Of a stretch of 64,000 nucleotides of DNA, positions 1-64,000 are shown piece by piece. The stretch is taken from contig CAYYEX010000001.1 in assembly GCA_964471165.1 (NCBI GenBank), positions 65,037-129,036 of the forward strand, in the 5' to 3' direction. This DNA is from an uncultured Candidatus Saccharibacteria bacterium (GTDB lineage Bacteria; Patescibacteriota; Minisyncoccia; Phycocordibacterales; UBA2100). A program made the translations under genes and the position numbers. The notes below the pieces were generated by a model. It was not told where the DNA came from. It worked only from the letters and a program-made list of their open reading frames with translations, and ran no database searches. Each line of letters starts with the position of its first letter. The stretch's first letter is position 1.

Positions 1-178
1 GAAACGCGCGACGCAGTGGCGAGGAAACAATAAAATCTATATTTCCAGGCAGCGAAGCGGCGGCAACTTCGGCCTGTTGAATCCCCGTTTCATTTAATGG
101 CGCATCGATTTCCTGCCCCTGCGGGAGTTTGTTTTTATTGAAATCGGTTTGTCCGTGACGGACGAAAAGCAGCTTCAT
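1..178 (-). CDS. histidine phosphatase family protein (phosphoglycerate-mutase-like), N-terminal 59 aa only; gene continues beyond window start
   Basis: Reverse translation from ATG at 178..176 gives MKLLFVRHGQTDFNKN...PLNETG, the classic RHG catalytic motif of the PGAM/histidine phosphatase family. ORF runs off the window edge. Confidence 0.5.
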   Translation of the reverse strand, partial: MKLLFVRHGQTDFNKNKLPQGQEIDAPLNETGIQQAEVAAASLPGNIDFIVSSPLRRAF

Positions 179-278
179 GCGAGAACTATGCCACAAATCG
201 CCTGCATATATCAAAGGATATAACAAAAAGCCGCCGGATTCACCGACGGCCAGAAGCTGCGTTGTAATGCGATTGCAA

Positions 279-830
279 CTACATTGAATTGATGAGTCGT
301 GTCATCGAACTGAGGTGGGGCTGCAATGGATTTCTCGTGTCGAGCCATGTCAGCGCACCGTCGTCGAACCTATCAATGTCGCCGATGATTTTGTCAGCGA
401 CGGCCAGAGATTCGGCGGACAGCATCCGAGAGAATAACCTCAGGTGCGCCTTGCAGAAGTCGGCGGTGCCGATGCCGAGATTTACCGAAATCCCTGCACT
501 CTTGTTGATTCCCTGTGTGGGAAACACGACACTCATAGCATTGATGCTCCTGCGACACGCGTCGATGCTCGTTTCGGAGACCGTCACAATGCCCAAGTGC
601 CGTATGACGAGGGCATGCTTCCCTTCAAGTATGATTCCCGCGTCGAGATCGGCCGCACTAAGACGCTGCGATGCCTCCCGGCCCAATGCGGTCGCAAGGA
701 AAACCGCGAAGTATTTCGTAAGATCGGCGTCAGAGAGCGTAACGAGTCGGTCTGTGCGCAATGCGCCGAGAATATTCCTAACTGCCATGGGTTGCCCCTC
801 TACCGTTCGTATTGTTGCCGGAAAATACAA
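279..830 (-). CDS. hypothetical protein (183 aa)
   Basis: Six-frame ORF with balanced, protein-like composition. The competing plus-strand ORFs are Arg/Cys-rich. No recognisable motif. Confidence 0.4.
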   Translation of the reverse strand: MYFPATIRTVEGQPMAVRNILGALRTDRLVTLSDADLTKYFAVFLATALGREASQRLSAADLDAGIILEGKHALVIRHLGIVTVSETSIDACRRSINAMSVVFPTQGINKSAGISVNLGIGTADFCKAHLRLFSRMLSAESLAVADKIIGDIDRFDDGALTWLDTRNPLQPHLSSMTRLINSM

Positions 831-839
831 TACAACAAA

Positions 840-1037
840 CTAGCGTTGTGTCCACAGCGGAACAAGTTCACCGCCGGTTACATAAAAGCTCAAGTCACCG
901 AGCCCTTGGAATGGCGGCGGGCAGTCCTCCTCTGGCACCGCACATGCGTAATGAACTACCGCCCCGACGTATCGCACCCCGAGATAGAGCCCGCTGACGA
1001 TAACGATGGTTGCAAGAATCTTTAGAGCTTTTCCCAC
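840..1037 (-). CDS. small hydrophobic membrane protein (65 aa)
   Basis: ORF with one clear TM segment (LKILATIVIVSGLYLGV). Ends 9 nt upstream of the 279..830 gene on the same strand. Confidence 0.3.
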   Translation of the reverse strand: MGKALKILATIVIVSGLYLGVRYVGAVVHYACAVPEEDCPPPFQGLGDLSFYVTGGELVPLWTQR

Positions 1038-1058
1038 AGTATTAGTTGCAATTGATAA

Positions 1059-1262
1059 TTATTTTTGAAACTCAAGGATTTCTCCGGGCTGACAATCCAG
1101 TGCTTTGCAGATTGCCTCGAGGGTCGAAAATCGGATTGCCCGTGCCTTGCCGTTTTTCAATATCGAAATATTGGCCATCGTGATACCGACTTTCTCTGTG
1201 AGTTCCGTAACACTCATTTTTCGCTTTGCGAGCATTACGTCTATGTTGATGATGATTGCCAT
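1059..1262 (-). CDS. XRE-family helix-turn-helix transcriptional regulator (YozG-like, 67 aa)
   Basis: KMSVTELTEKVGITMANISILKNGKARAIRFSTLEAICKALDCQPGEIL is a canonical Cro/C1-type HTH of the short YozG-like regulators. Confidence 0.8.
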   Translation of the reverse strand: MAIIINIDVMLAKRKMSVTELTEKVGITMANISILKNGKARAIRFSTLEAICKALDCQPGEILEFQK

Positions 1263-1265
1263 ATA

Positions 1266-1727
1266 TTACACAGTGAGGTCGCTCTCTGATTGGAGGTCGA
1301 CAGCATTTTGCAGAAGCCGCTGAAGCACCGCCGCAAAGACACCCACAACCAGCGGCGCAAATATGCACACAAGCCCAACCAGTACCACACCAGGCGCGTC
1401 ATCTACTTCTGCAATATGAATAATGAATGGCATCATTGCGGCATAGAGCGAACTAATGATGAACGCACAATACTCAATCCTCGTGATTGCACGCACTGAT
1501 GCTTGTGAGAATGCCGTGTTTCGTTCAATAGAGCGTAGTAATTCCATACCCTGATAGAGCGCGTACAAAAACGGTATCGCGGTAAGAAAGACACCAATCA
1601 TTATAGGCAGACCAATACCTGCGTTTCCCGAAACCGTTACGCCTACTATGATTATGCAAACCCCGATAGCGACGAGTCCGAGTAGGACGATGACTGATTT
1701 TAAGAAAAGTGTTGAACCTTTTTTCAT
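1266..1727 (-). CDS. DUF2975-like multi-pass membrane protein
   Basis: Four predicted TM helices. Sits immediately upstream of, and co-directional with, the YozG-like HTH gene, the usual DUF2975+HTH two-gene arrangement. Confidence 0.6.
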   Translation of the reverse strand: MKKGSTLFLKSVIVLLGLVAIGVCIIIVGVTVSGNAGIGLPIMIGVFLTAIPFLYALYQGMELLRSIERNTAFSQASVRAITRIEYCAFIISSLYAAMMPFIIHIAEVDDAPGVVLVGLVCIFAPLVVGVFAAVLQRLLQNAVDLQSESDLTV

Positions 1728-1843
1728 ACAGAATCCTTAGTGGTAATACACTCAGTTTACGACTAATATATCGTTTGTCGATATATTGTTATCGTTAATG
1801 TGGATAACTGGATTTACGAATCAAAAACCACCCTCTCGGGCGG

Positions 1844-2149
1844 TTATTGTTTCCTTTTTTTCCGAGCCAGGATTCCCTTTATGGACGGACTGAGCGCTTT
1901 GTCAGTTCGGTGGATACAACCAATCCAGCAACACGGTCGGCGCTTACCCTCTTTGAGCTCAACGGTGAAGCGTTTTACGTGGTCCAGTCGCGTCTCGTCT
2001 CTCTTTACTGATGTGGTCCAGCAAATCCACTCATTGCGCGAGAGCGGCGTAAGAGTCTGCCACTTAGAAAGCGCTGCTTTATCTTTTGTGAGTGCCACTT
2101 TCATATCTGCAGGCACTGTGTGTACCACTCCTGTGGCGATTTTTTCCAT
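1844..2149 (-). CDS. YdeI/OmpD-associated (OmdA) family protein
   Basis: Central segment ...LSKWQTLTPLSRNEWICWTTSVKRDETRLDHVKRFTVELKEG matches the conserved core of YdeI/OmdA-type proteins. The plus-strand ORF 1800..2213 is less protein-like. Confidence 0.5.
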   Translation of the reverse strand: MEKIATGVVHTVPADMKVALTKDKAALSKWQTLTPLSRNEWICWTTSVKRDETRLDHVKRFTVELKEGKRRPCCWIGCIHRTDKALSPSIKGILARKKRKQ

Positions 2150-2506
2150 GCACTCAATATATCAAATCAGCGTAACCGATTCTTCGATTACGCCGATTCG
2201 AGTTGATGTGTAGGTGAACGAGCTGCCTAGTTCTTGTACGGACGATTTTTGTCCTTCTTATCTTTATCTTTTTTAGGCTTTTTCGCCTCCTTCTTTTTAT
2301 CCATTCCTTTTGACATATATGTCCAGATTAGCATGCACTATTTCTAATTCCAGTGCGCATTTGGGATAGCGTGCTGCGGGCCAGCTGCCTGGACACCACA
2401 ATAATGGGAATCGTGATACCCTTTGCCGTGGCTTGTCCTTCGACATACCGATTCTCTACTCTGAATACAGCTCACATTCTATATCCCCGGAAAGGAGGGT
2501 AGACCA

Positions 2507-3739
2507 ATGACTAAACCGATTCAGGCGACTGCCCCCTCTGGCAGCACGATTTCTGCAGCTACGAACTCGCCACTTCGTAAGACGGTGATTCTGCCTACCG
2601 GCAAAGAGGTACAGGCCTCAACCGGATGGGAGCCCTGGATGGATGAGGATGGTGCGACAGGATGGGTAGTCCCCGAAATCCTCGCACCTGACCCCGATCA
2701 GCCGCGAGACGAAATGAACGAGGCCGATCTCGAGGAATTGACCGAGAGTGTTCGTGTGGCTGGAGTGCGGCAAATTATCGACATCACGCCAGTCAAGCGT
2801 GCCCCGTGGATTAAAGTGCGCAAGGAGCATCGCAATCTGCCGCTTCTCATCGTTGCCGGACATCGACGACAGTTGGCTGCGCTCGGCGCCCCTATTGGTG
2901 CAGTGCGGATTATCATCCACATCTACGCTGATGCCGACGAACACGACGACGACCGCTCAATCTCCAACAAGCAGCGCGAGGGCGTTACCGAACTCGACGA
3001 AGGTCGGGAAATGGTCAAGCAGATTACGCGACGCAAGCTCAGCGTCGCCGAACTTGCAAGGCGGTGGGGCTACTCGCAACCCAAGGCACAGGCGCGAATC
3101 AATCTCACACAACTGGACCCCGCGATTTGGCCGCTCTTAAAGGCGGTAAGCGGCTCCCGCCGATCACTCGCACCAACAATTGGTGGACACCTTGGCGGTG
3201 TGAATACACCTACACTGGACGAGCTTGAGGAGCTGCGCAAACAGTTTACGAACGACGTTGCGTGGTCACGCTCCAAAGAATCCGAGAAGTCGATTGTCCC
3301 CGCAGCAGACGTGTCAGAAATTGACGACGAGGACCAGCTTCGGTTTCAGTGGCAACGGGTTATGCTCGCGGTCATTCGCCATCGCGGCATACCGTCGTCA
3401 AATGCGGTCAATCTCATCCTCACCCACAAGGCAACGATGAGCGCATCGCACAACGCCACTGGCCGTCCATCGGAGAAACATCAACCGAAGCGTCGCCTCG
3501 ATATTTTGGACAACACGCTCGAAGCGTTCTTGAAGTCCGAAGTGTGGGGATGGAACGGACCAGAATTCACGCGCATCTGTTCGAATTCCTCCCAGCAGGA
3601 TGTGCAGGCGTTTGTGGCGAAGCTCACGCAGGTGATTGCGCACGCCAAAGGCCTGGGTGACATTCTGGCTCGAATCAGCGCCACGAAGAAAGCCACCAGC
3701 CCCGAGGTCGCCGAACTGATGAAACGAAGGACTGGCTAA
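2507..3739 (+). CDS. ParB-like nuclease domain protein with internal HTH (410 aa); not the chromosomal parB
   Basis: Strong RBS GGAAAGGAGGG 8 nt upstream of the ATG. ParB/Srx-type N-terminal motif (LLIVAGHRRQLAALGA) and an HTH (KLSVAELARRWGYSQPKAQ). Lies in a GC-richer block. Hairpin terminator follows at 3779..3822. Confidence 0.7.
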   Translation: MTKPIQATAPSGSTISAATNSPLRKTVILPTGKEVQASTGWEPWMDEDGATGWVVPEILAPDPDQPRDEMNEADLEELTESVRVAGVRQIIDITPVKRAPWIKVRKEHRNLPLLIVAGHRRQLAALGAPIGAVRIIIHIYADADEHDDDRSISNKQREGVTELDEGREMVKQITRRKLSVAELARRWGYSQPKAQARINLTQLDPAIWPLLKAVSGSRRSLAPTIGGHLGGVNTPTLDELEELRKQFTNDVAWSRSKESEKSIVPAADVSEIDDEDQLRFQWQRVMLAVIRHRGIPSSNAVNLILTHKATMSASHNATGRPSEKHQPKRRLDILDNTLEAFLKSEVWGWNGPEFTRICSNSSQQDVQAFVAKLTQVIAHAKGLGDILARISATKKATSPEVAELMKRRTG

Positions 3740-3778
3740 CGAAGAGCCTGCGTTCTCGAACAAACATTTGAACACATT

Positions 3779-3822
3779 GAGGCTCTGCGGACACAACATC
3801 CGACAGAGCCTCTTTCTTTTGT
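3779..3822 (+). terminator. Rho-independent terminator after the parB-like gene
   Basis: GAGGCTCTG-N16-CAGAGCCTC hairpin followed by TTTCTTTTGTGTG. Confidence 0.6.
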
Positions 3823-3875
3823 GTGAGAACCAACGCGTCGAATCACGCACTTAGTGTTCGGTACGCGGTGGCGCG

Positions 3876-4208
3876 CTAGCGGTCCAGAATTCTGAGGCTT
3901 CTTTTTACCGTCACAAATACGTATGCCCATAAAAGGGGCAGCCATATCGGCATGATTCCAAGCAAGCTAGTTCGCGCAAATGTCTCGACGCCAGTGTGTA
4001 TGAACCACGCCTCGGATATAGATATGGCAATGAGGCCAACCACGGCCGCCAAGATGTCGTTGCGTTCACTTTTAAAACAGAGGAGCGCACAGATGCACAC
4101 AACGTAGACTGCAGCCAGTGCATAATCGTTTTGAATATGGGGTATGAGTCCAATCATGACGAAGATTGGAATTACATAGATGCAGATTTTTATTATCCTC
4201 GTACTCAT
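3876..4208 (-). CDS. hypothetical 3-TM membrane protein
   Basis: Hydrophobic ORF. Start placed at the internal Met (MSTRIIKI...) to avoid overlapping the NUDIX gene; the ORF could extend to 4238. Confidence 0.4.
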   Translation of the reverse strand: MSTRIIKICIYVIPIFVMIGLIPHIQNDYALAAVYVVCICALLCFKSERNDILAAVVGLIAISISEAWFIHTGVETFARTSLLGIMPIWLPLLWAYVFVTVKRSLRILDR

Positions 4209-4212
4209 AGTT

Positions 4213-4737
4213 CTACGAAAAACGGAGCGCTTCACCACTCAGAAGTTCAAAGCCGCGCATCATCGTAAGATACTCCGGGTCGTCGCCACTGTTGTGATTT
4301 GCGTACTCGCTGGTAACAATCTGCGCGCGTAGTTCTTTTACCTCGTCTTTCGAAAACCACCCGCATGTTGAGTGGTCCTCTGGGTGGATCATAACGTTCT
4401 CAATCGGGTCAGTGAATTGCGCAAAATATGTAACCTGTATCGAATGTGAGCCTTTTATGTGGTTCATGTAGGTGCACGTATAAAACGGGTCTCCCACGGC
4501 AACGCCCATACCAAGCTCCTCCTTAATCTCGCGCTTGAGCCCCAGCACGATATCTTCGCCAAAGTCGATATGCCCGCCCGGCAACTCGTACACGCCGGGG
4601 AGAAACTTTTTTGTGTCTGCACGCTTCGGGAGAAACACTTTGGTTACACCGTCGAACTTTGCGTGAATAAACGCACATGCGCTTATTACCTGCTGCCCAT
4701 GTGCTGGAACTTCACTGTCGTGCGAAATCTTGTTCAT
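4213..4737 (-). CDS. NUDIX hydrolase
   Basis: Nudix box [23 protein letters not shown] (GX5EX7REUXEEXGU). Confidence 0.8.
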
Positions 4738-4833
4738 AGGCGACTGAGTTGTTCCATTCTTTCTATTCTAGCGCAATTCAAACCGGTCACTTGGTATGAA
4801 GTGCAAGTAGACATAGAATTGAAACAAGAGCCT

Positions 4834-5208
4834 ATGAAAACAAATCCAAAGACACTACAACGCATTTACACCATGAGCTTTGCGCGAGTTTATCCCCTCT
4901 ACGTGGCAAAGGCGGAGAAAAAAGGACGCACGAAGGCGGAAGTCGACGAGGTAATCCGTTGGCTAACCGGATATCGCGAAAAAGGCTTGCAAACACAATT
5001 GAAAAAGCAGACGGACTTCGAAACATTCTTTGCCAAAGCTCCAAAGCTCAACCCAAAGCGGCGACTCATCACCGGTTTGATTTGCGGTATCCGCGTGGAA
5101 GACATTAAGGAGCCCCTCATGCAAGAAATCCGCTATCTCGATAAACTTGTCGATGAATTAGCAAAAGGAAAAGCGATGGAGCAGATTCTGCGTAAAAAAG
5201 ACCCTTAG
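4834..5208 (+). CDS. DUF2200 family protein (124 aa)
   Basis: [47 protein letters not shown] matches the conserved N-terminus of DUF2200 proteins. The upstream part of the long six-frame ORF (4459..) is antisense to the NUDIX gene, so the start was moved to the ATG at 4834. Confidence 0.65.
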
Positions 5209-5798
5209 CGCAAAGCGGCAAAGCGGCGTCGTTCTCGCTCGAAGTCCGGGCGAACTTCGTCTTGAACCTCCGGAAAAAATATCTTTTTATTGAAATCCCT
5301 ATCTGTCTTCTCCAGTCCCCATTTCAAAATATCGGCCTTTGTCTCTCCTCGTGCTGTAAAGTTCTCCACCGCAAAATCATAAAAATCTGTTTGCAGGTGA
5401 ACTACCGCATCTGCAGTTGCCATTATCTTCCCCTCGAGGGTTCGAGGTGCATCCCCATCCCTGCAGCTGTGATATTTGATTGCATCGTCAACGATGAGCG
5501 TAATCTCTGCATCGGTAAATCCCGATAGTCGCAAAAGGCCCCGTGCAATGGCCATACTCTCCTGTTCGTGCCGCGGGTCTTCTCGCGACATAACGGCGTC
5601 GGCTACGTCGTGCAACATTGCCGCTGCTACTACCAAATCCACGCCCGCACCAAACCGCACGGCCAATTCCCTCGCCTTATCAGCCACCTTAAACACATGG
5701 CTCGTGTGCAAATAATCTGCCCAGTCTTTTGCTCGGCTCGTGTTCTTGTCTAGATACAAGGCATCAATCCGATCTTTAAGTGCCTCGATTCGATTCAT
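5205..5798 (-). CDS. HD-domain phosphohydrolase
   Basis: H...HD motif ([10 protein letters not shown]) and a downstream conserved D (ATADAVVH). Typical HD superfamily layout. Confidence 0.7.
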
Positions 5799-6211
5799 AC
5801 TTGGGGTAACCGCAGATACCTCTGATAAATCACACCAGTGTCCGTGCAGAGTTTGCCCTCCGTATACAACTGGTCAACTTCCTCTTTTTTCATCCACCCC
5901 GACCATTGCCATTCCGTCTCGTCTGTCTGCAGCGTGTCATCAGTCTCTGTAATATATGCATGCGACGTTTGTTGAAAATTCGGCATATCAAAGTCTTCTG
6001 TAAACAAGTACCGTATGGGTGTTTTTAAACCAGTCTCCTCAAACAATTCCCTTGCAGCAGCCTCTTGAGGCAGTTCCCCTTCGTCCACATGCCCGCCCGC
6101 ACCAATACCATATCTATTCGGAAACATTTTTTTAGATGCCAAACGCTGATGCATAAAATACTCACCCTGGGAGTTTTTTATAAAAATGATGACTACTTCG
6201 ACTTTGGCCAT
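5795..6211 (-). CDS. NUDIX hydrolase
   Basis: Nudix box GGHVDEGELPQEAAARELFEETG. Overlaps the HD gene by 4 nt, suggesting an operon. Confidence 0.8.
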   Translation of the reverse strand: MAKVEVVIIFIKNSQGEYFMHQRLASKKMFPNRYGIGAGGHVDEGELPQEAAARELFEETGLKTPIRYLFTEDFDMPNFQQTSHAYITETDDTLQTDETEWQWSGWMKKEEVDQLYTEGKLCTDTGVIYQRYLRLPQV

Positions 6212-6226
6212 AATGGTGCTGCCTGT

Positions 6227-6817
6227 TTAGCCTACATCCTCGACGAGCTTTTTCTCCCTCGTCCGGCGCGTGAGAATAAACAGCGTCATCAGTGAATTGG
6301 TCGTAATCATAGCAATTGAATGGAGCGTCGTGGCTATGTTGTAGGCCTGCAAAGAAAGCAACGCAAGAATATGCCGGAGCACGTTGGTACCGTACAAGAG
6401 CGGGGACTCAGTTTTTGGTTCCAACCATGTTTTACGAAGCGTTGGAATAAAGGCGACAACATCAATGGCAACAACCACAATAACCGACATTGTTGGGTCA
6501 TTCGTATAAATCCACGGAACAATACCTGCGAGCGCGATGGCAAGAAAGATTTTATCTGTTTTTGTTGGATTCTTGAATCCGTATTTGAGAGAAAGGAGAA
6601 AAATCATAATTGTGAAAATCTCTGAAGCGGCAGTAGGGAGTGCGCCAATGCCAGCACCTTTTGCAAGCTGCCCAAAGAACACAACGCCTGAGACAATCGA
6701 CCAAACAAACCACGTATACGCATGTGGCTCAATCCTCCCTTTCACCACATCAATCATGTACGGAACATTTCCCGCTATCGCGAGAAGCGCAGCAACAATG
6801 GCAATAGATTCTTTCAC
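6227..6817 (-). CDS. hypothetical polytopic membrane protein (196 aa)
   Basis: Six hydrophobic segments. No recognisable motif. Confidence 0.45.
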   Translation of the reverse strand: MKESIAIVAALLAIAGNVPYMIDVVKGRIEPHAYTWFVWSIVSGVVFFGQLAKGAGIGALPTAASEIFTIMIFLLSLKYGFKNPTKTDKIFLAIALAGIVPWIYTNDPTMSVIVVVAIDVVAFIPTLRKTWLEPKTESPLLYGTNVLRHILALLSLQAYNIATTLHSIAMITTNSLMTLFILTRRTREKKLVEDVG

Positions 6818-6828
6818 AAAGTAAGAAT

Positions 6829-7527
6829 CTATTTAGAAAGAACGAGCCAGTGGTGCTTGCAGCCGTAGTCTTTTCCGTTGAACTGTGTGACCTTTTCTAT
6901 CCGCTCCCACTTTTCTATCTTGAAGTCTTTGTAAACGCTACGTAATTCGTCCTCATCGAACGTCTTTTCAAATTTACCCGTCGGGTGGTGAAAAGCATTC
7001 TGCTGCTCTGCGGGGGCTGTCTGCATCATTTCTTTATGAAACTCGTCGTCGGTTGAAAGAAGATACGCCAGTAAATAACCACCTGGTTTGAGCACTCGAT
7101 GGAACTCACTGATTGCATATGCGCGGCCTTCGGGTGATTCGATGTCGGTCGAAGCAAAACAATCAATGGCAAAATCGAACGAATCCGTTTCGTAGTCCCA
7201 CGTTTTTGTGGCGTCTTGGACAATAAAATGTGCCCCCTCTATCTGAGCTGCAAATGCCCGTCGTTTGGCTTCTTCGATCGCAATCGGAGAAAAGTCGAAT
7301 CCATACATCTCAACACCCTTTGCAGCAAGCCACACAACATTTCTACCCTTGCCACACCCCATTTCAACACCGCGCACATTGTCTGTTCTACCTTCTGCCT
7401 TAAGGAGTCCCCAAAACTTTTTCACGCCACTCGAACCCTCATCGGAATCCATTTGTAATAAAACACTGGGAGAGGCATGCTCTGCATCCCATATTCTTTG
7501 CTGGTCCTCGTGTGTAAAGTTTTTCAT
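6829..7527 (-). CDS. class I SAM-dependent methyltransferase
   Basis: Motif I VEMGCGKGRN and motif post-I/II (YGFDFSP...DAT). Rossmann MTase fold. Confidence 0.75.
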   Translation of the reverse strand: MKNFTHEDQQRIWDAEHASPSVLLQMDSDEGSSGVKKFWGLLKAEGRTDNVRGVEMGCGKGRNVVWLAAKGVEMYGFDFSPIAIEEAKRRAFAAQIEGAHFIVQDATKTWDYETDSFDFAIDCFASTDIESPEGRAYAISEFHRVLKPGGYLLAYLLSTDDEFHKEMMQTAPAEQQNAFHHPTGKFEKTFDEDELRSVYKDFKIEKWERIEKVTQFNGKDYGCKHHWLVLSK

Positions 7528-7533
7528 AATTCG

Positions 7534-8139
7534 TTAAGACAAAGAATCGGAACTGGTTGATGATTCTAGAATAATGCTACAAATACTCTCAATAAGCAGC
7601 CCCGGGCCATCGGTTGAATTGTCCAGTACATGTGGACTGAATGACATGAATGTTTGCTCCTTGATATATGGCACGCTCCCCACTTCTTTTGGCACGAAGT
7701 CATCCGCCGATGCCTCGCCACGCAAGGAAAGACGCGAAATGCGCACCGCCTCGTCCACAGTGAGAAGAAATAAGTAGTCCGGTTTTCTGAGTGCGGTCTT
7801 CTTGAAATCTGGAACCAACGCTGCGTCCAGCCCACGCGCAATATGCTGGGCAACCGTGGAGTACACGTATCTGTCACAAATAACCCATGCATCCGTGAGC
7901 AGTGGCGTTATCTCTGCAGACTTGTTGAGTGCGCTCGCAACATAAAAAAAGAAACTCGCTTCCACGGTAGCATGAGCCTTTATGTATTCTTTTGCCGCAT
8001 TGAAGACACTGTTTCTATTCTCAATATCTTCATAGCGCACAGCGTTAATGCCGCGATTTTTGAGCTCGGTCACGAGAAGCGACGAAATTGTCGTCTTTCC
8101 GGTCCCATCAATCCCCTCGAATACTATTAATTTTCCCAT
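7534..8139 (-). CDS. tmk: thymidylate kinase
   Basis: MGKLIVFEGIDGTGKTT P-loop, DRY motif (CDRYVYS), lid region. Canonical dTMP kinase. Confidence 0.85.
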   Translation of the reverse strand: MGKLIVFEGIDGTGKTTISSLLVTELKNRGINAVRYEDIENRNSVFNAAKEYIKAHATVEASFFFYVASALNKSAEITPLLTDAWVICDRYVYSTVAQHIARGLDAALVPDFKKTALRKPDYLFLLTVDEAVRISRLSLRGEASADDFVPKEVGSVPYIKEQTFMSFSPHVLDNSTDGPGLLIESICSIILESSTSSDSLS

Positions 8140-9146
8140 AACATCTTTGCGATTTGGCGCGTGCGCTCCACGGTTTCTTTCGATGTTTGGCCATTCTCCT
8201 CCTCTCGAATGTATCGCGCCAAGCGTCGACCTACCTCTGCGTATGATTCCTGCATCACAACGTCTTCGTTGATGATGCCCGCCCTGAGTCGGTTTACGCC
8301 CATGCTGGTTGCTGAAGTAATCGTGCGCAGTAACGCGCCTTCTGCGGGAAATAGTTCTGACATTCTTCTCAGAATTTCGTAGTTTTCGATATCACGATTG
8401 TAGGAGACAGCACCACTTCCATGATTACTATCGTGCATTACGTGGTCAAAAAAGTCTGCAGAAGCCGCCATAAATGCCAGGTGGAGTGGATGGTGAATCG
8501 GGAGGTCAAACACGGGAAACGTTTCGAGTTTCAAATAAAATGGAATCGAACCTTTTTTCATTAGAAAATAAAGCTGGGACAGGCATACGTTGAACTTGCC
8601 ACTGCCTCCTCCAGGACTCAAGACGATTTGAATGGGCTTCACTGCATCAATAAACGAGTTTCTATCCAGATGATGAGCAATTTGAGTGGTGTTGGTATAG
8701 TCCTCTATCTCATAAAAGTAATGCACCTCGTTACCGCGAGCCTGAATGGTGCGGATAAAATTCTGAAGCCTTGTTTCGCTTTCCCAGCCCTGCAGCAGCC
8801 TCGTGAGCGCAACATGTTTTACTTTGAGGCCACGTTTTTCGAGCTCATTCAGTGAGCGCACAGTCTCGTCGTCGTATCGTGTTTTAAAATCACCACGTAT
8901 CCGTCCGCCAAGAATGTCCTTTGCAGATACACAAAAAATCGGCTCACTCTCGGGAAGCGAAAGGACAAGTTCGAGTTTCGCGTCCTCATGATACCCGGGC
9001 AGAACGCGAGCAGCGTGTCTGTCTTGTAGAATCTTCCCCCCAAACTCCACCACTAATGAATCCGTTTTACCCTCGACGGCAGCCCGAATGGCCGCTACTT
9101 GTGCCTCAATGTAGCGAGGTGTGTCGAACCCGATTCTATCGGTCAT
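8127..9146 (-). CDS. DUF1846 (UPF0371) family protein
   Basis: N-terminus ...LVVEFGGKILQDRHAARVLPGY resembles the conserved start of UPF0371/DUF1846 proteins. Shorter than typical members. Confidence 0.45.
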   Translation of the reverse strand: MTDRIGFDTPRYIEAQVAAIRAAVEGKTDSLVVEFGGKILQDRHAARVLPGYHEDAKLELVLSLPESEPIFCVSAKDILGGRIRGDFKTRYDDETVRSLNELEKRGLKVKHVALTRLLQGWESETRLQNFIRTIQARGNEVHYFYEIEDYTNTTQIAHHLDRNSFIDAVKPIQIVLSPGGGSGKFNVCLSQLYFLMKKGSIPFYLKLETFPVFDLPIHHPLHLAFMAASADFFDHVMHDSNHGSGAVSYNRDIENYEILRRMSELFPAEGALLRTITSATSMGVNRLRAGIINEDVVMQESYAEVGRRLARYIREEENGQTSKETVERTRQIAKMLWEN

Positions 9147-9202
9147 TGGGGAATCCTAGCACTGAGCACGTGGTTGGCGCCATTTTGTAGAGGTGTTTGA
9201 TG

Positions 9203-11089
9203 TTATCTGCAGATATTGATTTCTAAGTCGTCGTGGTAGTTCAGGCTCTGCAATTCAATCAAACGGGACAGTTTTTGGACCTCTACAGGATTTCCCATTT
9301 GCCACTTTTCAATTACAAGTATGTCCTCTCCTCCCTTTTCGATGCCAAGAATAACGGTTGAATGGATTTCTTGGAAAGATTCTCCGCGCCCGTTTGATAT
9401 AAGCAAAACACGCGACGCGGGCGCATTCGAAATACTTTCAATAATCTCTTTAACAATTCTGTTTGCGTGGTCTTTGGCCCCCTGCACACTCGCAAGTCCG
9501 CGAATCTCTGTGTGGGGAATCGCGATATGCTCGCCACTGTCATACATATCTTCTGTATATTCCTTCATGTCCTGCACAAATTCTTTCCCTTCGGCGCTCT
9601 CAAACATTTTGCTTACTTTTTCCTTGAATGCCTGTTCCCATTCATATTCCGACTCGAAATCCTCTAACTTTGGCTTCTCAACTGCCGGCGCAGTCGGTAC
9701 CGGCAAATCCAGGTCATCCCTGGCAATCGTGAGCATGAACGAATGGCAATCGTAGCTTTGCTCGTCATTCTTCGCATACCGAGCAGCAAGATGCTCGTTC
9801 AATGCGTTGAAATCTCTTGTCTCAAAACAATGTTCGGCTAATTTGTACGTTTCCTCAAGGCGCGGGGAAAGAGGCTCTAGGTATTCAACTTCGCCAGGAA
9901 TCGGTTCTGCTTCCGCGCGGCGAACACCCTCGCTGTCAAAGACATCGTCGTATGGCTGCCAACCGCGGTTACGCGTTTTCACAGACACGCCTGCACGTAC
10001 TTTAGTTCCACTATTGTCGTTCCAAAGTTTACTCAGATACTCCTGAGAATCCGGACGCAGGTCTTGAAAAAGCTTCCTGTTCGCCGCACCAATTGCGTTC
10101 TCACGCGAATTGTCTCCTGGCTTATTGTTGCTATTAACGAGCATTTGAGAGAGCTCGTGGTCGGAGGATTTGACAACACTTAATATTTTTTCCAAACCAG
10201 CATCTGTAAATGCATCCTTGATACTTTGGTCGAACAAATCACCGCCCCGGATATAGCCGCGCTTTATGCCCTCCCATATCTGTTCAACAGACGTTTCCGC
10301 AGCTTCTGCTAAATACTCCATAAAGATACGCACAAACCGCACTTCAGATTTGCGGTGAAATCCGTACTGAAAGAGCTCACTATTCGAACATGATATGTAC
10401 TTCTGCACATCATCCCGTGTTATCCCGAACCGGTCGGGACCGACTCTCCTCACGTATTCAACAAGCGTATCCTGCGTAATCATTTGGGTTATTCCCTCAT
10501 CGAGTATTTCCCCAAAAAACCGCCATGTTTCCAAAAGTAGGTTCTTTGTCTCTTCTTCATATACCCTATAGCCCGAAATTTCTCGCGTAGTGCTGTTTAT
10601 GAAGCTGGTGAGAAAGTGACCGATTTGCTCACGGCGCTGCAGTGCAATAGCGTGTGTCTCTTCGTGAATAACTATTTCCAACGCATTGATTCGCTTCAAT
10701 GCTTTAGTATCAATGCCAGGAACCGCAAAGTATCCTGTGCCCTTGAGTGGCTCTAAGTGCAGGGGCACACGCTCTAGCGCCAGGCCTTTCCCTTTACTAC
10801 GAGCGACTACAATTGTGTTGTCTTCCGGGTTGTAGTGCGCAGCGCCATACTCAATGTCTCCGACAAAAAAACGCTCTGCTCCAACAAAATTAATGTCTTT
10901 GGGATTCGCTCCACTCTTCTTATGCATTTCCTCAAAAATTTCACGAAGCGTTTTGAGGTCAACGGTTTCAAGAAAATTTGATACCCGCTCGTCTCTTTCG
11001 AGGCCGCGGCGTAATAGCTTTTCAACCGAAGGCGCCTTGCTATATCCGGTTCGCCCCGCTGGCCGTTCGTGTGATTGTGATTCTTTCAC
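9203..11089 (-). CDS. large acidic hypothetical protein with a single HExxH (HEETH) motif; possible zincin-like metallopeptidase domain
   Basis: 628-aa uninterrupted ORF. IVIHEETHAIAL contains HExxH. No other recognisable domain. Confidence 0.6.
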   Translation of the reverse strand: MKESQSHERPAGRTGYSKAPSVEKLLRRGLERDERVSNFLETVDLKTLREIFEEMHKKSGANPKDINFVGAERFFVGDIEYGAAHYNPEDNTIVVARSKGKGLALERVPLHLEPLKGTGYFAVPGIDTKALKRINALEIVIHEETHAIALQRREQIGHFLTSFINSTTREISGYRVYEEETKNLLLETWRFFGEILDEGITQMITQDTLVEYVRRVGPDRFGITRDDVQKYISCSNSELFQYGFHRKSEVRFVRIFMEYLAEAAETSVEQIWEGIKRGYIRGGDLFDQSIKDAFTDAGLEKILSVVKSSDHELSQMLVNSNNKPGDNSRENAIGAANRKLFQDLRPDSQEYLSKLWNDNSGTKVRAGVSVKTRNRGWQPYDDVFDSEGVRRAEAEPIPGEVEYLEPLSPRLEETYKLAEHCFETRDFNALNEHLAARYAKNDEQSYDCHSFMLTIARDDLDLPVPTAPAVEKPKLEDFESEYEWEQAFKEKVSKMFESAEGKEFVQDMKEYTEDMYDSGEHIAIPHTEIRGLASVQGAKDHANRIVKEIIESISNAPASRVLLISNGRGESFQEIHSTVILGIEKGGEDILVIEKWQMGNPVEVQKLSRLIELQSLNYHDDLEINICR

Positions 11090-11233
11090 ACGGCTATGAT
11101 ATCACCGCTCCTGTTAGTGATTGCTTCACCTGCAAGTACCATGCCTGCACCATACGAGGTTAGGCCTATGGCAACCTCCTGATATATAGTATTGCCATTG
11201 AGGTAAATACTTAAAAGAATAGGCGGCACCGCT

Positions 11234-11473
11234 ATGGATGAAACAGAACAGAATGAAGCAGAACAAACAACCGACAGTAACGGCAACACATTGCAAAATG
11301 GCGATTCGGTCCTCGTTATCAAGGACCTTAAGGTAAAGGGAAGTTCTGTCACGTTAAAAAAAGGAACCAAGGTAAAGAACATCCGTTTGACCGATTCTCC
11401 GGACGAGATAGAGGGCAATGTCGACAGCGTTCGCGGCCTTGTTCTTAAAACAGAATTCGTCAAAAAAGCGTAG
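11234..11473 (+). CDS. PhnA-domain protein (79 aa)
   Basis: [33 protein letters not shown]...KTEFVKKA matches the conserved C-terminal PhnA/YjdC domain. Confidence 0.7.
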
Positions 11474-11476
11474 CGG

Positions 11477-11537
11477 GAAGAGCCGCAAGGTTGTGAAGAG
11501 CCGCAAGGTTGTGAAGAGCCGCAAGGTTGAACCTTGC
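11477..11537. repeat. 18-bp tandem repeat (gaagagccgcaaggttgt) x3 ending in palindrome GCAAGGTTgaACCTTGC
   Basis: Direct reading: units at 11477-11494, 11495-11512 and 11513-11530. The last unit merges into a 7-bp-arm hairpin followed by GATTTTG. Confidence 0.8.
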
Positions 11538-11738
11538 GATTTTGACTCTACCCGCCCCCAATGAGATTTATTGCGTGAGCGACAGCGCGGCGCCGAGATA
11601 GTACGGCCAAATAACTACAGCAAGCACCCCGGACCAAAAACTTAGGTGCAGGTACCCGATTGTAAAAAGCCATGCGGCAACCCAGAAACCCCCTGATAAC
11701 GTATGATGCTCAATTTTTATTTTTTCCATACGTCTTTA

Positions 11739-12086
11739 CTATACTCCTTTTTCCCGTATACGTTGGTCACTCACTAAGAAAAGAATCCCTGTGAGCAGAA
11801 AAGGCGCACATAACATTGCGTTCACCCAAAACGAGTTACCGAGCAGAATGAAAGGAATGAGAGATACCATAATGAACATGTATCCTCCCAGTCGCTCGTC
11901 CTTCCAAGCCACGACGAGAACAGTGGCTAGCACTAGACTTGGGATATTGTGAACAAGAAAACCAACGAGTAAATTCGTGAGAGATACACCTGTTTCAAAT
12001 ACATCGAGCGAAAACAGGCTAATGAAAAGAATACCGAGGATTCCCAATATTCGGGGTGCCCAGTATAGCGCTTTGAGCATATCCAT
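11739..12086 (-). CDS. hypothetical 4-TM membrane protein
   Basis: Hydrophobic ORF with no competing frame. Confidence 0.45.
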   Translation of the reverse strand: MDMLKALYWAPRILGILGILFISLFSLDVFETGVSLTNLLVGFLVHNIPSLVLATVLVVAWKDERLGGYMFIMVSLIPFILLGNSFWVNAMLCAPFLLTGILFLVSDQRIREKGV

Positions 12087-12132
12087 ATGATATCAGAAAC
12101 ACACCGTGGGTCGGCTTCCCCCCACCTCGAAT

Positions 12133-12840
12133 TTAACCGGCAGAATTTAACTCCTGGTCGATTCTTGCGATAAGATTCACTGCCAATTGCTTCAAGGCAT
12201 CGAACTCCTGATTATTAAAACGAGTCCGCTCGCTTTCCAGTCTTTCAGCGAGCACGGTCAACGTCTGCCGAAGCATGTAAGGGCTCCAGTAAATATAGGG
12301 AGTACCATCAATCATATACAAATTACTTTTCTCGTCGCCCTCCTTCTTTCCGTACACATACTGCTCGCCCTTAGCGAGGTCTGCAAGAAAAGACGAGTGT
12401 TTATCGTAGGCATTCGTATAATAGCGAATCAACTTTCTTCCAAGATCTAAATACGCGTCGCTCTCTTGCTGCATATTCGACTGTTCATCTGGCGTTACAT
12501 TTGAAATCACCGCAAAGACTTCCTTTCCGCTCTTGTCACCAATTCGTGCTTCTGCCACGACGAACGATATCGGCGAATCAATACCATACCCGCGAAGCTC
12601 ATCAAAATGCCTCTTAGATAGCGCTGCAAATTCTTCCGCTGTGACTTCACCTGACTCTTTCGCGTGCCACCGCCTTTTTTCAATCATGCTCTCCCAGTGA
12701 AGTGGGCGTATGACGAGGTCTTTCCGATTCTCTAATTGCAGTAGTAAGTCATCTTTCGTTTTATCCCAATGTTCAACATGAGGCACGAGCCTGTGCGAAA
12801 ATGCGGTCACCTCTGGAATCTTTTTTAATCTCTCGCTCAT
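12133..12840 (-). CDS. hypothetical protein (235 aa); first gene below the cassette-like array
   Basis: Clean ORF with soluble composition. Preceded (5' on minus) by a copy of the conserved intergenic box. Confidence 0.5.
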   Translation of the reverse strand: MSERLKKIPEVTAFSHRLVPHVEHWDKTKDDLLLQLENRKDLVIRPLHWESMIEKRRWHAKESGEVTAEEFAALSKRHFDELRGYGIDSPISFVVAEARIGDKSGKEVFAVISNVTPDEQSNMQQESDAYLDLGRKLIRYYTNAYDKHSSFLADLAKGEQYVYGKKEGDEKSNLYMIDGTPYIYWSPYMLRQTLTVLAERLESERTRFNNQEFDALKQLAVNLIARIDQELNSAG

Positions 12841-12930
12841 TCACATCATCGTATCAAGAATTGCAGTGAGTCGTCGACACTCTTCAAGACACGCCGTGGC
12901 CAACTCAAGTTAAACGGTGGTTCGCATACA

Positions 12931-12960
12931 TTGCTGAGTGCTCGGTACGAAGTTGGAACT
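12931..12960 (-). repeat. conserved intergenic box, copy R6 (degenerate)
   Basis: gctgagtgctcggtacgaagttggaact; shares ...ggtacgaagttggaac with the other copies. Confidence 0.7.
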
Positions 12961-12970
12961 ATTTTACAGC

Positions 12971-13654
12971 CTAGTGGTGGGAATCTCGAATCGTGAGAAA
13001 TGACTGCCATGTAATCCGCAAGATTACGATAGTGATAATCAAGCCGATGACCGGGTCGGCAATCTGGAGTCCGAAAAAGACAAGCGCAGCACTCGCAACA
13101 ACGGCAAGACTCACATACCCGTCGGCGTGCGCATGCGCGCCATCTGCGATAAGCGCAGGGCTATTGAGTCGTTTCCCCGCACGTGTGCGTATCACGGCCG
13201 CAACTTCGTTACCCGCGTACCCGATGATTCCAGAAATGAGCAAGGCAAACAAATGGTCAACGGTTTGCGGATGAATAAAGCGTAAAATTGCCTCGTAACC
13301 GGCGACGCATGCGCTCACAAAAATTATAAATACAACGAAGTATCCTGCGTATTTTTCCATCACCTTGCTTTGTAACAAAAAAGCTGCGCCAAGCGGCAGA
13401 GCGGTCAGCGCATCTCCAAAGTTATGAATCAGGTCAGCAAGTAGCGCGATGGAATTTGTCGAGAAAAAGATAATCGCTTGGATTCCTGCCGTGGCCAAAA
13501 GTACTACAAGACTCAAGCTTACCGCCCGTACCCCCTCTTTTGATCGCGTGATGGATTCGTGCACCAACCCATGGCTGTGCCCATGTTCGTCGTGCGAATG
13601 ATGGCCATCATGAGGATGGTCGTGATCGTGATTGTGTTCGTGAGAATCGTGCAT
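12971..13654 (-). CDS. cation diffusion facilitator (CDF) family transporter, TM domain only (227 aa)
   Basis: His-rich N-terminus (HDHDHPHDGHHSHDEHGHSHG), 5-6 TM helices, LADLIHNFGDAL motif. Lacks the usual ~80-aa C-terminal cytoplasmic domain. Confidence 0.7.
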   Translation of the reverse strand: MHDSHEHNHDHDHPHDGHHSHDEHGHSHGLVHESITRSKEGVRAVSLSLVVLLATAGIQAIIFFSTNSIALLADLIHNFGDALTALPLGAAFLLQSKVMEKYAGYFVVFIIFVSACVAGYEAILRFIHPQTVDHLFALLISGIIGYAGNEVAAVIRTRAGKRLNSPALIADGAHAHADGYVSLAVVASAALVFFGLQIADPVIGLIITIVILRITWQSFLTIRDSHH

Positions 13655-13680
13655 ATTCAGATCAGAATACCTTAAAAAAC

Positions 13681-13733
13681 TCGACTGGGTGTTTGGTTTA
13701 GCCTGAGCTTGTCGGACGGGACAAAGTTGGAAC
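13681..13733 (-). repeat. conserved intergenic box, copy R5 (with 22-nt insertion)
   Basis: tcgactgggtgtttggt[ttagcctgagcttgtcggacggg]acaaagttggaac. Confidence 0.75.
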
Positions 13734-13738
13734 TTTTC

Positions 13739-14467
13739 TTAAACCTCAGGACTGAACTTATTACGGCTCCAGTTCCATAGAACGGGATGCATTTCGACGG
13801 GAGACACGGTGCCACCATTAAGCAAATCTTTCCATACCTCGGCTACTTCCAACGACGTCATGGTCGGTTTTGCAAGCCCGAGTTTGACCGAACACTGCAA
13901 AACATGCGTGTCCGGAATGATGGATATCTCTGACATATTTTTAAACTTTGCGTCCGTGTAATGCGAAAGGATGTAAAGCCAATAGTTCGCCATCTTCGGT
14001 CCGCTGATATAGGGAAAGTCTTTCCGCATATCTTGCTGAATGATTTTATGGATATTCACAACATCCCAGTCAGCAGTTGTAAAAAGTTCACGTGGATCGC
14101 TTTTGAAATGGGAGCTGAACGCGTTCGATACAGCCATCCATATATCAGTATGCTTATTGAGTTGTAGCGCGAGCTTATGCTTCAGTAAGTCTTTTTGCAC
14201 TTTCTCCCGCGCAGCCTTTGCTACAATTTCCGGAAAGAAAAGATAATTTGTTTCCGAGTCATTCCATGTTTTAAGTGCTGCCGCCCACATTGCCGGCGAT
14301 TGTCGTTGAAAATTGATACTCGGCGGCAATGTGAAATAGAGATAATTTTCTCGACTCCCCTTTTCTAAGCCGGGATTTACTTCATGTTGCGCAAGCATGG
14401 GAATTGCGCCGTCCAAAAAAAGTTGGTGCAGTTTGAGAACCCGCTCCAACTGTTCCGACTTATTCAT
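13739..14467 (-). CDS. hypothetical protein; weak HhH-GPD-like signature
   Basis: Start set to the internal Met (MNKSEQ...) because the upstream part of the ORF overlaps the conserved intergenic box. ...ISIIPDTHVLQCSVKLGL is reminiscent of the PxDTHVxR helix-hairpin-helix motif of EndoIII-type glycosylases. Confidence 0.4.
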   Translation of the reverse strand: MNKSEQLERVLKLHQLFLDGAIPMLAQHEVNPGLEKGSRENYLYFTLPPSINFQRQSPAMWAAALKTWNDSETNYLFFPEIVAKAAREKVQKDLLKHKLALQLNKHTDIWMAVSNAFSSHFKSDPRELFTTADWDVVNIHKIIQQDMRKDFPYISGPKMANYWLYILSHYTDAKFKNMSEISIIPDTHVLQCSVKLGLAKPTMTSLEVAEVWKDLLNGGTVSPVEMHPVLWNWSRNKFSPEV

Positions 14468-14483
14468 AGAATTACTATACCTG

Positions 14484-14516
14484 ACCGGACTGGGTGTTTG
14501 GTACGAAGTTGGAACC
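14484..14516 (-). repeat. conserved intergenic box, copy R4
   Basis: gaccggactgggtgtttggtacgaagttggaacc, starting 3 nt after the upstream gene's stop codon. Confidence 0.85.
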
Positions 14517-14520
14517 GGAG

Positions 14521-14985
14521 TCAAGTATTTACAGGAATGCCCTTCACAAGCTTTTTCCCATCTGAGGTAAGGATGGTCTTCCCCGCAGGGTTGGCCCAGT
14601 CCGTAAAACGCCACCAGATTGGAGTGAACATAAAGAAAACATCGTCCGGATGTTTACCTTCCTTACTGGGGAACTTAGCAAAATATACCTTTTTCAACAT
14701 TTCTTCGTCCGCGCTAAGTAACCGCGCCACACCGTCCAACTGAAAGGTTTTCTCTTTACCTCCCGGTACTTCTTCTAGACCAATTACAAAAGAAGCCCGC
14801 ACCAACTCCTTTTGAAGCAGAGGTTCTACTTTTCTGTATGTTGGGCTTGTGAGGAATATAAACGTCAAAGGGTCGTCATGGTGAGCAAAATGCACAGTAG
14901 CCGCATGTGGAGAGCCATCGGTCATCTCGACAGCTATCACGCCGACCCGCTGAGTGTTTATGTATGCAAGAACTTCAGGATTCAT
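14521..14985 (-). CDS. pyridoxamine 5'-phosphate oxidase-like (PNPOx/FMN-binding split-barrel) family protein
   Basis: N-terminal ...AYINTQRVGVIAVEMTDGSPHAATVHFAHHDD... pattern typical of general-stress PNPOx-like proteins. Confidence 0.6.
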   Translation of the reverse strand: MNPEVLAYINTQRVGVIAVEMTDGSPHAATVHFAHHDDPLTFIFLTSPTYRKVEPLLQKELVRASFVIGLEEVPGGKEKTFQLDGVARLLSADEEMLKKVYFAKFPSKEGKHPDDVFFMFTPIWWRFTDWANPAGKTILTSDGKKLVKGIPVNT

Positions 14986-15005
14986 ATTTATGTTCCACTT
15001 TAATT

Positions 15006-15034
15006 TGCTGGGTGTTTGGTGCGAAGTTGGAACC
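15006..15034 (-). repeat. conserved intergenic box, copy R3
   Basis: tgctgggtgtttggtgcgaagttggaacc, flanked by short inverted repeat GTTCCA / TGGAAC. Confidence 0.85.
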
Positions 15035-15039
15035 TTTTT

Positions 15040-15468
15040 TTAAGACACAGACTCAAACGTCGGGTCATCTTTCGTAAGAATCTCCAATACGTCATCATCG
15101 CCTAGCAAGAAATGCTTCATACCCAAGCAATCATTAACCCCTCGATTCTCTGCATTTAGCCAGTCGATGTAGGGACTTGCAGTTGTATAGCGCAGACCGG
15201 ATATAGGCGACGGACTTTTACTGATGTTCCATGTATCCAAAAGATACGACTCGTTCGTAAATCGGTACGCAAACGGACCCGATATTCTTTCAAAAGTAAT
15301 CTTAATCGTTTCAGCAGATACATTACTTCGATCTTTGAGTTCCACGATCAGACTCACATCATCAATGGACACTTTTTCTATCTTCCACATCGGTACGAAC
15401 TCCCCTTCAAAAGACTTGTTCTCCCAAATGATTTGTCTTGGATTTTCCATGTTCATATCTCTGCTCAC
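15040..15468 (-). CDS. hypothetical protein (142 aa; GTG or internal ATG start)
   Basis: Clean ORF bounded on both sides by copies of the intergenic box. Confidence 0.45.
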   Translation of the reverse strand: MSRDMNMENPRQIIWENKSFEGEFVPMWKIEKVSIDDVSLIVELKDRSNVSAETIKITFERISGPFAYRFTNESYLLDTWNISKSPSPISGLRYTTASPYIDWLNAENRGVNDCLGMKHFLLGDDDVLEILTKDDPTFESVS

Positions 15469-15480
15469 ATGTTACCAAAA

Positions 15481-15512
15481 CCGGACTGGGTGTTTGGGAC
15501 GAAGTTGGAACC
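15481..15512 (-). repeat. conserved intergenic box, copy R2
   Basis: ccggactgggtgtttgggacgaagttggaacc, 5 nt after the upstream gene's stop codon. Confidence 0.85.
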
Positions 15513-15515
15513 CCA

Positions 15516-15917
15516 TTAAAGAACGACCTCCCCAGTTTCTCGTAACTTTTTGAGAAACTCTTCGTCCCGAACTACCACCCTAAACTCGGACGGGTCCGGT
15601 AGTTTCTCAAGATTCGGATTACTGTATGTGACAATCTCTAATATGATAACTCTTCCATCTACGACATGTAGAAGTATTTCTAGCGGTCCGCCATCCCGGG
15701 GATTAATTAGACCCTCTACCGGGACCCTGTCTAGGACGTTCGCTAGCACCTGTGACTTCGTAAGAATATCTATAGTAAGTGACTTATCATCCCACTCTCT
15801 TACTTCGCAATCAGATATTTGTTCGCGAATTGCGTCGCGACCCGGGAAGTCATTCTCGAGCAGCTTATCGAGAACCCTTATCTCATCTTGATTTAATGGT
15901 CGATAATTGTCAGACAT
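15516..15917 (-). CDS. hypothetical acidic protein (133 aa)
   Basis: Clean ORF, no motif recognised. Confidence 0.45.
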   Translation of the reverse strand: MSDNYRPLNQDEIRVLDKLLENDFPGRDAIREQISDCEVREWDDKSLTIDILTKSQVLANVLDRVPVEGLINPRDGGPLEILLHVVDGRVIILEIVTYSNPNLEKLPDPSEFRVVVRDEEFLKKLRETGEVVL

Positions 15918-15919
15918 AT

Positions 15920-15978
15920 CATTGCTTAAAAAACTGGCTGGGCGTTTGGTACGAAGTTGGTACTACATTTAAGCAATG
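15920..15978 (-). repeat. conserved intergenic box, copy R1, embedded in an 11-bp perfect inverted repeat
   Basis: CATTGCTTAAA-aaactggctgggcgtttggtacgaagttggtactaca-TTTAAGCAATG. Confidence 0.85.
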
Positions 15979-15984
15979 ACAACG

Positions 15985-16299
15985 CTACGTCCGGATTGTC
16001 TCCACGTACCCTGGTTTCTTAAAGGCTGTCCAAAGGAGGCCGATGGAAATAGCTGTGAGAAAAATGGCCATGGCAATATTTGGCCCCGGTACATGTTTTG
16101 TCTCAAGGCATGTGGGACCCCGATATTTTCCCCCAGGCGTCATACGCACACAAATTTCGTGATGATCAAATTTGAATGCATATATGGACACAACAAAGCA
16201 AGCGAGGGCAATGATCACAAGCAAGCTCTGCAGAGACCTCGGCACTTTCCTACTCCGCAACATTACATGGATGATGCGCCCGCACGGATGAAAAATCAA
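15985..16299 (-). CDS. hypothetical 2-TM membrane protein (104 aa)
   Basis: Hydrophobic segments; preferred over the competing plus-strand ORF 15976..16332, whose composition is poor. Weak call. Confidence 0.3.
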   Translation of the reverse strand: MIFHPCGRIIHVMLRSRKVPRSLQSLLVIIALACFVVSIYAFKFDHHEICVRMTPGGKYRGPTCLETKHVPGPNIAMAIFLTAISIGLLWTAFKKPGYVETIRT

Positions 16300-16300
16300 T

Positions 16301-16317
16301 CTGGGGGACTTGGAATC
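16301..16317 (-). repeat. 17-nt exact copy of tRNA-Gln 3' end (GATTCCAAGTCCCCCAG), 182 nt downstream of the tRNA
   Basis: ctgggggacttggaatc at 16301-16317 equals 16499-16515. A second degenerate copy ...cttgtcccccag lies at ~16330-16345. Confidence 0.85.
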
Positions 16318-16498
16318 CCCATCGACTCATAATATCAGCCGTCGCTTCTGGGGGACAAGGAGCGCTCGCATGAGCTCGCTTTTTGAGAACCCACGGTTCT
16401 CAACGTGTCTTCGCACTGCTCTCCTCCACGGGAAACTACCGTTTCCCGCCCCCTTCACTTCCAAGTCCCGCAGGACTCGTTCATTTCATTCTCTCGTG

Positions 16499-16569
16499 CT
16501 GGGGGACTTGGAATCGAACCAAGATACGCAGCTTCAAAGGCTGCTGTCCTACCGTTAGACGATCCCCCA
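16499..16569 (-). tRNA. tRNA-Gln (anticodon UUG)
   Basis: Reverse complement TGGGGGATCGTCTAACGGTAGGACAGCAGCCTTTGAAGCTGCG...GGTTCGATTCCAAGTCCCCCAG. U1-A72 pair, G73 discriminator, anticodon loop CTTTGAA. CCA not encoded. Confidence 0.85.
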
Positions 16570-16717
16570 ATGCGCCTAAAGATAGCAGTTTCGAGCAAAA
16601 GTACGAAACCTAGCCTTCCCAGGTGCCTTATTGCATATCCCACCTGATGGGCTATTCTGAGGCAGTCGTCGGGCCTCACAGCCCGATTTTTGCGTATTTG
16701 CAATGGAGGGACTTCTC

Positions 16718-18226
16718 ATGCCACTCATGCGATTTGCACTACCGCCGAAACAGTTCTTCGAAAATTTGGCAATCACAGGCGACAGCGTCCCATTCGACGA
16801 AGTCCTCCTCGTGCCTCGGTATTCCGAGGTCCTTCCTGGTGAAGCGGATCTTTCCACCCGGATTACACGTGATCTGCGAATGGGTCTTCCCTTCCTTCCC
16901 GCTGCAATGCCCACCGTCACAGATGTGAGGATGGCCATCGCATGCGCGGAGCGCGGAAGCATGGGTATCATCCCCAGGCAACAGGACCCTGAAAAGCAGT
17001 CCGAGAAAGTCTCGACCGTCAAAAACGTGCGTAGCGGTTTCGTAAAGACGCCGCGAACGCTTCGAGCAGACAAGACTCTTGCCGAGCATCGCAGCGATCA
17101 GGATCTGCGGCTCGCCGCGGGAAAAAATGTCTTCCAATATCATCCCGTGGAAGACTCCGACGGCTCGCTTGTCGGATATCTCGACGACACACAGCTCGTC
17201 TTTCATCGCGACGACACCAAGACGATTGGTGAAATCATGACGCCAATCAGCGACAAGTATACGGTGAAGTCCGATACGACTCCGCAACAGGCTTACAAGA
17301 CACTGCTCGACCGGGCAATCCCGATTATCTTTCGGGTCCGCGGAAAGCATCTGACCGGCATGTATCTGCTCAGCGGCCTCGAGCGCAAGTTCGACAAGGC
17401 AAGCCGGACCGCCAACGTCGACAAGAATGGTCGCTTCGTGGTTGGCGCGGCGATTGGGGTCGGGACAAAGGAAATCGATCGCGGACTTCTGCTCCTGTCG
17501 AAGGGGGCGGATTTGATTGTTGTGGATGTCGCTCATATTCACACCAAATCTGGCCTCGAGACGGTGAAAATTCTGTCGAAAGAAACTCCCAACGTTCTGA
17601 CAGGAAATATCGCAACCGATGAGGCCGCACGCGACCTCATCCGCGCAGGAGCCGCTGGATTGAAAGTTGGCATCGGTCCGGGTTCAATCTGCACTACTCG
17701 TGCGGTTACCGGCAGCGGCGTGTTGCAATTGACTGCCCTGTACTGGGTCGCTCGATATGCAAAGCGATTCGGCATCCCGGTTTGCGCGGATGGAAACATC
17801 GTCGTTTCCGGCAGCCTCGCAAAGGCGTTCGGGGTCGGTGCAGAAAGCGGCATGTGCGGCAGTCTGTTCGCTGGAACAGATGAGTCACCCGGTGAGCCCT
17901 ACATCAACGCCAAGGGCCATAAGGTGAAGCGATACGACGGCGCCGGCTCAATGAGCGCAATGAACAGCGGCTCCGGCGAAATCAGGTACCGGCAGAAAAC
18001 TGTTCCCGAGGGTGTCGAGAGCGAGGTCCCGTACAAGGGCCCCGTTTCTCAGGTCATCACCAACCTCGAGGGTGGCCTGCAAGCTGCTTGCGGAATGATT
18101 GGTGCAGCCAACATTCCGGCAATGCAGAAGCAGGCGCTTCTCACTCGGATGAATGCGGCTGGTCAGCGTGAATCAAACGTTCACGACGTGACCGTGGTCG
18201 GCGATCGCGTTATCGGCTTGATGTAA
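16718..18226 (+). CDS. guaB: IMP dehydrogenase / GMP reductase family protein
   Basis: Catalytic loop VGIGPGSICTTR, ADGNIVVSGSLAKA, GSLFAGTDESPGE. RBS GGAGGG 7 nt before the ATG at 16718. The CBS-pair region looks divergent. Confidence 0.8.
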   Translation: MPLMRFALPPKQFFENLAITGDSVPFDEVLLVPRYSEVLPGEADLSTRITRDLRMGLPFLPAAMPTVTDVRMAIACAERGSMGIIPRQQDPEKQSEKVSTVKNVRSGFVKTPRTLRADKTLAEHRSDQDLRLAAGKNVFQYHPVEDSDGSLVGYLDDTQLVFHRDDTKTIGEIMTPISDKYTVKSDTTPQQAYKTLLDRAIPIIFRVRGKHLTGMYLLSGLERKFDKASRTANVDKNGRFVVGAAIGVGTKEIDRGLLLLSKGADLIVVDVAHIHTKSGLETVKILSKETPNVLTGNIATDEAARDLIRAGAAGLKVGIGPGSICTTRAVTGSGVLQLTALYWVARYAKRFGIPVCADGNIVVSGSLAKAFGVGAESGMCGSLFAGTDESPGEPYINAKGHKVKRYDGAGSMSAMNSGSGEIRYRQKTVPEGVESEVPYKGPVSQVITNLEGGLQAACGMIGAANIPAMQKQALLTRMNAAGQRESNVHDVTVVGDRVIGLM

Positions 18227-18251
18227 CGCAATCGATCAGGGCATTGTGCGG

Positions 18252-18291
18252 TCGCCGGACTTAAATGTTCCGGCGGCCGCTTTCTTTTTTT
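18252..18291. terminator. bidirectional Rho-independent terminator between guaB (+) and the L,D-transpeptidase (-)
   Basis: GCCGGAC-ttaaatgt-TCCGGC hairpin then GGCCGCTTTCTTTTTTT. Confidence 0.65.
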
Positions 18292-19189
18292 ATGACTGAA
18301 CAATGACTAATGTGCCCTGTGGCGTCCACTCGTAAAGTTTACGGGCGAGATAAAGCGGCATGTTCACACATCCGTGAGAATGCTGGAATCCGAACTCATC
18401 ATGCCAGTACGCCCCGTGAATCGCCGCTCCGTCATCGGTAAAATACATCGTCCACGGTACTCCCGGCAAATCATATTCATCTGATGTCTGTCCAGGAATC
18501 GGACCTTGCATGTATCGACTGGGCGTCTTTCTGAATATTTCATATGCACCAAGCGGAGTCGGGATACCGTCGAGACCCGTTGAGACGTCTGCCAGCATGA
18601 ACAGCTTGTCGCCGTCGTACGCATAGAGTGCCTGCTCGGAAAGATCAATGATAATCCGTTTATTATCGTCACGCCTCTCGCTCTCTCTGAAATCATGCGG
18701 TGCTGGCATTTCAAAGCTTTGCACAGCATCGCGCGCGACATAAAGCTCGGCACCAAGTCGCTCCGGATAGCGAACGAATTCATCGAAGGTGATTTTGTAC
18801 CAATCGCGATAATTATTTCGTACGACTTTGTCGACTCGCAGTACCACGCCTTTGCGCAGTTTCATGACCGCGGGGTAATCAGTTCCGGGACCGGAACGCA
18901 CATTGATACACTCACCCACGAATGCCCAGTTGCAGGTGTCGATTGCTTCGACGTACGTAATCACGCCCTCGCTGGTCTGTCGCAGCGGCATCATCGCATT
19001 TTGCACCGCACTCACGGCTTGCGGATTATTCTCGATAATCGTCACTTTGCCGCCTGAACGAGAAATGCGAAACGCGTTGCTGTCTTCGTTGGCTACGCGA
19101 TCAAGAAATCCAACCGCGCTAAAAAGCAGCAGCATCACAACAATCGCAATGACTAAACTGCGCGTTGAAGTAACACCCGATTGAGGCAT
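18290..19189 (-). CDS. L,D-transpeptidase (YkuD domain) with N-terminal TM and SH3-like region
   Basis: Catalytic motif HGAYWHDEFGFQHSHGCVNM (H...SHGC). Confidence 0.8.
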   Translation of the reverse strand: MPQSGVTSTRSLVIAIVVMLLLFSAVGFLDRVANEDSNAFRISRSGGKVTIIENNPQAVSAVQNAMMPLRQTSEGVITYVEAIDTCNWAFVGECINVRSGPGTDYPAVMKLRKGVVLRVDKVVRNNYRDWYKITFDEFVRYPERLGAELYVARDAVQSFEMPAPHDFRESERRDDNKRIIIDLSEQALYAYDGDKLFMLADVSTGLDGIPTPLGAYEIFRKTPSRYMQGPIPGQTSDEYDLPGVPWTMYFTDDGAAIHGAYWHDEFGFQHSHGCVNMPLYLARKLYEWTPQGTLVIVQS

Positions 19190-19220
19190 TCGATAAGAAT
19201 AGCAATCTTTGGGAGTATTT

Positions 19221-20105
19221 TTAGTCCCGCACCGTTACCGGTGTGCCTAGGTCGGCCCATTCGTACAACTCTTTTGCTTTTGGTGGGGGCAAGTTCACGC
19301 AACCGTGCGACCACTGCTGACCAAAGCTGTCGTGCCAATATGCCCCGTGAATCGCTCCACCTTCGTTTGTGAAATACATCGTCCACGGTACACCGGGTAA
19401 ATCAAACTCCTGGTCGCTAATGCCCGGCACCGGCCCCTGCATGTAGCGTGTTGGTGTCTTGCTAAAAATCAGAAACTGTCCGCGCGGTGTCGGCGTATCA
19501 TCAAGTCCGGTCGAAATAGTTTGTTCCATAAACAACGTCTCGCCGTCATAGGCGAAGAGCTTTTGCTCGGAACGGTCTACCAGTATTCGTTTTGCTGTAA
19601 CTGGCTTTGCGTCGTCCGCTAGTTTTTCTGCTGGCAAATGGCTAAACAGCTGCACCACATCTGCCGCCACATACCATTCATGCGACACTCGTTCTGGATA
19701 ACGCACCCATTCATCGAATGTAATTTTGTACCAATCGCGGTCATCACCGTGAATTACTTTCTGTACACGAAGCACCACGCCCGTGCGCAACGTTGCCACG
19801 GCTGGGTACTCCACTCCGGGGCCCGTGCGCACATTCACACAGGCGCCTTCATAATGAGGGGCGCAGCTATCAAGCACTTCGATGTAGTCGAGTGGTTGCG
19901 GCGGCAGTATCGGTGCGGGTTCTCTGGCAAATGATTCGTCAGAGCCCGCGGCCGCAACTTGTTCACTAGCCTCTTCTGTTGAAGCAGCAATAATCTCCTG
20001 CGGACGGTCAGACGTAAAATAGAGAATCGGCATAACAATCACCAGGCCTACGAGAGCCGTAAAACCTATTTTGCCTTGTTGTGAAAATTCCATGCCGCCG
20101 TGCAC
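19221..20105 (-). CDS. L,D-transpeptidase (YkuD domain), tandem paralog
   Basis: HGAYWHDSFGQQWSHGCVNL. Domain order identical to the neighbouring gene. Confidence 0.8.
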   Translation of the reverse strand: MHGGMEFSQQGKIGFTALVGLVIVMPILYFTSDRPQEIIAASTEEASEQVAAAGSDESFAREPAPILPPQPLDYIEVLDSCAPHYEGACVNVRTGPGVEYPAVATLRTGVVLRVQKVIHGDDRDWYKITFDEWVRYPERVSHEWYVAADVVQLFSHLPAEKLADDAKPVTAKRILVDRSEQKLFAYDGETLFMEQTISTGLDDTPTPRGQFLIFSKTPTRYMQGPVPGISDQEFDLPGVPWTMYFTNEGGAIHGAYWHDSFGQQWSHGCVNLPPPKAKELYEWADLGTPVTVRD

Positions 20106-20169
20106 CGCTGGTGTCGGACATTAGTAGCATACCATCGGCCTCCCTCCAAAAAAGATGAGTTTTGTGGAG

Positions 20170-21225
20170 TTACGACGACGTAACGCCCGAGGCCGAGCAG
20201 ATATCTATGATTGCAAGCTCGAGCGGCAGATGTGGTACTGCCGCGTACGCCATTTTTCCGTATGCATCCAACATCAAACGCAATGTATCTGAATTAATGC
20301 CCGGCTCTTTTGAAAGACTGCTCGCGACACCACGGTCCGCCTCGGTAAGCTCTTGTGATAACTCACCGGCAAGATTTGGTGCATAGCGCATCAGAAGCAC
20401 AACGCGCAGTCGGTGAATCAAAAGTTTTGCAAGCGTTCGTGCATCCATGTTGTCTTTCACAGCCTGCTGCATCGCTGTAAGCGCCGCTGGGGCATCTTTT
20501 TTTCCTATCGCTACCAGCAACGAGCGTACAAGCTCACCGCGTGGAGCTCCGGATACTGCCTCTACATCAGAGATATCAATTTTCTTGCCGGCGGAAACGG
20601 CGAGCACCTTTTGCAAAATCGAGAGCGCATCACGAAACGAACCCTCGGCAAGCAATGCAACCAATTCAGCCCCTGCTTTGTCGAGCGTAAAGCCCTCTTT
20701 TACAGCAACGTCGCTCACCGTTTGTGCAAGCATTTCTCGCGATGGTTGTTTGAACGTGTAAATCTCGCACCGAGATTGAATAGTCTCCGGCACGCGGTCA
20801 CGCTCAGTGGTAGCAAGCACAAAAATGGCGTGCGCTGGTGGCTCCTCTAATGTTTTTAAAAATGCGTTCCACGCTTCTTTAGTGAGCATATGCGCTTCGT
20901 CGATGATGTAGAACTTGTACGGTGATTCAAACGGGAGTGCATAGACACCTTCGCGTAGTTCGCGGATGTCGTCGATGCCGCGATTCGATGCTGCATCCAT
21001 TTCATACAAATCCTTTTCCGATACACCGAGCTCGCGCGCAAGGATACGCGCCACCGAAGTTTTGCCTGTTCCGCGTGTTCCGCAGAACAAATACGCGTGT
21101 CCAATTTTCTTGTTCTTGATGGCCTTTTCGAGAACTCCTGTTACCTGCTCTTGCCCGCGCACCTCATCAAAAACAGAGGGCCGGTATTGGCGGTAGAGCG
21201 TTTGGTGTTTTGCCTCCTTTGACAT
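20170..21225 (-). CDS. dnaX: DNA polymerase III subunit gamma/tau (short form)
   Basis: Walker A CGTRGTGKTS, conserved YRP motif, AAA+ clamp-loader organisation. Confidence 0.85.
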   Translation of the reverse strand: MSKEAKHQTLYRQYRPSVFDEVRGQEQVTGVLEKAIKNKKIGHAYLFCGTRGTGKTSVARILARELGVSEKDLYEMDAASNRGIDDIRELREGVYALPFESPYKFYIIDEAHMLTKEAWNAFLKTLEEPPAHAIFVLATTERDRVPETIQSRCEIYTFKQPSREMLAQTVSDVAVKEGFTLDKAGAELVALLAEGSFRDALSILQKVLAVSAGKKIDISDVEAVSGAPRGELVRSLLVAIGKKDAPAALTAMQQAVKDNMDARTLAKLLIHRLRVVLLMRYAPNLAGELSQELTEADRGVASSLSKEPGINSDTLRLMLDAYGKMAYAAVPHLPLELAIIDICSASGVTSS

Positions 21226-21232
21226 GGCGGCA

Positions 21233-21301
21233 GTATACCCCGTGAGATAAAGAATTCTATAATTCTGCCTGACGCAGCCTTCGTTATCTCATGGGGTATA
21301 C
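21233..21301 (-). ncRNA. long imperfect inverted repeat immediately upstream of dnaX; candidate structured RNA (ffs-like position) or operator
   Basis: GTATACCCCGTGAGATAA-N33-TTATCTCATGGGGTATAC (17/18 bp arms). The loop contains the AGAATTcTAtAATTCT sub-palindrome. SRP RNA domain IV consensus was not clearly found. Confidence 0.2.
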
Positions 21302-21347
21302 CCACAAAACGAAACCGGCGCATTCGCGCGCCGGTGGGTCGTCTCTT

Positions 21348-21647
21348 TCATCGTCGACGGCCAGGTGTCATCGAACGCATGGCGATGCCTCGACTAGGCC
21401 GCAGCGTTACGTCGCTCTTAGCCGGTCGTTCATTCGGGTCTGGAAAACCCAGCTCAATACGCTGGTGCTGCTCGAGGTCTTCGAGATACTTCTTTACGAC
21501 ACTCGCACTACCGTGCAGACGCATTGCCGCTCGGTTCGCAACGTTCTGAATATTGATGGTCTGCGAACTTTTCAGCGCCTTGATCGCAGCTTTGACCTGC
21601 GCCCGAATTTCATCAGGCGTGTCGAAATATCGTACTGATCTCACCAT
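21348..21647 (-). CDS. hypothetical protein (99 aa)
   Basis: ORF only; basic C-terminus. Confidence 0.3.
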   Translation of the reverse strand: MVRSVRYFDTPDEIRAQVKAAIKALKSSQTINIQNVANRAAMRLHGSASVVKKYLEDLEQHQRIELGFPDPNERPAKSDVTLRPSRGIAMRSMTPGRRR

Positions 21648-21762
21648 TCGAGGGGTCTCCTTCCGAACATATTGGTATCACGCCGTTATCAAATGTCTAT
21701 AAAAGCACATCGACCGACGGAGTATTCTCCGCCGGTCTCATTTTCCATATCCCTCAGAGGGG

Positions 21763-22041
21763 TTACGCGGCCACATCAGCGGCCTTGTCCATGTCCGTAC
21801 GTTTTCCGAGCAACGGACCCAGCACTTCATCACCGGCATCCAGTGCTCTCTGTTCGAAATTGGGCTCCGCCTTGCCCAAATCGCCCATGGACCGAGCGAG
21901 CAGTGGAGGGTCTGCCTTCACCTCAGGCGGCGCGGTTTCCGTGACCACATTCGGCACCCGTTTGCCATTCTTGATGTGCGGCTTTTTCTTCCCGCTGTAG
22001 GGTTTGTACACCCATTCGCGCTGCGGCTTCCTCTTATTCAT
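21763..22041 (-). CDS. hypothetical protein, Lys-rich N-terminus (92 aa)
   Basis: ORF only. Confidence 0.3.
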   Translation of the reverse strand: MNKRKPQREWVYKPYSGKKKPHIKNGKRVPNVVTETAPPEVKADPPLLARSMGDLGKAEPNFEQRALDAGDEVLGPLLGKRTDMDKAADVAA

Positions 22042-22108
22042 ATCATCCCCCGCTCATCGATACCGCCGCAACAATATGTCGATGGGCGCTTTTTTGCAAC
22101 ATCATCAA

Positions 22109-23068
22109 CTATACGTGCGCCGCAAGTATTGCGAGCGCTTCCGGAACCGTGTTCGTTTCCATGAGTTCAACACGCAAATCCTTCGCATTGTCCCATCCGT
22201 GTATATACGCCTTGAAGTGTTTTTTCATAACCGCGTAGTGCGTGGTCGTGCCGAGTAGTTCGTCGAACAAGCGCAGATGCTCGGCGAGAGCATTGATTCG
22301 CTCGCTCGGCGTCACCGCGTGTTCAGAGAAAAGCCACGGGTTTCCAAACATGGCACGGCCGAGCATGACGCCGTCGCATCCGCTCTCGGCCGCCTTCGCC
22401 CGCGCATCGGCGATATCTTTTACATCGCCATTTCCCACAAGCAATGTTTTTGAGCCGAGTGAATCGCGAAGCGCAACTGCATCTTTCATGCGCTCCCAGT
22501 GCGCCGGCACATCCGACATTTCTTTGCGCGTTCTCAAGTGGAGAATGAGTGTGGTCGGATCTTCTTCAAGCAGCTGAGTGACCCATCGTTCAAGTTCGTC
22601 GGTGTTGTATCCGATGCGTGTCTTCACAGAGAGCGGTAGTCTCGGCGCCCCGCGACGCACGGCGCGCATAAGCTCGCGAGCGAGCTCCGAATTGTTTATG
22701 AGAGCGGAGCCGCATCCCTGCTTTTCAACGGCCTTGTCCGGACACCCCATATTGATGTCGATGCCATCGAAGCCCATTTCGGCGGCGAGTCGTGCGGCTT
22801 GTTCCATGCGTTCAGGCACCGCCGAAAAGAGCTGTGCGACAATCGGTCGTTCATTTTCGGAATATAAAAATTTCTTCAGCAATTTTGTTTTACCCGGTTC
22901 CGGGGCAAGAACCAGTCCGTCGGCAGAGGTGAATTCCGTATAGGTTACATGTGGCTTACCGTGAACCGCGAACATCTGTCGGAACGCGGCATCTGTTACA
23001 TCATCTAACGGAGCCATTACAAAAAACGGCTTCGGCAATTCATTCCAAAAACTCATTTGGAACACCAT
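22109..23068 (-). CDS. dus: tRNA-dihydrouridine synthase
   Basis: FVMAPLDDVTD, DGIDINMGCP, PLSVKTRIG are Dus family signatures. True start may be the Met 12 nt downstream (at 23056, MSFWNE...). Confidence 0.8.
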   Translation of the reverse strand: MVFQMSFWNELPKPFFVMAPLDDVTDAAFRQMFAVHGKPHVTYTEFTSADGLVLAPEPGKTKLLKKFLYSENERPIVAQLFSAVPERMEQAARLAAEMGFDGIDINMGCPDKAVEKQGCGSALINNSELARELMRAVRRGAPRLPLSVKTRIGYNTDELERWVTQLLEEDPTTLILHLRTRKEMSDVPAHWERMKDAVALRDSLGSKTLLVGNGDVKDIADARAKAAESGCDGVMLGRAMFGNPWLFSEHAVTPSERINALAEHLRLFDELLGTTTHYAVMKKHFKAYIHGWDNAKDLRVELMETNTVPEALAILAAHV

Positions 23069-23205
23069 ATCAGATAGTCGCTTGCCGAACTTTGCATAAA
23101 TGCCACTTTCGTTGCATAATCGCAGCCGGAGGAACTGGTGCGGTTAGTAGTGTACCTCCGCTCATAAGATCACGGGGAAACAACAGAAGAACGAAAGTGC
23201 GGCAT

Positions 23206-23478
23206 ATGCCCAAGGATGAAACCGACGTTAACTCGATTCTTTGCGACCCGAAAACCCTACTGGGAAGGGGCGAGCTCGAGGAAGTGGTCATTCAGACACT
23301 GTCCGAAGCAGGACAGATGCCTGAAAGGTCGATTGGACTTCTGGTTCGATCAAAGCTCAAGAAGCTGTCTCCTGATGAGGCGAAGGCCCTTTGCCTCTCG
23401 ATAGCTGAGCACGGAGACCCAGCGATGATTGGCAAGCTGGTGAAGCTGCTGATTGCACGTCGCATCCAGGATAATTAG
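23206..23478 (+). CDS. hypothetical small protein (90 aa)
   Basis: In-frame ATG inside the longer ORF 22951..23478, whose upstream part is antisense to dus. Soluble composition. Confidence 0.35.
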   Translation: MPKDETDVNSILCDPKTLLGRGELEEVVIQTLSEAGQMPERSIGLLVRSKLKKLSPDEAKALCLSIAEHGDPAMIGKLVKLLIARRIQDN

Positions 23479-23502
23479 TCACCTGGAAGAGCGGGAACAC
23501 AC

Positions 23503-23540
23503 GGGGCGGCGCGAAAGCGACCGCCCCAGTTTATTTATTG
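23503..23540 (+). terminator. Rho-independent terminator
   Basis: GGGGCGG-cgcgaaagcga-CCGCCCC hairpin followed by AGTTTATTTATT. Confidence 0.5.
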
Positions 23541-24458
23541 AGCAGCCTCTTCGGGACTCTCCACATTTTTAAATTTGTAGTACACGCGGTTGCCAAATCG
23601 CAGGTCGATGTATTCAAGCTCAGCCTCTTTGCCGCGCAGCGCTGGTGCCACCGATACGAGTTCGAGATTGTGGATGATGGTGTCGATGTCCTGACCGAAC
23701 GATGCTTTAATCGTAAAACCATTCGTAAGTGCGACCGTGAAATCCTGTTCGTCGAGCACATGTACCGCTACGGGTATAAAACGTGCTTCGCGCATGCGCT
23801 GCAGGAGTTCACGCTGCCCTGCAAGCTTTTCTGCAAGAAAGACAGAGCCGATTATCGGAGCTGTGTTGATTCCCCCAAAAAACGTATACGGCATTTCTGG
23901 CTTGCCGGAGCGTTCCACCCCCGCGTACACGAGTCCCCCTTCGTCGAATACATAGCAATCGTTCGGCACCGACTCGCTGCACCACGTAGCGTACGCTGCG
24001 CGTTCGTCAACATTCACGATAAGGGTTGTGCCAAATAAACTACCGCGCGAAACGCGCACGGATTTGAGTCGTGGAAATGTGCGCGCGATTCCCGCACGCA
24101 ACTCTTCGCGCGGGTACGATAAAATGTTGTCCCGCGCAATAAACTGATTTGATGATTGCAGGAGTTGCGTGCGAGTGAACGCAACGATTTCACCCGGGTC
24201 TTGCAACATCGCACCACGCACCGAAATTTCTTTAATTCGCAGGTTCGGTCGATACGATACCCAGTGTATGCCGTATAACAATGCCGCCAACAAAATAAAA
24301 CCGACTACGCCAAAGAGGATACGAATGCGTCGCCGACGCTTCTTTAACGGTATTGGTTTTTTAGGTGCAGGTCGCTTTCCGAGAGACGCCAACTTTTGTT
24401 GTGGTGCGCGGGAAGAATGTGTGAGCGACGGACGAAGGTCTACAATTTTCGGAACCAT
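23535..24458 (-). CDS. ftsQ: cell division protein FtsQ/DivIB-like (N-terminal TM + POTRA)
   Basis: Basic cytoplasmic N-terminus (KKPIPLKKRRRRIRI), one TM helix, POTRA-like LRIKEISVRG, about 300 aa. Confidence 0.65.
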   Translation of the reverse strand: MVPKIVDLRPSLTHSSRAPQQKLASLGKRPAPKKPIPLKKRRRRIRILFGVVGFILLAALLYGIHWVSYRPNLRIKEISVRGAMLQDPGEIVAFTRTQLLQSSNQFIARDNILSYPREELRAGIARTFPRLKSVRVSRGSLFGTTLIVNVDERAAYATWCSESVPNDCYVFDEGGLVYAGVERSGKPEMPYTFFGGINTAPIIGSVFLAEKLAGQRELLQRMREARFIPVAVHVLDEQDFTVALTNGFTIKASFGQDIDTIIHNLELVSVAPALRGKEAELEYIDLRFGNRVYYKFKNVESPEEAAQ

Positions 24459-24472
24459 GGTGTTCCTGTAGT

Positions 24473-25759
24473 TTACGCGCCAATGGAGTCTTTGCCGATG
24501 TATGAGCGCAAAACCTCAGGTATCTCTATTGTGCCGTCAGCGCGTTGATAGTTCTCAACGATTTGCGTAATGATGCGCGGGAACGCAAGCGCCGTATTAT
24601 TGAGGGAATGTACGTATCGCAGCGTTCCCTGCTCGTCGCGATAGCGAATGTTGAGGCGGCGCGTTTGAAAGTCGTGGAAATACGACGATGAGTGCGTTTC
24701 TCGATACGTGTTCTCGCTCGGCATCCACGCCTCGATGTCGTATTTTTTTACCTGGCCTAATCCTAAGTCGCCGCCGCAGTTAACTACCACATGATACGGA
24801 AGTTTAAGTTCCTGCAAAATGTCTTCCGCATTCTTGGTGATTTCCTCGTGTATTCGCACCGATTCCTCGTGAGATGCTTCGCACAAGACCACCTGTTCGT
24901 ATTTCATAAATTCGTGGACCCGGAATACTCCTTTCGTATCCTTGCCATGACTGCCGGCTTCGCGACGGAAGCACGGTGAAAACGCAAAGAACTTAATCGG
25001 GAGTTGCGACTTCTCGAGCATCTCGTCCATGTAGTAACCCATTGCCGCCACCTCGGCAGTTCCTGCCAAGTAATCGCCATCCTGTGTTTTATACAAATCT
25101 TCTTCGCTTTGTGGCAGGTACCCAGTTCCCACAAACGGTTCTCGGCGAACCATTGACGGCACTATCATCGGCGTGAATCCTTCGCGATTCATAAATCGGT
25201 CTTCTACGAGGCGCTTGAGCGCCCACTCTAATCGCGCACCATCGTTTTTTAGAAAGTAGCCACGAAATCCAGCAACCTTAGCTCCACGTTCAAAATCTGC
25301 CATATCGTGCGCAAGCATGAGGTCCACTGCCGACTTCGGCGTAAACGGGAGCGCCCGCGGCTCACCACCATCGCCACCTGCCGGCGACCATTTCCGAATT
25401 TCCAGATTGTCGGCATCGCTATCGCCGTCCGGCACCGACATGTCGGGCACATTGGGAACCCGCACCATGAGGGCAAGCCACTCTTTCATTACCTCGGCTA
25501 GCGCTTCCTCGTCTTTTTTGAGCGCCTCTTTCACCGACTGCATCCCTGCAATAAGAGTTACCCGCTCCTCGGGTGACGCCTTGCTAATGCCGTCGGATGC
25601 CGCATTTTGTTGAGCCCTATTCGCATCAAACGAAGCCTGGAGTTCGCGGCGCCGGTCGTCGAGCTTGAGGAGTGCCTCAATATCTACATCAACGTGCTTC
25701 TTTTTTGCACCCGCGATGACGATATCCTTGTTTTCTCGTATGAATTTTATGTCCAACAT
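24473..25759 (-). CDS. serS: serine--tRNA ligase
   Basis: N-terminal coiled-coil arm and class II aaRS motifs (FRRE, GSHGKDT, RYVHSLN..ALAFPR). Confidence 0.9.
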   Translation of the reverse strand: MLDIKFIRENKDIVIAGAKKKHVDVDIEALLKLDDRRRELQASFDANRAQQNAASDGISKASPEERVTLIAGMQSVKEALKKDEEALAEVMKEWLALMVRVPNVPDMSVPDGDSDADNLEIRKWSPAGGDGGEPRALPFTPKSAVDLMLAHDMADFERGAKVAGFRGYFLKNDGARLEWALKRLVEDRFMNREGFTPMIVPSMVRREPFVGTGYLPQSEEDLYKTQDGDYLAGTAEVAAMGYYMDEMLEKSQLPIKFFAFSPCFRREAGSHGKDTKGVFRVHEFMKYEQVVLCEASHEESVRIHEEITKNAEDILQELKLPYHVVVNCGGDLGLGQVKKYDIEAWMPSENTYRETHSSSYFHDFQTRRLNIRYRDEQGTLRYVHSLNNTALAFPRIITQIVENYQRADGTIEIPEVLRSYIGKDSIGA

Positions 25760-25875
25760 TGTTCAGGTTTTAGGTTATAGGTTATAGGTTTTAGTAAGTA
25801 CAAAAAACATCTGCTCCCCGTGGTTTTTACTATTCCCTATACCCCATTCCCTAATAACTGTGCAATGATAGCACC

Positions 25876-26739
25876 ATGGAGAGCGCGCTCAAACAGCTCA
25901 GCCCCAACGAATTTCCTGCGCTTTTGCAGCAGATTCCCGACCGACCTAAAAAACTATACGTCCGCGGCGAACTGCCCGGTGATGATAAGAAGTGGCTCGC
26001 GGTGGTGGGTTCACGCGCCGTGTCCCCCTACGGCAGGGCTGTAATCACACATTTAATAGAGGGGCTTCGCGGCTACCCGATTGTGGTTGTTTCTGGTCTA
26101 GCTTATGGAGTGGACGCCGAGGCCCACAAGGCAGCACTGCGAGCGGGACTCACGTGTGTTGCCGTTCCCGGCTCGGGACTCGACTGGGGAACCATTTCTC
26201 CACGGGCAAATGTGCAGCTTGCCCGTGATGTACTCAATAGCGGTGGCGCACTATTAAACGAGTTCGAGCCAACACAGCCGGGAACCGACTACACATTTCC
26301 ACAGCGCAACCGCATTATGGCCGGCATGTCGCATGCAACCTTGCTTATCGAGGCAAAAGAGAAATCTGGCACACTCATTACCGCCCGGCTCGCAGTGGAG
26401 TACAACCGCGACCTCCTCGTTGTGCCGGGTTCAATTTTTAACGACAATAGTCGCGGCACACATCAGTTTCTGCGATTGGGAGCAACAGCTATAACGAGTG
26501 CAGACGACATCCTGGTTGCATTGGGTCTTGAAAAACGCATCGGGGAAAACTTTGCGAGCGAGCGAACTGATTTGTCGGATAGTGAGCGACGCGTGCTCGA
26601 TATTATTGCCTCACCAGTCTCTCGCGACGAACTTCTTGAATCCCTCGAACTTGATATCTCGGAAGCCAACGTGCTGCTTTCTGCAATGGAAATCAAGGGT
26701 CTCATTGTGGAAGAAATGGGCATTGTACGCGCGCGGTAG
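25876..26739 (+). CDS. dprA: DNA processing protein DprA (Smf)
   Basis: LAVVGSRAVSPYG...VVVSGLAYGVDAEAHKAAL Rossmann-like DprA core. Immediately upstream of topA (conserved dprA-topA pairing). Confidence 0.85.
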   Translation: MESALKQLSPNEFPALLQQIPDRPKKLYVRGELPGDDKKWLAVVGSRAVSPYGRAVITHLIEGLRGYPIVVVSGLAYGVDAEAHKAALRAGLTCVAVPGSGLDWGTISPRANVQLARDVLNSGGALLNEFEPTQPGTDYTFPQRNRIMAGMSHATLLIEAKEKSGTLITARLAVEYNRDLLVVPGSIFNDNSRGTHQFLRLGATAITSADDILVALGLEKRIGENFASERTDLSDSERRVLDIIASPVSRDELLESLELDISEANVLLSAMEIKGLIVEEMGIVRAR

Positions 26740-27021
26740 CTTTTCTCATCCAACTTTCTTGCGCGGACGTAGGACCGGAATATGGCCGGACAGACTTTTT
26801 TGGAGGACCGACCAAAAAAAGAAGGAGCGAAAGCACGGATGACTACCCGCCGTTCAATCATAAATACGGATAATACTCCGTCACAACAAGGAAAATAAAG
26901 CATCCATCGCCATGACAAACGCTTAAAAATTTTAAGAGGGAAACTTGACCGTGTTAGTGTATTGATATATCAATGCGCTCCGGCGAGTGCGAGGTGTGCA
27001 TTCATACGCATTGAGTCAATC

Positions 27022-29232
27022 ATGAAGTTAGTAATCGTAGAGTCACCTGCGAAAGCGAAAACGATCGAAAAGTATCTGGGAAAGGGATACACGGTCCGCG
27101 CTTCGGTGGGCCACATACGGGACCTCCCGAAAAGTAATAAAGACGCCGTCGATATCGAGGGTGGTTTTGTACCGCGCTATCAAATCGTAAAGGAAAAACA
27201 AAAGGTCATTGACGAGCTACACGAGATAGCGGAACGCTCGACCGAAGTGATTCTTGCAACAGACCCCGACCGAGAAGGCGAAGCGATTGCCTGGCATTTG
27301 GCGCAAACGATTGGCCTCAAAAAGCCGAAGCGAATCGTATTCCACGAAATCACCGAAAAAGCCGTCAACGATGCCATGGCCCACCCACGGAAAATCGACG
27401 AGCAGCTGGTGCGCGCCCAGGAGGCACGCCGTGTACTGGACCGCCTCTTCGGATACGACCTTTCAGGACTTATCTGGAAAAAGGTGCGCTACGGGCTTTC
27501 TGCCGGACGCGTGCAGTCCCCTGCGCTTCGCATCATCATGGAGCGCGAGCGAGAAATCCGCGCGTTCGTCCCCGAAAAGTACTGGGTAGTCAGCGCTGAT
27601 GTTAAAACAAAGAAAAAAGAACAATTCACTGTCATCTGCACTGAGGAACCAAAATCCGAAGAGGAGGCAAAGAGAATCCATGACGCCGCTACCAACAAAG
27701 AGTGGCAGGTTATTTCTGTGGACGAGAGCGAAGCAAAGCGCTCCCCGCGCGCGCCATTTACTACATCTACCTTGCAACAGGCAGCCTCGACGCGCCTCGG
27801 CTTTTCTCCATCGCGCACCATGGGTGTTGCACAAAAATTGTACGAAGCAGGTCACATTACCTACATGCGTACCGACAGTCCGAACTTGGCTGTTGAAGCG
27901 CAAGCGGCGCTCGTGGCAGTAGCCACAAACGAGTTCGGAGCAAATTATGTGGAGGCACGCACCTATAAAACTAAGTCAAAAAGTGCACAAGAAGCGCACG
28001 AAGCCGTTCGCCCCACAAATCCTCAGAAAGCGAATTGTGGCAACAACGAGGAGCAGAAAAAACTCTATGCACTCATTCGCGCTCGAGCACTGTCGAGCCA
28101 GATGGCAGACGCTAAGACGCTTCGCACGAAAATCATCGCGAATGTGACCGGAGCAACAATCCCTGATTTTGCTGCCAACGGCTCGCGCGTTACGTTCGAT
28201 GGCTGGCTTGCCGCGGACCCCGATGCTCGCGGTGAAGATGTGGAGCTACCAAAAGTTGCTGCGAACGACCCACTCACGCTCGTGGAAGCACATACCGAAG
28301 GAAAAGAAACGCAGCCACCGGGTCGCTACTCTGAAGCGGGACTCGTGAAAGAGCTCGAAAGCCGCGGCATCGGGCGCCCATCTACTTATGCATCTATTAT
28401 CCGCACCCTTGAAACACGCGGCTACGTGGAAAAGCAGGGCCGTACCATGCTCCCTACCGCAACAGGCGACGTAGTATCTACATTTATCGAAACCAACTTC
28501 GGTGAATACATTTCGGACACATTTACCGCTGAGATGGAAAACGAACTTGACGAAATCTCAGAAGGTACGCGCAAATACGAAAAAACGCTCAAAGATTTTT
28601 ACACTCCGTTTAAGAAAGCGGTGAAGGGTAAGGAAAAGATTCCAAAAATCACCGGCATGGGTGACGCACCGGAAGAGTTCCCCTGCCCAATTTGTAACGA
28701 CCCTATGGAATACAAGCTCTCCAAGAGCGGACGATTCATGAGCTGTAAAAAGTTCCCCGTGTGTTTGGGAGCTCGCCGCGACGACGGCACAATAATTCCA
28801 CCGCCAAAAGAAATCGGCGAAGCCTGCCCCGACTGCGGAGAATCAAAAGACGGCAAACTCATCCTGCGTGAGGGCCGATTCGGGCCGTTTATCGCCTGCT
28901 CCAACTTCCCCAAATGTAAGTTTGTAAAACAAGATCCGGAACAGGAGGCAAAAATGAAAACCGGCGTTACGTGCCCAACCTGCGGCACCGGAGAAATGGT
29001 GGAGCGCCGCGGACGGTTCGGAATATTCTTTGCCTGCGCGAACTACCCGAAGTGCAAAAACGCAATAAAGGCTCGCCCCACCGGCGCAATCTGCAAATTA
29101 TGCGGCTCACTCATGATGGAAGGGACTAAGACCATCCCCGAGCGCTGCAGCCAAAAGACCTGTGCAATGCACAATCCACACAAACTTGAGGGCACACCAG
29201 GAGCAGCCAAGAAAACTTCAAAGAAGAAATAA
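27022..29232 (+). CDS. topA: DNA topoisomerase I with C-terminal Zn-ribbon repeats
   Basis: MKLVIVESPAKAKTIEKYLG Toprim start, active-site region, three CxxC...CxxC zinc ribbons at the C-terminus. Start placed at the internal ATG at 27022. Confidence 0.9.
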   Translation: MKLVIVESPAKAKTIEKYLGKGYTVRASVGHIRDLPKSNKDAVDIEGGFVPRYQIVKEKQKVIDELHEIAERSTEVILATDPDREGEAIAWHLAQTIGLKKPKRIVFHEITEKAVNDAMAHPRKIDEQLVRAQEARRVLDRLFGYDLSGLIWKKVRYGLSAGRVQSPALRIIMEREREIRAFVPEKYWVVSADVKTKKKEQFTVICTEEPKSEEEAKRIHDAATNKEWQVISVDESEAKRSPRAPFTTSTLQQAASTRLGFSPSRTMGVAQKLYEAGHITYMRTDSPNLAVEAQAALVAVATNEFGANYVEARTYKTKSKSAQEAHEAVRPTNPQKANCGNNEEQKKLYALIRARALSSQMADAKTLRTKIIANVTGATIPDFAANGSRVTFDGWLAADPDARGEDVELPKVAANDPLTLVEAHTEGKETQPPGRYSEAGLVKELESRGIGRPSTYASIIRTLETRGYVEKQGRTMLPTATGDVVSTFIETNFGEYISDTFTAEMENELDEISEGTRKYEKTLKDFYTPFKKAVKGKEKIPKITGMGDAPEEFPCPICNDPMEYKLSKSGRFMSCKKFPVCLGARRDDGTIIPPPKEIGEACPDCGESKDGKLILREGRFGPFIACSNFPKCKFVKQDPEQEAKMKTGVTCPTCGTGEMVERRGRFGIFFACANYPKCKNAIKARPTGAICKLCGSLMMEGTKTIPERCSQKTCAMHNPHKLEGTPGAAKKTSKKK

Positions 29233-29237
29233 CTGAA

Positions 29238-29262
29238 GCGGCGCAGAGTGCGCCGCTTTTTC
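29238..29262 (+). terminator. Rho-independent terminator after topA
   Basis: GCGGCGC-agagt-GCGCCGC followed by TTTTT. Confidence 0.7.
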
Positions 29263-29279
29263 GTTCAACCCGGAACAGG

Positions 29280-29588
29280 TCAGTATTCGGGCCCATGAAC
29301 GACCGTATCATCGATGATTGGCTGCTCGCGCTTTGCTGCGATGTCGTCTTGCCGCCACGCTTCTTGCGAGCATGCAGAGCAGCGTCCATCTTCGTCGAGC
29401 GCTTTGCCACATGCGCACTTCGTCGTGTTTTTCAGGGGCACGCTGGATGCCATGAATATTTCGACGCCGCCAGCAATCTGTACCTGCGGACATTCGGCGG
29501 GTACAGGCATATCAAGCGCCAACTCGAATGCCGCATCGCTTTCATCGGTTCCGATTGCACAACCGCCGCAGTTGAGTCCGCACACCAT
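29280..29588 (-). CDS. hypothetical Cys-rich small protein (102 aa; CGLNCGGC...CPQ...CACGK...CSAC)
   Basis: Internal ATG preceded by GGGAGA. Acidic, protein-like composition. Competes with plus-strand ORF 29295..29648. Confidence 0.35.
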   Translation of the reverse strand: MVCGLNCGGCAIGTDESDAAFELALDMPVPAECPQVQIAGGVEIFMASSVPLKNTTKCACGKALDEDGRCSACSQEAWRQDDIAAKREQPIIDDTVVHGPEY

Positions 29589-29644
29589 GTCGCTCTCCCG
29601 TTCACGAGATTTGACCGAGTCCTTGTACAGAGTAGTATCAATAT

Positions 29645-31192
29645 ATGACTGCCGCCACTCCCCGACCTGTAAAAGACATTCTTTCGGAGATGTCGTCAAA
29701 ACTCCCCGACGACGTGTCTCTCGTTTCTCGCGCATACGACTTTGCACAAGTGGCTCACCAACCACAAAAGCGGTATTCGGGAGACCCATATTTTGTGCAT
29801 CCGGCCGAAGTTGGTTACTACCTTGCGCAGGTGGGCATGGACGCACACACCATTGCGGCGGGCCTCCTACACGACACAATTGAAGACGCCGGGGTGAAGC
29901 CTCAAACAATTACCGAGCAATTCGGCCCCGATGTTCTCACGCTTGTAGAAGGTGTAACCAAACTCGGCACCCTGCGCTACCGCGGGATGGAGCGCCACAC
30001 GGAATCACTTCGTAAACTATTTGCTGCAACCGCAAAGGATATTCGCGTACTTATCATTAAGTTAATGGATCGTTTGCACAATGCGCGCACACTTGAGCAC
30101 GTGCCAAAAATCGAGAAGCGCACGCGCATCGCACTCGAAACGCTGGAAATTTATGCACCTATTGCCGACCGACTCGGTATGTCGGTGGCGAAGCAGGAAC
30201 TCGAAGACGCTGCATTCCCGTGGGCTCACCCGAAGGAGGCAGAGAAAACCCGTGAACTTTTGAAGGAGCGCAAACACGAAAACGAACGTCGTCTCGAAAA
30301 AACGGAGCACGATATGAAGCGCGAACTCGCAGACGCGGGAATCCGCAACTTTCGCACCGAGGCTCGTATCAAAGGGATTTACAGCCTGTACCGAAAACTC
30401 GAGCGCAAAGATTGGGACATTACGAAAATCTACGACATTTTGGCGCTGCGCGTCATTTTCCCGACGGTTGCCGATTGCTATACCGCGCTCGGTATTATCC
30501 ACGGTCACTGGCGCCCCGTTCCAGGGAAAATTAAGGACTACATCGCATTCCCAAAGCCAAACGGCTATCAGTCAATCCACACCACTGTGTACACCGGCGA
30601 CGGCGGCGCACTTGAAATGCAATTGCGCACAGAAGCGCAACATCGCGAAGCCCTCTACGGAATCGCGTCTCATCTTACGTACAAAGACGTTCAGGTTGGC
30701 GCAAATAAGCGCGGAAGCCTTGAGTGGATTCGACAGTTTTTCCCTGGGTTTGGCAGTAAAAAAACTGAGACGACTGTTGGCATCGAAGAAGATTTGTTTG
30801 CTGAGGTGCCGGAGTGGGTGCAGGAACTCGCACACGTGCAACACCCAGGCGAAGCAACCGACGAATACCTCGATACCCTCAAATCTGACTTCTTCAGCCA
30901 TCGAGTATTCGTGTTTACACCGAAGGGCGACGTTATTGACCTGCCGATATCTGCCACACCTATCGACTTTGCCTATGCTGTGCATTCAGACCTGGGCAAC
31001 AAAATGTCGGGTGCGCGCGTAAACGGAAAAATGGTTTCGCTTGATACATCGCTGCGAAATGGAGACATGGTGGAAATCATCACCAAGGCATCGAGCAAGC
31101 CGTCGCGCAAATGGCACGACATCGCAAAGACCAACATGGCGAAAAAGCACATTCGAGCCGCACTCGCGCAGGAGCAGCGTAAGGCAAACTGA
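29645..31192 (+). CDS. rel: bifunctional (p)ppGpp synthetase/hydrolase, RelA/SpoT family (HD + synthetase + TGS, no ACT)
   Basis: HD motif LLHDTIED, synthetase motif RIKGIYSLYRKL...DILALRVI, TGS domain VFVFTPKGDVIDLP. Confidence 0.85.
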   Translation: MTAATPRPVKDILSEMSSKLPDDVSLVSRAYDFAQVAHQPQKRYSGDPYFVHPAEVGYYLAQVGMDAHTIAAGLLHDTIEDAGVKPQTITEQFGPDVLTLVEGVTKLGTLRYRGMERHTESLRKLFAATAKDIRVLIIKLMDRLHNARTLEHVPKIEKRTRIALETLEIYAPIADRLGMSVAKQELEDAAFPWAHPKEAEKTRELLKERKHENERRLEKTEHDMKRELADAGIRNFRTEARIKGIYSLYRKLERKDWDITKIYDILALRVIFPTVADCYTALGIIHGHWRPVPGKIKDYIAFPKPNGYQSIHTTVYTGDGGALEMQLRTEAQHREALYGIASHLTYKDVQVGANKRGSLEWIRQFFPGFGSKKTETTVGIEEDLFAEVPEWVQELAHVQHPGEATDEYLDTLKSDFFSHRVFVFTPKGDVIDLPISATPIDFAYAVHSDLGNKMSGARVNGKMVSLDTSLRNGDMVEIITKASSKPSRKWHDIAKTNMAKKHIRAALAQEQRKAN

Positions 31193-31205
31193 CAGACAAA
31201 CGAGA

Positions 31206-32240
31206 CTAGAGACTGAAATTTTTTACCGAGTACAAGTCTTCGGTCTCCTTCGTTTCTTCGGGCGTGGGCTCCGGTTGTGGCTCCGGCATTGTTTCTGCTT
31301 CCACTGGGACTGCTGGTGCCGCCTCCGGTGCCGCAACTGTTTCTGCGACGACTGCCTGCACGTTTTGCGGCGCGAGCGTAGCAATGGTTTGCGCAGCGGA
31401 CTGTGTGGTAAGTGCGATGCAAAGATTCGTCAAATCCTCCGGTGAGAAAAAGTCGATGTGGAGTTTGCCACCTGTGTCTTTCTTTTCGATGCGCACGCGC
31501 GTGCCAAGCCGCTCGGAGAGCTGCTTTTCGAGCGACATCAAGTCCGGTGACACGAGCGCCTTGTGGCGCACACGCTCAATCGCTACACGGCGCGCGAGTG
31601 CTTCTGCGTCGCGCACGGTCAGTCGGCGCGCAATAATCTCCTTGAAGAGTGTCATCTGTTCCTCGATTCTGTCGGCGAGCATCAAAAGCGGACGAGTGTG
31701 TCCCTCGCTAATCTCACCTTGTTCGAGCGCGGTCTGCATCCCTTCCGGAAGCGCAAGAATGCGCAACGTGTTTGAAACGTACTCGCGGCTTTTTCCGACA
31801 CGGGCACCGATTTCCTTGTGCTGGAGTCCGAATTGGTCGACGAGTTGCTTGAATGCTTTTGCGCGGTCGAGCGAATTAATGTCTTCACGCTGCAAGTTCT
31901 CGATGATAGCGAGCTCGAGTTTCATCTGGTCGCTATCTTCGGCGGTGCGAATGACAACCGGCACCATCGAGAGCCCTGCGAGCTTGGAGGCACGCAGACG
32001 CCGCTCCCCCGCAATCAATTCATATGCGACAGAAATCCCCTCACCCGGTCGCTCGGTTTCTTTGCGAGTGACGGTGAGCGGCTGAAGAATGCCGTACTGA
32101 CGAATAGACTCAGCAAGCGACGCGAGAGCTGCCTCGTCGAAGGTTTTTCGGGGCTGGTAGGGGTTCGGAGAAATCCTATCTACCTCAACCCAATATATTG
32201 AATCCATCATTCCTCCTGCCATATGACGCGATTGTAACAT
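31206..32240 (-). CDS. parB: chromosome partitioning protein ParB/Spo0J with Pro/Glu-rich C-terminal tail
   Basis: ParB box GERRLRA, HTH, C-terminal dimerisation region. No parA adjacent. Confidence 0.85.
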   Translation of the reverse strand: MLQSRHMAGGMMDSIYWVEVDRISPNPYQPRKTFDEAALASLAESIRQYGILQPLTVTRKETERPGEGISVAYELIAGERRLRASKLAGLSMVPVVIRTAEDSDQMKLELAIIENLQREDINSLDRAKAFKQLVDQFGLQHKEIGARVGKSREYVSNTLRILALPEGMQTALEQGEISEGHTRPLLMLADRIEEQMTLFKEIIARRLTVRDAEALARRVAIERVRHKALVSPDLMSLEKQLSERLGTRVRIEKKDTGGKLHIDFFSPEDLTNLCIALTTQSAAQTIATLAPQNVQAVVAETVAAPEAAPAVPVEAETMPEPQPEPTPEETKETEDLYSVKNFSL

Positions 32241-32316
32241 GCACCATTATTTGTTTTCGGGGGAAAAAAGCCGTAGACTTCACCGCATCGTCCTAGAACT
32301 CGCTTTTGGGAACGAT

Positions 32317-32398
32317 GCCGGAGTGGCGGAATTGGTATACGCGAACGACTCAAAATCGTTTGTCGAAAGGCATGAGGGTTCGAGTCCCTCCTCCGGCA
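32317..32398 (+). tRNA. tRNA-Leu (anticodon CAA), type II with long variable arm
   Basis: GCCGGAG/CTCCGGC acceptor stem, anticodon loop CTCAAAA, T-arm GAGGGTTCGAGTCCCTC, discriminator A. Confidence 0.85.
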
Positions 32399-32404
32399 CA
32401 AAAA

Positions 32405-32440
32405 TACAAAAGACGGGACATTGTCCCGTCTTTTGTATTT
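32405..32440 (+). terminator. Rho-independent terminator after tRNA-Leu(CAA)
   Basis: AAAAGACGGGAC-attg-GTCCCGTCTTTTGTATTTT. Confidence 0.7.
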
Positions 32441-32573
32441 TGTAGAGCGGGGTGGAACGAGAAAGTGAGGACTGGGGCCCCGCGAGTACGCGGGGATGTC
32501 CGAGCAGGGCCGAGCGGAGAAAAGTTCTGACGAGAACTTTTCGAGCGCTTGGCCGAGTCCCTCCTCCGGCACA
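32441..32573 (+). repeat. ~130-nt tRNA-Leu-associated structured element ending in a 20-nt exact copy of the tRNA-Leu(CAA) 3' end
   Basis: Contains hairpins CCCCGCG-agta-CGCGGGG and GAAAAGTT-ctgacgag-AACTTTTC. Ends cgagtccctcctccggcaca, equal to the tRNA at 32381-32400. Homologous element at 53261..53393. Confidence 0.8.
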
Positions 32574-32575
32574 AA

Positions 32576-32956
32576 TTAAGAACGCTTCCCAAACCAACGG
32601 TGGCGGTTCGAGGCGATAATACGATACACCAGGGCACCAAGGTGCTTAATGCCCGGTAGGGCCGAAATGGGAGCCACATACCTCCCGAGCGGGTGCCACC
32701 GCAGTATCACAATCACCGCATCGATTCCCCGATACATCACGCCGTTTTCGTCCATCGCGTGCATTTGGTACATGAGCGCTTCCTTACTCATTCCCTCCGG
32801 CAGGGTTTCTGACGCACCCACCGCATCTAAGTCGATATCTGTACGCAATTTCTTTACTGTGCTCTCGCAAAGATCGCACGAATCGTCGTAGAACACTGAG
32901 CGCCGTCCGGGATGGTCTACGTGATTATCCATACAAAGTATTGTACTGTGCCGCAA
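32576..32956 (-). CDS. thiol-disulfide oxidoreductase DCC family protein (DUF393)
   Basis: VFYDDSCDLCESTV is the YDGxCxLC signature. True start may be the internal Met (at 32932). Confidence 0.7.
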   Translation of the reverse strand: MRHSTILCMDNHVDHPGRRSVFYDDSCDLCESTVKKLRTDIDLDAVGASETLPEGMSKEALMYQMHAMDENGVMYRGIDAVIVILRWHPLGRYVAPISALPGIKHLGALVYRIIASNRHRWFGKRS

Positions 32957-33861
32957 TGAATCATGTACTGGTTATCGTGGGGCCCACCGCTTCAGGTAAA
33001 AGCGCCCTTGCCGTGCGCTTGGCAAAGAAATTCAACGGAGAGGTAATTTCCGCTGATTCACGCCAGGTGTACAAGGGCCTCGACATCGGAACGGGTAAAA
33101 TCACAAAAAAGGAAATGAGAGGAGTTCCGCATCACCTGCTCGATGTATCGTCTCCCAAAAAGAATTTTTCTGCGGGAGATTATGTGCGCCACGCACGCTC
33201 GTCCATCAAAGAAGTTGCGGCACGCGGCAAACTGCCGATAGTGGTAGGCGGTACTGGTTTCTATGTGGATTCCCTGCTTGGCCGCATCGACTTACCAAAC
33301 GTGCCCCCGAACAAAAAACTCAGAGACTCGCTCGCAAAGAAAACCGCTCCGCAGTTATTTGCCATGCTTAAGAAAAAGGACCCGAAGCGGGCGCGGGCCA
33401 TGGACACACAGAGCGAACGCAACAATCCAGTGCGACTTATCCGCGCACTCGAAGTAGCAACTGCCCCCAAGAGCTCGAAAAGTAAAAATGTAGCGAGGTT
33501 CGACCTTGGTACTGTTCTATGGATTGGGATTTCGCCGAGTGCGACGTTGCTGGAAAAGAAGATTCGCACTCGACTCCTGTCGCGCATAAAAGACGGGATG
33601 GTTGCCGAGGCACGACGACTGAAGAAATCTGGCCTCTCCTACAAACGCATGCGCGAGCTTGGGCTTGAATACCGCTCTCTGGCCGACCTACTTGAGAAGA
33701 AAATTACTCAAGTGGAGCTCGTTGAAATTTTGTATGGGGAGATTCGTCGCTACGCACGCAAACAAACTGGCTACTGGAACCGCAACCAAGACATCGCTTG
33801 GTTTGACCCGAAAGACGTGCAGAAAATCGTAGCCCTTGTCAGTCGATGGCAGAAGGAATAA
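32941..33861 (+). CDS. miaA: tRNA dimethylallyltransferase
   Basis: VIVGPTASGKSALAVRLA P-loop, ISADSRQVYKGLDIGT, about 300 aa MiaA architecture. Alternative start at 32956. Confidence 0.85.
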   Translation: MYCAAMNHVLVIVGPTASGKSALAVRLAKKFNGEVISADSRQVYKGLDIGTGKITKKEMRGVPHHLLDVSSPKKNFSAGDYVRHARSSIKEVAARGKLPIVVGGTGFYVDSLLGRIDLPNVPPNKKLRDSLAKKTAPQLFAMLKKKDPKRARAMDTQSERNNPVRLIRALEVATAPKSSKSKNVARFDLGTVLWIGISPSATLLEKKIRTRLLSRIKDGMVAEARRLKKSGLSYKRMRELGLEYRSLADLLEKKITQVELVEILYGEIRRYARKQTGYWNRNQDIAWFDPKDVQKIVALVSRWQKE

Positions 33862-34267
33862 CACCTGCTTCTAGCAGCGCTTTTACGTATCGATCCAATT
33901 CATCAACGGAAAGTGACTTTAGTTCCGCAAGCGTTACCCACTTGTACTCGATGTGCTCTTCGCTCAAATGCGGAGTACCTTCCGCGGTTCCTACATATGT
34001 GACCCGCACCACATGGCGATTCTGTTTTTGAACAAAAATATCCTGTGCCGCGATAACCCGGGGCTCGGAAGTCATTGTGAGTGCTGTTTCTTCAAATACC
34101 TCTCGTGCCAGGTTTTCGGATAACGATGAGCCCGTGTTGATGCGACCGCCCGGTATATCCCATTTGAACGACTCTGGGTATTCGATTGGCGAGCGTTTTA
34201 TCAGTAAATACTTTCCATCGGGATTCTTCAGAAGTACTTTAACGCCGACCTGGAGTTCCATACGCAA
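33839..34267 (-). CDS. NUDIX hydrolase
   Basis: Nudix box PGGRINTGSSLSENLAREVFEETAL. Confidence 0.75.
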   Translation of the reverse strand: MRMELQVGVKVLLKNPDGKYLLIKRSPIEYPESFKWDIPGGRINTGSSLSENLAREVFEETALTMTSEPRVIAAQDIFVQKQNRHVVRVTYVGTAEGTPHLSEEHIEYKWVTLAELKSLSVDELDRYVKALLEAGVIPSAID

Positions 34268-34660
34268 TTACAAGAGGTCGATGATGTAGTGACCAAATAT
34301 TCCAATACCGATGATTGCGGCAGTAATTGCAGAAAGCAGGACTGCACCGGCGGCGACGTCTTTTGTGTCGCGTGCGTATGGGTGAAATTCCGGCGAGGTG
34401 AGGTTGATATCAATTTCAATGGCAGTGTTGAACGCTTCAGCGGTAAGAACAAAGCCGCCGGCAAATGTGAGGAGCATCCAGTCTATGTAGGCGATGTCGA
34501 AATAGATTCCCATCAAGATTGCAACTGCAAGTGCCGAAATGTGCACCCATGCGTTATGGGTAGTTTTGAGAAAAATCCATAGCCCCCGCCCTGCATATGT
34601 AAAACTCTTTGCGCGCTTTACTATCGAAAACTGCTCCTGCGTTTCTGTCCGCTCTTCCAT
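34268..34660 (-). CDS. dgkA: diacylglycerol kinase / undecaprenol kinase (DgkA family)
   Basis: Three TM helices and the EAFNTAIE signature of prokaryotic DAGK. Confidence 0.75.
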   Translation of the reverse strand: MEERTETQEQFSIVKRAKSFTYAGRGLWIFLKTTHNAWVHISALAVAILMGIYFDIAYIDWMLLTFAGGFVLTAEAFNTAIEIDINLTSPEFHPYARDTKDVAAGAVLLSAITAAIIGIGIFGHYIIDLL

Positions 34661-34774
34661 AAATAAATCCTAGCACGTTGCCGAGACTCTCTTCATAAAA
34701 AAAACAGAGGGCTTTTGCCATACTGCCCACGTGTCCGATTACTAGCAAAGACACCATTTATATACATCAGGCAT

Positions 34775-34960
34775 ATGAACATTCTCATCACGTGTCCCCA
34801 ATGCGGCTATGAGCACAAAACCACCTCTAATAGGGAGCTCATGAACAAAATTGTTATGTGGAACCACATGAAGCGGGCGCATCCTGGAACCGCAGAGAGC
34901 ATACTGCGCAGATTCAAGCGCGTCCCCCACGACCTCTATCACGTAAAGATTACGGCATAA
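34775..34960 (+). CDS. small zinc-ribbon-like protein (61 aa; CPQCG...H...H)
   Basis: Internal ATG of ORF 34715..34960. Basic, C2H2-like spacing. Weak RBS. Confidence 0.3.
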   Translation: MNILITCPQCGYEHKTTSNRELMNKIVMWNHMKRAHPGTAESILRRFKRVPHDLYHVKITA

Positions 34961-35000
34961 GAACAGTTGGCGGGCATGCAAGCGCCCGCCGAATCAGGAT

Positions 35001-35609
35001 ATGAGTATGCTGAATCTGAGAGTTGTTGTTGCGTGTATCGGTGCGGTTACCGCAGCTTTTTTAATCACTGCCGCAATGCACGCGTTGGCACTACGACTCC
35101 CGGACAGCGATACGGGAGCTATTGGTACTGCCTCCACCAGCAGCACTGGTGCAGGCCTGCCCACGCGACTCAAAATTCCCTCGCTCGACATCGATGCACG
35201 GGTACAGCAAGTGGGCATTAACAAAAAAGGAGAAATGGGAATACCCGATAACTTTCGTGATGTTGCATGGTACGCGTATGGTCCCGCACCTGGTGAAAAA
35301 GGGAGCGCCGTCATAGATGGCCACGTGGACAACGCACTTGCGCTCAGTGGCGTATTTAAGCGCCTGCACGAGGTTCGCGCGGGGGACGAGGTAATCGTCG
35401 TAACCGAGAGCGGTGCGCAATTGCGCTTTATAGTCGTAGACGTGCAAACGTATCCCTACGCGGACGTGCCGCTTGACTTGATTTTCACTCGAGCGGACGC
35501 AGCTCGCTTAAACCTTATTACCTGTGCAGGAACATGGGTATCAGGCCTGCGCACGTATGACAAACGTACCGTCGTGTACACAATATTTTCCAATGCTATC
35601 GGCCTGTAA
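35001..35609 (+). CDS. sortase family transpeptidase
   Basis: N-terminal TM, catalytic His (VIDGHVD), TLxTC motif (LNLITCAG), conserved Arg (LRTYDKRTVV). Confidence 0.75.
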   Translation: MSMLNLRVVVACIGAVTAAFLITAAMHALALRLPDSDTGAIGTASTSSTGAGLPTRLKIPSLDIDARVQQVGINKKGEMGIPDNFRDVAWYAYGPAPGEKGSAVIDGHVDNALALSGVFKRLHEVRAGDEVIVVTESGAQLRFIVVDVQTYPYADVPLDLIFTRADAARLNLITCAGTWVSGLRTYDKRTVVYTIFSNAIGL

Positions 35610-35628
35610 ACGTGGACTGAGACCGGTA

Positions 35629-36708
35629 TCACGAGGACACGGAGTAATCGATTTCTACCTCGCTTCCCTTGTCGCGAAAATGATTCTCGGAGAGCGTGCT
35701 GAGCGCCTTGGCGTGTCCCACAGGCAGCAGTACCGTAAAAACGGTGCCTCGTGGCACAGCGCTCTGGACCGCGATTTTCCCCTTGTGCTCCTTTACCAGC
35801 TCGGAAACTATCGTGAGGCCCAGGCCGGTTGTGCCAGAGACTCGTTTACGCGAACTATCACCGCGATAATAGGGCTCAAAAATACGTGACAAATGCTCGC
35901 GTGAAATACCAGTACCGGAATCGCGCACAGAGAGCTCCACATAGCCCGGATGCACGGGTACAACCTTGATGACAACGAGGCCGTCTTTTGGTGAGTGAGT
36001 CATCGCGTTCTTTACGATATTCATCACAATCTGTTCAAGTGCTCCCGAATTACCCCACACCAAGCTGTTCTTGGTGATATGCAAATCCACCTTGGTGGAG
36101 CGTTTTTCTTTGAGTGCTCGGAGTGTGCCGAGCGCTGCTCGAACCACATCGCCTAAATCGACGTTGCTAAACTTGGCTGCTTCTAAGCGAAATATCGATG
36201 AGAGCGAGAGGCGGTTATTTATGATGTCGGAAGTGCGTTCTAATTCGACGTCGATGCTTCGCATCATTGCAGCCTCAGCAGGAGATATATCCGAAGACAT
36301 GAGCGCTACTTCCATTGTGGTTTTAATGATTGAAAGCGGCGTACGCAGCTCATGCGCAAGATTAGATATGAACTCCTTTTGTGAACGGAGCGTTTGTTCT
36401 GCATGGCCAAGTGCGACACTCATAATCAAGTATCCAAAAATTGTGCTCACGAGGATTACCCCAACTGAAATCAAAAAAACGGTCTCATTACGCATGAGAA
36501 ATAAGAGCCCTGCGACCGTTGTAATGTAGCCGCCGAGTAAGAGCCCAATAGTGGATTCCACCCTAAAAAAGGGGTCGGAGCGGTATCTATGTGCGTAGGC
36601 GATAGCCCACACCACGAATCGTTTCCAGTATCCCCTCAGCGCCCGCGCCATCGAGTTTTCGTCGTAGATTTTTGACATGAACGTCGACGATATTACTGAA
36701 TCCAACAT
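35629..36708 (-). CDS. sensor histidine kinase (2 TM + HisKA + HATPase_c)
   Basis: H-box ISNLAHELRTPLS, N-box, G-boxes GTGLGLTIV. The ORF's 5' part overlaps the upstream response-regulator gene by up to 122 nt, so the start is uncertain (alternatives at 36678 or 36651). Confidence 0.8.
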   Translation of the reverse strand: MLDSVISSTFMSKIYDENSMARALRGYWKRFVVWAIAYAHRYRSDPFFRVESTIGLLLGGYITTVAGLLFLMRNETVFLISVGVILVSTIFGYLIMSVALGHAEQTLRSQKEFISNLAHELRTPLSIIKTTMEVALMSSDISPAEAAMMRSIDVELERTSDIINNRLSLSSIFRLEAAKFSNVDLGDVVRAALGTLRALKEKRSTKVDLHITKNSLVWGNSGALEQIVMNIVKNAMTHSPKDGLVVIKVVPVHPGYVELSVRDSGTGISREHLSRIFEPYYRGDSSRKRVSGTTGLGLTIVSELVKEHKGKIAVQSAVPRGTVFTVLLPVGHAKALSTLSENHFRDKGSEVEIDYSVSS

Positions 36709-37261
36709 AGTTGAAGTCCCATAAGTGACTGAGTAAGTCTTCTCTGTTAACGACTTTGTCCTGGTGTCGCATGAAATATTCCAGTAGTCCGAATTCTTTC
36801 AATGTAAGGAGAAGGTCACGTGTACCATACGCTACCTTGCGCGTGCCCGGGTCGAGACTCAACTTTCCCGCAGTAAGTACCTGTGGCAAAACCTCGTTTG
36901 GTCTGCGCATGAGTGCATGGATGCGCGCATTGAGCTCAGAGAACGCAAACGGCTTTACGAGGTAATCGTCTGCCCCGGAAGAAAGTAGTTGCACTTTGGT
37001 TTCTGTTTCTGAGCGTGCAGAAAGAATGAGTACTGGTACTCGTATTTCTTTTTCGCGCATTTGTTTGCAAACCTCAAGACCGTCCATGGTCGGCAACATG
37101 AGATCGAGCACAACCAAATCGTAATCGGTGCGATGCAGCGAAATTCGAGTGAGCCCCTTTGCCCCGTCATCTACAACATCGACCGTGTATCCTTGTAGCT
37201 CGAGGCCGCGTTTGATTACTTCGGAAAGTTTCTTTTCGTCTTCGATAAGGAGTATTTTCAT
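36587..37261 (-). CDS. OmpR-family response regulator (REC + winged helix)
   Basis: MKILLIEDE...DLVVLDLMLP...LILSA...DDYLVKPF receiver domain, C-terminal trans_reg_C (RLRT end). Confidence 0.85.
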   Translation of the reverse strand: MKILLIEDEKKLSEVIKRGLELQGYTVDVVDDGAKGLTRISLHRTDYDLVVLDLMLPTMDGLEVCKQMREKEIRVPVLILSARSETETKVQLLSSGADDYLVKPFAFSELNARIHALMRRPNEVLPQVLTAGKLSLDPGTRKVAYGTRDLLLTLKEFGLLEYFMRHQDKVVNREDLLSHLWDFNYVGFSNIVDVHVKNLRRKLDGAGAEGILETIRGVGYRLRT

Positions 37262-37467
37262 GCGTTTTTTGGGTTACGTTCAGTAATGTGGATGCACATT
37301 GGCGCCCTGCCCTCCCGGCGCCGACCCCAGCACTATATCGGAGAAAGGATGAAATGTTCATGAAGAAAGATGAAGGCGGGGTTTAAGCCCGGAAATGGGG
37401 CGGTTTGGGGTTATTTCGAGGAATCGAAATGTCACCGGCCCTCCGCTCGGTTTAAGGTACTATAAAA

Positions 37468-38013
37468 GTGATGCCTGCAGACGCACATAAACGAGAGGTG
37501 TCTGGCACCGAGGCCCGCGAAATGGTGCTTTCTGATATGCACCTTAAAAACCTTGTCATTCGGGGCTCTTTTGAAATGTCGGCTAGTCAAGCAGACAACT
37601 GGGAGTGGCAAAAAGAAATAGTGATTGAGAATTGTATTGTGGAGGACCTCCAGATCCCAATGTTCCATGCAGCAAAGCCCGTCGTTTTTTTGAATTCGGA
37701 TTTCAAAAAAATCGATTTGTATGCCCCGTATTTCTTATCTGGCCTACTCGTAAAGAACTGTCTTTTCGAGACTGTGGTCGATTTTCAAAGCGGTGGACAC
37801 AATAAGAATGGGACTGAATTTCGACTCGAGGGCAATGTGTTCAAAGAGTTCGTAAACTTCTTCGATGACTGGTTCGAGGGTCCAGTTGTAGTGAAGGACA
37901 ACAAATTTGAAAAAGGCACGAACTTGTTGAGCACAACACAAATGGTGACTTTCGATGTTGCTCCAGAAATCTCGGGTAATAGCGGAGAGATTAATATCGA
38001 GGGTGAAAACTGA
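37468..38013 (+). CDS. hypothetical protein (181 aa)
   Basis: ORF only. Acidic, repetitive N/F/E-rich segments. Confidence 0.4.
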   Translation: MMPADAHKREVSGTEAREMVLSDMHLKNLVIRGSFEMSASQADNWEWQKEIVIENCIVEDLQIPMFHAAKPVVFLNSDFKKIDLYAPYFLSGLLVKNCLFETVVDFQSGGHNKNGTEFRLEGNVFKEFVNFFDDWFEGPVVVKDNKFEKGTNLLSTTQMVTFDVAPEISGNSGEINIEGEN

Positions 38014-38057
38014 AAAACTCCCCGCATGGCGCATCTTTCATTAGGGTGCGGGCGATG

Positions 38058-38073
38058 TAGGAAACTCTCTAGC
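38058..38073 (-). repeat. 16-nt exact copy of tRNA-Trp 3' end (gcgggcgatgtaggaa), ~150 nt downstream of the tRNA
   Basis: Identical to 38221-38236. An inverted degenerate copy (tcgattcctaca...atcgccca) lies at 38153-38195. Confidence 0.8.
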
Positions 38074-38218
38074 CTCTCAGTTCGCCGTCGCTCACTTCGG
38101 GCTGGGCACCGCCTCGCACCCGCGCGTGCTCGCGCGGGACCCGCTCCGGCGCTCGATTCCTACACGCACAGCGCCCCACGCTATGCTATCGCCCACCGTT
38201 TTCACTATGTTCAAACTT

Positions 38219-38292
38219 TTGCGGGCGATGTAGGAATCGAACCTACACTAGCGGTTTTGGAGACCGCTGTTCTACCACTAAACTAATCGCCC
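38219..38292 (-). tRNA. tRNA-Trp (anticodon CCA), CCA encoded
   Basis: Reverse complement GGGCGATTAGTTTAGTGGTAGAACAGCGGTCTCCAAAACCGCTAGTGTAGGTTCGATTCCTACATCGCCCGCCA. Anticodon loop CTCCAAA. Confidence 0.85.
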
Positions 38293-38375
38293 TTTATTTA
38301 CTGCTGTCCGGCCAAGTATATGTGTCCGAGGCCAATTTAGAAAGAGCCCGGTTTCCCGGACTCTTTCGTTTTTTG

Positions 38376-38531
38376 TTATTTCTTAGCTTCCTTGAAAATC
38401 ACGTGCTTTCGGAGCTTTGCGCTGTATTTCTTCAGCTCGACTTTCCGGGTCACGAGCTTGCGGTTTTTGCGCGTCCAATACACCTCTCCGGTGGCTGCGT
38501 GCTTGAGCATTATGAGCTGGTCCTGTGACAT
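38376..38531 (-). CDS. rpmG: 50S ribosomal protein L33 (51 aa, non-zinc form)
   Basis: Not in the >=60-aa ORF track. Manual translation gives MSQDQLIMLKHAATGEVYWTRKNRKLVTRKVELKKYSAKLRKHVIFKEAKK, matching the L33 YxTxKNKRN...LELKKYxxxxRKHxxxKExK pattern. Sits upstream of tRNA-Trp, as in the conserved rpmG-trnW-secE-nusG locus. Confidence 0.7.
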   Translation of the reverse strand: MSQDQLIMLKHAATGEVYWTRKNRKLVTRKVELKKYSAKLRKHVIFKEAKK

Positions 38532-38635
38532 GTCCGCGAACTATACCGAAACGCCGCCAAAAATCAACATCTGGGGCCCTCAGCAAAAAAGACGAAGACC
38601 CGGTCAGATGACCGGGTCCCCTACAGCACGACTGG

Positions 38636-39142
38636 CTACCCCAAGGTAAACCAGAAATACAGCGTCAATTCACTGCTAAGAACAATGGTGGCGGCTTCGC
38701 CATCCTTAACCGGCCATGTCTGGCCGGTCTTGATTCGGTACTCCCAGACGCCCGCTTTTCGCAAACTGCCCAACGGAGCAATGTAGTGCGGGTCGCCAAG
38801 AGCTTGGAAAGTCGGGTCCCCGTGGGTCAGGATGTCGACCACGATGTGCCCCACCCAGCCCACGCCAAAAGCCGTAATGAGCGGCTGGTGAAGCCACAGG
38901 CCCAAGGCCACGCTCGCAATCGCAAGGATGAGTGAATGACTCATTTCCTTAATCGCGAGCAGGAACGGGCCCTGCTCGAGGAGCGGCTGTTTGCCCCTCA
39001 TTTTGTCGAGAAAAAACTGCGGGGCCATCACCACATCGGGCCCCACCGAGGAAACCAGACACGCGAGCTGCGCGAGCGGCTGCCCCGGAAACATGATTGC
39101 GCCGAGTAGTGCGCCGATTGGAGCGTGTGTGACTGTCTGCAC
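38636..39142 (-). CDS. membrane-bound metal-dependent hydrolase-like protein (DUF457/YdjM-like)
   Basis: His-rich TM protein (HAPIGALLG..., GWVGHIVVDILTHGD) resembling LexA-regulated inner-membrane hydrolase-like family. Confidence 0.45.
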   Translation of the reverse strand: MQTVTHAPIGALLGAIMFPGQPLAQLACLVSSVGPDVVMAPQFFLDKMRGKQPLLEQGPFLLAIKEMSHSLILAIASVALGLWLHQPLITAFGVGWVGHIVVDILTHGDPTFQALGDPHYIAPLGSLRKAGVWEYRIKTGQTWPVKDGEAATIVLSSELTLYFWFTLG

Positions 39143-39224
39143 AGCTGTGTCCTCTCATCCAAAACCAACTGACGGCACAATGCCACTCAGTAGAATGAGG
39201 GTCAACTACTCTGTTTTATTCTTG

Positions 39225-39668
39225 CTACGCAGTGAGATTTGAAAGTGGTTGCACGTATGCGGCTCGGCCGCTGCAGATACCGTTGTTGGTGAGCCCGTTA
39301 CCCGTGAATGTTTTCATAAGTGTGTCGACAACTATCCAACCCGCAAGAATGATGATGAGGCCGATGAGCACATTGCCGAATACCCGCTTCCCTTTTTGGT
39401 ATATTTCCGAGTTTCCGCCGGCTGTGAGCATGTTCCACCCGGCGTATGCAAACAAAAATGCCGAGAGTACGACTGCGAGGAAGATGCCGAAGTTGAGCAC
39501 ATTCTGTGCGAGCGTGACGATGTCGCAGATAGACTGACACCCGCCGGGCTGATTACAGGTTTCGGGAACAATTTGTTTTGGAATGCCTTGTGCACTCACC
39601 AAAACCGGGAGCATGAGGAGCACAAACACGACGATTGCACTAGCAAATCTCGTCTGTCTGAATGTCAT
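39225..39668 (-). CDS. TrbC/VirB2-like (T4SS_pilin-type) small secreted membrane protein, solitary paralog
   Basis: Signal peptide, Cys-rich segment, then KRVFGNVLIGLIIILAGWIVVDTLMKTF. This matches the C-terminal motif shared by the 53.4-55.3 kb cluster. Confidence 0.5.
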   Translation of the reverse strand: MTFRQTRFASAIVVFVLLMLPVLVSAQGIPKQIVPETCNQPGGCQSICDIVTLAQNVLNFGIFLAVVLSAFLFAYAGWNMLTAGGNSEIYQKGKRVFGNVLIGLIIILAGWIVVDTLMKTFTGNGLTNNGICSGRAAYVQPLSNLTA

Positions 39669-39695
39669 AGGGGGATTTTACCATGCACAAAACAC

Positions 39696-39722
39696 AAAAC
39701 CTGCCGTGAGGCAGGTTTTGTG
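39696..39722. terminator. bidirectional Rho-independent terminator (downstream of tRNA-Tyr on the minus strand)
   Basis: AAAACCTGCC-gtga-GGCAGGTTTTGTG. Confidence 0.65.
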
Positions 39723-39729
39723 TTGCTTG

Positions 39730-39812
39730 TGCGTCGAGCAGGATTCGAACCTGCGCAGACCGAAGTCGCTTGGTTTACAGCCAAGTGCGATTGACCGCTC
39801 CGCCATCGACGC
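39730..39812 (-). tRNA. tRNA-Tyr (anticodon GUA), type II
   Basis: Reverse complement GCGTCGATGGCGGAGCGGTCAATCGCACTTGGCTGTAAACCAAGCGACTTCGGTCTGCGCAGGTTCGAATCCTGCTCGACGCA. Anticodon loop CTGTAAA, long variable arm. Confidence 0.85.
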
Positions 39813-39853
39813 GTGGGGCCATTATGCACCAACGTCCAATTCTCGGCTAGGGT

Positions 39854-42541
39854 TTAAGCCCTAGCAGCTGCGCGAGAGGAGGTGCGGGTGGCACGTTCTG
39901 GTCCTTTGCGTACGTCAAACGTAAACTCTCCGTCTTTCACATCCACCATCACCTTGCCGCCATCCATCACGTTGCGGGCAACCATCATGTTGGCAACTGC
40001 AGTGAGAATCTTTGTTTGAATGAGGCGCTTGAGTGGGCGAGCACCGTACTGGGAGCTGTAGCCTTCCTTGCCCAAGTAGTCGAGCGCTGCTTCGGTAACA
40101 GAAAGCGCGATGTGCTTTTCCTCGAGGCGCTTTGCCACAATTTCCACCTGCATGCGCACGATGTCGCGAATTGATTCAGGCGAGAGAATGTTGAACAACA
40201 CAATGTCGTCGAGTCGGTTGAGGAATTCTGGGCGGAAATATTCTTTGAGTGAGTCGGTAACTTTCTCCTTTACCTTTTCGTACTTGTCGCCTTCGGACAC
40301 ATTGAGGCCACTACCGAATCCGAGTGACGACATTTTGTCGATGTGCTCTGCCCCAATGTTGGATGTCATGATTACCACGGTGTTCTTGAAGTTCACCACA
40401 CGCCCCTTGGCGTCGGTGAGACGGCCGTTGTCGAGCACCTGGAGCAAGATGTTGAACACCTCTGGATGTGCCTTTTCAATTTCGTCGAACAGAATCACCG
40501 AGTACGGTCGATGACGCACCATTTCGGTGAGTCCTCCCCCTTCGTCGTGCCCCACATAGCCCGGTGGAGAGCCAATCATTTTGGATACTGAGTGTTTCTC
40601 CATGTATTCCGACATGTCGACGCGAATGAGTGATTTATCACTGTTGAAGAGAAAGTCTGCCAGCGCGCGTGTGAGTTCTGTTTTACCCACGCCTGTTGGT
40701 CCCAGGAACAGGAACGAGCCCACAGGTCGGTGCGGGTCGGAAATGCCTGCACGAGAACGCTTGATGGCATCGGAAACCTTCTGCACGGCCTCGTCTTGGC
40801 CCACGATGCGCTTTTTGAGCTCACTCTCGATGCGCGAAAGCTTCTCTGCCTCCTCTTCAATCATTCGAGAAACTGGCACGCCGGTCCATCGGGAAACAAC
40901 TGCAGCAATATCTTCGCCGGTAATGTCTTCTCGCAGGACACGACGTGTCTGCTGGAGCTTCTTGAGACGCTTGGTGGCAGTCTCAATTTCCTTTTCGAGG
41001 TGCGGAATTTTTCCATAACGGAGTTCCGCGGTTTTGGTGAGGTCGGCTGCAATTTCGGCGCTATCGGCATCTTGTCGGGCTTTTTCAAGCTCGCTCTTTG
41101 CGCGTTTTATTTCGGTGAGTGTGTCTTTTTCGTTTTTCCACTTTGTTTCCAGCTCGCGGGTAGAGTCTCGCAAATCTGCAATTTCTTTCTCAATAATTTT
41201 CACACGTGTACGGGCCTTGCCCTCGCCTTCTTCGGACTCTTTCTTGAGGGCTTCTTTTTCAATTTCCAAACGTGTCACCTTGCGATGTGATTCTTCGAGT
41301 GCTGGTGGCATGTTCTCGAGCGAGAGTCGAAGCGCAGAAGCTGCTTCGTCGATGAGGTCGATTGCTTTGTCCGGCAGAAATCGCTCAGTAATGTAACGCG
41401 ATGAAAGCTGTACTGCAGCGAGAATAGAGTCGTCGGTAATGTGGACGCCGTGGAACGTTTCGTAGCGCTCCTTGAGGCCGCGCAAAATTGCAACCGTGTC
41501 GTCGAGCGACGGCTCATTAATGTATACGGGTTGGAATCGTCGCGTGAGCGCAGGGTCGTGCTCGATGTGCTTCTGGTACTCCTTGAGGGTTGTAGCCCCG
41601 ATAACACGCAATTCTCCGCGCGAAAGTGCAGGCTTGAGCATGTTCGAGGCGTCCATTGAACCTTCGGCAGCACCTGCGCCGACGATTGTGTGCATTTCGT
41701 CGATAAACAAAATGATTTTGCCCTCGGAGCGCTCGACTTCTTTCATAACCGCCTTGAGGCGCTCTTCGAACTCGCCGCGATACTTGGTGCCCGCAATCAA
41801 AAGCCCAAGGTCGAGCTGCACGAGCTCCTTTCCACGCAAACTCTCCGGCACGTCGCCGGATGCCATGCGCGAGGCCAAGCCTTCTGCAACCGCAGTTTTG
41901 CCCACGCCGGCCTCGCCGATGAGCACTGGATTGTTTTTTGTGCGGCGCGAAAGAATTTGGATAACACGCGTGATTTCCATATCGCGACCAATGACTGGGT
42001 CGATTTTGTTTTCACGCGCCTTGTCCGTGAGTGAGCGGGCAAACTTTGTAAGCGCGCGTGTTTTTTTGGTGTCATCGACATCGCCTCGAATTTTGCCTTC
42101 CTTGATATCAGTAAGCACACGAGCGAGCGCGGTGCGATCGACGCGGAATCGAGAGAGTGTTTCCGATGCAGGGCCTGGGTGTTCTGCAATACCGAGCAAG
42201 AGGTGCTCTGGAGAAACGAACTGGTCGTTGAACGATGCGGCAATTCGTGGGGCAGCTTCGAACACACGGACCAATTCTGGCGTGAGGTAAAGCTGGAATG
42301 AGGGCGAAACGGCTGTAGAGCCTGCGGTGCCTTCGATGAGCTCGAGGACTGAGTCTGTGAGGTGTGCCACGTCTATCTCGACTTGTTCGAGCATAGGCAC
42401 CACCATAGTTTCCTCCTGTGTGAGAAGTGCGGCAAAAAGGTGCAGGGTTGAAACCTGGTTGTGACCGCGCTCCACCGCGAGCTGATGCGCCCGGTGAATC
42501 GCTTCTTTTGCCTTGGTTGTGTAGTTATTGAATGGTGTCAT
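39854..42541 (-). CDS. clpB: ATP-dependent chaperone ClpB
   Basis: Clp N domain, two AAA+ modules ([19 protein letters not shown]) separated by a long coiled-coil M domain. 895 aa. Confidence 0.9.
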
Positions 42542-42658
42542 AGCTATGAGAAGTATATAGAAATGGAATGCATTTCACAAATCTAATAATCGCTATCTTC
42601 ATTTTGTACACATAAATTTGTGCACGCACAACTCGGATTGCCGAGATTGAGATACGAT

Positions 42659-42685
42659 ACCATACTTTACAAAGTAAAGTATGGT
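42659..42685. promoter_or_regulatory. perfect 12-bp-arm palindrome ACCATACTTTAC-aaa-GTAAAGTATGGT in the clpB upstream region; candidate operator
   Basis: Direct reading. Located ~120 nt upstream of the clpB start codon and not followed by a U-tract on either strand. Does not match CIRCE, HAIR or CtsR consensus. Confidence 0.4.
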
Positions 42686-42699
42686 TACTACCGATATTT

Positions 42700-43527
42700 C
42701 TATTGTGTTGCCTTTTTCGAAGGCAGCAGTTGTGCCGCTGCAATGAACCCCTGCCCAGATGACGCACGTGACACGGCCGTGCTTACACCAACCAAGTTCC
42801 CGCTCGTGTCTACCAGTGGCGAGCCCTGCATAATCGAGCTGTCAGAAACATTTGTATCAATAACTGTTCCGCCATCCCCCTGTAAGAGCGAAGTCACGAG
42901 CCCGCTTGCAATGCGTGCCACCGTTTTGCCGGAGAGCGCTACGATTGCGGCACCAAGCACTGGCTTATCCGTTGCGATTGCAACCGGCTTCCAAACGACT
43001 GGCTTTGGAGCATCCGCTACCGTTGTGGTGCTTGCTTTCAAGTATGCAATGCCGTGCTCGGTATCGCGGCGAGTTACAAATGCGCGCACTCGCGTACCAT
43101 CAAAGAGTGCGAGCGTTGCTTCGGGTCGTTCATCAAGGGCGCTGTTATCGGTCAAAATGGTGCCACCAGCATCCATAACGATTCCGAGTCCCAAGAACAC
43201 CGGTTCCGCGTTGTTCGAGTAGAGACGAACGATGGAGGGACTCACTCCCTCAACAGCTTTCGCAATTTGTTCGGATTCGGAAACGACGACCGTTTTTTCT
43301 TTTGTAATCACTGTTGCTGCGGCTGCCGTAACTGCAGGCGGGCCTGCTGGCGCAGCTGTGACTGTTTCAACAGTTTTTTCGATTACGCGATTTACCGTTG
43401 CAGCCACAATCGGTGGCGCCTGGTCCATCAATGAAACAGTAACGATGCCTGTTGCAATGGAGCTTACAAACGAAACAAGCAGAGCCAGGAGAACAATCTG
43501 TGAGCGAGAGAGGTGTTCAACGTCCAT
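42700..43527 (-). CDS. trypsin-like (S1C/HtrA-like, no PDZ) serine peptidase domain protein with N-terminal TM
   Basis: TM anchor, Ala/Pro/Thr linker, GSPLVDTSGNLVGV resembling the GDSGGPL oxyanion/Ser motif. The His and Asp regions are less clear. Confidence 0.5.
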   Translation of the reverse strand: MDVEHLSRSQIVLLALLVSFVSSIATGIVTVSLMDQAPPIVAATVNRVIEKTVETVTAAPAGPPAVTAAAATVITKEKTVVVSESEQIAKAVEGVSPSIVRLYSNNAEPVFLGLGIVMDAGGTILTDNSALDERPEATLALFDGTRVRAFVTRRDTEHGIAYLKASTTTVADAPKPVVWKPVAIATDKPVLGAAIVALSGKTVARIASGLVTSLLQGDGGTVIDTNVSDSSIMQGSPLVDTSGNLVGVSTAVSRASSGQGFIAAAQLLPSKKATQ

Positions 43528-43577
43528 GCGGGCATCGTATCACGCTCTTCTGCAGAGAAAAGAGTTCAAAAATCGGT

Positions 43578-44819
43578 TTATGTTCGGGCAACGATTGTGG
43601 CGAGTGATTTGGCAATTGTGGCAACATCGGATTCGTTGGTATCGCTACCGAGCGAAAAACGGAGCGTGTTTTTAGAGCGCCACCCTTCGACTTCTCTCAA
43701 GGCTGGCGGTATGAGAGCTTCCACAACATGTGAGCGACTTTCTTCCCCTTCGCGACAGGCGCTCTTGGTGGAAACCGCGATTCCGTCTTGGTCGAGCGAA
43801 AGTGTTATGTACTCGCTGCTGATTCCTGGAATGGAAACATTGAGCATGTGCGGTAGCACGCGCTTGCGGTCGCCGTTTATGATGAGTCCCGGAATAGATT
43901 CGAGCAGCGCATCAGCAAGCGCGTCTCGAACACCGCTCACGCGCATAGCTTCTGCCTCCCTTCCTGCAGCAATCGTTTCAAAGGCCGCAGCAAAGCCGAG
44001 CGCGAGTGCCACATTCTCGGTGCCCGGACGCAATCCGCGTTCTTGCGGGCCACCCTGCAGCGTGCGCGTGAGTTCTGCACGATTACTCACAAACAAACAC
44101 CCAACACCGTGCGGGCCGTACAATTTGTTTGCACCAATGGAGCACAGATCGACTCCGAGACTATTTATTCCGGTTGCAAGATAGAGTGGCGCCTGCCCCG
44201 CATCGGCGTGTAAGAGAATGGTAACGCTGTGCTCTTTTTCGTATGCGTGAATCGCGCGAAAAATATCGGAAAGCGGTTGGATGGTACCAATTTCGTTGTT
44301 CGCCCAGCCGACTGATACAAGCACGGTGTGTTTTGTGAGTGCAGCTGCAACTGTTTCCGGAGAAATTATTCCCCGCTCGTCCGGATCTATATGAGTCACC
44401 GTGCCACCAAGTCGTTCGATTTCGCCGAAACAATCGAGCACCGACGTGTGTTCTATTGAACTCACCACCCAATGCGTGCCTGCGAGCGAGCGCTTTGCGC
44501 GCTCATGTGCGCGTGCCGTACCAAGAATAGCAATGTTGTTTGATTCGGTGAGCCCAGCCGTAAAAATGATTTCACGCGACTTTACGCCAAGGAGATGTGC
44601 GACTTTTTCTCTCGCTGTATCGAGTCCACGCTTGGCTTCTACGCCCTCGCTATGAATTGCCCCGGGATTCCCGGTGAAGGCGCGCGCGGCATATACCGCG
44701 TCCTCTGCCTCCTTTAATACAGGCGGGGCACTCGCGTAATCGAGGTAGATTCGTTTCTTTCCAAACCCAAGCATTCTCGCCATTGTACGGAGATGCCAAT
44801 CTTTTACAAATGCCCACAT
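43578..44819 (-). CDS. cysteine desulfurase (class V aminotransferase, IscS/NifS-like)
   Basis: PLP-lysine region SIGANKLYGPHGVGCL, SxxK active-site Cys loop SACREGE, about 410 aa fold. Confidence 0.85.
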   Translation of the reverse strand: MWAFVKDWHLRTMARMLGFGKKRIYLDYASAPPVLKEAEDAVYAARAFTGNPGAIHSEGVEAKRGLDTAREKVAHLLGVKSREIIFTAGLTESNNIAILGTARAHERAKRSLAGTHWVVSSIEHTSVLDCFGEIERLGGTVTHIDPDERGIISPETVAAALTKHTVLVSVGWANNEIGTIQPLSDIFRAIHAYEKEHSVTILLHADAGQAPLYLATGINSLGVDLCSIGANKLYGPHGVGCLFVSNRAELTRTLQGGPQERGLRPGTENVALALGFAAAFETIAAGREAEAMRVSGVRDALADALLESIPGLIINGDRKRVLPHMLNVSIPGISSEYITLSLDQDGIAVSTKSACREGEESRSHVVEALIPPALREVEGWRSKNTLRFSLGSDTNESDVATIAKSLATIVART

Positions 44820-44899
44820 TTATCATATAATCCTGCGCATCGCATTTGCACGAGCCGCGGGGCTCGCAAATACCATGAATTTCCACAAACACACAACCT

Positions 44900-46396
44900 A
44901 TGTCAAAAGAAACCTCACATTCGCAAGAGCGTCCGCCCGTAGTGGTGGTCATGGGCCACGTCGACCATGGTAAGTCGACGCTTCTCGATTTCATTCGCAA
45001 AGCCAACGTTGTAGCCGGTGAAGCCGGTGGTATTACGCAGCATGTTGCAGCGTACGAGGTTGAACACAAAAAGAAGCGCATAACGTTTATCGACACCCCG
45101 GGACACGCAGCGTTTTCTGCTATTCGTGCCCGTGGCGCAAACGTGGCCGACATTGCAATTCTCGTAGTGGCAGCAGACGACGGCGTAAAGGCGCAGACAC
45201 TCGAGGCCCTCGAACAAATCCGCGAGAGCGGCATTCCGTTTATCGTTGCTATCAATAAAATCGACAAGCCCAACGCAGACATGTCTCGCACACAGGGCTC
45301 ACTCCTTGAAAAGGGCGTGTACTTGGAAAAGCTTGGTGGAGATGTGCCGTGGGCAGCTATTTCTGCAAAGGTGGGCACCGGCGTCGAGGAATTGCTCGAC
45401 CTCATTCTCATTGTTTCAGAGTTCGCTAACTTTAAGGCCGACGCGTCGCTGCCAGCGACCGGCTACGTGATAGAAGCACATCGCGACCAAAAGCGCGGCA
45501 TCGCTGCCACGCTTATTGTGACCGAGGGCACGCTTGAAAGCGGCATGGCCGTTGTGGCGGGTGGCGCAATTGCGCCGGTGCGCATTATGGAAAATCATCT
45601 CGGCAAGCAAATCAAGAGCGCGACATTCTCTACCCCAATCGCGCTCGTGGGATTCGACGAACTCCCTGCTGTGGGTGAGCAATTCAAAACATACAAAAAC
45701 AAGAAAGAGGCTGAGGCAGCGCGACAAGTGACTCTCACAGAAACTCCAAAGCCTGCTGCAGAAGTGCGCGAAGAAGGCGGACAGAAATACTATATGTCGG
45801 TAATCGTGCGCGCCGACGCTGCCGGCTCGCTCGAAGCGATATTGTCGGAAATCTCTCGCCTCGGCGACGAACACTCCAAAATCACCATCGTGCAGAGTGG
45901 CATCGGCAACATTTCGGAGTCCGACATGAAAACTGCACTCGCCGGCTCGCAGAAAGCAATTGTGATCGGATTCAACGTAGGAATCGATGGTATTGCAGAA
46001 ACTATCGGCAACCAACAGAGCGTACGCGTGGAGAAGTTCAACATCATCTACAAACTGACCGAGTTCCTTGAGGAACTTTTGCAGAATTCACGTCCAAAGC
46101 GCACTGTTGAGGAAATCATTGGTAAGGCACGTGTGCTTCGTGTATTTTCGACCCGCAAGGCTGAGCACGTGGTGGGTGGCACGGTGTTTGAGGGATTCTT
46201 GGAAAAGAAGGGCGATATCCGCGTGATTCGCCGCAACGTAACGGTAATTGGTGAAGGCAAGCTCATCAACATGCAGGCGAGCAAGATAAATGTGGACCGT
46301 GTAGAAAAGGGCACCGAATTCGGTACACAGATTGAAGCTCCATTTGAAATTGCCGAGGGCGACATCTTGATGTGCTTCCGCCGCACCACCATATAA
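44900..46396 (+). CDS. infB: translation initiation factor IF-2 (short, 498 aa; N-terminal domains absent)
   Basis: G-domain GHVDHGKSTLLD, DTPGH, NKID. C-terminal beta-barrel domains present. Confidence 0.85.
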   Translation: MSKETSHSQERPPVVVVMGHVDHGKSTLLDFIRKANVVAGEAGGITQHVAAYEVEHKKKRITFIDTPGHAAFSAIRARGANVADIAILVVAADDGVKAQTLEALEQIRESGIPFIVAINKIDKPNADMSRTQGSLLEKGVYLEKLGGDVPWAAISAKVGTGVEELLDLILIVSEFANFKADASLPATGYVIEAHRDQKRGIAATLIVTEGTLESGMAVVAGGAIAPVRIMENHLGKQIKSATFSTPIALVGFDELPAVGEQFKTYKNKKEAEAARQVTLTETPKPAAEVREEGGQKYYMSVIVRADAAGSLEAILSEISRLGDEHSKITIVQSGIGNISESDMKTALAGSQKAIVIGFNVGIDGIAETIGNQQSVRVEKFNIIYKLTEFLEELLQNSRPKRTVEEIIGKARVLRVFSTRKAEHVVGGTVFEGFLEKKGDIRVIRRNVTVIGEGKLINMQASKINVDRVEKGTEFGTQIEAPFEIAEGDILMCFRRTTI

Positions 46397-46402
46397 ACCA
46401 CT

Positions 46403-46741
46403 ATGGCATCAAAGCGACAGATACAAATCTCTGAAGCATTCGCACACTTGGCAGCGGATTATTTTGCACGCGAATCAAATCGCCTTGCACTCATTACCGT
46501 GACCCGTGCGGATGTGTCTCCCGATCTCAAGAACGTAACAATTTATTTTTCGGTCTTACCGGAAACATACGAGGAGCAGGTTGTGCATTTTGCACGACGC
46601 AGCCGCACAGACTTCCGCCAATACATAAAAGACAAAGCAACCATGCGCGTGTTACCCAACGTGGATTTTGTGCTCGACTTAGGTGAGAAAAATCGCCAAC
46701 GAATTGACGATTTAACTCGAACTCCTCCGAAGCTCGACTAA
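46403..46741 (+). CDS. rbfA: ribosome-binding factor A
   Basis: KH-like RbfA pattern (ITVTRADVSPDLKNVTIYFSVL). Follows infB, the conserved infB-rbfA order. Confidence 0.8.
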   Translation: MASKRQIQISEAFAHLAADYFARESNRLALITVTRADVSPDLKNVTIYFSVLPETYEEQVVHFARRSRTDFRQYIKDKATMRVLPNVDFVLDLGEKNRQRIDDLTRTPPKLD

Positions 46742-46751
46742 CTAATTGAAT

Positions 46752-46814
46752 TTGAGGCCACAGCGGGAGTTGCACCCGCCCATAGCGCAATTCTACAAAC
46801 AGAGCAGACCGCCG
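46752..46814 (-). repeat. partial copy of the tRNA-Cys 3' half (36 nt identical plus cagaccgccg), ~95 nt downstream of the tRNA
   Basis: ttgaggccacagcgggagttgcacccgcccatagcg repeated at 46752-46787 and 46851-46886; cagaccgccg at 46805 and 46893. Confidence 0.85.
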
Positions 46815-46853
46815 TGCGGAATGGGATTGAGTTGAAGAATCTATATTTTTTTG

Positions 46854-46925
46854 AGGCCACAGCGGGAGTTGCACCCGCCCATAGCGGTTTTGCAGACCGC
46901 CGCGTTGCTACTTCGCCATATGGCC
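46854..46925 (-). tRNA. tRNA-Cys (anticodon GCA), unusual T-loop (G at position 55)
   Basis: Reverse complement GGCCATATGGCGAAGTAGCAACGCGGCGGTCTGCAAAACCGCTATGGGCGGGTGCAACTCCCGCTGTGGCCT. 7-bp acceptor with G-U, anticodon loop CTGCAAA, U73 discriminator typical of Cys. T-loop TGCAACT is atypical. Confidence 0.6.
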
Positions 46926-46978
46926 GAGGAAGTACGCCGTGTACTGTAACATAAATTGACGTTACTATGTGCCCCATT

Positions 46979-47063
46979 GCCGGGGTGATGGAATGGTAGA
47001 CATAGGGGACTTAAAATCCCCAGGCCGTAAAAGGCCGTGTGGGTTCGAGTCCCACTCCCGGCA
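46979..47063 (+). tRNA. tRNA-Leu (anticodon UAA), type II
   Basis: GCCGGGG.../...TCCCGGC acceptor, anticodon loop CTTAAAA, variable arm GGCCGTAAAAGGCCGT, T-arm GTGGGTTCGAGTCCCAC. Confidence 0.85.
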
Positions 47064-47072
47064 CAAAAAAGA

Positions 47073-47099
47073 GAGCGACTGCCAAAATGACAGTCGCTC
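47073..47099. terminator. hairpin GAGCGACTG-N9-CAGTCGCTC; has a U-tract only on the minus strand (terminates 47124..47393 gene)
   Basis: Minus-strand reading: GAGCGACTGtcattttggCAGTCGCTCTCTTTTTTGTG. Confidence 0.55.
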
Positions 47100-47123
47100 A
47101 AGTTCAAGGTTGCTCACATTGGC

Positions 47124-47393
47124 TCAGCACTTTTTTCTCCAGTTGCTGAACGCAGCGAGACCCAGTGTGAATCCAACGGCTGCCCCGACGAGCAGCAGCC
47201 AGCTCCCCATCCCATAGAGCGTAAACAGATTCTCCTCGGAACAGGGCCAGCCAGTCGCTTTCAGGATGCCGCACGTCGCTCGCTCGATGTAGTACATGTG
47301 GTTTCTCCATATATCAAAGAGCCGTATCGCAACAGCGACACGGCTCAGGGGTTGGTTGATATGTACCTGACGAAGGAATAGACATACATCCAC
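47124..47393 (-). CDS. hypothetical small protein with C-terminal TM helix (89 aa)
   Basis: ORF followed by a good terminator. Composition moderate. Confidence 0.25.
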   Translation of the reverse strand: MDVCLFLRQVHINQPLSRVAVAIRLFDIWRNHMYYIERATCGILKATGWPCSEENLFTLYGMGSWLLLVGAAVGFTLGLAAFSNWRKKC

Positions 47394-47556
47394 ACCACCG
47401 ATTTCGCGGCGCTGTGGAAAGTTGTTACGTATGTCGGAATATAGGTAGGCTTATGACCAATCCTCCTTCGCCACTGCAGACGATATACATGACCTAATCT
47501 GCTGTCAATTTCTGCGGCGCTCGCGACGACCAAGCCGCATTTGCTACTATTGCTCA

Positions 47557-48252
47557 ATGAAGCGTGAGCATTTGAATCTCATTGCAGTGCCGCTGAGTGT
47601 GCTGGCCGCTGCGGTGTTTCTCTACGTTACCTGGCAGCTGCTCAATCTGCCTTCGCAAGAATCGATGGTGACACTCGCACGACAATATTTTGAACGCTAC
47701 GGACTCATCACGGTATTTCTCAGCGCCATACTCGAAGGCGCACTTTTCATAGGCGTGTACTACCCTGGTAGTCTCGTGATTTTTCTCGGGGTTATTTTTT
47801 CCATCGGGAGTATTCCCCGTGCCATCGAGACCGTGGCGGTGGTTACCGCTGGACTCCTCATTGGATACTGCATCGACTATGTATTGGGCCGATACGGGTG
47901 GTACCGACTCTTTCTTGCCGTCGGGCTCAAAGGCCCGCTTGAGAGCGCGCAAAAGCGAGTAGCAGCATATGGACCACGCGCTTTGTTCCTGAGCTACTGG
48001 CACCCAAACTTTGCCGCACTCACATCGACTGCTGCAGGTGTGCTGCACATGGAGTTTGCCGTGTTTTTCCGCAACGCAGTAATTGCAGCGATTGCATGGA
48101 ATGCGTTTTGGGGACTGATTGTGTATACCCTCGGCGAAGCCTCGCTGTGGTTTATGGGGATGCCGTTTGTACTCACATTCGTTGCTGCTTGGATTGTGGT
48201 GATTGTGATTCGAGAGATTTGGAAAAGAAACGCGGCTGCCACACTCAACTAA
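47557..48252 (+). CDS. DedA/VTT-domain family membrane protein
   Basis: YGLITVFLSAILEGALFIGVYYPGS is the characteristic DedA re-entrant loop motif. About 230 aa. Confidence 0.75.
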   Translation: MKREHLNLIAVPLSVLAAAVFLYVTWQLLNLPSQESMVTLARQYFERYGLITVFLSAILEGALFIGVYYPGSLVIFLGVIFSIGSIPRAIETVAVVTAGLLIGYCIDYVLGRYGWYRLFLAVGLKGPLESAQKRVAAYGPRALFLSYWHPNFAALTSTAAGVLHMEFAVFFRNAVIAAIAWNAFWGLIVYTLGEASLWFMGMPFVLTFVAAWIVVIVIREIWKRNAAATLN

Positions 48253-48330
48253 TCTGCACACAAAAGGGCGCGGTTCGGAAGAATAACCGCGCCCACCCTA
48301 ATGTTCAAAAATTCTGTTTCATCCGCGGGC

Positions 48331-48936
48331 CTAAAAGAGCATGCGGTGTGTTTTGGCAGCGTACTGCCTGTCCCGGAACGCGCGGTACCGTGCCTTGTAT
48401 TCCTTGCTGTCCGTGGCCGGAACGACGAGAAGATCGAGACCGAGAATGAGACGCACCTGATTCATCTGCAACCTCGCCGTCCTTGTGTTGCCGCTAACAA
48501 AGGCGCGATAGTAGCAAATCTGGTCGTGAACGTTCCAACCGAAGTCCGTCTTCTCCTGGTCCGAAACATGGTAAAGCGAAGGCAAGCGCTTGATGATTCG
48601 CTTGTCGAACGCCGAAATCAGCCTGGGCATATACTTGCCCTTCGGTGACTCGTCCACACCTTCGTTTCCACCCCGACGGAAAAACTTGTTTGGTCGGCAG
48701 GTCAGGGCCGAATTCACAAGCACCGTGGAGCAGAAGTTGCTGCCCTCAAAGAACAAATACTGGGCAATCTTGAGATGTGCCTCGATTTCAGGTTCGGCCC
48801 AATCCGCGTCGGTATCCAAACGCGAATCGGCAAGGAGTTCACTTTGCCGCACATACTCCTTGCGCACATCTTCCGGAATCCGTTTCCGAACCGGGAACGT
48901 CTGCCCGGTTTCTAGAATTGTCGCTGTCATTGGCAT
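48331..48936 (-). CDS. hypothetical protein (201 aa)
   Basis: ORF with soluble composition. No motif recognised. Confidence 0.45.
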   Translation of the reverse strand: MPMTATILETGQTFPVRKRIPEDVRKEYVRQSELLADSRLDTDADWAEPEIEAHLKIAQYLFFEGSNFCSTVLVNSALTCRPNKFFRRGGNEGVDESPKGKYMPRLISAFDKRIIKRLPSLYHVSDQEKTDFGWNVHDQICYYRAFVSGNTRTARLQMNQVRLILGLDLLVVPATDSKEYKARYRAFRDRQYAAKTHRMLF

Positions 48937-49103
48937 TTTGTATTCCCCGTCGCGATTGATGATGCCGCCAAATTAATTATTGCCGCCGTGCCGTGTATCA
49001 AAGCCTGCCACGATGGTAGCAGGTGGGTGTGTGGGTTCTCAAATGGAAAATCTATTGTAGAATGCCCAGCACCTGCCCGCTTGGGCAGTCCTTCACACAA
49101 AAT

Positions 49104-49176
49104 GCGCTCATAGCTCAGCTGGTAGAGCAGTCGCCTCTTAAGCGAACGGTCCCAGGTTCGAATCCTGGTGGGCGCA
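49104..49176 (+). tRNA. tRNA-Lys (anticodon CUU)
   Basis: GCGCTCATAGCTCAGCTGGTAGAGCAGTCGCCTCTTAAGCGAACGGTCCCAGGTTCGAATCCTGGTGGGCGCA. Anticodon loop CTCTTAA. Confidence 0.85.
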
Positions 49177-49190
49177 CAAAGACGAAACAA

Positions 49191-49214
49191 ACCTGGCCTG
49201 CGCCAGGTTTTTTC
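49191..49214 (+). terminator. Rho-independent terminator after tRNA-Lys
   Basis: AACCTGGC-ctgc-GCCAGGTTTTTT. Confidence 0.7.
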
Positions 49215-49343
49215 GCTTTGTGCGGGCCGGAGCCATGTCGCAAAAGCTTTTGCGACGGGCGAGGCAGGGTCGTGGAATTTTCCGAGCGGCGGCGAGGAAA
49301 ATATCCCTGACCACATGTGGCCCTACACCGGCGAGACGAGGGA

Positions 49344-49354
49344 GAATCCTGGTG
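49344..49354 (+). repeat. 11-nt copy of tRNA-Lys T-arm/acceptor junction (gaatcctggtg) 176 nt downstream of the tRNA
   Basis: Identical to 49161-49171. Weaker than at other tRNAs but at the same characteristic distance. Confidence 0.4.
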
Positions 49355-49358
49355 ACTC

Positions 49359-49781
49359 TTGTCCTCATCCCTCTCCCCATGCCACAATTTCCCCATGGAC
49401 TCCCTCATCACCTTCTTTCAAAACCACCCCGATTACCCGTTCTTCGCCATTTTTCTTTTCGCTATTTCCGGAATAGTTTCTCAACAAATCCTTTTCAATA
49501 GAATCAAGGAGCACCATCCCGAAAAGTGGGTGGAGCTTGGCCAGCCGAGTATGTGGAATATGTCGCAGCGAAATAATTGGCGCTACACCAAACTCCTCTT
49601 CAAGGGCGACCCGGTACTTGCCGGCGACATGCGTATCAACGGACTCATCGACTTAAATCGTGCGCTCTCCATCATTACGATTCTCGCGGTCATCGCATTC
49701 TTTGGGTATCACGTAATGATTGGCATAAACTCGATTCCCGTGTCAGTGAATGAGAACGGGAGCATCTTGCAGTCTGACTAG
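49359..49781 (+). CDS. hypothetical membrane protein (start uncertain)
   Basis: ORF with 2 TM segments. Overlaps the short tRNA-Lys copy at its 5' end. Confidence 0.3.
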   Translation: MSSSLSPCHNFPMDSLITFFQNHPDYPFFAIFLFAISGIVSQQILFNRIKEHHPEKWVELGQPSMWNMSQRNNWRYTKLLFKGDPVLAGDMRINGLIDLNRALSIITILAVIAFFGYHVMIGINSIPVSVNENGSILQSD

Positions 49782-49877
49782 CCCTTGTATTTGACTCCCC
49801 CCTATAATCAATGTACGGTATTTCCGGCACGCGAACGCACAATCCTGTGCGTACGCGAATATGGATGGAGAGTTGCC

Positions 49878-50477
49878 ATGATCTTCGTGATGAAAGTCGT
49901 CACACCAATCCTTGGGGCGCTCGGCGTTCTGATTCTGCACTACGTGTTCGGCCTCTCGCTCTTGACCGACGGGTTCCTGCTTCTGCTGGTCGCCCTGTTC
50001 AGTGCAGGCGTCTGGTTCGGTTTCGGCAACGTCATCGGGTTCTGCATGACGCAGTTCAAGGTCGCGTTCGTGCTGATTCTGACGCTGTGGCCGGTCGTGC
50101 TGTTGGCGGCGATGTATTACCTCGTGCCTTCCCTGCACGCAAACGTCCAGCGTCCGATGCAGAACGAAACCAAGGACGCCGTGATGGTCTTCAGCGGCGT
50201 TGGCGTCGGCATGGCCATTATTTCGATTATCGCCAGCTTCGTTGCTGTGCGTGAATCGGTCATCATCACCAACCTGCTGACCTCAGTCGCGTGGCTGTGC
50301 GTCATCGCCTGGATAAACGGCGGCACCTGGAATGCCTCTGGCGTCCTGCAGTACTGGGGTCTCATTGCGCTCGTAGCCTCCGGAGTCGAAGTGTTCGCCG
50401 GCATCATCGCGAGCGTGCACAACGCCTGGAACAAGAACCCCACGATGCTCCAAGGCGGCGGTCGCACCGGCATCTGA
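49878..50477 (+). CDS. hypothetical polytopic membrane protein in a high-GC (~60%) block
   Basis: RBS GGATGGAGAG before the ATG at 49878. Five to six TM helices. GC3-rich codon usage unlike neighbouring genes. Confidence 0.5.
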   Translation: MIFVMKVVTPILGALGVLILHYVFGLSLLTDGFLLLLVALFSAGVWFGFGNVIGFCMTQFKVAFVLILTLWPVVLLAAMYYLVPSLHANVQRPMQNETKDAVMVFSGVGVGMAIISIIASFVAVRESVIITNLLTSVAWLCVIAWINGGTWNASGVLQYWGLIALVASGVEVFAGIIASVHNAWNKNPTMLQGGGRTGI

Positions 50478-50517
50478 CCTCCATCCAGTCACCGAAAGGA
50501 GGTGATCACGTATCTGG

Positions 50518-50550
50518 CCCCTACCGCAATCGCGGTAGGGGTCTTCGTTT
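50518..50550 (+). terminator. hairpin terminator
   Basis: CCCCTACCGC-aatc-GCGGTAGGGG then TCTTCGTTT. Confidence 0.5.
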
Positions 50551-50725
50551 AAAAAATGGCTTCATTGACATCTCATTTAGACGTGATACTGTTATCCCAT
50601 CAACCAGCGCTGATCCAGAGACGTAGGGATCGACCTCCACTCCAGCTAACTGCCATTGATGCCAAGCCCCAACAAGATTAATTTTTTGAAACGAGTTTGG
50701 CCTTAGCAGAGCAAAATACAAAACC

Positions 50726-50926
50726 ATGCAGCAAGGAACTATTGCCCGTCTTACAGACAAGGGCTTCGGATTCATCTCCATCGAGGGTCAGGATAAAGAT
50801 CTCTTTTTCCACTCGAACGAGCTCCAGAACGTAAAGTTCGACGAGCTTCGCGAAGGAGACAAGGTTGAGTTTGAGGTAGGTGAGAGCCCAAAAGGCCCAA
50901 ACGCCCTCAAGGTCAGCAAGATCTAA
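50726..50926 (+). CDS. cold-shock protein (CspA family)
   Basis: GTIARLTDKGFGFISIEGQDKDLFFHSNEL contains RNP1 (KGFGFI) and RNP2 (LFFH) motifs. Long 5' UTR with TTGACA-N17-TACTGT-like promoter around 50566-50600. Confidence 0.85.
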   Translation: MQQGTIARLTDKGFGFISIEGQDKDLFFHSNELQNVKFDELREGDKVEFEVGESPKGPNALKVSKI

Positions 50927-50945
50927 TTCGATCAAACAAACAAAA

Positions 50946-50973
50946 AGCCCCGCGAAAGCGGGGTTTTTTGTTT
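50946..50973 (+). terminator. Rho-independent terminator after csp
   Basis: AAAAAGCCCCGC-gaaa-GCGGGGTTTTTTGTTT. Confidence 0.8.
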
Positions 50974-51007
50974 GGGCAGTGCTATGCTTACGTGACTTCC
51001 CTCTCAC

Positions 51008-51697
51008 ATGCAGCGTTTTGGTACATACCTCGCACTCCTTCCCGTCGCACTCGTTGCGCTTGTAGCCATTTGCTCGCCACTACTGCTATTCGTACTCGAT
51101 AACGACACGCTTGTCGGATTCGGATGGACGTTCAGTCTATTCATTTTGCCTGTTTGTGCAGGCCTGAGCGCAATCGGCTTGTGCATAAAAGCATACGGAT
51201 ACTTCCGCGGCACGGTTCGTATTAATCTTTGGAGCACCAGCGTTTACCTCGTAGCTCTTTTAGTATTTTCGCTACTTTCCAGCTTGGCTATTTTTCTACC
51301 AGTTGCAGCGGTCGTAGTCCCGGTGTTTGCGGCGCTCGCATGGCGCGACCAAAAAGCGAGTACCGATATCCCCACACGCCTTTCACCTGGTCGGTTTTTT
51401 ATTCTCTGGGCGGTATTCATAGTAGGAATGTATGTCACCCTCAATGCAATAGGCGGATATAAAACCGACCAATTTTTGGACAAGGCTACAAACGGCACAG
51501 GGATTCTTACATGCCAGTCCGCAATCGACGATACATACGAAAAAGTCCTTGCTGGATACTGTGATTCCAATAGCTACTTTTTCAAGATTTCTGACCAGCA
51601 GGCTCGCGGGTACACATTTACCCTACTCAGTCACGCAACATCGACCAATACCTACGGAGTTTCGGTACACGTTTTCAAAGTGAAAGTCGAAAAGTAG
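51008..51697 (+). CDS. hypothetical membrane protein (4 TM + C-terminal soluble domain)
   Basis: ORF with hydrophobic N-terminal half. Followed by a strong terminator. Confidence 0.5.
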   Translation: MQRFGTYLALLPVALVALVAICSPLLLFVLDNDTLVGFGWTFSLFILPVCAGLSAIGLCIKAYGYFRGTVRINLWSTSVYLVALLVFSLLSSLAIFLPVAAVVVPVFAALAWRDQKASTDIPTRLSPGRFFILWAVFIVGMYVTLNAIGGYKTDQFLDKATNGTGILTCQSAIDDTYEKVLAGYCDSNSYFFKISDQQARGYTFTLLSHATSTNTYGVSVHVFKVKVEK

Positions 51698-51707
51698 ACA
51701 GGCAATG

Positions 51708-51736
51708 AAAACACCCCGCTTTCGCGGGGTGTTTTG
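51708..51736. terminator. bidirectional Rho-independent terminator
   Basis: AAAACACCCCGC-tttc-GCGGGGTGTTTTG, with U-tracts on both strands. Confidence 0.8.
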
Positions 51737-51755
51737 CATCGAGTGGTCTATCTCA

Positions 51756-53033
51756 CTAACCTACAAAGGTCAGCGCCTTGCCACCCTTGCCTGCGCGGCC
51801 GGTTCGGCCGATTCGGTGTACGTAGTCGTCGTAGGTTGTTGGCTGGTCGTAGTTGATTACGTGAGTCACATCGGCAACGTCGATACCTCGTGCAGCAACG
51901 TCGGTTGCCACGAGAATGTTCACCCTGCCCTTTTTGAACGCATCGAGTGCGCGCTCACGCTTACCCTGTGTTTTATTGCCGTGAATTGATTCTGCCTTAA
52001 AGCCTCGGTCCGTAAGAATGTTCGCAAGCTTTTCTACACCGTGTTTGGTGCGACCGAAAATCAGCACGCGACTGAACTCAGGCTGTGAGAGCAGGTCGTG
52101 GAGCACGTCGAGCTTGTCTTTGCCGTTTGTACGAACCACATCTTGGTCAACCGAAGATGCAGTGTCGCGCGTTTTGACCGAAATCTGAATTGGTTTGTTG
52201 AGGAAGTCCCCAACCATGCGCTCAATTTCGCGAGAGAGCGTTGCAGTGAAGAAGAGCGTGTGACGCTGCTTTGGCATGTGCGCGAGAATAAATCGCATGT
52301 CGTCGATGAAACCCATGTCGAGCATGCGGTCTGCTTCGTCTAACACCACAGTGGTGAAGTCGGAGAGGTCGAGCGCACGCTGACTCATGAGGTCTTTCAA
52401 GCGACCAGGTGTACCGATTACGAAGTTCGGCTTGCGGCGAAGTGTCTGAATCTGTTTGTTGATGTTGGCACCGCCCACGCAGGTAACTGCACCGATGCGC
52501 ATGTACTCTGCGAAGCCCCAGAACTCATCTTCGATTTGCGTAGCGAGTTCACGGGTTGGCACCATAATAAGCACCTTTTGTGAGCGGTCATTGAGCACCT
52601 TGTCGATGAGTGGAATCAAAAACGCCGCCGTTTTTCCGGTGCCGGTGTTTGCGATACCAATCACGTCGGAGCCCGCGAGCACATGTGGAATTGCACGGTC
52701 CTGAATTGGCGTTGGTGTAACGTAACCCTTTTTAATGATGTTCTTCTTAAGGTCCTCAGCGACGTTAAAGTCGACGAAGTTGTGCTCGGGCACGAATACC
52801 TCCTGCACTTCTGTTACGGTCGCTTTGTTAACAAAGCGAGCCGGGTCGATGTACTGACCCATCTGACGCGGAGCGCGGCTTTTTGGGTAGTTTGCGCGAC
52901 CGCCCTGTGAGCGACCGCCGAATCGGGAGTGAGAACCGCCACTGCCAGAGCGTTGATATTGTTTATACATGGAGTGTGCCGCATTGCGGCTTCTAGTGTC
53001 TAATCCGACGGCCTCAAGAGTCTCATCTCCCAC
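51756..53033 (-). CDS. DEAD-box ATP-dependent RNA helicase with N-terminal RG-rich region
   Basis: Q motif, motif I ANTGTGKT, DEAD box VLDEADRMLDMGF, SAT, HRIGRTGRAG. Confidence 0.85.
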   Translation of the reverse strand: MGDETLEAVGLDTRSRNAAHSMYKQYQRSGSGGSHSRFGGRSQGGRANYPKSRAPRQMGQYIDPARFVNKATVTEVQEVFVPEHNFVDFNVAEDLKKNIIKKGYVTPTPIQDRAIPHVLAGSDVIGIANTGTGKTAAFLIPLIDKVLNDRSQKVLIMVPTRELATQIEDEFWGFAEYMRIGAVTCVGGANINKQIQTLRRKPNFVIGTPGRLKDLMSQRALDLSDFTTVVLDEADRMLDMGFIDDMRFILAHMPKQRHTLFFTATLSREIERMVGDFLNKPIQISVKTRDTASSVDQDVVRTNGKDKLDVLHDLLSQPEFSRVLIFGRTKHGVEKLANILTDRGFKAESIHGNKTQGKRERALDAFKKGRVNILVATDVAARGIDVADVTHVINYDQPTTYDDYVHRIGRTGRAGKGGKALTFVG

Positions 53034-53134
53034 TTTCGACTACAGGAGCGGTCTCGAGAGCCATCTCAAGACAAAAGAATACGAGAACGTTGGTATATGA
53101 AGATTAACACTTTGTGGTAGTATTGTCAATCGAC

Positions 53135-53216
53135 GGGCAGATGGCGGAATTGGTATACGCACTAGCCTTAGGAGCTAGCTCCGTAAGGATTGGGGGTTCG
53201 AGTCCCCCTCTGCCCA
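53135..53216 (+). tRNA. tRNA-Leu (anticodon UAG), type II
   Basis: GGGCAGA/TCTGCCC acceptor, anticodon loop CTTAGGA, variable arm TCCGTAAGGATTG, T-arm GGGGGTTCGAGTCCCCC. Confidence 0.85.
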
Positions 53217-53260
53217 CAAAAATCATTAGAGCCAGGGCATGACCTGGCTCTAATGATTTT
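53217..53260 (+). terminator. long hairpin terminator after tRNA-Leu(UAG)
   Basis: AAAAATCATTAGAGCCAGG-gcatga-CCTGGCTCTAATGATTTT. Confidence 0.75.
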
Positions 53261-53393
53261 CGGGAGGTGGATGAGACGAGAAGGCGAAGGCTGGGGACCC
53301 CGCGAGCACGCGGGGATGCCTGAGCGTAGTCAGGCGGAGAAAAGTTTTGACGAAAACTTTTCGAGCGCTTGACCGAGTCTCCCTCCGCCCACA
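53261..53393 (+). repeat. ~130-nt tRNA-Leu-associated structured element (homolog of 32441..32573) ending in an 18/21 copy of the tRNA-Leu(UAG) 3' end
   Basis: CCCCGCG-agca-CGCGGGG and GAAAAGTTTT-gacg-AAAACTTTTC hairpins. Ends cgagtctccctccgcccaca. Closing stem GGCGGAG...CTCCGCC possible. Confidence 0.8.
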
Positions 53394-53400
53394 CAAATAC

Positions 53401-53434
53401 AAAAGACCGAGGAATGCCTCGGTCTTTCGTATTT
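53401..53434. terminator. hairpin terminator similar to the one following tRNA-Leu(CAA)
   Basis: AAAAGACCGAGG-aatg-CCTCGGTCTTTCGTATTT. Confidence 0.65.
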
Positions 53435-53451
53435 CGTAGAGTCCCCGTTTG

Positions 53452-53754
53452 CTACAACTTAATATTGCTGTACTCTCCGGCGTTACTCGTGTCTGTCGCT
53501 TTTTGGCTGTCGATGCCGAACGTGGTTGTGAGCAACGTGAGGATTCCGTATACCGAGACCATGATGAACATGCCCACAACACCCCAAAGCATATGTTGCT
53601 TACCCTCAGATGTAACCTCTCCCTCGCGCGAGTTCCACAGAAATACAACCAGACCCCACACGAAGAAGAAGAATCCCCCAGCAAACACCAATAGAATCAA
53701 CGGATTGATAATCAAGTCATTCAACTTGTTCATTATGTCCGAAGCAGCAGCCAT
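53452..53754 (-). CDS. TrbC/VirB2-like (T4SS_pilin-type) small membrane protein (100 aa)
   Basis: Two TM helices; C-terminal motif HMLWGVVGMFIMVSVYGILTLLTTTFG shared with neighbours. Confidence 0.5.
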   Translation of the reverse strand: MAAASDIMNKLNDLIINPLILLVFAGGFFFFVWGLVVFLWNSREGEVTSEGKQHMLWGVVGMFIMVSVYGILTLLTTTFGIDSQKATDTSNAGEYSNIKL

Positions 53755-53774
53755 ACTCGCTTAGATGAGCGAGC

Positions 53775-54158
53775 CTAGAAGGAGCGAATACCGTCTGGAG
53801 TGATTGAGGTGTTCTGCGTAACTCCGAAGGTGTTCTGGAGGAGTCGAATGATTCCCCAGATAGAAACCATCACGAAGATTGCGATAACGCCGTAAAACAT
53901 GAGCTTCAAGCCCTCCGACTTGTCTTCGCCACCTCCCGAGAAGAGGTATTTAATCAAGCCCCAGAAGAATGCAAGAATTGCAACGAGAATGAGCAGACCA
54001 ACCAAGCCGTTAAGAATGCGGTTGGCAAGAGCGAGCGTGCCGAGCAGACCCTGGGCAGCTGTTTGCTGCGCGGCTACAACTGCTGGAAGTGCAACGAACG
54101 CGAGCGTTGATGCGGTGGCGGTCAACTGAAATATAGACTGTCTGAGCTTTGATCCCAT
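53775..54158 (-). CDS. TrbC/VirB2-like (T4SS_pilin-type) small secreted membrane protein
   Basis: Signal peptide after the internal Met (start moved from 54281), then LMFYGVIAIFVMVSIWGIIRLLQNTFG. Confidence 0.5.
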   Translation of the reverse strand: MGSKLRQSIFQLTATASTLAFVALPAVVAAQQTAAQGLLGTLALANRILNGLVGLLILVAILAFFWGLIKYLFSGGGEDKSEGLKLMFYGVIAIFVMVSIWGIIRLLQNTFGVTQNTSITPDGIRSF

Positions 54159-54252
54159 AAAAAATGAAGTAGATAACGTTAGTGCTAGTACATCAATCGT
54201 ATCCTCTGTAGGGCCGAGAACAAGGCCTAAACGCAGCGAATGTGGATAGCTT

Positions 54253-54579
54253 TTAGTGCTCCTCTTCCTCGTGCCCCCCACTTGCCATCAGTGTAGTACC
54301 CACGAAATAGACGACAGCAGCAGCCACAATGGCTCCAACCACCATCGTTGCCTGCGCCATATGCGTTTGTACGAGCTGTGCAATCCACAGTAAAACCGCG
54401 AGCACCAGCAAAATGGTTACCGCCCACTGCATCATCAAAATTGCTTCATCACGATAGGTCGGGTATGTGCCGAGGCGCACGTACCACAGCATGAGCCCAC
54501 CGCCCATGAGCAATATAGAGAATGTGAGCATCACGCCCACTACAATGTTGAATAAAGCGATGACAGAGGTGAAATCCAT
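54253..54579 (-). CDS. small 3-TM membrane protein with acidic HEEEEH C-terminus (member of the pilin-like operon)
   Basis: Tightly packed between paralogous genes. Hydrophobic. Confidence 0.4.
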   Translation of the reverse strand: MDFTSVIALFNIVVGVMLTFSILLMGGGLMLWYVRLGTYPTYRDEAILMMQWAVTILLVLAVLLWIAQLVQTHMAQATMVVGAIVAAAVVYFVGTTLMASGGHEEEEH

Positions 54580-54581
54580 AC

Positions 54582-54923
54582 TTAGTCACCTATTGAGCTT
54601 TGCTGTCCCCCGCTGGTGCCAAAAAGCGTCTGCTGAAGCAGGTTAAGAATCCCCCAAATTGAAACCATCACAAAAAGAATAATTACTCCCCATATCAGAA
54701 ACTCGCGTAGCGCGCCCCCACCGCGCTCCCCAGCTTTCAGCATGTTGTATGCGGCGCCGTACAAAAAAGCCACGAGTGCCGCTGCCACGAGCACGGTTGT
54801 TGCCTCGTTCAACAATCCCACAATCATTCCCACGAGCTCTTTGAATGTGTTTGGAGCCGCAAACGCAATCGTGGGGAGAGTAAGCACAAGCAAAATCGGC
54901 ACGACGTTGAGTATCTTTTTCAT
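54582..54923 (-). CDS. TrbC/VirB2-like (T4SS_pilin-type) small secreted membrane protein
   Basis: Signal peptide (MKKILNVVPILLVLTLPTIAFA) and C-terminal FLIWGVIILFVMVSIWGILNLLQQTLFG. Confidence 0.55.
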   Translation of the reverse strand: MKKILNVVPILLVLTLPTIAFAAPNTFKELVGMIVGLLNEATTVLVAAALVAFLYGAAYNMLKAGERGGGALREFLIWGVIILFVMVSIWGILNLLQQTLFGTSGGQQSSIGD

Positions 54924-54924
54924 A

Positions 54925-55275
54925 CTAACTGGTGAGCTCTTTTATTGTTCCCCCGATGAGAGACGCAAATACCCATGCACCGAGTATGAGAATTGCCCCG
55001 ATAACCACGTATACGAAGTTGGTCTTTGCTTTCGAAAGCTGCTCCTGATTTCCCTGAGCAAACACGAACAAGAATCCCGAATACACCATGAAAAGCGTGA
55101 TGATGGGTAGTGCCACCATAACCATTACCTTGAGTGCCCCGGAAACGAACTGAGGAATCGTGCTGAAGTTGTCGCTCAATGGATTTTTCAATTGGGCAAA
55201 TGCTACGTCTGCTGCAAACAAAGAGAGCACAAGCCCTGGCACAACGTATACGGCTATTCGACGGAGGTAGGTCAT
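54925..55275 (-). CDS. TrbC/VirB2-like small secreted membrane protein (divergent)
   Basis: Signal peptide and C-terminal FVYVVIGAILILGAWVFASLIGG related to the family motif. Confidence 0.45.
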   Translation of the reverse strand: MTYLRRIAVYVVPGLVLSLFAADVAFAQLKNPLSDNFSTIPQFVSGALKVMVMVALPIITLFMVYSGFLFVFAQGNQEQLSKAKTNFVYVVIGAILILGAWVFASLIGGTIKELTS

Positions 55276-56612
55276 GGTGTTTGTTGCACGTTGTTCTTTT
55301 CTTGATTATACGTGTCGAGCAAGGTCGCAATCTGTCGGTCGGCGCGTTGCACCGCTTCGCCAAGCAAGAGCGAGCCCGAAACAGTGTCTTCAATCATAGC
55401 GCGGAAAATTTCGTTGGTCTTTGCCGGATCTGGATCGGCCCAAGAGCGCACAAGAATTGCTTGTTTACTGTTGAGCCCGAGCTCAGTGGAAGACGCGGCA
55501 TTGAGCACATCACGTCGCGCTGATGGCAAGCCAACAGCCTGTGACATCCGCGCGTTCGTAGCCTCTGCACCAAGCAAACGAATGACTTCGTATGCACCTG
55601 TCTGGTTTTTACTTGTGCGCGGAACAGTAAACGCATATGTGTACCCGGCGTTCACGGCAGCCGATGTGCTACGTCGCTGTGGCACTCCCGCTGCAGCAAA
55701 ATTGAGATTCGGGTTTGCGGCAGAAATCAGCTTCCGCTCGCTCGAGAGTCCAATATAGAGCGCTAGGTCGCCTGCGATAAATGCTTTGCGCGCTTCAGGG
55801 AGCGAGGCGTTCCATGAGTAGCTCGGCTTTGCCGGGTCGGCAAAATCTGTATAAAAACGCAGCGCTGCAAGCGAAGCCATTGCCACATTTGTTTGCGACG
55901 GCGCAAGTTCTGCCTGGAGTACACCGTCGGAGTCCCGCGCCGTTATGTCGCCTCCCGCCTGCATCACCAGCAACGACAGAATCTCCTTGGCGTTGTTTAC
56001 ATTTTTATATTGTCCAAACGGAATAGTTGCTTTTGTGATAGTGCCTGTTTCTGTGCGCTTCGTAATCTTTTGCGCCATATCCTGCACCTGGTCCCAATAT
56101 TTCGGTGCATCCGCATATCCTGCGGTATTGAGCATATCTTTGTTCCAATACAAAACGAGTGGGTCTACGAGAATAGGGAGCCCGAGAATATTGCTGTCAC
56201 TCACAAACGGCGACGCCGCATCAGCGTAACGCCGTTCGAATTCGCTTTTTGGAAGTGATTCAAACGAAATAGGTAGCACGCGCGTTTCTTGCGTGAGCGC
56301 AAAGTCTTGGCGAAGAATAATCAAATCCGGTCCCTTACCACTGGCGAGCGCGTCTGTAATCCCCGTTATGTATGAGTCGGCATCCTTTTGCACATACGTA
56401 ACGCCGAGCAAACTAGAATCAGCATCTGCCGCTTCTCGGAGCAAATCGGTAATTGCATTACCGTCGAATGTCCCCCAGATAACCACCTGGCCGACAACGT
56501 TTGAGTTGCCGCGCCCGACTGCGAGCGCAAAAATCAGCACGCCGGCAATCGCGCACGCGCCAAACACACACAAGAGAATCACCTGAAACATGGACATGCC
56601 GCCGGATTTCAT
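55272..56612 (-). CDS. extracellular solute-binding protein (ABC-type SBP family 1-like), no adjacent permease/ATPase
   Basis: N-terminal TM/lipobox-like anchor and a periplasmic binding-protein fold signature (ILRQDF..., LVLYWNKDML). 446 aa. Confidence 0.65.
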   Translation of the reverse strand: MKSGGMSMFQVILLCVFGACAIAGVLIFALAVGRGNSNVVGQVVIWGTFDGNAITDLLREAADADSSLLGVTYVQKDADSYITGITDALASGKGPDLIILRQDFALTQETRVLPISFESLPKSEFERRYADAASPFVSDSNILGLPILVDPLVLYWNKDMLNTAGYADAPKYWDQVQDMAQKITKRTETGTITKATIPFGQYKNVNNAKEILSLLVMQAGGDITARDSDGVLQAELAPSQTNVAMASLAALRFYTDFADPAKPSYSWNASLPEARKAFIAGDLALYIGLSSERKLISAANPNLNFAAAGVPQRRSTSAAVNAGYTYAFTVPRTSKNQTGAYEVIRLLGAEATNARMSQAVGLPSARRDVLNAASSTELGLNSKQAILVRSWADPDPAKTNEIFRAMIEDTVSGSLLLGEAVQRADRQIATLLDTYNQEKNNVQQTP

Positions 56613-57190
56613 ATGTGTGATGGTTTTTTATAAATCAGTCCGTAATGGTGTGCCCCGGCATCAAACTCTCGCACAGGCTCGAATCCAGCTTTTTCCGCAC
56701 ACGAAAGCGCTTTCTCTTTTTTCACCACAGCAGATTTGTGTGGCCCCATGCCGCCGAACGACTCACTCCAATCCACAACAGCAAGCAGGCCATCTGGTTT
56801 CAAAATACGGTATGCCTCGCTAAAAAGCACGTCTTTGTCATCAAGTTGAAAGAGGAGGTTTGAAATAAGCACGCGGTCTGCATGATTATCAGCAATTTTG
56901 GAACCATATGGTCGCTCCAAGTCGCTCCACACAATTTCTACATTCTTGTAGCCGCGCTTGTGTGATTCATTCTTGATTCGTCGTAAGAGGTCTTGCTGCA
57001 CATCAATAGCATAGACGTGCCCTGCATGCGCGAGCCGCTCAGCAATCGCAAGCACATACGCACCTGAGCCGCTGCCAAAATCCGCCACTATCATGCCGGG
57101 TTGAATATCCATCGCACCAACGTTTCGTGGCGGGTGCGCAAAATTCTCCGTTTGAAGCGGATTCATCATCATAAATAAGTATACCGCCAC
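56609..57190 (-). CDS. class I SAM-dependent methyltransferase
   Basis: Motif I VADFGSGSG, post-I acidic residue, motif IV LAVVDW. Confidence 0.75.
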   Translation of the reverse strand: MAVYLFMMMNPLQTENFAHPPRNVGAMDIQPGMIVADFGSGSGAYVLAIAERLAHAGHVYAIDVQQDLLRRIKNESHKRGYKNVEIVWSDLERPYGSKIADNHADRVLISNLLFQLDDKDVLFSEAYRILKPDGLLAVVDWSESFGGMGPHKSAVVKKEKALSCAEKAGFEPVREFDAGAHHYGLIYKKPSHI

Positions 57191-57232
57191 AATGTGGCGG
57201 TATCTCGTGATTATTTGTGGGTATGGGGATGG

Positions 57233-59746
57233 CTAGTCTTTCACGTCTTCGTCGTCTGCTTCGAACACAACGAACGATGCCACCGTATCCGTATCGCGCA
57301 TTTTCATCACACGCACGCCCTGTGTTGCGCGCGAGAGTGTTGGAATCTCATCGAGGCCAGTGCGGATGGTCTGCGATTTTTTCGACATCGCAACCAATTC
57401 CCCGCCACTCTTTACGAGCACGTAACCACCGACGAGTTGTTTTGTTTTTGCAGTGATAGACATTGTTTTAATGCCCGAGCCTCCGCGCCCCTGTGTTTTA
57501 TATTCATCGAGACTCGTTTTTTTGCCGTAACCGGTCGATGAGATAACGAGCAACTCAGCGTCTTTGGAACCCTTGGGAATAACGCCCGCGCCCACAATCG
57601 TGTCGCCGGAGCCGAGCTTCATGCCGCGCACGCCGGCTGCCTGACGGCCCATTTCACGCACATCATCTGCAGCAAAACGAATTGACTGACCCTTGGCGGT
57701 AACCAAGAGCGCGTCGTCTCCTTTGCGCACAAACTCCGCCGTTATGAGTGAGTCTCCCTTGTCCAGACCGATTGCAATCAGGCCGCTTCGACGCACTTCT
57801 TTAAAATTGCTTGCTGCAACACGCTTCACGGTGCCGTTCTTTGTCGCCATAAGGAGCGAAAGGTCGTCTGCGGCCTTCTTTTCCTTCGGCATCGAAAGAA
57901 TCGATGTGATTGCCTCTCCTTGTTCGAGCGAGAGGAAGTTCATGATTGACTTGCCCTTTGTTGCGCGTTTTCCTTCCGGTAGCTCATACATTTTCAGCTG
58001 GTATGCCTTGCCGCGGTCCGAGAAGAACAACAGGTCGCTGTGTGCAGAGGCAGTCAAAAACTGCGTTACGAAATCTTCTTCTTTGGTATCCAAATCAACA
58101 ACACCCACGCCGCCGCGTTTCTGTCTGCGGTATTCGCTTGGGTTGGTGCGTTTGATGTAGCCACCGCTCGTGAGCACGAGCACCGACTCGTCGTCGGCTA
58201 CCAAGTCTTCGGCGGAAAGAATTGTGGCGCCGCCTTTCACGATTTTGGTACGACGGTCGTCGCCGTATTTCTCGACGACTTCAGTGATTTCTTTCTTGAT
58301 GAGGTCCATGAGTTTTTTCTCGCTCTTGAGAAGTGACTGAAGGTATGCGATGAGTGCCTGCACTTCCTTGAGCTCGTCTTCGATTTTCTGGCGCTCAAGC
58401 GCAGCAAGTCGCTGGAGGCGCAAATCAAGAATCGCCTGCGCCTGCAAGTCCGAGAACTTGAAGGTTTTCATGAGGCCGTTCTTCGCATCTTCTACGGTCT
58501 TTGACTTGCGGATGAGGGAGATGATTTCGTCGAGATGGTCGAGCGCTTTCTTGAGGCCGATGAGGATGTGCTCGCGCGCCTCTGCAATGCGCAAATCGTA
58601 TTTCGTGCGGCGAGTCACCACTTCTTTGCGGTGCGCAATGTAGTACTCGAGCATCGCCTTGAGCGAGAGCGTCTGCGGCACACCGTCAACGAGTGCCACC
58701 ATGTTGTAGTGGAACGTGTCTTCGAGTTGTGTGTGCTTGTAGAGGTAGTTGAGTACCGTCTGGGCGTTGGCATTGTTTTTGAGCTCAATAACGATGCGAA
58801 TGTCTTTTGTGGACTCGTCGCGAATGTCGCGAATGCCTTCCAGTTTTTTCTCCTGGACCAAGTCGGCGATTTTGATGATGAGGTCGGCCTTAACCACGCG
58901 ATACGGAATTGATGTGACGATTATTTGATAGTCACCCTTTTTTCCTTCGACGATTTCTGCATTACCGCGCACCACGACCGGGCCTCGCCCCGTGGTGTAT
59001 GCCTGCACGATATCGCGCTTATTGAACGCAATGCATCCCGTTGGGAAATCTGGACCCTGAACAAACTGAAGCAAGTCTTCGGTGGTTGCGTCTGGGTTTT
59101 CAATCATGTGAATCGCTGCCCCACCTACTTCGCGTAGATTGTGCGGCGCGATGTTGCTGGCCATACCCACAGCAATGCCGAGCGTGCCATTGAGGAGCAG
59201 GTTTGGAATTGTGGTTGGGAGCACTGTTGGTTCCTGCTTGGTGTTGTCGTAGTTTGCACGGAAATCTACAGTGTCTTTATCGATATCGCGGAGCATTTCC
59301 CCGCCGATGCGTGACATTTTTGCCTCGGTGTATCGATAGGCCGCAGCACCGTCGCCGTCGATTGAGCCGAAGTTGCCCTGTCCAATAACCAACGGGTAGC
59401 GCATCGAAAAGTCTTGCGCCATTTTTACCATCGCGTCGTAAACGCTGGCGTCGCCATGCGGATGGTACTTACCGAGCACATCTCCAACGACTGTTGCCGA
59501 CTTACGAGTCTTAGCGCTTGCAGTGAGTCCCGCTTCTTGCATCGCAAACATGATGCGGCGGTGCACTGGTTTGAATCCGTCGCGAACATCCGGCAACGCA
59601 CGTCCGGTGATAACGGTCATTGCGTAGTCGAGATAGGACTCGCGCATTTCTTGCGTAATCGAACGCGAAATCACGTTACCGGTTGGCACGTTTTCTTTAG
59701 CACCCCCGTTGTCGGATGGGGTTTCGTCTTTCTTTGCGCGCGCCAT
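57233..59746 (-). CDS. gyrA: DNA gyrase subunit A
   Basis: Active-site region, QRDR-like AMQEAGL..., GyrA-box-containing C-terminal beta-pinwheel repeats. 837 aa. gyrB not adjacent. Confidence 0.9.
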
Positions 59747-59829
59747 ATTCAGTGAATTGTAACAAAAATGAAGTTGTACCGCCAGTAATCAGAATACTCA
59801 AAAACCCTTATTTGCTGCCCTATTATTGA

Positions 59830-60150
59830 CTATTGACCAGTTTGTTGTGACGAAGGAACAAGGTCTACGCGCCCGTTTGTAGAGCTTGCTGTAAACTCGG
59901 TCGGCTCGCCCAGCAGCACACTGTCTGCTGCCGCTGCGGCAGAGGCAGTCTGTGGGGCACTCTTGGGCGTGCCCTGGTCGCGGGTGAGCCCGAGCGCCGT
60001 GCGGCCAATTGACCGAACCGCAAAGAATCCCCAGAACACAAACAGAAACAGCGCGATACCAACCGCCCAGTACATCGCGATGGTCCGTCGTTCATGATGC
60101 GGACGTTCTTTCAATTCTTCTATCTTGTCGAGTGTCCGCTGCACAACCAT
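59830..60150 (-). CDS. hypothetical small membrane protein (106 aa from internal Met)
   Basis: Single TM (YWAVGIALFLFVFWGFFAV); Ala/Ser-rich tail. Confidence 0.35.
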   Translation of the reverse strand: MVVQRTLDKIEELKERPHHERRTIAMYWAVGIALFLFVFWGFFAVRSIGRTALGLTRDQGTPKSAPQTASAAAAADSVLLGEPTEFTASSTNGRVDLVPSSQQTGQ

Positions 60151-60169
60151 ATCGCTATTATGCACCAAT

Positions 60170-60790
60170 CTAAGAAGACAGCACCACAACCTCGCCCTGC
60201 TTGCCCACGAGGTCACGCGGTTTAATCGTGAGCTTGTCGACGGGCTTCGTAGCCTCGGCACCCGCTTCTTTGAGGAAGGTCTTCAACGTTTTGTCGTCGT
60301 ACATAATCGGAATCACAATTTTTGCTCCCAATTTTACCGAAAGCTTTTCCGCTTCGGCTGGCGAAAGCGTGCCCTCGCCACCAACAGGAATGATGAGCAC
60401 GTCGGGGGAATCCATTTCCAATACGTCGGCGGGAATGTCCATGTCGCCGAGCGCCCCGAGATACAAAACGGAAATTCCGTCAAAGTGAACTGAGTAGACA
60501 GTATTTATGCGCCCCTCTTTGTCGTACATGGAACCTGCAGGATACCCGGAAGCAGTGATGTCTTTTACTTCGTATTCACCAGGACCATAAATAACGAACG
60601 GCTGTTTATCGCCACGCCCAGCTTCGTCGGAACCATTCATGTCGGGATGGTTGAGCGAAATGAATGCGACGTCTGCACCAAAGTTCGTCGGTTTAAAATT
60701 TTTCGACTGTTTAGATATAGGACCGAGCACAATAGCAGTGTCGCCAGCGCTCGCTCGAATGCATGAACCTTCGTGGAATGTCAAAATCAT
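60170..60790 (-). CDS. MBL-fold metal-dependent hydrolase
   Basis: ...FHEGSCIRASAGDTAIVLGP...HPDMNG...VHFDGISVLYLGALGD... is the pattern of beta-lactamase-superfamily Zn hydrolases. Confidence 0.6.
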   Translation of the reverse strand: MILTFHEGSCIRASAGDTAIVLGPISKQSKNFKPTNFGADVAFISLNHPDMNGSDEAGRGDKQPFVIYGPGEYEVKDITASGYPAGSMYDKEGRINTVYSVHFDGISVLYLGALGDMDIPADVLEMDSPDVLIIPVGGEGTLSPAEAEKLSVKLGAKIVIPIMYDDKTLKTFLKEAGAEATKPVDKLTIKPRDLVGKQGEVVVLSS

Positions 60791-60906
60791 GCGCAGTAGT
60801 ATACCCCATTGTGCCATGTGCTCCAGTGCAACCGCGTTATGATAATAGAACTCCGCGCGTGCGGAGCATGTGCGCCAACGGCGCGTTTACATACGAGGAG
60901 GAGACG

Positions 60907-61230
60907 ATGAAGCGATTGTTCCTGCTTACAGCGTGTGCTGCGGCACTCTGCGTTACGCCGGCTACGGCAAGCGATGTGTCGAAGGCCATCCCGCCGGAAA
61001 TCAAGTCCGTCACCGCGGACGTCGGCAATGCCATCGAATACAACTTCCGCTCGAAAGCGCTCAAGGTGACCGGCGATCTCGGCGAAGCCACCGTCGAAGT
61101 CGATCCGAAGGTCAAGCATCGTGTCGAGGCGCTGTTTCGTCGCTTCGGCGAGAAAATGCGCAACGAAGGCGACAAACTGCTCGGCAAGGGCGACCGCATG
61201 CTCGAACGGGCGAACATCGAGATCAAGTAA
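60907..61230 (+). CDS. small secreted protein (107 aa) in a high-GC island
   Basis: Strong RBS AGGAGGAG before the ATG. Signal peptide MKRLFLLTACAAALCVTPATA. Followed by a terminator. Confidence 0.5.
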   Translation: MKRLFLLTACAAALCVTPATASDVSKAIPPEIKSVTADVGNAIEYNFRSKALKVTGDLGEATVEVDPKVKHRVEALFRRFGEKMRNEGDKLLGKGDRMLERANIEIK

Positions 61231-61263
61231 CTGACGCACTGGCATGGGCTGGGGCATACGATC

Positions 61264-61292
61264 CGGGCCAAGTGCGCCCGGATTGTTTTTTG
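61264..61292 (+). terminator. Rho-independent terminator
   Basis: CCGGGC-caagt-GCGCCCGG then ATTGTTTTTTGT. Confidence 0.7.
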
Positions 61293-61757
61293 TACACATG
61301 AATGCCTCGACATATTTTTCCGACAGGTGTAGCCTTTCTGTAGGTCACCCGAACACGGTAACTCGTGCCTTCGGCATGACCCAACGCGAAAGGAGTTCCT
61401 TTGCCCACTTTCACTCTGAATCGCGCGTCTCAGCACCGTGCAGCGGTCGCAGTGGCGCTCAAGGCGAAGAAGGCCAAGAAGGTCGAAGCAAGCTGACGCG
61501 ATCGTCAGGAACCCCGAGGGAGATGACTCTCATGGAATGGCCCTAGGCTGTCCATCTCGTAGGTTCGCCGCACCTCATAATAGCGGCAACGATGATAATG
61601 GTACCCGGCTGGCGCGAGCGCCACCGGGGACCTTTTTTTATGAACTCCATCTCCTCGACAAAGCCCCCGGGCAGGCGTAGCGTTATTACAGTATCCGTGA
61701 GCGCGTACCCACCACGCCTCGGTGCGTATAAATAGATGGGACTTTGGGGAGGATGCT

Positions 61758-62153
61758 ATGCGAGCCATAGCCCTGGGTATCATGACGGCTACTGCATTCG
61801 CCCTGTCCACGCACGTCGTGGCACAGGAGGCTGCATCAGAAGATTCGTTCAAAGCACGGTTCGCGGCCGCAACGCAGCGAACTGCGGCGTTTGCCCCGAC
61901 GAAGGAGATGGAACATGTGTCTGCCGGACCATCAAACTTTGTTCATCCGCTTGACCGCGTGATTGCACAGCGCAGGATTAACCTTCGGGCATTCCTTCAC
62001 ACGGGCGGAGAGCTCGACGACCTGCCGTTCATCTGGTCACTTTCCGCATGGAAATGGCCAGTCATTTCCGCAGAACTCGCCGAGGAAGAGCCCGCCGTGG
62101 AGGCTCCGACGAACAGCCCGCCAAAAGCAATTGCGGCGACGGTTCCGAAATAA
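61758..62153 (+). CDS. secreted hypothetical protein (131 aa) in a high-GC island
   Basis: RBS GGGGAGGA before the ATG at 61758. Signal peptide MRAIALGIMTATAFALSTHVVAQ. Confidence 0.45.
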   Translation: MRAIALGIMTATAFALSTHVVAQEAASEDSFKARFAAATQRTAAFAPTKEMEHVSAGPSNFVHPLDRVIAQRRINLRAFLHTGGELDDLPFIWSLSAWKWPVISAELAEEEPAVEAPTNSPPKAIAATVPK

Positions 62154-62226
62154 CCGCGCAATAACCGCCTGACTACATGTTCTCAATGATTCGAGCCTCG
62201 GCATCACGCCGGGGCTTGTCATTTAT

Positions 62227-62661
62227 TTATTCTTTATGGTGGGAATCAAGATGCTGCTTGAGCGCATCGCGGATTTCCATGAGCAGCTTCTGGTCGTCGG
62301 TTGGTTCAGGCTTTACTGCGGGGTTTGCCTCTTCCTTTTTCGCAAGGCGCTTTCGCAAGCGAGATACGAGCTTGAACATCAGGAATATCGCCATCGCAAT
62401 AACGATAAAGTTGAGGAACACTTGCAGCAGGTGGCCATAACTGATGACTACGTGCTCACCCAGTTGGTACTTGATACCACTTAAGTCTTCAAGGTTGCCT
62501 GTTGCGATTGAAAGGACTGGCATTGCTACATCGGCAACAAATGAGTTCACCACGGCGCCGAAGGCATTGCCCAAGATAACGGCGACCGCCAAATCGAACA
62601 CATTGCCTTTTGCGGCAAAGGCCCAGAACTCGTGCCAGAATCCCCCGGCACGTTTTCCCAT
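62227..62661 (-). CDS. mscL: large-conductance mechanosensitive channel
   Basis: NVFDLAVAVILGNAFGAVVNSFVADVAMP TM1 signature, TM2, charged C-terminal helix. Start at internal Met (ORF extends to 62697). Confidence 0.8.
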   Translation of the reverse strand: MGKRAGGFWHEFWAFAAKGNVFDLAVAVILGNAFGAVVNSFVADVAMPVLSIATGNLEDLSGIKYQLGEHVVISYGHLLQVFLNFIVIAMAIFLMFKLVSRLRKRLAKKEEANPAVKPEPTDDQKLLMEIRDALKQHLDSHHKE

Positions 62662-62856
62662 CTGTTCCTGCAGTTCGGCGACCCGCTTCATGAGCAAGAT
62701 AATACCACGCCTGGTCCTGGGGGCAGACTTGCATAGGGGCCGCGCTCTATATATAGTGCACGGACCATTTATTTATTAGTTTATGGTGTCGGTTCATACT
62801 CCTCCTCCGAAAGGCACGGTAGCGCAAGGGGCGGAGCGCCGAAACCACCAAACACA

Positions 62857-63966
62857 ATGGCTGAAAACATTAAAGACGTCGAAGACAACGACGTTGAGGT
62901 AGTACAAGAGAAAAAGGGCCCGATGGCGGAGCTTCTTTTGACGGCACCGAAGGTGCCGGTAATCGACGACGTGGTTGAAGGACCGGTCGTTGCAATCGGA
63001 CGCGCTCGCGTGTTCGTCGACTTGCATCCGTTTGGTACGGGTATTATTTATGGCCGTGAATACCTCTCGGCTCGCGAAACACTCAAGAACGTCAACATCG
63101 GCGACTTGGTGACCGCGAAGGTTGTCGGCAACGAAAACGCCGAAGGATACATCGAGCTCTCGCTGCGCGAGGCTCGACAGGCACTCATCTGGAACGAGGC
63201 AGAACAGGCTTCGCAAAAGAAGACAGTGTTCGAACTTCCAATCACAGATGCAAACAAGGGCGGTCTTATCATCAACTGGAACGGTATCCAGGGCTTCCTC
63301 CCAGCGTCGCAGCTTTCCCCTGCGCACTACCCGCGTGTGCCAGATGGAGACAAGGACAAGATTTTCGTTGAGCTCAAGAAAATGATTGGCACGAAGCTCG
63401 AAGTGATGGTTATCACCGCGAACCCAAAGGAGCAGAAACTTATCTTCTCTGAAAAGGGCGCTGGTACATCTGAGCGCGCGTCATTAGTCGGTAAGTACAA
63501 CGTAAACGATGTACTCGACGGTGTGGTCACTGGTGCAACCGAATTCGGTGTATTCGTAAAACTCGAAGACTCACTCGAAGGCCTCGTGCACATCTCAGAA
63601 ATGGATTGGGCACTCGTGGAGAACCCAAAGACTCGCTACAAGGTTGGCGAAGCTGTGAAGGTAAAGGTAATCGAAATCAAAGACGACAAGGTCTCCCTCT
63701 CTATCAAGGCACTCGTGGATGACCCATGGAAGGCAGCTGCTGCGAAGTATAAGAAGGACCAGCAGGTGGAAGCAGTGGTTATCAAGTACAACAAGCACGG
63801 CGCGCTTGCCTCTATCGAGGAAGGCGTTGCAGGGTTGGTGCACATCTCAGAATTCGGCAGCGAAGAAGAACTCCGCGCAAAACTCGAACTCGGCAAGGTG
63901 TATCAGTTCTCAATCACCTTCTTCGAACCAAAGGAGCGCCGCATGACCCTCAAACCGGTCGTTTAG
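62857..63966 (+). CDS. rpsA: 30S ribosomal protein S1 (four S1 domains)
   Basis: Repeated S1 OB-fold motifs (GxVxGxVxxIxxFGxFVxL). Confidence 0.85.
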   Translation: MAENIKDVEDNDVEVVQEKKGPMAELLLTAPKVPVIDDVVEGPVVAIGRARVFVDLHPFGTGIIYGREYLSARETLKNVNIGDLVTAKVVGNENAEGYIELSLREARQALIWNEAEQASQKKTVFELPITDANKGGLIINWNGIQGFLPASQLSPAHYPRVPDGDKDKIFVELKKMIGTKLEVMVITANPKEQKLIFSEKGAGTSERASLVGKYNVNDVLDGVVTGATEFGVFVKLEDSLEGLVHISEMDWALVENPKTRYKVGEAVKVKVIEIKDDKVSLSIKALVDDPWKAAAAKYKKDQQVEAVVIKYNKHGALASIEEGVAGLVHISEFGSEEELRAKLELGKVYQFSITFFEPKERRMTLKPVV

Positions 63967-64000
63967 TCTTTCTCCCCGAAGACCAAAGGGAAAAATCCGG

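Follow-up and report, generated by a model that had tools for sequence, protein, structure and literature searches.

The tRNA-Leu(CAA) gene of an uncultured Candidatus Saccharibacteria bacterium is followed, on its own strand, by a hairpin and then by a folded stretch of DNA whose last part repeats the 3' end of that same tRNA. This locus raises the question of what such a unit is, whether it belongs to this gene alone, and how it came to stand there. The window, meaning the whole 64-kb stretch of DNA that was analysed, contains one copy of the unit behind tRNA-Leu(CAA), termed W1, and another behind tRNA-Leu(TAG), termed W2. The order of the unit is T (the hairpin), S' (the local tRNA, T54 to 3' end, in reverse complement), the scaffold, and S (the tRNA 3' end repeated in direct orientation). 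The features of the W1 locus, in positions of the window, are:

32317 to 32398/32399, plus strand: tRNA-Leu(CAA), called by ARAGORN and by the Rfam tRNA model (60.4 bits), with no encoded CCA
32381 to 32402, plus strand: proximal S, the last 18 nt of the tRNA from C56 and 4 nt of trailer, matching 32554-32575 at 22/22 positions (BLAST)
32401 to 32441, plus strand: T, a terminator-like hairpin with a 19-bp stem (32401-32419/32423-32441), the loop att and a T-rich 3' arm (sequence and fold)
32443 to 32463, plus strand: S', the 5' arm, degenerate, ending in CGAGAA and not CTCGAA (alignment A2 and arm comparison)
32465 to 32505, plus strand: hairpin P2, with a GA/GA-flanked base, a G-rich internal loop and the loop AGUA (RNAalifold and pair counts)
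32469-32472/32498-32501, plus strand: P2a, the 4-bp helix of P2
32478-32484/32489-32495, plus strand: P2b, the 7-bp helix of P2
32508 to 32554, plus strand: hairpin P3, with the 9-bp P3a, a GA/GAG internal loop, the 10-bp P3b and the loop GACG (RNAalifold and pair counts)
32554 to 32575, plus strand: distal S, 22 nt identical to proximal S and directly adjacent to the DCC stop codon
32576 to 32956, minus strand: convergent DCC-family ORF, its stop codon directly at the end of distal S

The 22-nt direct repeat starts at C56 in the T loop, ends 4 nt beyond the discriminator, and encloses both the hairpin and the folded element, which occupies a 133-nt G+C-rich stretch 3' of T that ends at 32575; by our own arithmetic, about 2e-4 such exact repeats are expected by chance in 64 kb. 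The first-pass annotation had read the locus as a tRNA, a hairpin and a structured element, and ARAGORN, Rfam and folding agree with this layout. Both hairpins that it quoted exist, and the folds of W1 and W2 are far more stable than their shuffles (z = -4.5 and -4.9). It had described an exact 20-nt copy of the tRNA end that stops 3 nt short of the convergent DCC gene: the repeat and its closeness to the stop codon are real, but the copy is 22 nt long and runs directly to that codon, leaving no gap. Moreover, it had overlooked the 5' antisense arm, which is degenerate in W1 and W2 and clear in their relatives.

Fold of the element and the strand that carries it

Further features of the window belong to the same family or stand next to its copies:

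53135 to 53217, plus strand: tRNA-Leu(TAG), called by ARAGORN and Rfam
53219 to 53260, plus strand: T of W2, with an 18-bp stem (sequence and fold)
53262 to 53395, plus strand: W2, a family-1 copy, with S' at 53262-53282, the scaffold at 53283-53374 and distal S at 53375-53395
53402 to 53427, plus strand: second terminator, behind the distal S of W2, called by the terminator scan and 78% identical over 64 nt to the hairpin of the W1 locus
38045 to 38175, minus strand: distant family member behind tRNA-Trp (38221-38292, minus strand), found by the covariance model at 30.9 bits (E = 6e-8)

The same covariance model scores W1 at 134 bits and W2 at 128 bits. The distal S of W2 is an imperfect copy of the tRNA-Leu(TAG) 3' end, and the arms of the tRNA-Trp copy are tgtaggaatcga (S') and ttcctacatcgcccgc (S). 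The homology first proposed between the two leucine loci extends over 113 nt at 83% identity (BLAST), with 75 of 91 scaffold positions identical, and is not limited to the tRNA-derived end. The proposed check for compensatory changes is equally favourable: among 32 scaffold pairs, 24 are identical in W1 and W2, 4 are changed on both sides, 3 on one side (G-U/A-U), and 1 is broken. An intrinsic terminator is a G+C-rich stem followed by a T run. T of W1 is T-rich in its 3' arm and tail, but a simple terminator scan does not flag it and calls in T of W2 only a shorter 5-pair inner hairpin (53234-53251). A sigma-70 promoter scan of the window loci finds no promoter, not even at the tRNA genes, which makes it uninformative here.

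The scaffold, of about 90 nt, forms a three-way junction in which the hairpins P2 and P3 stand between the arms. Across the family, in P2 a base flanked by GA/GA leads through a 4-bp helix to a G-rich internal loop, which is followed by a 7-bp helix with an AGNA loop; in P3, helices of 9 and 10 bp are separated by a GA/GAG internal loop, and P3 includes the invariant CGGAGAAAAG...CUUUUCGAGCGCUUG. Analysis of 21 copies by RNAalifold and pair counting finds the helices of P2 and P3 paired at 96-99% and 15 scaffold pairs changed on both sides; covariation as high is reached in 0 of 500 shuffles, and the signal falls sharply when the pairing partners are slid by 1-3 columns. The unpaired nucleotides of the junction are invariant across copies. 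The third helix, P1, is formed by S' and S and stacks on P3; its inner part, about 7 bp, is paired in 80-90% of the copies and its outer part in about 40-60%. P1 is weak in W1, and in W2 it is kept through a compensatory GAGAC/GUCUC change.

The fold also indicates the strand. Every copy has exactly one G-U pair in P3a, at either of two adjacent positions, which on the opposite strand would be an A-C mismatch, identifying the tRNA strand as the one that folds; moreover, the model scores 134 bits on the plus strand and 19 bits on the minus strand. An RNA of the minus strand is excluded on both grounds. The covariation and the G-U pattern thus show that a single strand with the polarity of the tRNA must fold; read-through RNA would most simply provide it, by analogy with RtT. 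Two other readings of the scaffold were rejected. Specifically, CUGACGAG, which could be taken for a hammerhead or box C/D motif, is the apex of P3, whose stem and loop vary with covariation; a peptide-coding function, as for tpr in the RtT RNA of E. coli, fits poorly with variation that is compensatory in the stems and not codon-like.

Size and hosts of the family

A scan of genomes, one per species, with the conserved core of P3 as the pattern returns 18 loci, 12 of which carry the whole element, all in Saccharibacteria or Paceibacteria MAGs; the other 6 are chance matches in coding sequence. Scanning metagenomes yields 10 further loci. The hosts in these loci are tRNA-Leu, His, Val, Ser, Gln, Gly, Tyr and Ala and, at locus L001, tmRNA. 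The covariance model, built on 21 copies and run over 153 kb of fetched loci, recognizes about 30 copies, among them further ones behind tRNA-Arg, Trp, His and Leu(GAG), and brings the hosts to 11 tRNA kinds plus tmRNA. These relatives by themselves would place the window in a bacterium of the candidate phyla radiation (CPR; Patescibacteria). Standard copies are uniformly 136-137 nt long (21 aligned). The first-pass annotation had proposed a defined, repeated family associated with leucine tRNAs: a repeated, structured and tRNA-linked family it is, but the leucine association is not supported, since the same family occurs behind His, Val, Ser, Gln, Gly, Arg, Tyr, Trp and Ala tRNAs and tmRNA, and since the window itself holds the distant relative at tRNA-Trp and scaffolds of the same logic at tRNA-Gln and tRNA-Lys.

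The search of Rfam that had also been suggested identifies no family: at gathering and permissive thresholds, the window, both of its copies and nine further loci return only tRNAs and, on the hairpin, chance miRNA-like matches. ARAGORN and the Rfam tRNA model call no cloverleaf on the element. BLAST of the window copy against phage and plasmid collections gives no match, and a scan of viral contigs with the core pattern gives 2 matches, of which the one inspected is apparent coding sequence without the element. The only ORF cluster common to the loci is the translation of the element itself; specifically, an all-against-all BLASTP comparison of the ORFs of 25 loci reveals no recurrent neighbouring protein family and no integrase adjoining any copy. 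A literature search for a prior description in CPR found none, the Patescibacteria tRNA literature that it returned being on a different subject, namely group I introns in anticodon loops. The element represents a real, strongly supported and apparently undescribed structured family.

Some copies depart from the standard arrangement. Intact family-1 copies with their hairpins in L030 and L024 have no recognizable tRNA upstream, just degenerate T-arm-like sequence, indicating that an element can persist after its tRNA is gone. In a Saccharibacterium (L010, 3223-3443), the family-1 copy that follows tRNA-Leu(CAA) has about 85 nt of extra hairpins between P2 and P3, which implies that the scaffold tolerates expansions. 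At L005 (389-920), a segment of about 490 nt with a 68-codon ORF and its own terminator stands between two units whose arms are those of tRNA-Leu(GAG), and looks like captured cargo.

Other tRNA genes of the window are followed by related arrangements. Downstream of tRNA-Gln (16498-16569, minus strand), an element at 16300-16475 follows the same logic with another scaffold: its S' (ctgcgggacttggaa) lies 24 nt after the tRNA, the scaffold contains ...CGAGCGCTCCTTG and is followed by a partial S, and the full S (gattccaagtcccccag) lies 180 nt downstream. Behind tRNA-Lys (49104-49177, plus strand), a terminator hairpin precedes an element of a second family ("family 2"; 49178-49354, GGCCGGAGCCATGT...CAGGGTCGTGGAATTTTC...GAAAATATCCCTGACC), with an antisense arm of just 5 nt and a partial S of 11 nt; this hairpin and element are 90-98% identical to positions 1019-1160 of L005, from a Paceibacteria MAG, and family 2 is also nested within the S' of a family-1 copy in L006. 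Lastly, tRNA-Cys (46853-46925, minus strand) has an exact direct repeat of at least 24 nt of its 3' end (gggtgcaactcccgctgtggcctc) at 46754-46777, 75 nt downstream, with no hairpin, antisense arm or scaffold in between; this is a simple remnant of the att type or else an element whose scaffold has been lost.

Arms, turnover and decay

Neither arm is a constant part of the element, and both S' and the terminal tRNA copy follow the host tRNA. The length of S' is about 20 nt, and S' stops exactly at the complement of T54 in all copies, and S, also of about 20 nt, is a direct copy of the host tRNA segment from C56/G57 on. The match extends to unusual hosts: at L025, where the T loop is TCCGATT, S' reads AATCGGA. 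The host there (5262-5333) is called tRNA-Ala(GGC) by ARAGORN, and the Rfam tRNA model is silent on it at E up to 0.5. At G-U pairs of the tRNA (in the T stem at L009, at pair 4:69 at L017), S' is the Watson-Crick complement of the 3' strand, which indicates that S provides the template for S', or that selection keeps the two able to pair, and that S' is not the leftover of a duplicated tRNA.

Two pairings are available to S', forward with distal S or back with the tRNA 3' end, the latter giving one hairpin of about 40 bp. The duplex with the tRNA's own S is the stronger of the two (-32.6 versus -21.6 kcal/mol, means of 23 copies), in 20 of the 23 copies (Wilcoxon p = 6e-6, the copies not being independent). 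The distance from T54 to the start of the element is 60-68 nt in nearly all single copies, and the direct repeat of the tRNA 3' end is 21-25 nt long in L025, L012 and L005. The quality of the two arms is inversely related: a perfect distal S tends to accompany a poor S', and the reverse (Spearman -0.52). W1, with its perfect distal S, and W2 belong to the group with a poor S'; since their scaffolds are intact, a need for S' is not what lies behind scaffold conservation here. In all tRNA-His copies, distal S is split by a conserved insert of 21-26 nt (e.g., cgatagt[acgctgcgctagactccttacccgcg]tcgccca; L005 2900-2950, L017 285-330 and 485-535, L021 5950-6000), and L005 has a small, similar piece between tRNA and hairpin as well.

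Occupancy of orthologous tRNA genes is patchy. The DCC-tRNA-Leu(CAA)-ParB locus was compared with its counterparts in relatives that share 58-67% identity in the DCC protein: in L032 the tRNA is followed by a family-1 copy that has diverged (86.9 bits) and differs in P3, in L034 by something else, and in L036 by no recognizable copy in the about 95 nt up to the contig end. In addition, the segment of the window that holds tRNA-Leu(CAA) and its trailer (32240-32576) is inverted relative to DCC and ParB when compared with four related genomes (compare L032 2855-3161, L034 and L036), and the limits of the inverted block are the two acceptor-stem strands, namely the tRNA 5' end and distal S. At tRNA-Tyr, a family-1 copy is present in L028, and the window has a terminator alone. 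Across three Paceibacteria contigs with a neighbouring protein 77-82% identical, tRNA-His is followed by one copy, by two tandem copies, or by one copy and a remnant. In these orthologues T and S' (59-62 nt) are 100% conserved, more than the tRNA itself, with P2 swapped, and a G/A change in S' tracks a C/T change in the tRNA; conservation of T and S' above that of the tRNA points to host selection and not to a passive repeat.

Tandem or decayed copies occur at L004, L008, L009, L017 and L025, decayed ones standing beside intact ones at L004, L008 and L025. The nearest relatives of a scaffold are often found at other tRNAs in other genomes (92-96%): the W1 scaffold is 93% identical to that of a tRNA-Ser copy, the W2 scaffold 92% identical to that of a tRNA-Val copy, and a Paceibacterota scaffold 96% identical to one from Saccharibacteria. 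Homologous T hairpins likewise recur at different tRNAs (tRNA-Leu of W1 and tRNA-Tyr of L028; tRNA-Gly of L029 and tRNA-Leu of L010), with compensatory changes in their stems. Among the close relatives compared, no pair of occupied and excised or empty sites was caught, and no recombinase or other machinery was identified. The similarity of scaffolds across genomes could reflect strong purifying selection together with gene conversion, and not movement.

Known relatives in design, propagation and function

RtT RNA, known for decades and described in older literature as released by processing, is the closest known system (RF00391; rttR and the repeats of 178 bp in the E. coli tyrT-tyrV operon, with a further occurrence behind proK). 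Like the CPR element, it follows a tRNA gene immediately, on the tRNA strand, and finishes with a copy of that tRNA's 3' end. In RtT, a 5' antisense segment pairs with this terminal copy and closes a branched scaffold of about 90 nt, by a helix that in the CPR copies is well paired mainly in its inner part. Specifically, the tyrT-tyrV unit consists of GGGGAAGGAU, antisense to the T stem and acceptor of tRNA-Tyr, the branched scaffold and AAUCCUUCCCCCACCACCA, and the Rfam structure pairs the two arms. The arms of RtT also differ between tRNA-Tyr copies and the tRNA-Pro copy, each matched to its host; the proK unit lies between two copies of the same terminator hairpin, one of which separates the tRNA from the element; and units are arranged in tandem, at 1-14 places per E. 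coli genome. Even the GAGAA right behind S' is common to the W1/W2 subtype and RtT. According to the E. coli annotation and to a statement quoted in 10.1101/2024.07.17.603846, RtT is released as a stable RNA from the tRNA operon transcript, and its mode of action is still described as unknown (10.1101/2024.07.17.603846).

Despite these likenesses, the two are not detectably homologous in sequence. The Rfam RtT model (gathering threshold 45 bits), which recovers four copies in E. coli at 133-138 bits, has no match on W1 or W2 at E up to 10 or on nine further CPR loci at E up to 0.5, and the CPR model gives just 5.7 bits on RtT. The scaffold topologies differ as well, with two independent hairpins in CPR and a stem enclosing two hairpins in RtT. 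The CPR S', of about 20 nt, extends the terminator stem into a long hairpin with the tRNA, whereas that of RtT is 8-10 nt long and does not; CPR copies lack CCA, like their tRNA genes and in contrast to RtT; and the CPR host range, with at least 11 tRNA kinds plus tmRNA and apparently the majority of the tRNAs in a genome, is far wider.

Mobile elements offer partial parallels. Genomic islands and phages that integrate into tRNA and tmRNA genes through tyrosine integrases, with the T loop as sublocation, share the direct repeat starting in the T loop, the regenerated tRNA, the tmRNA target and the tandem arrays, but the CPR insert is only about 175 bp, has no integrase or gene, and features a conserved single-strand fold and an inverted target copy. 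Integron attC sites and the attP(+) of CTX phage resemble it in a strand-specific hairpin that is kept over sequence and in a stem that could mimic a double-stranded target. This is resemblance only, as the CPR element has no integron integrase or phage context and its stem changes with the target. REPINs and MITEs are likewise short, multi-copy, intergenic, near terminators and bounded by inverted terminal arms, with no gene of their own; in contrast, the inverted arms in CPR are copied from the tRNA and the element is strictly behind tRNA or tmRNA genes in one orientation. A MITE is defined by terminal inverted repeats that are constant for the family, with a short target-site duplication, whereas S' and S differ at every tRNA.

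The explanation that is tentatively preferred, with confidence a little short of even, is that the family is a non-autonomous, recombination-propagated element of the 3' flanks of CPR tRNA and tmRNA genes that gives rise to a structured read-through RNA. The recombination part of this reading draws on a direct repeat beginning in the T loop, on tRNA and tmRNA genes as targets, on occupancy that is patchy and changes, on copies in tandem or in decay, on the hairpins and scaffolds shared between loci, and on the lack of any linked gene. The element would spread and multiply as the conserved T-arm and 3' end of tRNA genes recombine, and the inserted unit would supply a replacement 3' end and a terminator, so that the tRNA would stay intact and its old 3' end be displaced downstream; the 22-nt repeat of W1 would then be the displaced original 3' end. 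Correction templated by the hairpin of the S-T-S' palindrome, or else selection, may keep or make S' complementary to the resident tRNA. Under this scheme, the inverse relation between S' and distal S would be a young-to-old trajectory. Read-through past T would produce the structured RNA, by analogy with RtT, and since the end of the S'/S helix resembles the acceptor/T helix, tRNA-processing enzymes could release it. None of the models tried accounts for the source of the arms when one scaffold turns up at another tRNA. Duplication of S and the hairpin as a target site fits L009, L017 and E. coli proK and fails at W1, L025, L012 and L028, where the flanking hairpins differ; fold-back synthesis predicts a 44-nt repeat that is not seen.

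A miniature site-specific integrative element, one of the two main rivals and unlikely on balance, would have as its excised unit a small single- or double-stranded circle (S-T-S'-scaffold) in which the S:S' stem mimics the duplex of the tRNA 3' end, and a tyrosine recombinase, of the host or acting in trans, would exchange strands in the T loop (compare CTX phage with XerCD, and attC), regenerating the tRNA and displacing the old 3' end. The segment from the T loop to the tRNA end is the classic att-repeat position of tRNA-integrating islands, and the direct repeat running from C56/G57 to just beyond the tRNA end falls there. The use of tRNA and tmRNA genes as targets, the tandem arrays and a strand-specific folding that tolerates G-T/G-U also agree with such an element, and a functional S-T-S' stem would predict that S' pairs better with the S of the tRNA itself, as it does. 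However, no copy has an integrase next to it, the phage and plasmid records contain no match to the window copy, and the pattern matches in viral contigs are apparently due to chance. Moreover, a single integrase would have to act on over 11 different tRNA sequences, a jump to another tRNA would leave a chimeric, dead tRNA, and RtT in E. coli has no continuous S-T-S' stem.

The other main rival, a host-beneficial, tRNA-specific guide or regulatory RNA, is also doubtful as the overall explanation. Its scaffold would bind a protein and its S' would pair, in cis or in trans, with the 3' half of the neighbouring tRNA for processing, modification near T54/Psi55, quality control or decay, distal S masking the guide until use. 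The persistence of S' complementarity where distal S decays would suit a guide, as would the end of S' exactly at the complement of T54 in all copies, the co-variation of S' with the tRNA in orthologues and the conservation of T and S' above the tRNA; the constant size, the invariant unpaired junction nucleotides and the very high scaffold conservation between Saccharibacteria and Paceibacteria would suit a protein-bound scaffold. Conversely, occupancy is patchy, the family differs at orthologous tRNAs, decayed copies are common, and W1 and W2 have lost S' complementarity with the scaffold kept; in addition, the terminator hairpin stands between tRNA and guide, no partner protein is known, and neutral, palindrome-templated correction can also keep S' matched.

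A programmable, nucleic-acid-guided system aimed at tRNA 3' ends, whether genes or transcripts, in which the scaffold would be the handle and the arms would be re-templated for each tRNA, is similarly improbable. If true, the family would be either a self-retargeting mobile element that copies its target with no protein gene, or a set of dedicated CPR guide RNAs, one per tRNA, and the RtT of E. coli would be a relic of the same principle.

Leftover att sites of decayed prophages or islands once integrated in these tRNA genes are very unlikely to explain the family. Direct repeats of tRNA 3' ends downstream of tRNA genes, including the scaffold-free repeat at tRNA-Cys, are what such remnants would leave, but the constant 136-nt length and the covarying fold largely refute this origin, and the presence at most tRNAs, the antisense copy among the arms and the lack of phage genes and of matches in phage collections speak against it as well. 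The weakest reading, a degenerate tRNA duplicate such as a pseudo-tRNA or minihelix remnant, can practically be set aside: the element does end like a tRNA and S' equals the 5' acceptor and T-stem strands wherever these are Watson-Crick, but S' follows the complement of the 3' strand at the G-U pairs of L009 and L017, which refutes this origin for the copies examined, and S' also covers the T-loop complement, the scaffold is common to unrelated tRNAs, and the Rfam tRNA model has no match on the element.

A folded module placed between antisense and sense copies of a tRNA 3' end is a design widespread in reduced CPR genomes, where the element appears to stand behind a large share of the tRNA genes examined, as well as behind tmRNA. 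For annotation, these elements yield spurious ORFs and repeats of tRNA 3' ends that may be mistaken for island boundaries. This strongly supported structured RNA family is new to Rfam, and its dozens of independent instances, with arms that change from one tRNA to the next, provide comparative material for the function of the element and the origin of its arms.

Follow-up and report, generated by a model that had tools for sequence, protein, structure and literature searches.

The locus examined here, in a 64-kb window of DNA (the whole stretch that was analyzed), encodes ribosomal protein L33 (rpmG) followed by tRNA-Trp on the minus strand, and no secE-nusG pair follows them. The first-pass annotation had proposed that secE-nusG had been replaced at this site, that the break in synteny was tied to a repeat-bearing element 3' of the tRNA, and that such tRNA-flanking elements are insertion or recombination sites. 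These proposals raise two questions: whether the element has any bearing on the missing genes, and what the element is.

The L33 gene that the first-pass annotation had placed directly upstream of tRNA-Trp is indeed present, and the identical protein sequence is encoded on 13 public contigs (Table 1). L33 is a conserved upstream neighbor of tRNA-Trp. A hairpin between the two genes, kept in the related loci L001 and L005, is probably the terminator of rpmG. The tRNA-Trp gene does not encode its 3' CCA, and its last 16-17 nt form the first copy of a direct repeat. Upstream of the gene, the hexamers TTGGCC and TATACT are spaced just 9 nt apart, and a sigma-70 promoter was therefore rejected; the -10-like box alone can be claimed. 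On the far side of the element is a 181-aa open reading frame (ORF; 37468-38013, plus strand) without a Pfam or PHROG match, and beyond it a two-component system. Since this ORF, the two-component system, a sortase, and a small zinc-ribbon ORF have no counterpart at the trnW locus of relatives, the flank beyond the element is variable.

Table 1. Features of the rpmG-trnW locus and of the element that follows tRNA-Trp.
Feature	Position	Strand	Basis or remark
Histidine kinase	35629-36708		beyond the response regulator, seen from the 181-aa ORF
Response regulator	36587-37261		beyond the 181-aa ORF
Direct repeat D1, copy of the tRNA-Trp 3' end (T-loop nt ~58 through discriminator plus one base)	38047-38063	-	3' strand of closing stem
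Type-B core	38064-38152	-	R1 match, consensus structure, covariation
Anti-T segment TGTAGGAATCGA	38153-38164	-	inverted repeat I1, 12 nt, 100% complementary to tRNA 38229-38240
Extra hairpin hp0, splits closing stem	38165-38187	-	fold; occupies the place of the tRNA D and anticodon arms
Anti-acceptor segment GGGCGAT	38188-38194	-	complementary to acceptor 3' strand ATCGCCC of the tRNA and of the downstream copy
Leader mini-hairpin GTTT-GA-AC-ATA-GT-GA-AAAC, tandem G-A, between tRNA and element	38198-38216	-	fold
tRNA-Trp, anticodon CCA	38221-38292	-	ARAGORN; Rfam tRNA 72.8 bits
Hairpin after rpmG, inverted repeat I2, 12-nt arms, 92% complementary, 4-nt loop	38340-38367	-	
rpmG (ribosomal protein L33, 51 aa)	38376-38531	-	ORF; Pfam PF00471 Ribosomal_L33 E 9.3e-12

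Comparison of the trnW locus among relatives indicates that the absence of secE-nusG is unconnected with the element. Relatives with an identical L33 share a common order of ClpB, tRNA-Tyr, a pilin-like gene, L33, tRNA-Trp, one or more variable genes, (DAGK), NUDIX, miaA, DCC1, and tRNA-Leu. More distant Parcubacteria, with L33 84-86% identical, retain ClpB, L33, tRNA-Trp, NUDIX/miaA, ParB, RelA/SpoT, and TopA, and at 78% L33 identity murA and mreB are downstream of L33. In all 14 related loci examined, secE and nusG are absent after rpmG-trnW, and a tblastn search of the 64-kb window with approximate Escherichia coli and Bacillus subtilis queries gave no match below E 0.7. In L004, tRNA-Trp is inverted and lacks any element, and the locus still continues into a hypothetical gene, DAGK, NUDIX, and miaA; in L003 tRNA-Trp is likewise inverted and without any element as far as its contig extends. 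Because element-free relatives also lack the adjacency of rpmG-trnW with secE-nusG, which is the outcome that the first-pass annotation itself had named as refuting its view, the adjacency was lost in an ancestor of the lineage and independently of the element. The proposed replacement of secE-nusG is thus removed as a false lead; the missing pair reflects an old lineage trait rather than an event at the element. The broader proposal concerning tRNA-flanking elements fares differently in its two parts: the synteny break offered in its favor falls away, but the elements do form a recurrent and dynamic class, as described below.

The 173 bp that immediately follow tRNA-Trp comprise one copy of the element, on the same strand as the tRNA. 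An exact direct repeat of 17 nt (TGCGGGCGATGTAGGAA on the plus strand) is present at 38047-38063 and 38220-38236, at a spacing of 173 nt; the first-pass annotation had recognized this copy of the tRNA 3' end but had placed it at 38058-38073, about 10 nt off. The 18-mer of the tRNA tail, allowing up to three mismatches, occurs at just two sites in 64 kb against 0.08 expected, and none of 100 shuffles reached two. The inverted, degenerate copy of the tail that had also been noted is real and comprises two parts separated by a 23-nt hairpin (hp0). One part, the anti-T segment, is the exact reverse complement of the T loop and the 3' strand of the T stem, and the other, the anti-acceptor segment (ATCGCCC on the plus strand), is predicted to pair with the downstream copy when the element is folded alone. 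The core between these arms runs in the order GCGCCGGAGC, hairpin 1 (38119-38138), GCGAGGCGGTGCCCAG, hairpin 2 (~38078-38098, apex GAGCGACGGCGA), and GGCTAGAGAG. Hairpin 1 is the GC hairpin CCCGCGCG-tgct-CGCGCGGG, which had been correctly picked out from the sequence. The stretch is 71-74% G+C, compared to 51% in the 64-kb window, and no credible ORF was found inside the 173 bp. In keeping with co-transcription of the two, the interval from tRNA-Trp to the element yielded no terminator-like call.

A covariance model, R1, matched the Trp element at 38054-38166 on the minus strand (96.2 bits, E 3.9e-21). The window copy has CTAGAG in place of the consensus CGAGGG and one broken core pair, and it may be decaying. 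The leader mini-hairpin motif recurs in L005, L243, L299, and other long-form elements, with a compensatory change of AC/GT to GC/GC; similarly, hp0 has a homolog in L005 with a T-G to G-C change and is present in many long-form elements. With hp0 splitting the closing stem, the Trp copy resembles a tRNA skeleton: an acceptor-like stem of 7 bp that leaves the discriminator free, a substitute arm, and a T stem bearing the conserved core where the T loop would be. In this acceptor mimic, GGGCGAT pairs with ATCGCCC of the copy and is followed by G as the unpaired discriminator, and the T loop is replaced by the core of ~90 nt.

The Trp element is a member of a widespread and apparently undescribed family of ~115-nt three-way-junction elements in Parcubacteria (Paceibacterota, candidate phyla radiation). 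Model R1 matched 108 sites on 97 Parcubacteria-like metagenome sources and gave no match in 1.4 Mb of control DNA from 80 mostly non-Patescibacteria genomes, a set that was taken from a ClpB scan and comprises distant genomes only (best identity 63%, to a Paceibacterota metagenome-assembled genome), since no close relatives were returned. Rfam 15, searched with the core region (38000-38300) in gathering mode and at E up to 10, matched the tRNA alone, as did a search with the element behind tRNA-Leu (CAA), and a full-text search of the literature returned no description of such elements. A viral origin was also considered and rejected: two scans of viral contigs with core motifs returned chance matches in coding DNA alone and no true copies.

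The family is linked to tRNA genes. A same-strand tRNA lies within 160 nt upstream in 69 of the 94 tabulated matches, and the tRNAs preceding elements carry ~30 different anticodons. Of the 94 matches, 18 look orphaned, although one of them follows a tRNA with a group I intron. At the center of each element is a conserved three-way junction, Y-shaped and bearing two hairpin arms; around it, at fixed positions, are a direct copy of the tail (15-21 nt) and an inverted one (8-22 nt). The closing stem always comprises the reverse complement of tRNA nt ~53-68 (covering the T loop and the 3' strands of the T and acceptor stems in the neighboring tRNA) paired with a direct copy of nt ~57 to the end. 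A tail copy was detected downstream of 64 of 154 tRNAs on element-bearing contigs, compared to 0 of 26 in control loci. In the window, six of eight tRNAs bear such an element; the two that do not, together with the tRNA-Trp genes of L004 and (within its contig) L003, indicate that elements are dispensable. The flank of tRNA-Cys in the window looks like a partial tRNA duplicate with remnants of the anticodon stem.

No protein-coding gene recurs with the elements as a partner. Clustering of ORFs from 88 element-bearing contigs revealed recurrent families that are all housekeeping (TypA, HU, ClpB, CCA-adding enzyme, ABC-F, and RarA), the genes downstream of elements are unrelated to one another, and the neighbors of the elements are housekeeping genes. 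Among 34 window ORFs scanned with Pfam, there was no integrase, transposase, recombinase, or reverse transcriptase.

These observations bear on two readings of the Trp stretch as the residue of a single past event. Integration at tRNA genes classically leaves a direct repeat of the tRNA 3' end with its start in the T loop, and lineage-specific genes occur in the flank beyond the repeat at this locus; both would be expected if an integrase-borne island or prophage had entered the 3' end of tRNA-Trp and had later been deleted to 173 bp, leaving an attL/attR-type scar. Yet what would be the remnant recurs at least 108 times, behind tRNAs of ~30 anticodons, with its structure conserved and covarying. 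Further, no integrase or remnant of one was identified between the repeats or among the scanned ORFs of the window, and no T-stem-like core site lies directly upstream of the copy. The lineage-specific genes themselves are outside the repeats, and a pattern search of the 64 kb detected no second copy of the tRNA-Trp tail bounding them. This reading is largely refuted, and we regard it as very improbable. Since it belongs to a recurrent family, the Trp stretch is no one-off scar.

A decayed tandem duplicate of tRNA-Trp would also explain why the downstream copy is tRNA sequence, and the tRNA-Cys flank resembles just such a fragment. For the Trp element, however, the family evidence refutes this, to the point that its chance of being correct is close to nil. 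The interior has no similarity to tRNA (Rfam matched the real tRNA alone), and the 5' arm is a reverse complement and not a copy of the tRNA 5' half. In L001 the 5' arm complements the 3' strand even where the tRNA itself has a G-U pair, and the same core is found behind unrelated tRNAs.

Evidence that the fold is maintained comes from covariation. In the R1 alignment, 92.6% of paired cells can pair, compared to 69.7% in shuffles, and double changes were observed at 33 of 34 pairs; the covariation score is 0.52, against 0.145 in shuffles and at most 0.09 with slid partners. Type A elements, which follow tRNA-Leu (CAA) and tRNA-Leu (UAG) in the window, have the same kind of junction, with compensatory changes at 27 of 42 pairs. 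The junction nucleotides and G-A motifs are conserved. Read on the tRNA-sense strand, G-U outnumbers A-C by 102 to 49 overall and by 56 to 19 in core helices. This bias is no proof of RNA because folded single-stranded DNA also tolerates G-T wobble and because an alignment fitted to the model leans toward G-U. With respect to transcription, terminator-like hairpins were identified in the tRNA-element spacer of 18 of 39 elements (about half) and after the copy in 11 of 39, and no placement rule emerged from these 39; where it lies in the spacer, such a hairpin could halt transcription ahead of the element. In L272, L276, and L349, the anti-acceptor segment begins right after an encoded CCA.

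Comparison of relatives reveals both persistence and turnover. L005, L363, and L364 carry the Trp element, as do L365 and L366, where it is inverted along with the tRNA, such that the element stays with its tRNA through inversion of a small promoter-tRNA module. A change in the tRNA T stem from CCTAC to CCCTC is matched by both the copy and the anti segments. Turnover is seen at tRNA-Tyr, where the window, L003, and L004 have an empty site, L001 and L008 have one core type, and L006 has a different one. Tandem elements exist, with units bounded by tail repeats, and small nested hairpin inserts were seen in elements. Several core types or families, among them the A, B, B-prime, and C cores, share one architecture.

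Collectively, these observations lead us to favor, tentatively and with somewhat less than even confidence, a tRNA-linked structured RNA element that is co-transcribed with its tRNA and is gained and lost by recombination between tRNA-tail repeats. The element would be transcribed with the tRNA as a 3' trailer and would fold as RNA on the tRNA-sense strand. Enzymes of tRNA processing, judging from the modeled acceptor-like end, might then release and trim it. Copies may be gained, amplified, and lost through recombination of the two identical tail repeats, a route consistent with the tandem arrays and empty sites. The identity of the copy to the neighboring tRNA is not required by processing mimicry alone and is therefore left unaccounted for by that step.

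The same turnover would be expected of a purely selfish, non-autonomous DNA element without RNA function, which we consider unlikely but a contender to be taken seriously. Such an element would enter tRNA genes at the T loop, producing a second copy of the tail, with the help of an enzyme encoded elsewhere and acting in trans, its fold being recognized on single-stranded DNA (compare integron attC sites and IS200/IS605 ends) or copied in by a target-primed process. Several features fit this account: close relatives differ in whether a given tRNA carries an element, one site carries either of two core types, tandem arrays and nested small hairpin inserts occur, and several core families have one architecture. 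The direct repeat fits as well, since its start in the T loop is fixed and it extends to the end of the tRNA, as a long duplicated target would; the offset of ~4 nt between inverted and direct copies could be explained by a staggered cut, and, as at attC sites, the fold is kept although the stems differ in sequence. Against it, the scanned ORFs of the 64-kb window include no transposase, integrase, or reverse transcriptase, the 88 element-bearing contigs have no recurrent neighbor gene, and no autonomous version was seen. Target duplication leaves unexplained the internal inverted copy, which is also matched to the tRNA. Moreover, the element keeps its 3' position and the strand of its tRNA through inversions and deep divergence, and its conserved junction nucleotides and G-A motifs are expected of an RNA with tertiary structure.

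Known mobile and structured elements each share some but not all of these properties. Like att repeats of the T-loop class at tRNA and tmRNA genes, the elements combine a direct repeat from T loop to end with an intact tRNA, tandem copies, and variable adjacent genes; unlike att islands, they are only ~115-170 nt, lack an integrase, contain an internal inverted tail copy, and have no core-type site at the distal repeat, and their one folded core is common to tRNAs of ~30 anticodons rather than island-specific. They resemble MITEs and REP/BIME sequences in being small, non-coding, multi-copy, hairpin-forming, and polymorphic in presence, with no gene of their own. In contrast to those sequences, their terminal inverted repeats vary and are copied from the adjacent tRNA, their position and orientation are fixed relative to the tRNA, and inside they form a three-way junction whose pairs covary and whose junction nucleotides are conserved; neither a matching autonomous transposon nor a linked transposase or RAYT gene was found for them. 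Integron attC sites are likewise ~60-140 nt, keep their structure while stem sequence varies, and apparently fold from one strand, but the elements have tRNA acceptor sequence instead of RYYYAAC/GTTRRRY boxes at their outer ends, are not behind cassette ORFs or near intI, and conserve sequence motifs in the core.

Among structured RNAs, the tRNA-like domain of tmRNA, viral 3' tRNA-like structures, and mascRNA-type mimics share with the element an acceptor mimic with a free discriminator and a large domain in a tRNA-shaped frame, and the position of the element could, on the modeled fold, allow tRNA-processing enzymes to define its ends. The element departs from them in that the insertion replaces the T loop itself, a short hairpin is the sole analog of the anticodon arm, and the mimic reproduces the 3' strand of whichever tRNA lies next to it. 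Finally, it recalls riboswitch aptamers built on three-way junctions with a switching P1, given the Y-shaped junction, the conserved nucleotides, and a P1 strand with a strong predicted alternative partner, but it lies 3' of a tRNA rather than in a 5' untranslated region, the alternative partner is the tRNA, and there is no Rfam match.

That alternative partner underlies a further reading, rather improbable in our estimation, in which the element acts as an RNA device on its own tRNA. In one version, the conserved junction would be a switch of tRNA folding and maturation, set by a ligand or protein, with the anti segment pairing alternately with the tRNA 3' half or with the downstream copy; in the other, a guide-core-donor unit would provide a T-loop-cleaved tRNA with a new 3' segment. 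Complementarity between the anti segment and the tRNA begins at nt 53, 4 nt beyond the match to the copy, and in 37 of 40 modeled transcripts of tRNA plus element the minimum-energy fold pairs the anti segment with the genuine tRNA tail, with a predicted median gain of 9.6 kcal/mol over independent folding. However, this alternative pairing is a thermodynamic prediction alone, and nearest-neighbor models undervalue the tertiary folding of tRNA. The copy also stays identical to a changing tRNA, which selection on both pairings would account for, but which gene conversion between repeats 170 bp apart could equally preserve. The layout of guide, core, and 3' segment resembles engineered trans-splicing ribozymes, and we count this in favor of a device. 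On the other side, Rfam returned no match to a ribozyme or riboswitch family, including Intron_gpI, and the last core nucleotide, which precedes the copy, is C or A and not the terminal G of group I introns. The extra 4 nt (GAAC) face a near-invariant tRNA GUUC and so provide few informative cases, of which one agrees and two disagree. Where the copy and the tRNA differ, most differences fall at the copy boundary when the anti segment is compared with either.

Worked out as a machine, this device would use the 5' arm as a guide spanning T loop to acceptor end, the junction as a sensor or catalytic core, and the 3' arm as a spare tail. Depending on a signal, it would keep the 3' half of the nascent tRNA in a duplex or release it or, in a stronger version, give up its spare tail to a tRNA with damage to the T loop or the acceptor end. 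We regard this proposal as a long shot.

The family has practical consequences regardless of which reading is correct. It confounds assembly, with gaps of 100 N placed exactly at the element in two public assemblies of a relative, and it mimics integration scars in tools that search for genomic islands. The covariance model of the family is ready for use in annotation. Parcubacteria genomes are tiny, yet about 4 in 10 tRNA genes on these contigs bear a folded element of ~115-170 nt whose stem is rewritten to suit each tRNA. If the elements are selfish DNA, they would be an unusual kind of mobile element with arms templated by the target, implying that some unknown mechanism inserts or copies them at the loop that is the most conserved in all of biology. 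If they function as RNA, they would add a new and abundant class of structured RNA, tied to tRNAs, to a radiation of which little is understood, and this class would be intrinsically connected to the folding, processing, or quality control of tRNA. Were the machine proposal true, many Parcubacteria tRNA genes would be followed by their own cis-encoded control or repair module.

The L33 gene, tRNA-Trp, a direct copy of the tRNA tail, an inverted copy, and a GC hairpin are all present in the window as the first-pass annotation described them, except that the tail copy, which it placed at 38058-38073, lies about 10 nt away. The Trp interval has a G+C content of 71-74%, compared to 51% for the window, and an 18-mer of the tRNA-Trp tail has no further site in the 64 kb with up to three mismatches allowed. 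The annotation had further proposed that this repeat element and an opposite-strand gene replaced secE-nusG. Homologs of NusG, L11, L1, and SecE were not detected in the window (tblastn with approximate queries, no match below E 0.7), and secE and nusG were likewise absent from the shared gene order at every related locus examined. Close relatives share the order ClpB, tRNA-Tyr, pilin-like gene, L33, tRNA-Trp, at least one variable gene, (DAGK), NUDIX, miaA, DCC1, tRNA-Leu; more distant Parcubacteria have ClpB, L33, tRNA-Trp, NUDIX/miaA, ParB, RelA/SpoT, TopA, and the most distant examined have murA and mreB instead. Moreover, gene order is unchanged in L004, a public metagenome locus, though its tRNA-Trp is element-free. 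These observations indicate that the rpmG-trnW-secE-nusG adjacency was lost long ago and independently of the element. The link to secE-nusG loss was thus mistaken, while the view of the element as a member of a dynamic tRNA-associated class holds.

The flank of tRNA-Trp carries genes specific to the lineage of the window, namely a block encoding a zinc-ribbon ORF, sortase, histidine kinase, response regulator, and 181-aa ORF (no family match), and a YdjM-like membrane protein gene. Neither has counterparts at the same locus in relatives, where one different gene (encoding a 185-aa, 244-aa, or SIMPL protein) lies between tRNA-Trp and DAGK/NUDIX. The flank is thus a variable spot; no repeat bounding the block was found. 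A tRNA gene adjoins each of two type IV secretion pilin-like genes (PF18895). Between ClpB and L33, the relative L365 has an enlarged pilin region with two genes of ~550 aa each.

Features of the window and of compared metagenome loci (L handles)
Feature	Position	Strand	Remark
Promoter-like site	ahead of L33 gene	-	
L33 gene, 51 aa	38376-38531	-	Pfam E 9.3e-12
Hairpin between L33 gene and tRNA-Trp	38340-38367	-	
tRNA-Trp(CCA)	38221-38292	-	
Complement of tRNA-Trp acceptor 3' strand	38188-38194		23 nt nearer tRNA than 12-nt segment
Perfect 12-nt reverse complement of tRNA-Trp T-loop and T-stem 3' strand	38153-38164		
Hairpin CCCGCGCG-tgct-CGCGCGGG	38119-38138		within Trp interval
Exact copy of last 16-17 nt of tRNA-Trp	38047-38063	-	closes 173-nt stretch after tRNA
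Tail-copy elements of five other tRNAs	16301-16497; 32400-32572; 46754-46852; 49178-49318; 53218-53393	-; +; -; +; +	
tRNA-Tyr	39729-39812		
tRNA-Leu-UAA	46979-47064		
Lineage-specific block	34715-38013		
YdjM-like gene	38636-39142		
Pilin-like genes	39225-39668; 53775-54281	-; -	PF18895
Runs of N	L001:3724-3823; L002:3721-3820		exactly 100 N
Inverted modules	L003:6198-6269; L004:1103-1176, 316-399; L008:528-611; L005:3496-3578; L365:7392-7463, 4543-4626, 10218-10299		
Intron_gpI-like match	L280:52-164		
Common region before orphans	L244:~9030-9388; L253:~3050-3412; L332:~210-568; L281 upstream of 5531		
Tail copies with ~14-nt hairpin	L274, L288, L302, L314, L358		
Third core type	L335; L256:~2600-2750		L335: second element, after type-B copy

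Of the eight tRNA genes in the window, six (Gln, Leu-CAA, Trp, Cys, Lys, and Leu-UAG) have their 3' end copied 66-181 nt downstream. The copy is degenerate behind tRNA-Lys and has two mismatches behind Leu-UAG; tRNA-Tyr and Leu-UAA have no such downstream copy in the window. Homology is clear between the inserts of Leu-CAA and Leu-UAG (type A cores, ~85% alike), in which hairpin 2 shows a compensatory change from C-G to T-A; a hairpin motif of theirs also occurs in the Trp insert, which is of type B. The tRNA-Lys element is a degenerate type B (31 bits with the covariance model described below), that of tRNA-Gln has a separate core type and two tail copies, and the tRNA-Cys flank is an exact partial duplicate of 34 nt with anticodon-stem remnants. 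CCA is unencoded in all eight tRNA genes, behind each of which comes a C and then an A-rich run. In several metagenome relatives CCA is gene-encoded, and the tail copy there includes it.

Elements follow the 5' to 3' order tRNA, spacer, optional anti-acceptor segment and extra hairpin, anti-T segment, core, and direct tail copy. The spacer may be absent altogether, consist of a small hairpin containing G-A (as in Trp), or be a terminator-like hairpin. The anti-T segment is the reverse complement of the tRNA from nt 53/54 on and the direct copy runs from nt ~56/57 to the end (with CCA if gene-encoded), such that the anti segment reaches 4 nt deeper into the T loop. In the consensus fold, the anti/copy stem closes a three-way junction. 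Across 105 distinct sequences, 92.6% of cells were paired versus 69.7% in shuffles, both-side changes occurred in 33 of 34 pairs, and the covariation score was 0.52 versus 0.145 in shuffles and at most 0.09 for slid partners, margins that are large even though the alignment was model-fitted and hence biased toward structure. Type A forms the same kind of junction, with compensatory pairs at 27 of 42 (eight sequences). Conservation extends to junction nucleotides and to several tandem G-A motifs, none of which were part of the search pattern. G-U exceeded A-C (102 versus 49 overall, 56 versus 19 in the core), indicating that the folding strand is the tRNA-sense strand.

Searching metagenomes for two invariant type-B motifs returned at least 120 loci; about 30 of the matches listed were chance matches in GC-rich coding DNA and the remainder were true elements. 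With a covariance model based on 30 sequences, the Trp element of the window scored 96 bits and, among the matches listed, 108 sites were identified in 97 Parcubacteria-like sources; 1.4 Mb from 80 genomes, most of them non-Patescibacteria, gave none, and viral contigs held no true copies. Among the 94 model matches with tabulated genomic context, 69 had a same-strand tRNA within 160 nt upstream, three lay in tandem behind another element, four were at contig ends, and 18 were apparently orphan, one of which sits behind a group I intron-split tRNA overlooked by ARAGORN. The linked tRNAs represent ~30 anticodons, and tandem units are delimited by tail repeats. Tail copies of at least 12 nt were found downstream of 64 of 154 tRNAs on element-bearing contigs (0 of 26 in control loci), and 20 of these 64 lacked the type-B motif.

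Several features were observed alongside these elements. In L280, an Intron_gpI-like match (Rfam, 44 bits, slightly below threshold) lies inside an apparent tRNA gene missed by tRNA finders, with the 3' end GGGGGTTCGAATCCCCCTCCCGCA followed by a type-B element. Upstream of several orphans is a common unannotated region of AT-rich helices and GC clamps (e.g., ...CCGAAA..CTTTCTTCTTCC..GGCGCGCGCAAAAT..AAAAAATGTAGA.GAAAATTTT...) with no Rfam match, which may be another non-coding RNA gene. In five loci the tail copy carries a ~14-nt hairpin (AAGCGTACTCGCGG or a variant) in its T-loop portion, with GAT before it and TCC after, suggesting nested insertion of a still smaller palindromic unit. A third core type (...TCGAAGCCCNATTGAGCCGA...GAGCCAATGGRGGTACTGAC...GTAGRGGTCGA) has the same arm architecture.

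The exact L33 protein occurs on 13 public contigs, whose identity to the window is 72-77% for miaA and ~91% for ParB; L007 is the same organism as the window, and L33 homologs are labeled Parcubacteria, Paceibacterota, or Taylorbacteria. Among such relatives the elements turn over. L005 carries a homologous Trp element (86% identical, compensatory changes in two hairpins) whose tail copy and inverted segment both match that genome's different T stem, and L363 and L364 carry a further type B variant behind tRNA-Trp. No element follows tRNA-Trp in L003 or L004, where the tRNA is inverted relative to L33 and the L003 contig stops ~80 nt past it. In two assemblies of one close relative (L001 and L002), a run of N begins 5 nt past tRNA-Trp at the expected element position; the GC-rich, repeated hairpin element probably caused this short-read assembly break. 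At the tRNA-Tyr site, the window, L003, and L004 have no element; L001 and L008 carry a core of type A there and L006 one of type B, with arms of tRNA-Tyr tail sequence at every filled site. Small promoter-tRNA(-terminator-element) modules of tRNA-Trp, tRNA-Tyr, and tRNA-Leu-CAA are inverted in place among otherwise syntenic relatives, the element invariably lying 3' of its own tRNA. The tRNA-Trp and element unit is kept through inversions (L365, L366) and across genomes with 84-86% identical L33.

Known classes did not account for the elements. An integrase scar was rejected since one core occurs behind many different tRNAs and the distal repeat has no core-type site next to it; no recombinase was found in the Trp insert or scanned window ORFs, or recurrently near elements. 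The inverted arms vary with the tRNA, unlike in an ordinary MITE, and the defining boxes and cassette context of attC sites are missing. A tRNA pseudogene was rejected because the 5' arm complements the 3' strand, including at an L001 position where the tRNA has a G-U pair. Rfam 15 yielded no family match at E up to 10.

The lack of a terminator between tRNA-Trp and its element and the zero spacer in some copies suggest that the element would be transcribed as a 3' trailer of the tRNA. Long forms such as the Trp copy resemble a tRNA skeleton with the core replacing the T loop, so that tRNA-processing enzymes could set the element ends. When 40 tRNA-plus-element transcripts were folded with a minimum-energy nearest-neighbor model, 37 were predicted to pair the anti segment with the real tail of the tRNA, at a median gain of 9.6 kcal/mol relative to folding the two parts independently. 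This prediction would be consistent with a tRNA-directed or switch-like role, and we give an RNA device working on its own tRNA a small but real chance. Roughly half of the elements have a terminator-like hairpin ahead of them, which makes co-transcription less plausible as a universal model, and a selfish DNA-level element folding as single-stranded DNA is a serious rival to a transcribed trailer. Copies may be gained, amplified, and lost via recombination between identical repeats. No description of this family was found in the literature searched, and we regard it as a new variety within the small structured interspersed elements, one that is widespread in Parcubacteria, strongly covarying, and templated on tRNA tails.

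Follow-up and report, generated by a model that had tools for sequence, protein, structure and literature searches.

The window, by which we mean the whole 64,000-nt stretch of DNA analysed here, contains eight tRNA genes according to ARAGORN. One of them is a tRNA-Cys gene on the minus strand, accompanied by an incomplete copy of itself, and the locus comprises the following features.

46403-46741, plus strand: rbfA, convergent with the tRNA-Cys unit (Pfam PF02033, RBFA, 55 bits)
46751-46814, minus strand: pseudo-tRNA-Cys fragment, termed P3', recognised from its repeats and from homologues at loci L007, L050, and L054
46815-46849, minus strand: AT-rich 35-nt spacer from the tRNA trailer to the pseudo-copy, read from the sequence
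46850-46886, minus strand: copy 1 of the direct repeat, tRNA positions 41-73 plus four trailing nucleotides (CAAA), an exact repeat with 100% identity
46854-46925, minus strand: tRNA-Cys(GCA), predicted to be functional from ARAGORN, Rfam, and syntenic orthologues with compensatory stem changes
46892-46902, minus strand: second repeat block within the tRNA, positions 25-35 (anticodon-stem 5' strand and CUGC), an exact repeat
46979-47064, plus strand: tRNA-Leu(UAA), the divergent partner of tRNA-Cys (tRNA call)

The tRNA-Cys gene was called by two programs. ARAGORN reported anticodon GCA at 46853-46925 on the minus strand, and Rfam matched the tRNA family RF00005 at 46854-46925 with 55.5 bits, well above the gathering score of 29, as for a canonical tRNA. 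In the tRNA sense, the gene reads GGCCAUA UG GCGA AGUAGCA ACGC G GCGGU CUGCAAA ACCGC UAUGG GCGGG UGCAACU CCCGC UGUGGCC U, with the acceptor stem GGCCAUA/UGUGGCC, the discriminator U73, the D loop AGUAGCA (A18 G19), and the T loop UGCAACU (G55). The original prediction had recognised a tRNA-Cys with a good acceptor stem, U73, and an atypical T loop TGCAACT with G at position 55, and each of these readings was confirmed in the sequence and in the Rfam alignment. In E. coli, the determinants of tRNA-Cys are U73, the GCA anticodon, G15:G48, and A13.A22, a set typical of bacterial tRNA-Cys. All of them (U73, GCA, G15/G48, and A13.A22) are present in the tRNA-Cys of the window, as seen in the sequence and the Rfam alignment. 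The gene departs from the near-invariant elbow formed by U54-U55(psi)-C56 and G18-G19; the other tRNAs of the window all have GGUUCGA, to which tRNA-Cys is the exception. An alternative tRNA-Cys gene, which would have spoken against the earlier call, is absent from the eight tRNA genes that ARAGORN found in the window.

Like tRNA-Cys, none of the eight tRNA genes encodes a 3' CCA. Several of them are followed, 1-5 nt 3' of the gene, by a long perfect hairpin flanked by A/T runs, which resembles a bidirectional terminator.

Relatives identified by IF2 and ClpB place the window, which lies on a 308-kb metagenome contig, in Candidatus Kaiserbacteria (Paceibacteria, CPR). We collected about 24 distinct loci with an orthologous tRNA-Cys, labelled L0xx, from an IF2 genome scan (L004-L011), a metagenome scan with the T arm (L019-L063), and ClpB homologues (L068-L074). 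The 19-nt T-arm pattern gave 48 matches in metagenomes, mostly unrelated GC-rich hairpins. IF2 identity to the window ranges from 93-94% in L004-L006 through 62% in L009 to 49% in L011. The IF2 of the window itself (44900-46396) has only 498 amino acids: a long N-terminal region is missing, leaving the GTPase, domain II, and IF-2 domains, and this short form is kept in relatives (486-528 amino acids).

The ancestral order at the locus is rbfA, tRNA-Cys, and tRNA-Leu(UAA) on a single strand. The Cys/Leu(UAA) pair is divergent in the subgroup of the window, inverted in L006, L007, L071, and L072, and tandem in L009, L011, L019, L020, and L054. The orientation of the pair with respect to rbfA has switched on more than one occasion, and the locus counts as a hot spot of rearrangement. 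In L068, a free-standing gene of LAGLIDADG type (5106-5828, a weak Pfam match) lies between rbfA and tRNA-Cys.

The synteny of rbfA, tRNA-Cys, and tRNA-Leu(UAA) was accompanied by paired changes in three stems. Because 18 orthologues carry such changes in the acceptor, anticodon, and T stems, the gene is under selection as a tRNA, and on this comparative evidence we regard the live tRNA-Cys as a genuine and functional gene.

The original prediction had also asked whether G55 is conserved in related genomes. It is present in 16 of the 18 distinct orthologous tRNA-Cys sequences, 15 of which combine the D loop AGUAGCA with the T loop UGCAACU. The tRNA-Cys of L068 has the D loop AGAAGUAA together with the T loop UGCGAAU, and the two most distant genes, those of L011 and L074, pair a GG-containing D loop with the canonical UUCGAKU. 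Thus, across the 18 sequences, G55 occurs only with a D loop lacking GG, and U55 only with GG. The constant company of G55 and an A at the G18 position indicates covariation of the elbow contact. We conclude that G55 is a fixed trait of the clade, with the G18 to A change in the D loop as its probable compensation.

The same T loop is found in the tRNA-like structure of tymoviruses (RF00233). The T arm of tRNA-Cys (GGGUGCAACUCCC) matches the consensus of that family down to the UGCAACU loop, whose G occupies the psi55 position. RF00233 is a viral 3' UTR element, whereas here the loop occurs in a cellular tRNA-Cys with a matching G18 to A change, and the RF00233 scores at this locus are far below the threshold (13 bits against 40).

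Downstream of the live gene lies P3', which consists of three parts. The first is a copy of positions 25-35 (46804-46814), the second is a stretch of 16 unrelated nucleotides, UCUGUUUGUAGAAUUG, that substitutes for positions 36-40 (46788-46803), and the third is a copy of positions 41-73 followed by CAAA (46751-46787). A repeat search showed that the third part forms an exact 37-nt direct repeat with the live gene (46751-46787 and 46850-46886) at a spacing of 99 nt, leaving a gap of 62 nt between the two repeats. The 37-mer, searched with up to three mismatches, gave two matches in the window and none in 100 shuffles. The first part is an exact 11-nt repeat, GCAGACCGCCG (46804-46814 and 46892-46902). 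The original prediction had described an exact 36-nt copy of the variable loop, T arm, and acceptor 3' strand about 95 nt downstream of the gene; the exactness, the extent over these elements, and the downstream position are correct, while the length is 37 nt and the spacing 99 nt. Its further observations hold as they were made: the copy is followed again by the anticodon-stem fragment, it is the longest tRNA-end duplication of the window (37 nt against 11-25 nt at other tRNAs), and it sits directly after the rbfA stop codon, the end of rbfA being 9 nt from the copy.

In P3', the acceptor 5' strand and the D arm are missing and the anticodon loop has been destroyed. The fragment was called as a tRNA neither by ARAGORN nor by Rfam at E<=10 on a 291-nt region, where its sole trace was the T arm with 13 bits to RF00233. 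No terminator hairpin was found in the 46815-46849 spacer by a terminator scan, and no promoter in 46300-47300 by a promoter scan. No integrase was seen within 10 kb on either side of tRNA-Cys in the Pfam table.

The duplication comes from a metagenome contig, and short-read contigs of other runs break inside the repeat, as might be seen if assembly had produced it. Yet the 37-nt repeat is shorter than the assembler k-mer, the rbfA-fragment junction is present in two independent Logan short-read assemblies (both contigs breaking inside the repeat), and orthologous fragments occur in unrelated studies (L050, L054, and L007). The chance of an assembly artefact is accordingly negligible.

Among the approximately 24 G55-type loci, we found ten fragments of one architecture, which always immediately adjoin a live tRNA-Cys. 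Fragments of the 3' type lie downstream of the gene in the window, L007, L050, and L054, the last having two identical 91-nt tandem units. Fragments of the 5' type lie upstream in L008, L009, L029, L050, L072, and L073, and contain positions 1-35, the replacement, and positions 41 to about 55, followed by 22-32 unrelated nucleotides. In all ten, the replacement is bounded at 35/36 and 40/41, with CUGC preceding and CGYUA following it. The replacements, 14-17 nt long and AT-rich, are visibly related and mostly end in UUGG or UUG. The tRNA similarity begins at positions 24-25 in all four 3'-type fragments, and the spacing between gene and fragment is always 22-58 nt. The copy number varies from 0 to 2 per locus, and neither the closest relatives, L004, L005, and L006, nor many others have a fragment.

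The fragments of the window and L050 were compared as orthologues, since both abut the rbfA 3' end. Their live genes are identical at 71 of 72 positions, whereas the spacers are 51% and the replacements 47% identical. In each of the two genomes, the tRNA-like blocks of the fragment are identical to the resident gene; a G-to-A change private to L050 (CACUA) occurs in its gene and again in its fragment, and the A28/U42 variants of the L007 and L054 genes are likewise mirrored in their own fragments. Erosion was also observed: the L050 fragment has lost 4-5 nt of the T arm, and the T arm and acceptor 3' strand of the L007 fragment have diverged. Minimum free energy folds of the four 3'-type fragments revealed no shared structure beyond the T arm. 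The fragments therefore have the characters of pseudogenes in concerted evolution: they are adjacent to the gene, in the same orientation, and not viable as tRNAs; their tRNA-like blocks track the neighbouring gene while the rest diverges; and they decay or are lost in some lineages.

On these grounds, with a probability of roughly 0.65, we interpret 46751-46814 as a truncated pseudo-copy of the live tRNA-Cys, a recombination scar with no function of its own. The lack of function is inferred here, as is the role of gene conversion as the homogenising process. At the start there would have been an old pseudo-tRNA-Cys paralogue, present early in Kaiserbacteria, in which positions 1-35 and 41-73 flanked a 14-17-nt replacement of the 3' half of the anticodon loop. 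This paralogue would then have undergone unequal crossing-over and gene conversion with the live gene, only a few tens of nucleotides away. Such exchanges would account for blocks identical to the neighbouring gene, for a copy number of 0-2, for fragments on either side, and for clean loss. Recombination between the 37-nt repeats would restore a single gene, giving the clean loss of L004-L006, and could also yield an amplification like that in L054. The first copy may go back to a local tandem duplication or to an element that, on integrating at the anticodon loop, displaced part of the tDNA.

Three observations weigh against a simple scar. The architecture is kept across divergence down to 62% IF2 identity (L009), where a neutral relic would be expected to decay, and this persistence may point to a constraint or to a recurrent generating mechanism. 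The same boundaries and the same replacement occur upstream and downstream, which is hard to obtain by simple tandem duplication. Finally, promoter-like hexamers in the 5'-type fragments hint at co-option.

The second route to the first copy deserves consideration in its own right. P3' may be the displaced 3' tDNA fragment (attR) left by an element that integrated into the anticodon loop, the gene having been restored by the element's own copy and the body of the element later deleted down to about 60 nt. We consider this origin possible, though we hold it only tentatively, and it is partly compatible with the recombination scar because it concerns origin. Sublocation classes of integration sites in tRNA genes were reportedly distinguished by Williams in 2002. 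A 3' fragment downstream of the gene in the same orientation, 5' fragments upstream in relatives, and centring on the anticodon together make up the classic island signature; P3' comes from one end of the tDNA, shares its orientation, and lies on the side expected. The similarity starts at 24-25, the expected beginning of a core site in the anticodon stem, the repeat extends 3-4 nt past the discriminator, and integrating elements demonstrably occupy tRNA 3' ends in this clade (at tRNA-Trp in L070, with recombinases at tRNA-Lys in L004 and tRNA-Tyr in L027).

In the Islander database, 3' fragments accompany 3760 islands, 5' fragments accompany 159, and 2083 islands have anticodon-centred attP sites (PMC4383910); its authors stated that only tyrosine recombinases were known to target tDNAs (PMC4383910). 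The displaced tDNAs described there (PMC4383910) resemble the Cys fragment: the downstream piece is a 3' fragment oriented like the gene, it begins close to the anticodon stem and stops at the discriminator or just beyond, and relatives have 5' fragments on the upstream side. The Cys locus differs in having neither an integrase nor an island: instead of an integrase and at least about 2 kb of island DNA, only 62 nt separate the repeats, relatives are alike in this, and none of the approximately 24 loci has an integrase or cargo between gene and fragment. It differs also in the interrupted identity to the tRNA end, since 14-17 nt (16 nt in the window) replace positions 36-40, the 3' half of the anticodon loop; such a replacement is unexpected in an attR, and the same one occurs in upstream and downstream fragments. 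Tandem identical copies (L054) and concerted evolution with the gene are further differences. Viral contigs gave no pseudo-site in two pattern scans apart from one chance match in a coding region, and a viral scan with the Cys T arm returned four matches, all unrelated hairpins and none a tRNA-Cys.

The recombination scar has counterparts among the prokaryotic partial tRNA genes and pseudogenes surveyed by van der Gulik et al. (2023, PMC9897764), which are also non-functional fragments beside a canonical gene, arise by recombination or integration, and can confuse annotation. The Cys fragment differs from these in that it is not miscalled by ARAGORN or Rfam and belongs to a clade-wide homologous family with a shared anticodon-loop replacement. 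Pseudo-tRNA fragments such as P3' are already known in general; the history of this one is unusually persistent and mobile.

The same persistence across deep divergence, together with the perfect T arms and 3' strands of the window and L054 copies, could instead be read as a sign of function at the RNA or DNA level, for instance as a tRNA-half-like RNA, a trailer processing or decoy signal, a spare attB, or an upstream promoter cassette. The copy is probably co-transcribed with the tRNA, no terminator being apparent between them, and promoter-like hexamers can be read in the 5'-type fragments. Against such a function, the fragment is missing in the closest relatives and decaying in L007 and L050, and its copy number and side vary. 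The four 3'-type fragments have no common fold but the T arm, orthologous copies share about 50% identity in the replacement and spacer, and in the window only the convergent rbfA lies downstream. We judge a functional element to be improbable.

In the 5'-type fragments, a -35-like hexamer (TTGGCG or TTGCGY) was read by eye at the junction of the replacement and position 41. A -10-like TAnnnT (TAGAAT, TAAGGT, GATAAT, and TAAAGT) follows 15-17 nt after the junction and 11-15 nt before the live gene. From these motifs, the 5'-type fragment may have been co-opted as a sigma-70-like promoter of the live gene. The P3' of the window lacks the second hexamer.

Other tRNA genes of the window are followed by duplications of a different build, at the positions below.

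16301-16497, minus strand: module, tRNA-end duplication
32400-32575, plus strand: module, tRNA-end duplication
38047-38220, minus strand: module, tRNA-end duplication
49178-49354, plus strand: degenerate module, tRNA-end duplication
53218-53392, plus strand: module, tRNA-end duplication

These modules of about 125-200 nt lie directly 3' of the genes for tRNA-Gln, three tRNA-Leu, tRNA-Trp, tRNA-Lys, tRNA-Tyr, and, in L072, tRNA-Cys; in relatives, they were found at L004, L006, L007, L010, L011, L020, L050, L054, and L068-L073. Each contains a direct copy of the tRNA 3' end, designated X, which runs from the T loop to the discriminator. Behind Gln, Leu-CAA, Trp, and Leu-TAG of the window, with a degenerate copy at Lys, X measures 17-25 nt, begins at T-loop positions 56-59, and lies 150-200 nt downstream. 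The copies in the window measure 17 nt for Gln, 22 nt for Leu-CAA, 17 nt for Trp, 25 nt with three mismatches for Leu-TAG, and 11 nt for the degenerate Lys. The order of elements is usually a terminator-like hairpin, then X', the reverse complement of X (sometimes split by a small hairpin), a two-hairpin core, and X. The core is marked by the motifs GGAUUCGAA, CGGAGCG, a GCGACGGC loop, and GAGCGCUUG.

X pairs with X' in all 21 elements of different tRNAs that were compared. The wobble count, intended to distinguish RNA from DNA, gave 290 Watson-Crick, 7 G.U, and 3 A.C pairs. RNAalifold on 14 module elements predicted 22 pairs, 19 of them with compensatory changes. In the Leu-TAG module of the window, X departs from the tRNA at three nucleotides, where X' agrees with X and not with the tRNA. 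With a profile of the core, 36 copies were detected in 370 kb containing 117 tRNA genes; for 31 of the copies, the start lies 11-122 nt downstream of a same-strand tRNA, and the rest lie mostly at locus edges. The architecture of the Trp module is kept between the window and L011, with IF2 49% identical. Rfam gave no family for the modules or for P3' in a scan of the whole window at the gathering threshold and at E<=5.

Since P3' occupies the same place downstream of a tRNA and ends at the discriminator, and a bona fide module does follow tRNA-Cys in L072, it might be regarded as a degenerate member of this X'-core-X family. However, it has no inverted copy of the 3' end and no match to the core profile, its repeat begins at position 41 rather than in the T loop, and 62 nt separate its repeats as against 120-190 nt. 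Membership is thus very improbable, and the modules are a different class from the Cys fragment.

We also considered the modules as guide RNAs in the style of TnpB omega-RNA or Cas12k, with a scaffold and a 17-22-nt guide matching the tRNA, and rejected the idea because the supposed guide is paired upstream in 21 of 21 elements; no nuclease gene for it was found in the annotated part of the window. The modules may be cassettes of miniature integrative elements, serving as folded attachment sites or as origins, or they may be tRNA-like RNAs.

For the former, the folded single-strand attP of CTX-type phages, with miniphage- or CIME-like non-autonomous elements, offers a parallel; their target is dif. 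The candidate comparison is one of layout: a target copy, a short segment, an inverted copy, a structured loop of about 100 nt, and a target copy. An element with a gene for a filamentous-phage-type Rep, that of L070, also occurs together with modules. The modules differ from the CTX-type attP in targeting the tRNA 3' end instead of dif, in that the recombinase/Rep segment of L070 appears nested between the tRNA and a complete module, and in that the Trp module stays at the same position across deep divergence.

This element, of 6.6 kb, is integrated at the 3' end of tRNA-Trp in L070 (14095-20731 of ENA ERZ18667851 scaffold_12) and carries genes for a large serine recombinase and a Phage_CRI (filamentous-phage-type) Rep, the latter 24% identical to filamentous-phage Rep. 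A short repeat, GGGCCCGCAG/GGCCCGCCAG, borders the recombinase/Rep segment, with tRNA-Trp on one side of the segment and, on the other, a complete Trp-type module whose homologues occur in the window and L011. We had considered this module as the right end of the element, and dropped the assignment because the segment is repeat-bounded and nested beside a complete module; the relation of segment and module is nested or uncertain. Homologues of the serine recombinase adjoin tRNA-Lys in L004 (7150-8616) and tRNA-Tyr in L027 (9574-10881), and none was found in the window. The Rep had no match in viral contigs in a protein scan, and the element none among phages by blastn.

A broader interpretation would join the Cys fragment with the Gln, Leu-CAA, Trp, Lys, and Leu-TAG modules as products of one process in Kaiserbacteria that copies 3' portions of tRNAs beside their genes. 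We regard this unification as rather unlikely. It could take two forms. In the first, the copies would be miniature non-autonomous elements that enter tRNA 3' ends by way of a folded attachment site, in which X' pairs with X and mimics the target duplex, with elements that carry a serine recombinase and a rolling-circle Rep as helpers. In the second, they would be tRNA-like RNAs, whose closing helix corresponds to the acceptor/T-arm 3' strand of the upstream tRNA, with tRNA-like processing. A literature search on CPR tRNA-linked elements returned nothing specific. If the one-process interpretation were true, the copies would represent an undescribed class of tRNA-linked element, with the pseudo-tRNA-Cys as its anticodon-side variant.

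For annotation, the G55 tRNA-Cys should be accepted as genuine and as probably the sole cysteine tRNA of these reduced genomes, and its pseudo-tRNA fragment should be counted neither as a tRNA nor as evidence of a resident prophage. The clade-wide replacement of G18:psi55 by A18:G55 provides a natural example of elbow covariation, with the T loop that also occurs in tymovirus tRNA mimics. The conserved, structured module, absent from Rfam and present behind about one quarter of the sampled tRNA genes, merits a dedicated study. Taken with the fragments, the Cys/Leu inversions, and the recombinase/Rep elements, the tRNA 3' flanks of Kaiserbacteria are recombination hot spots.
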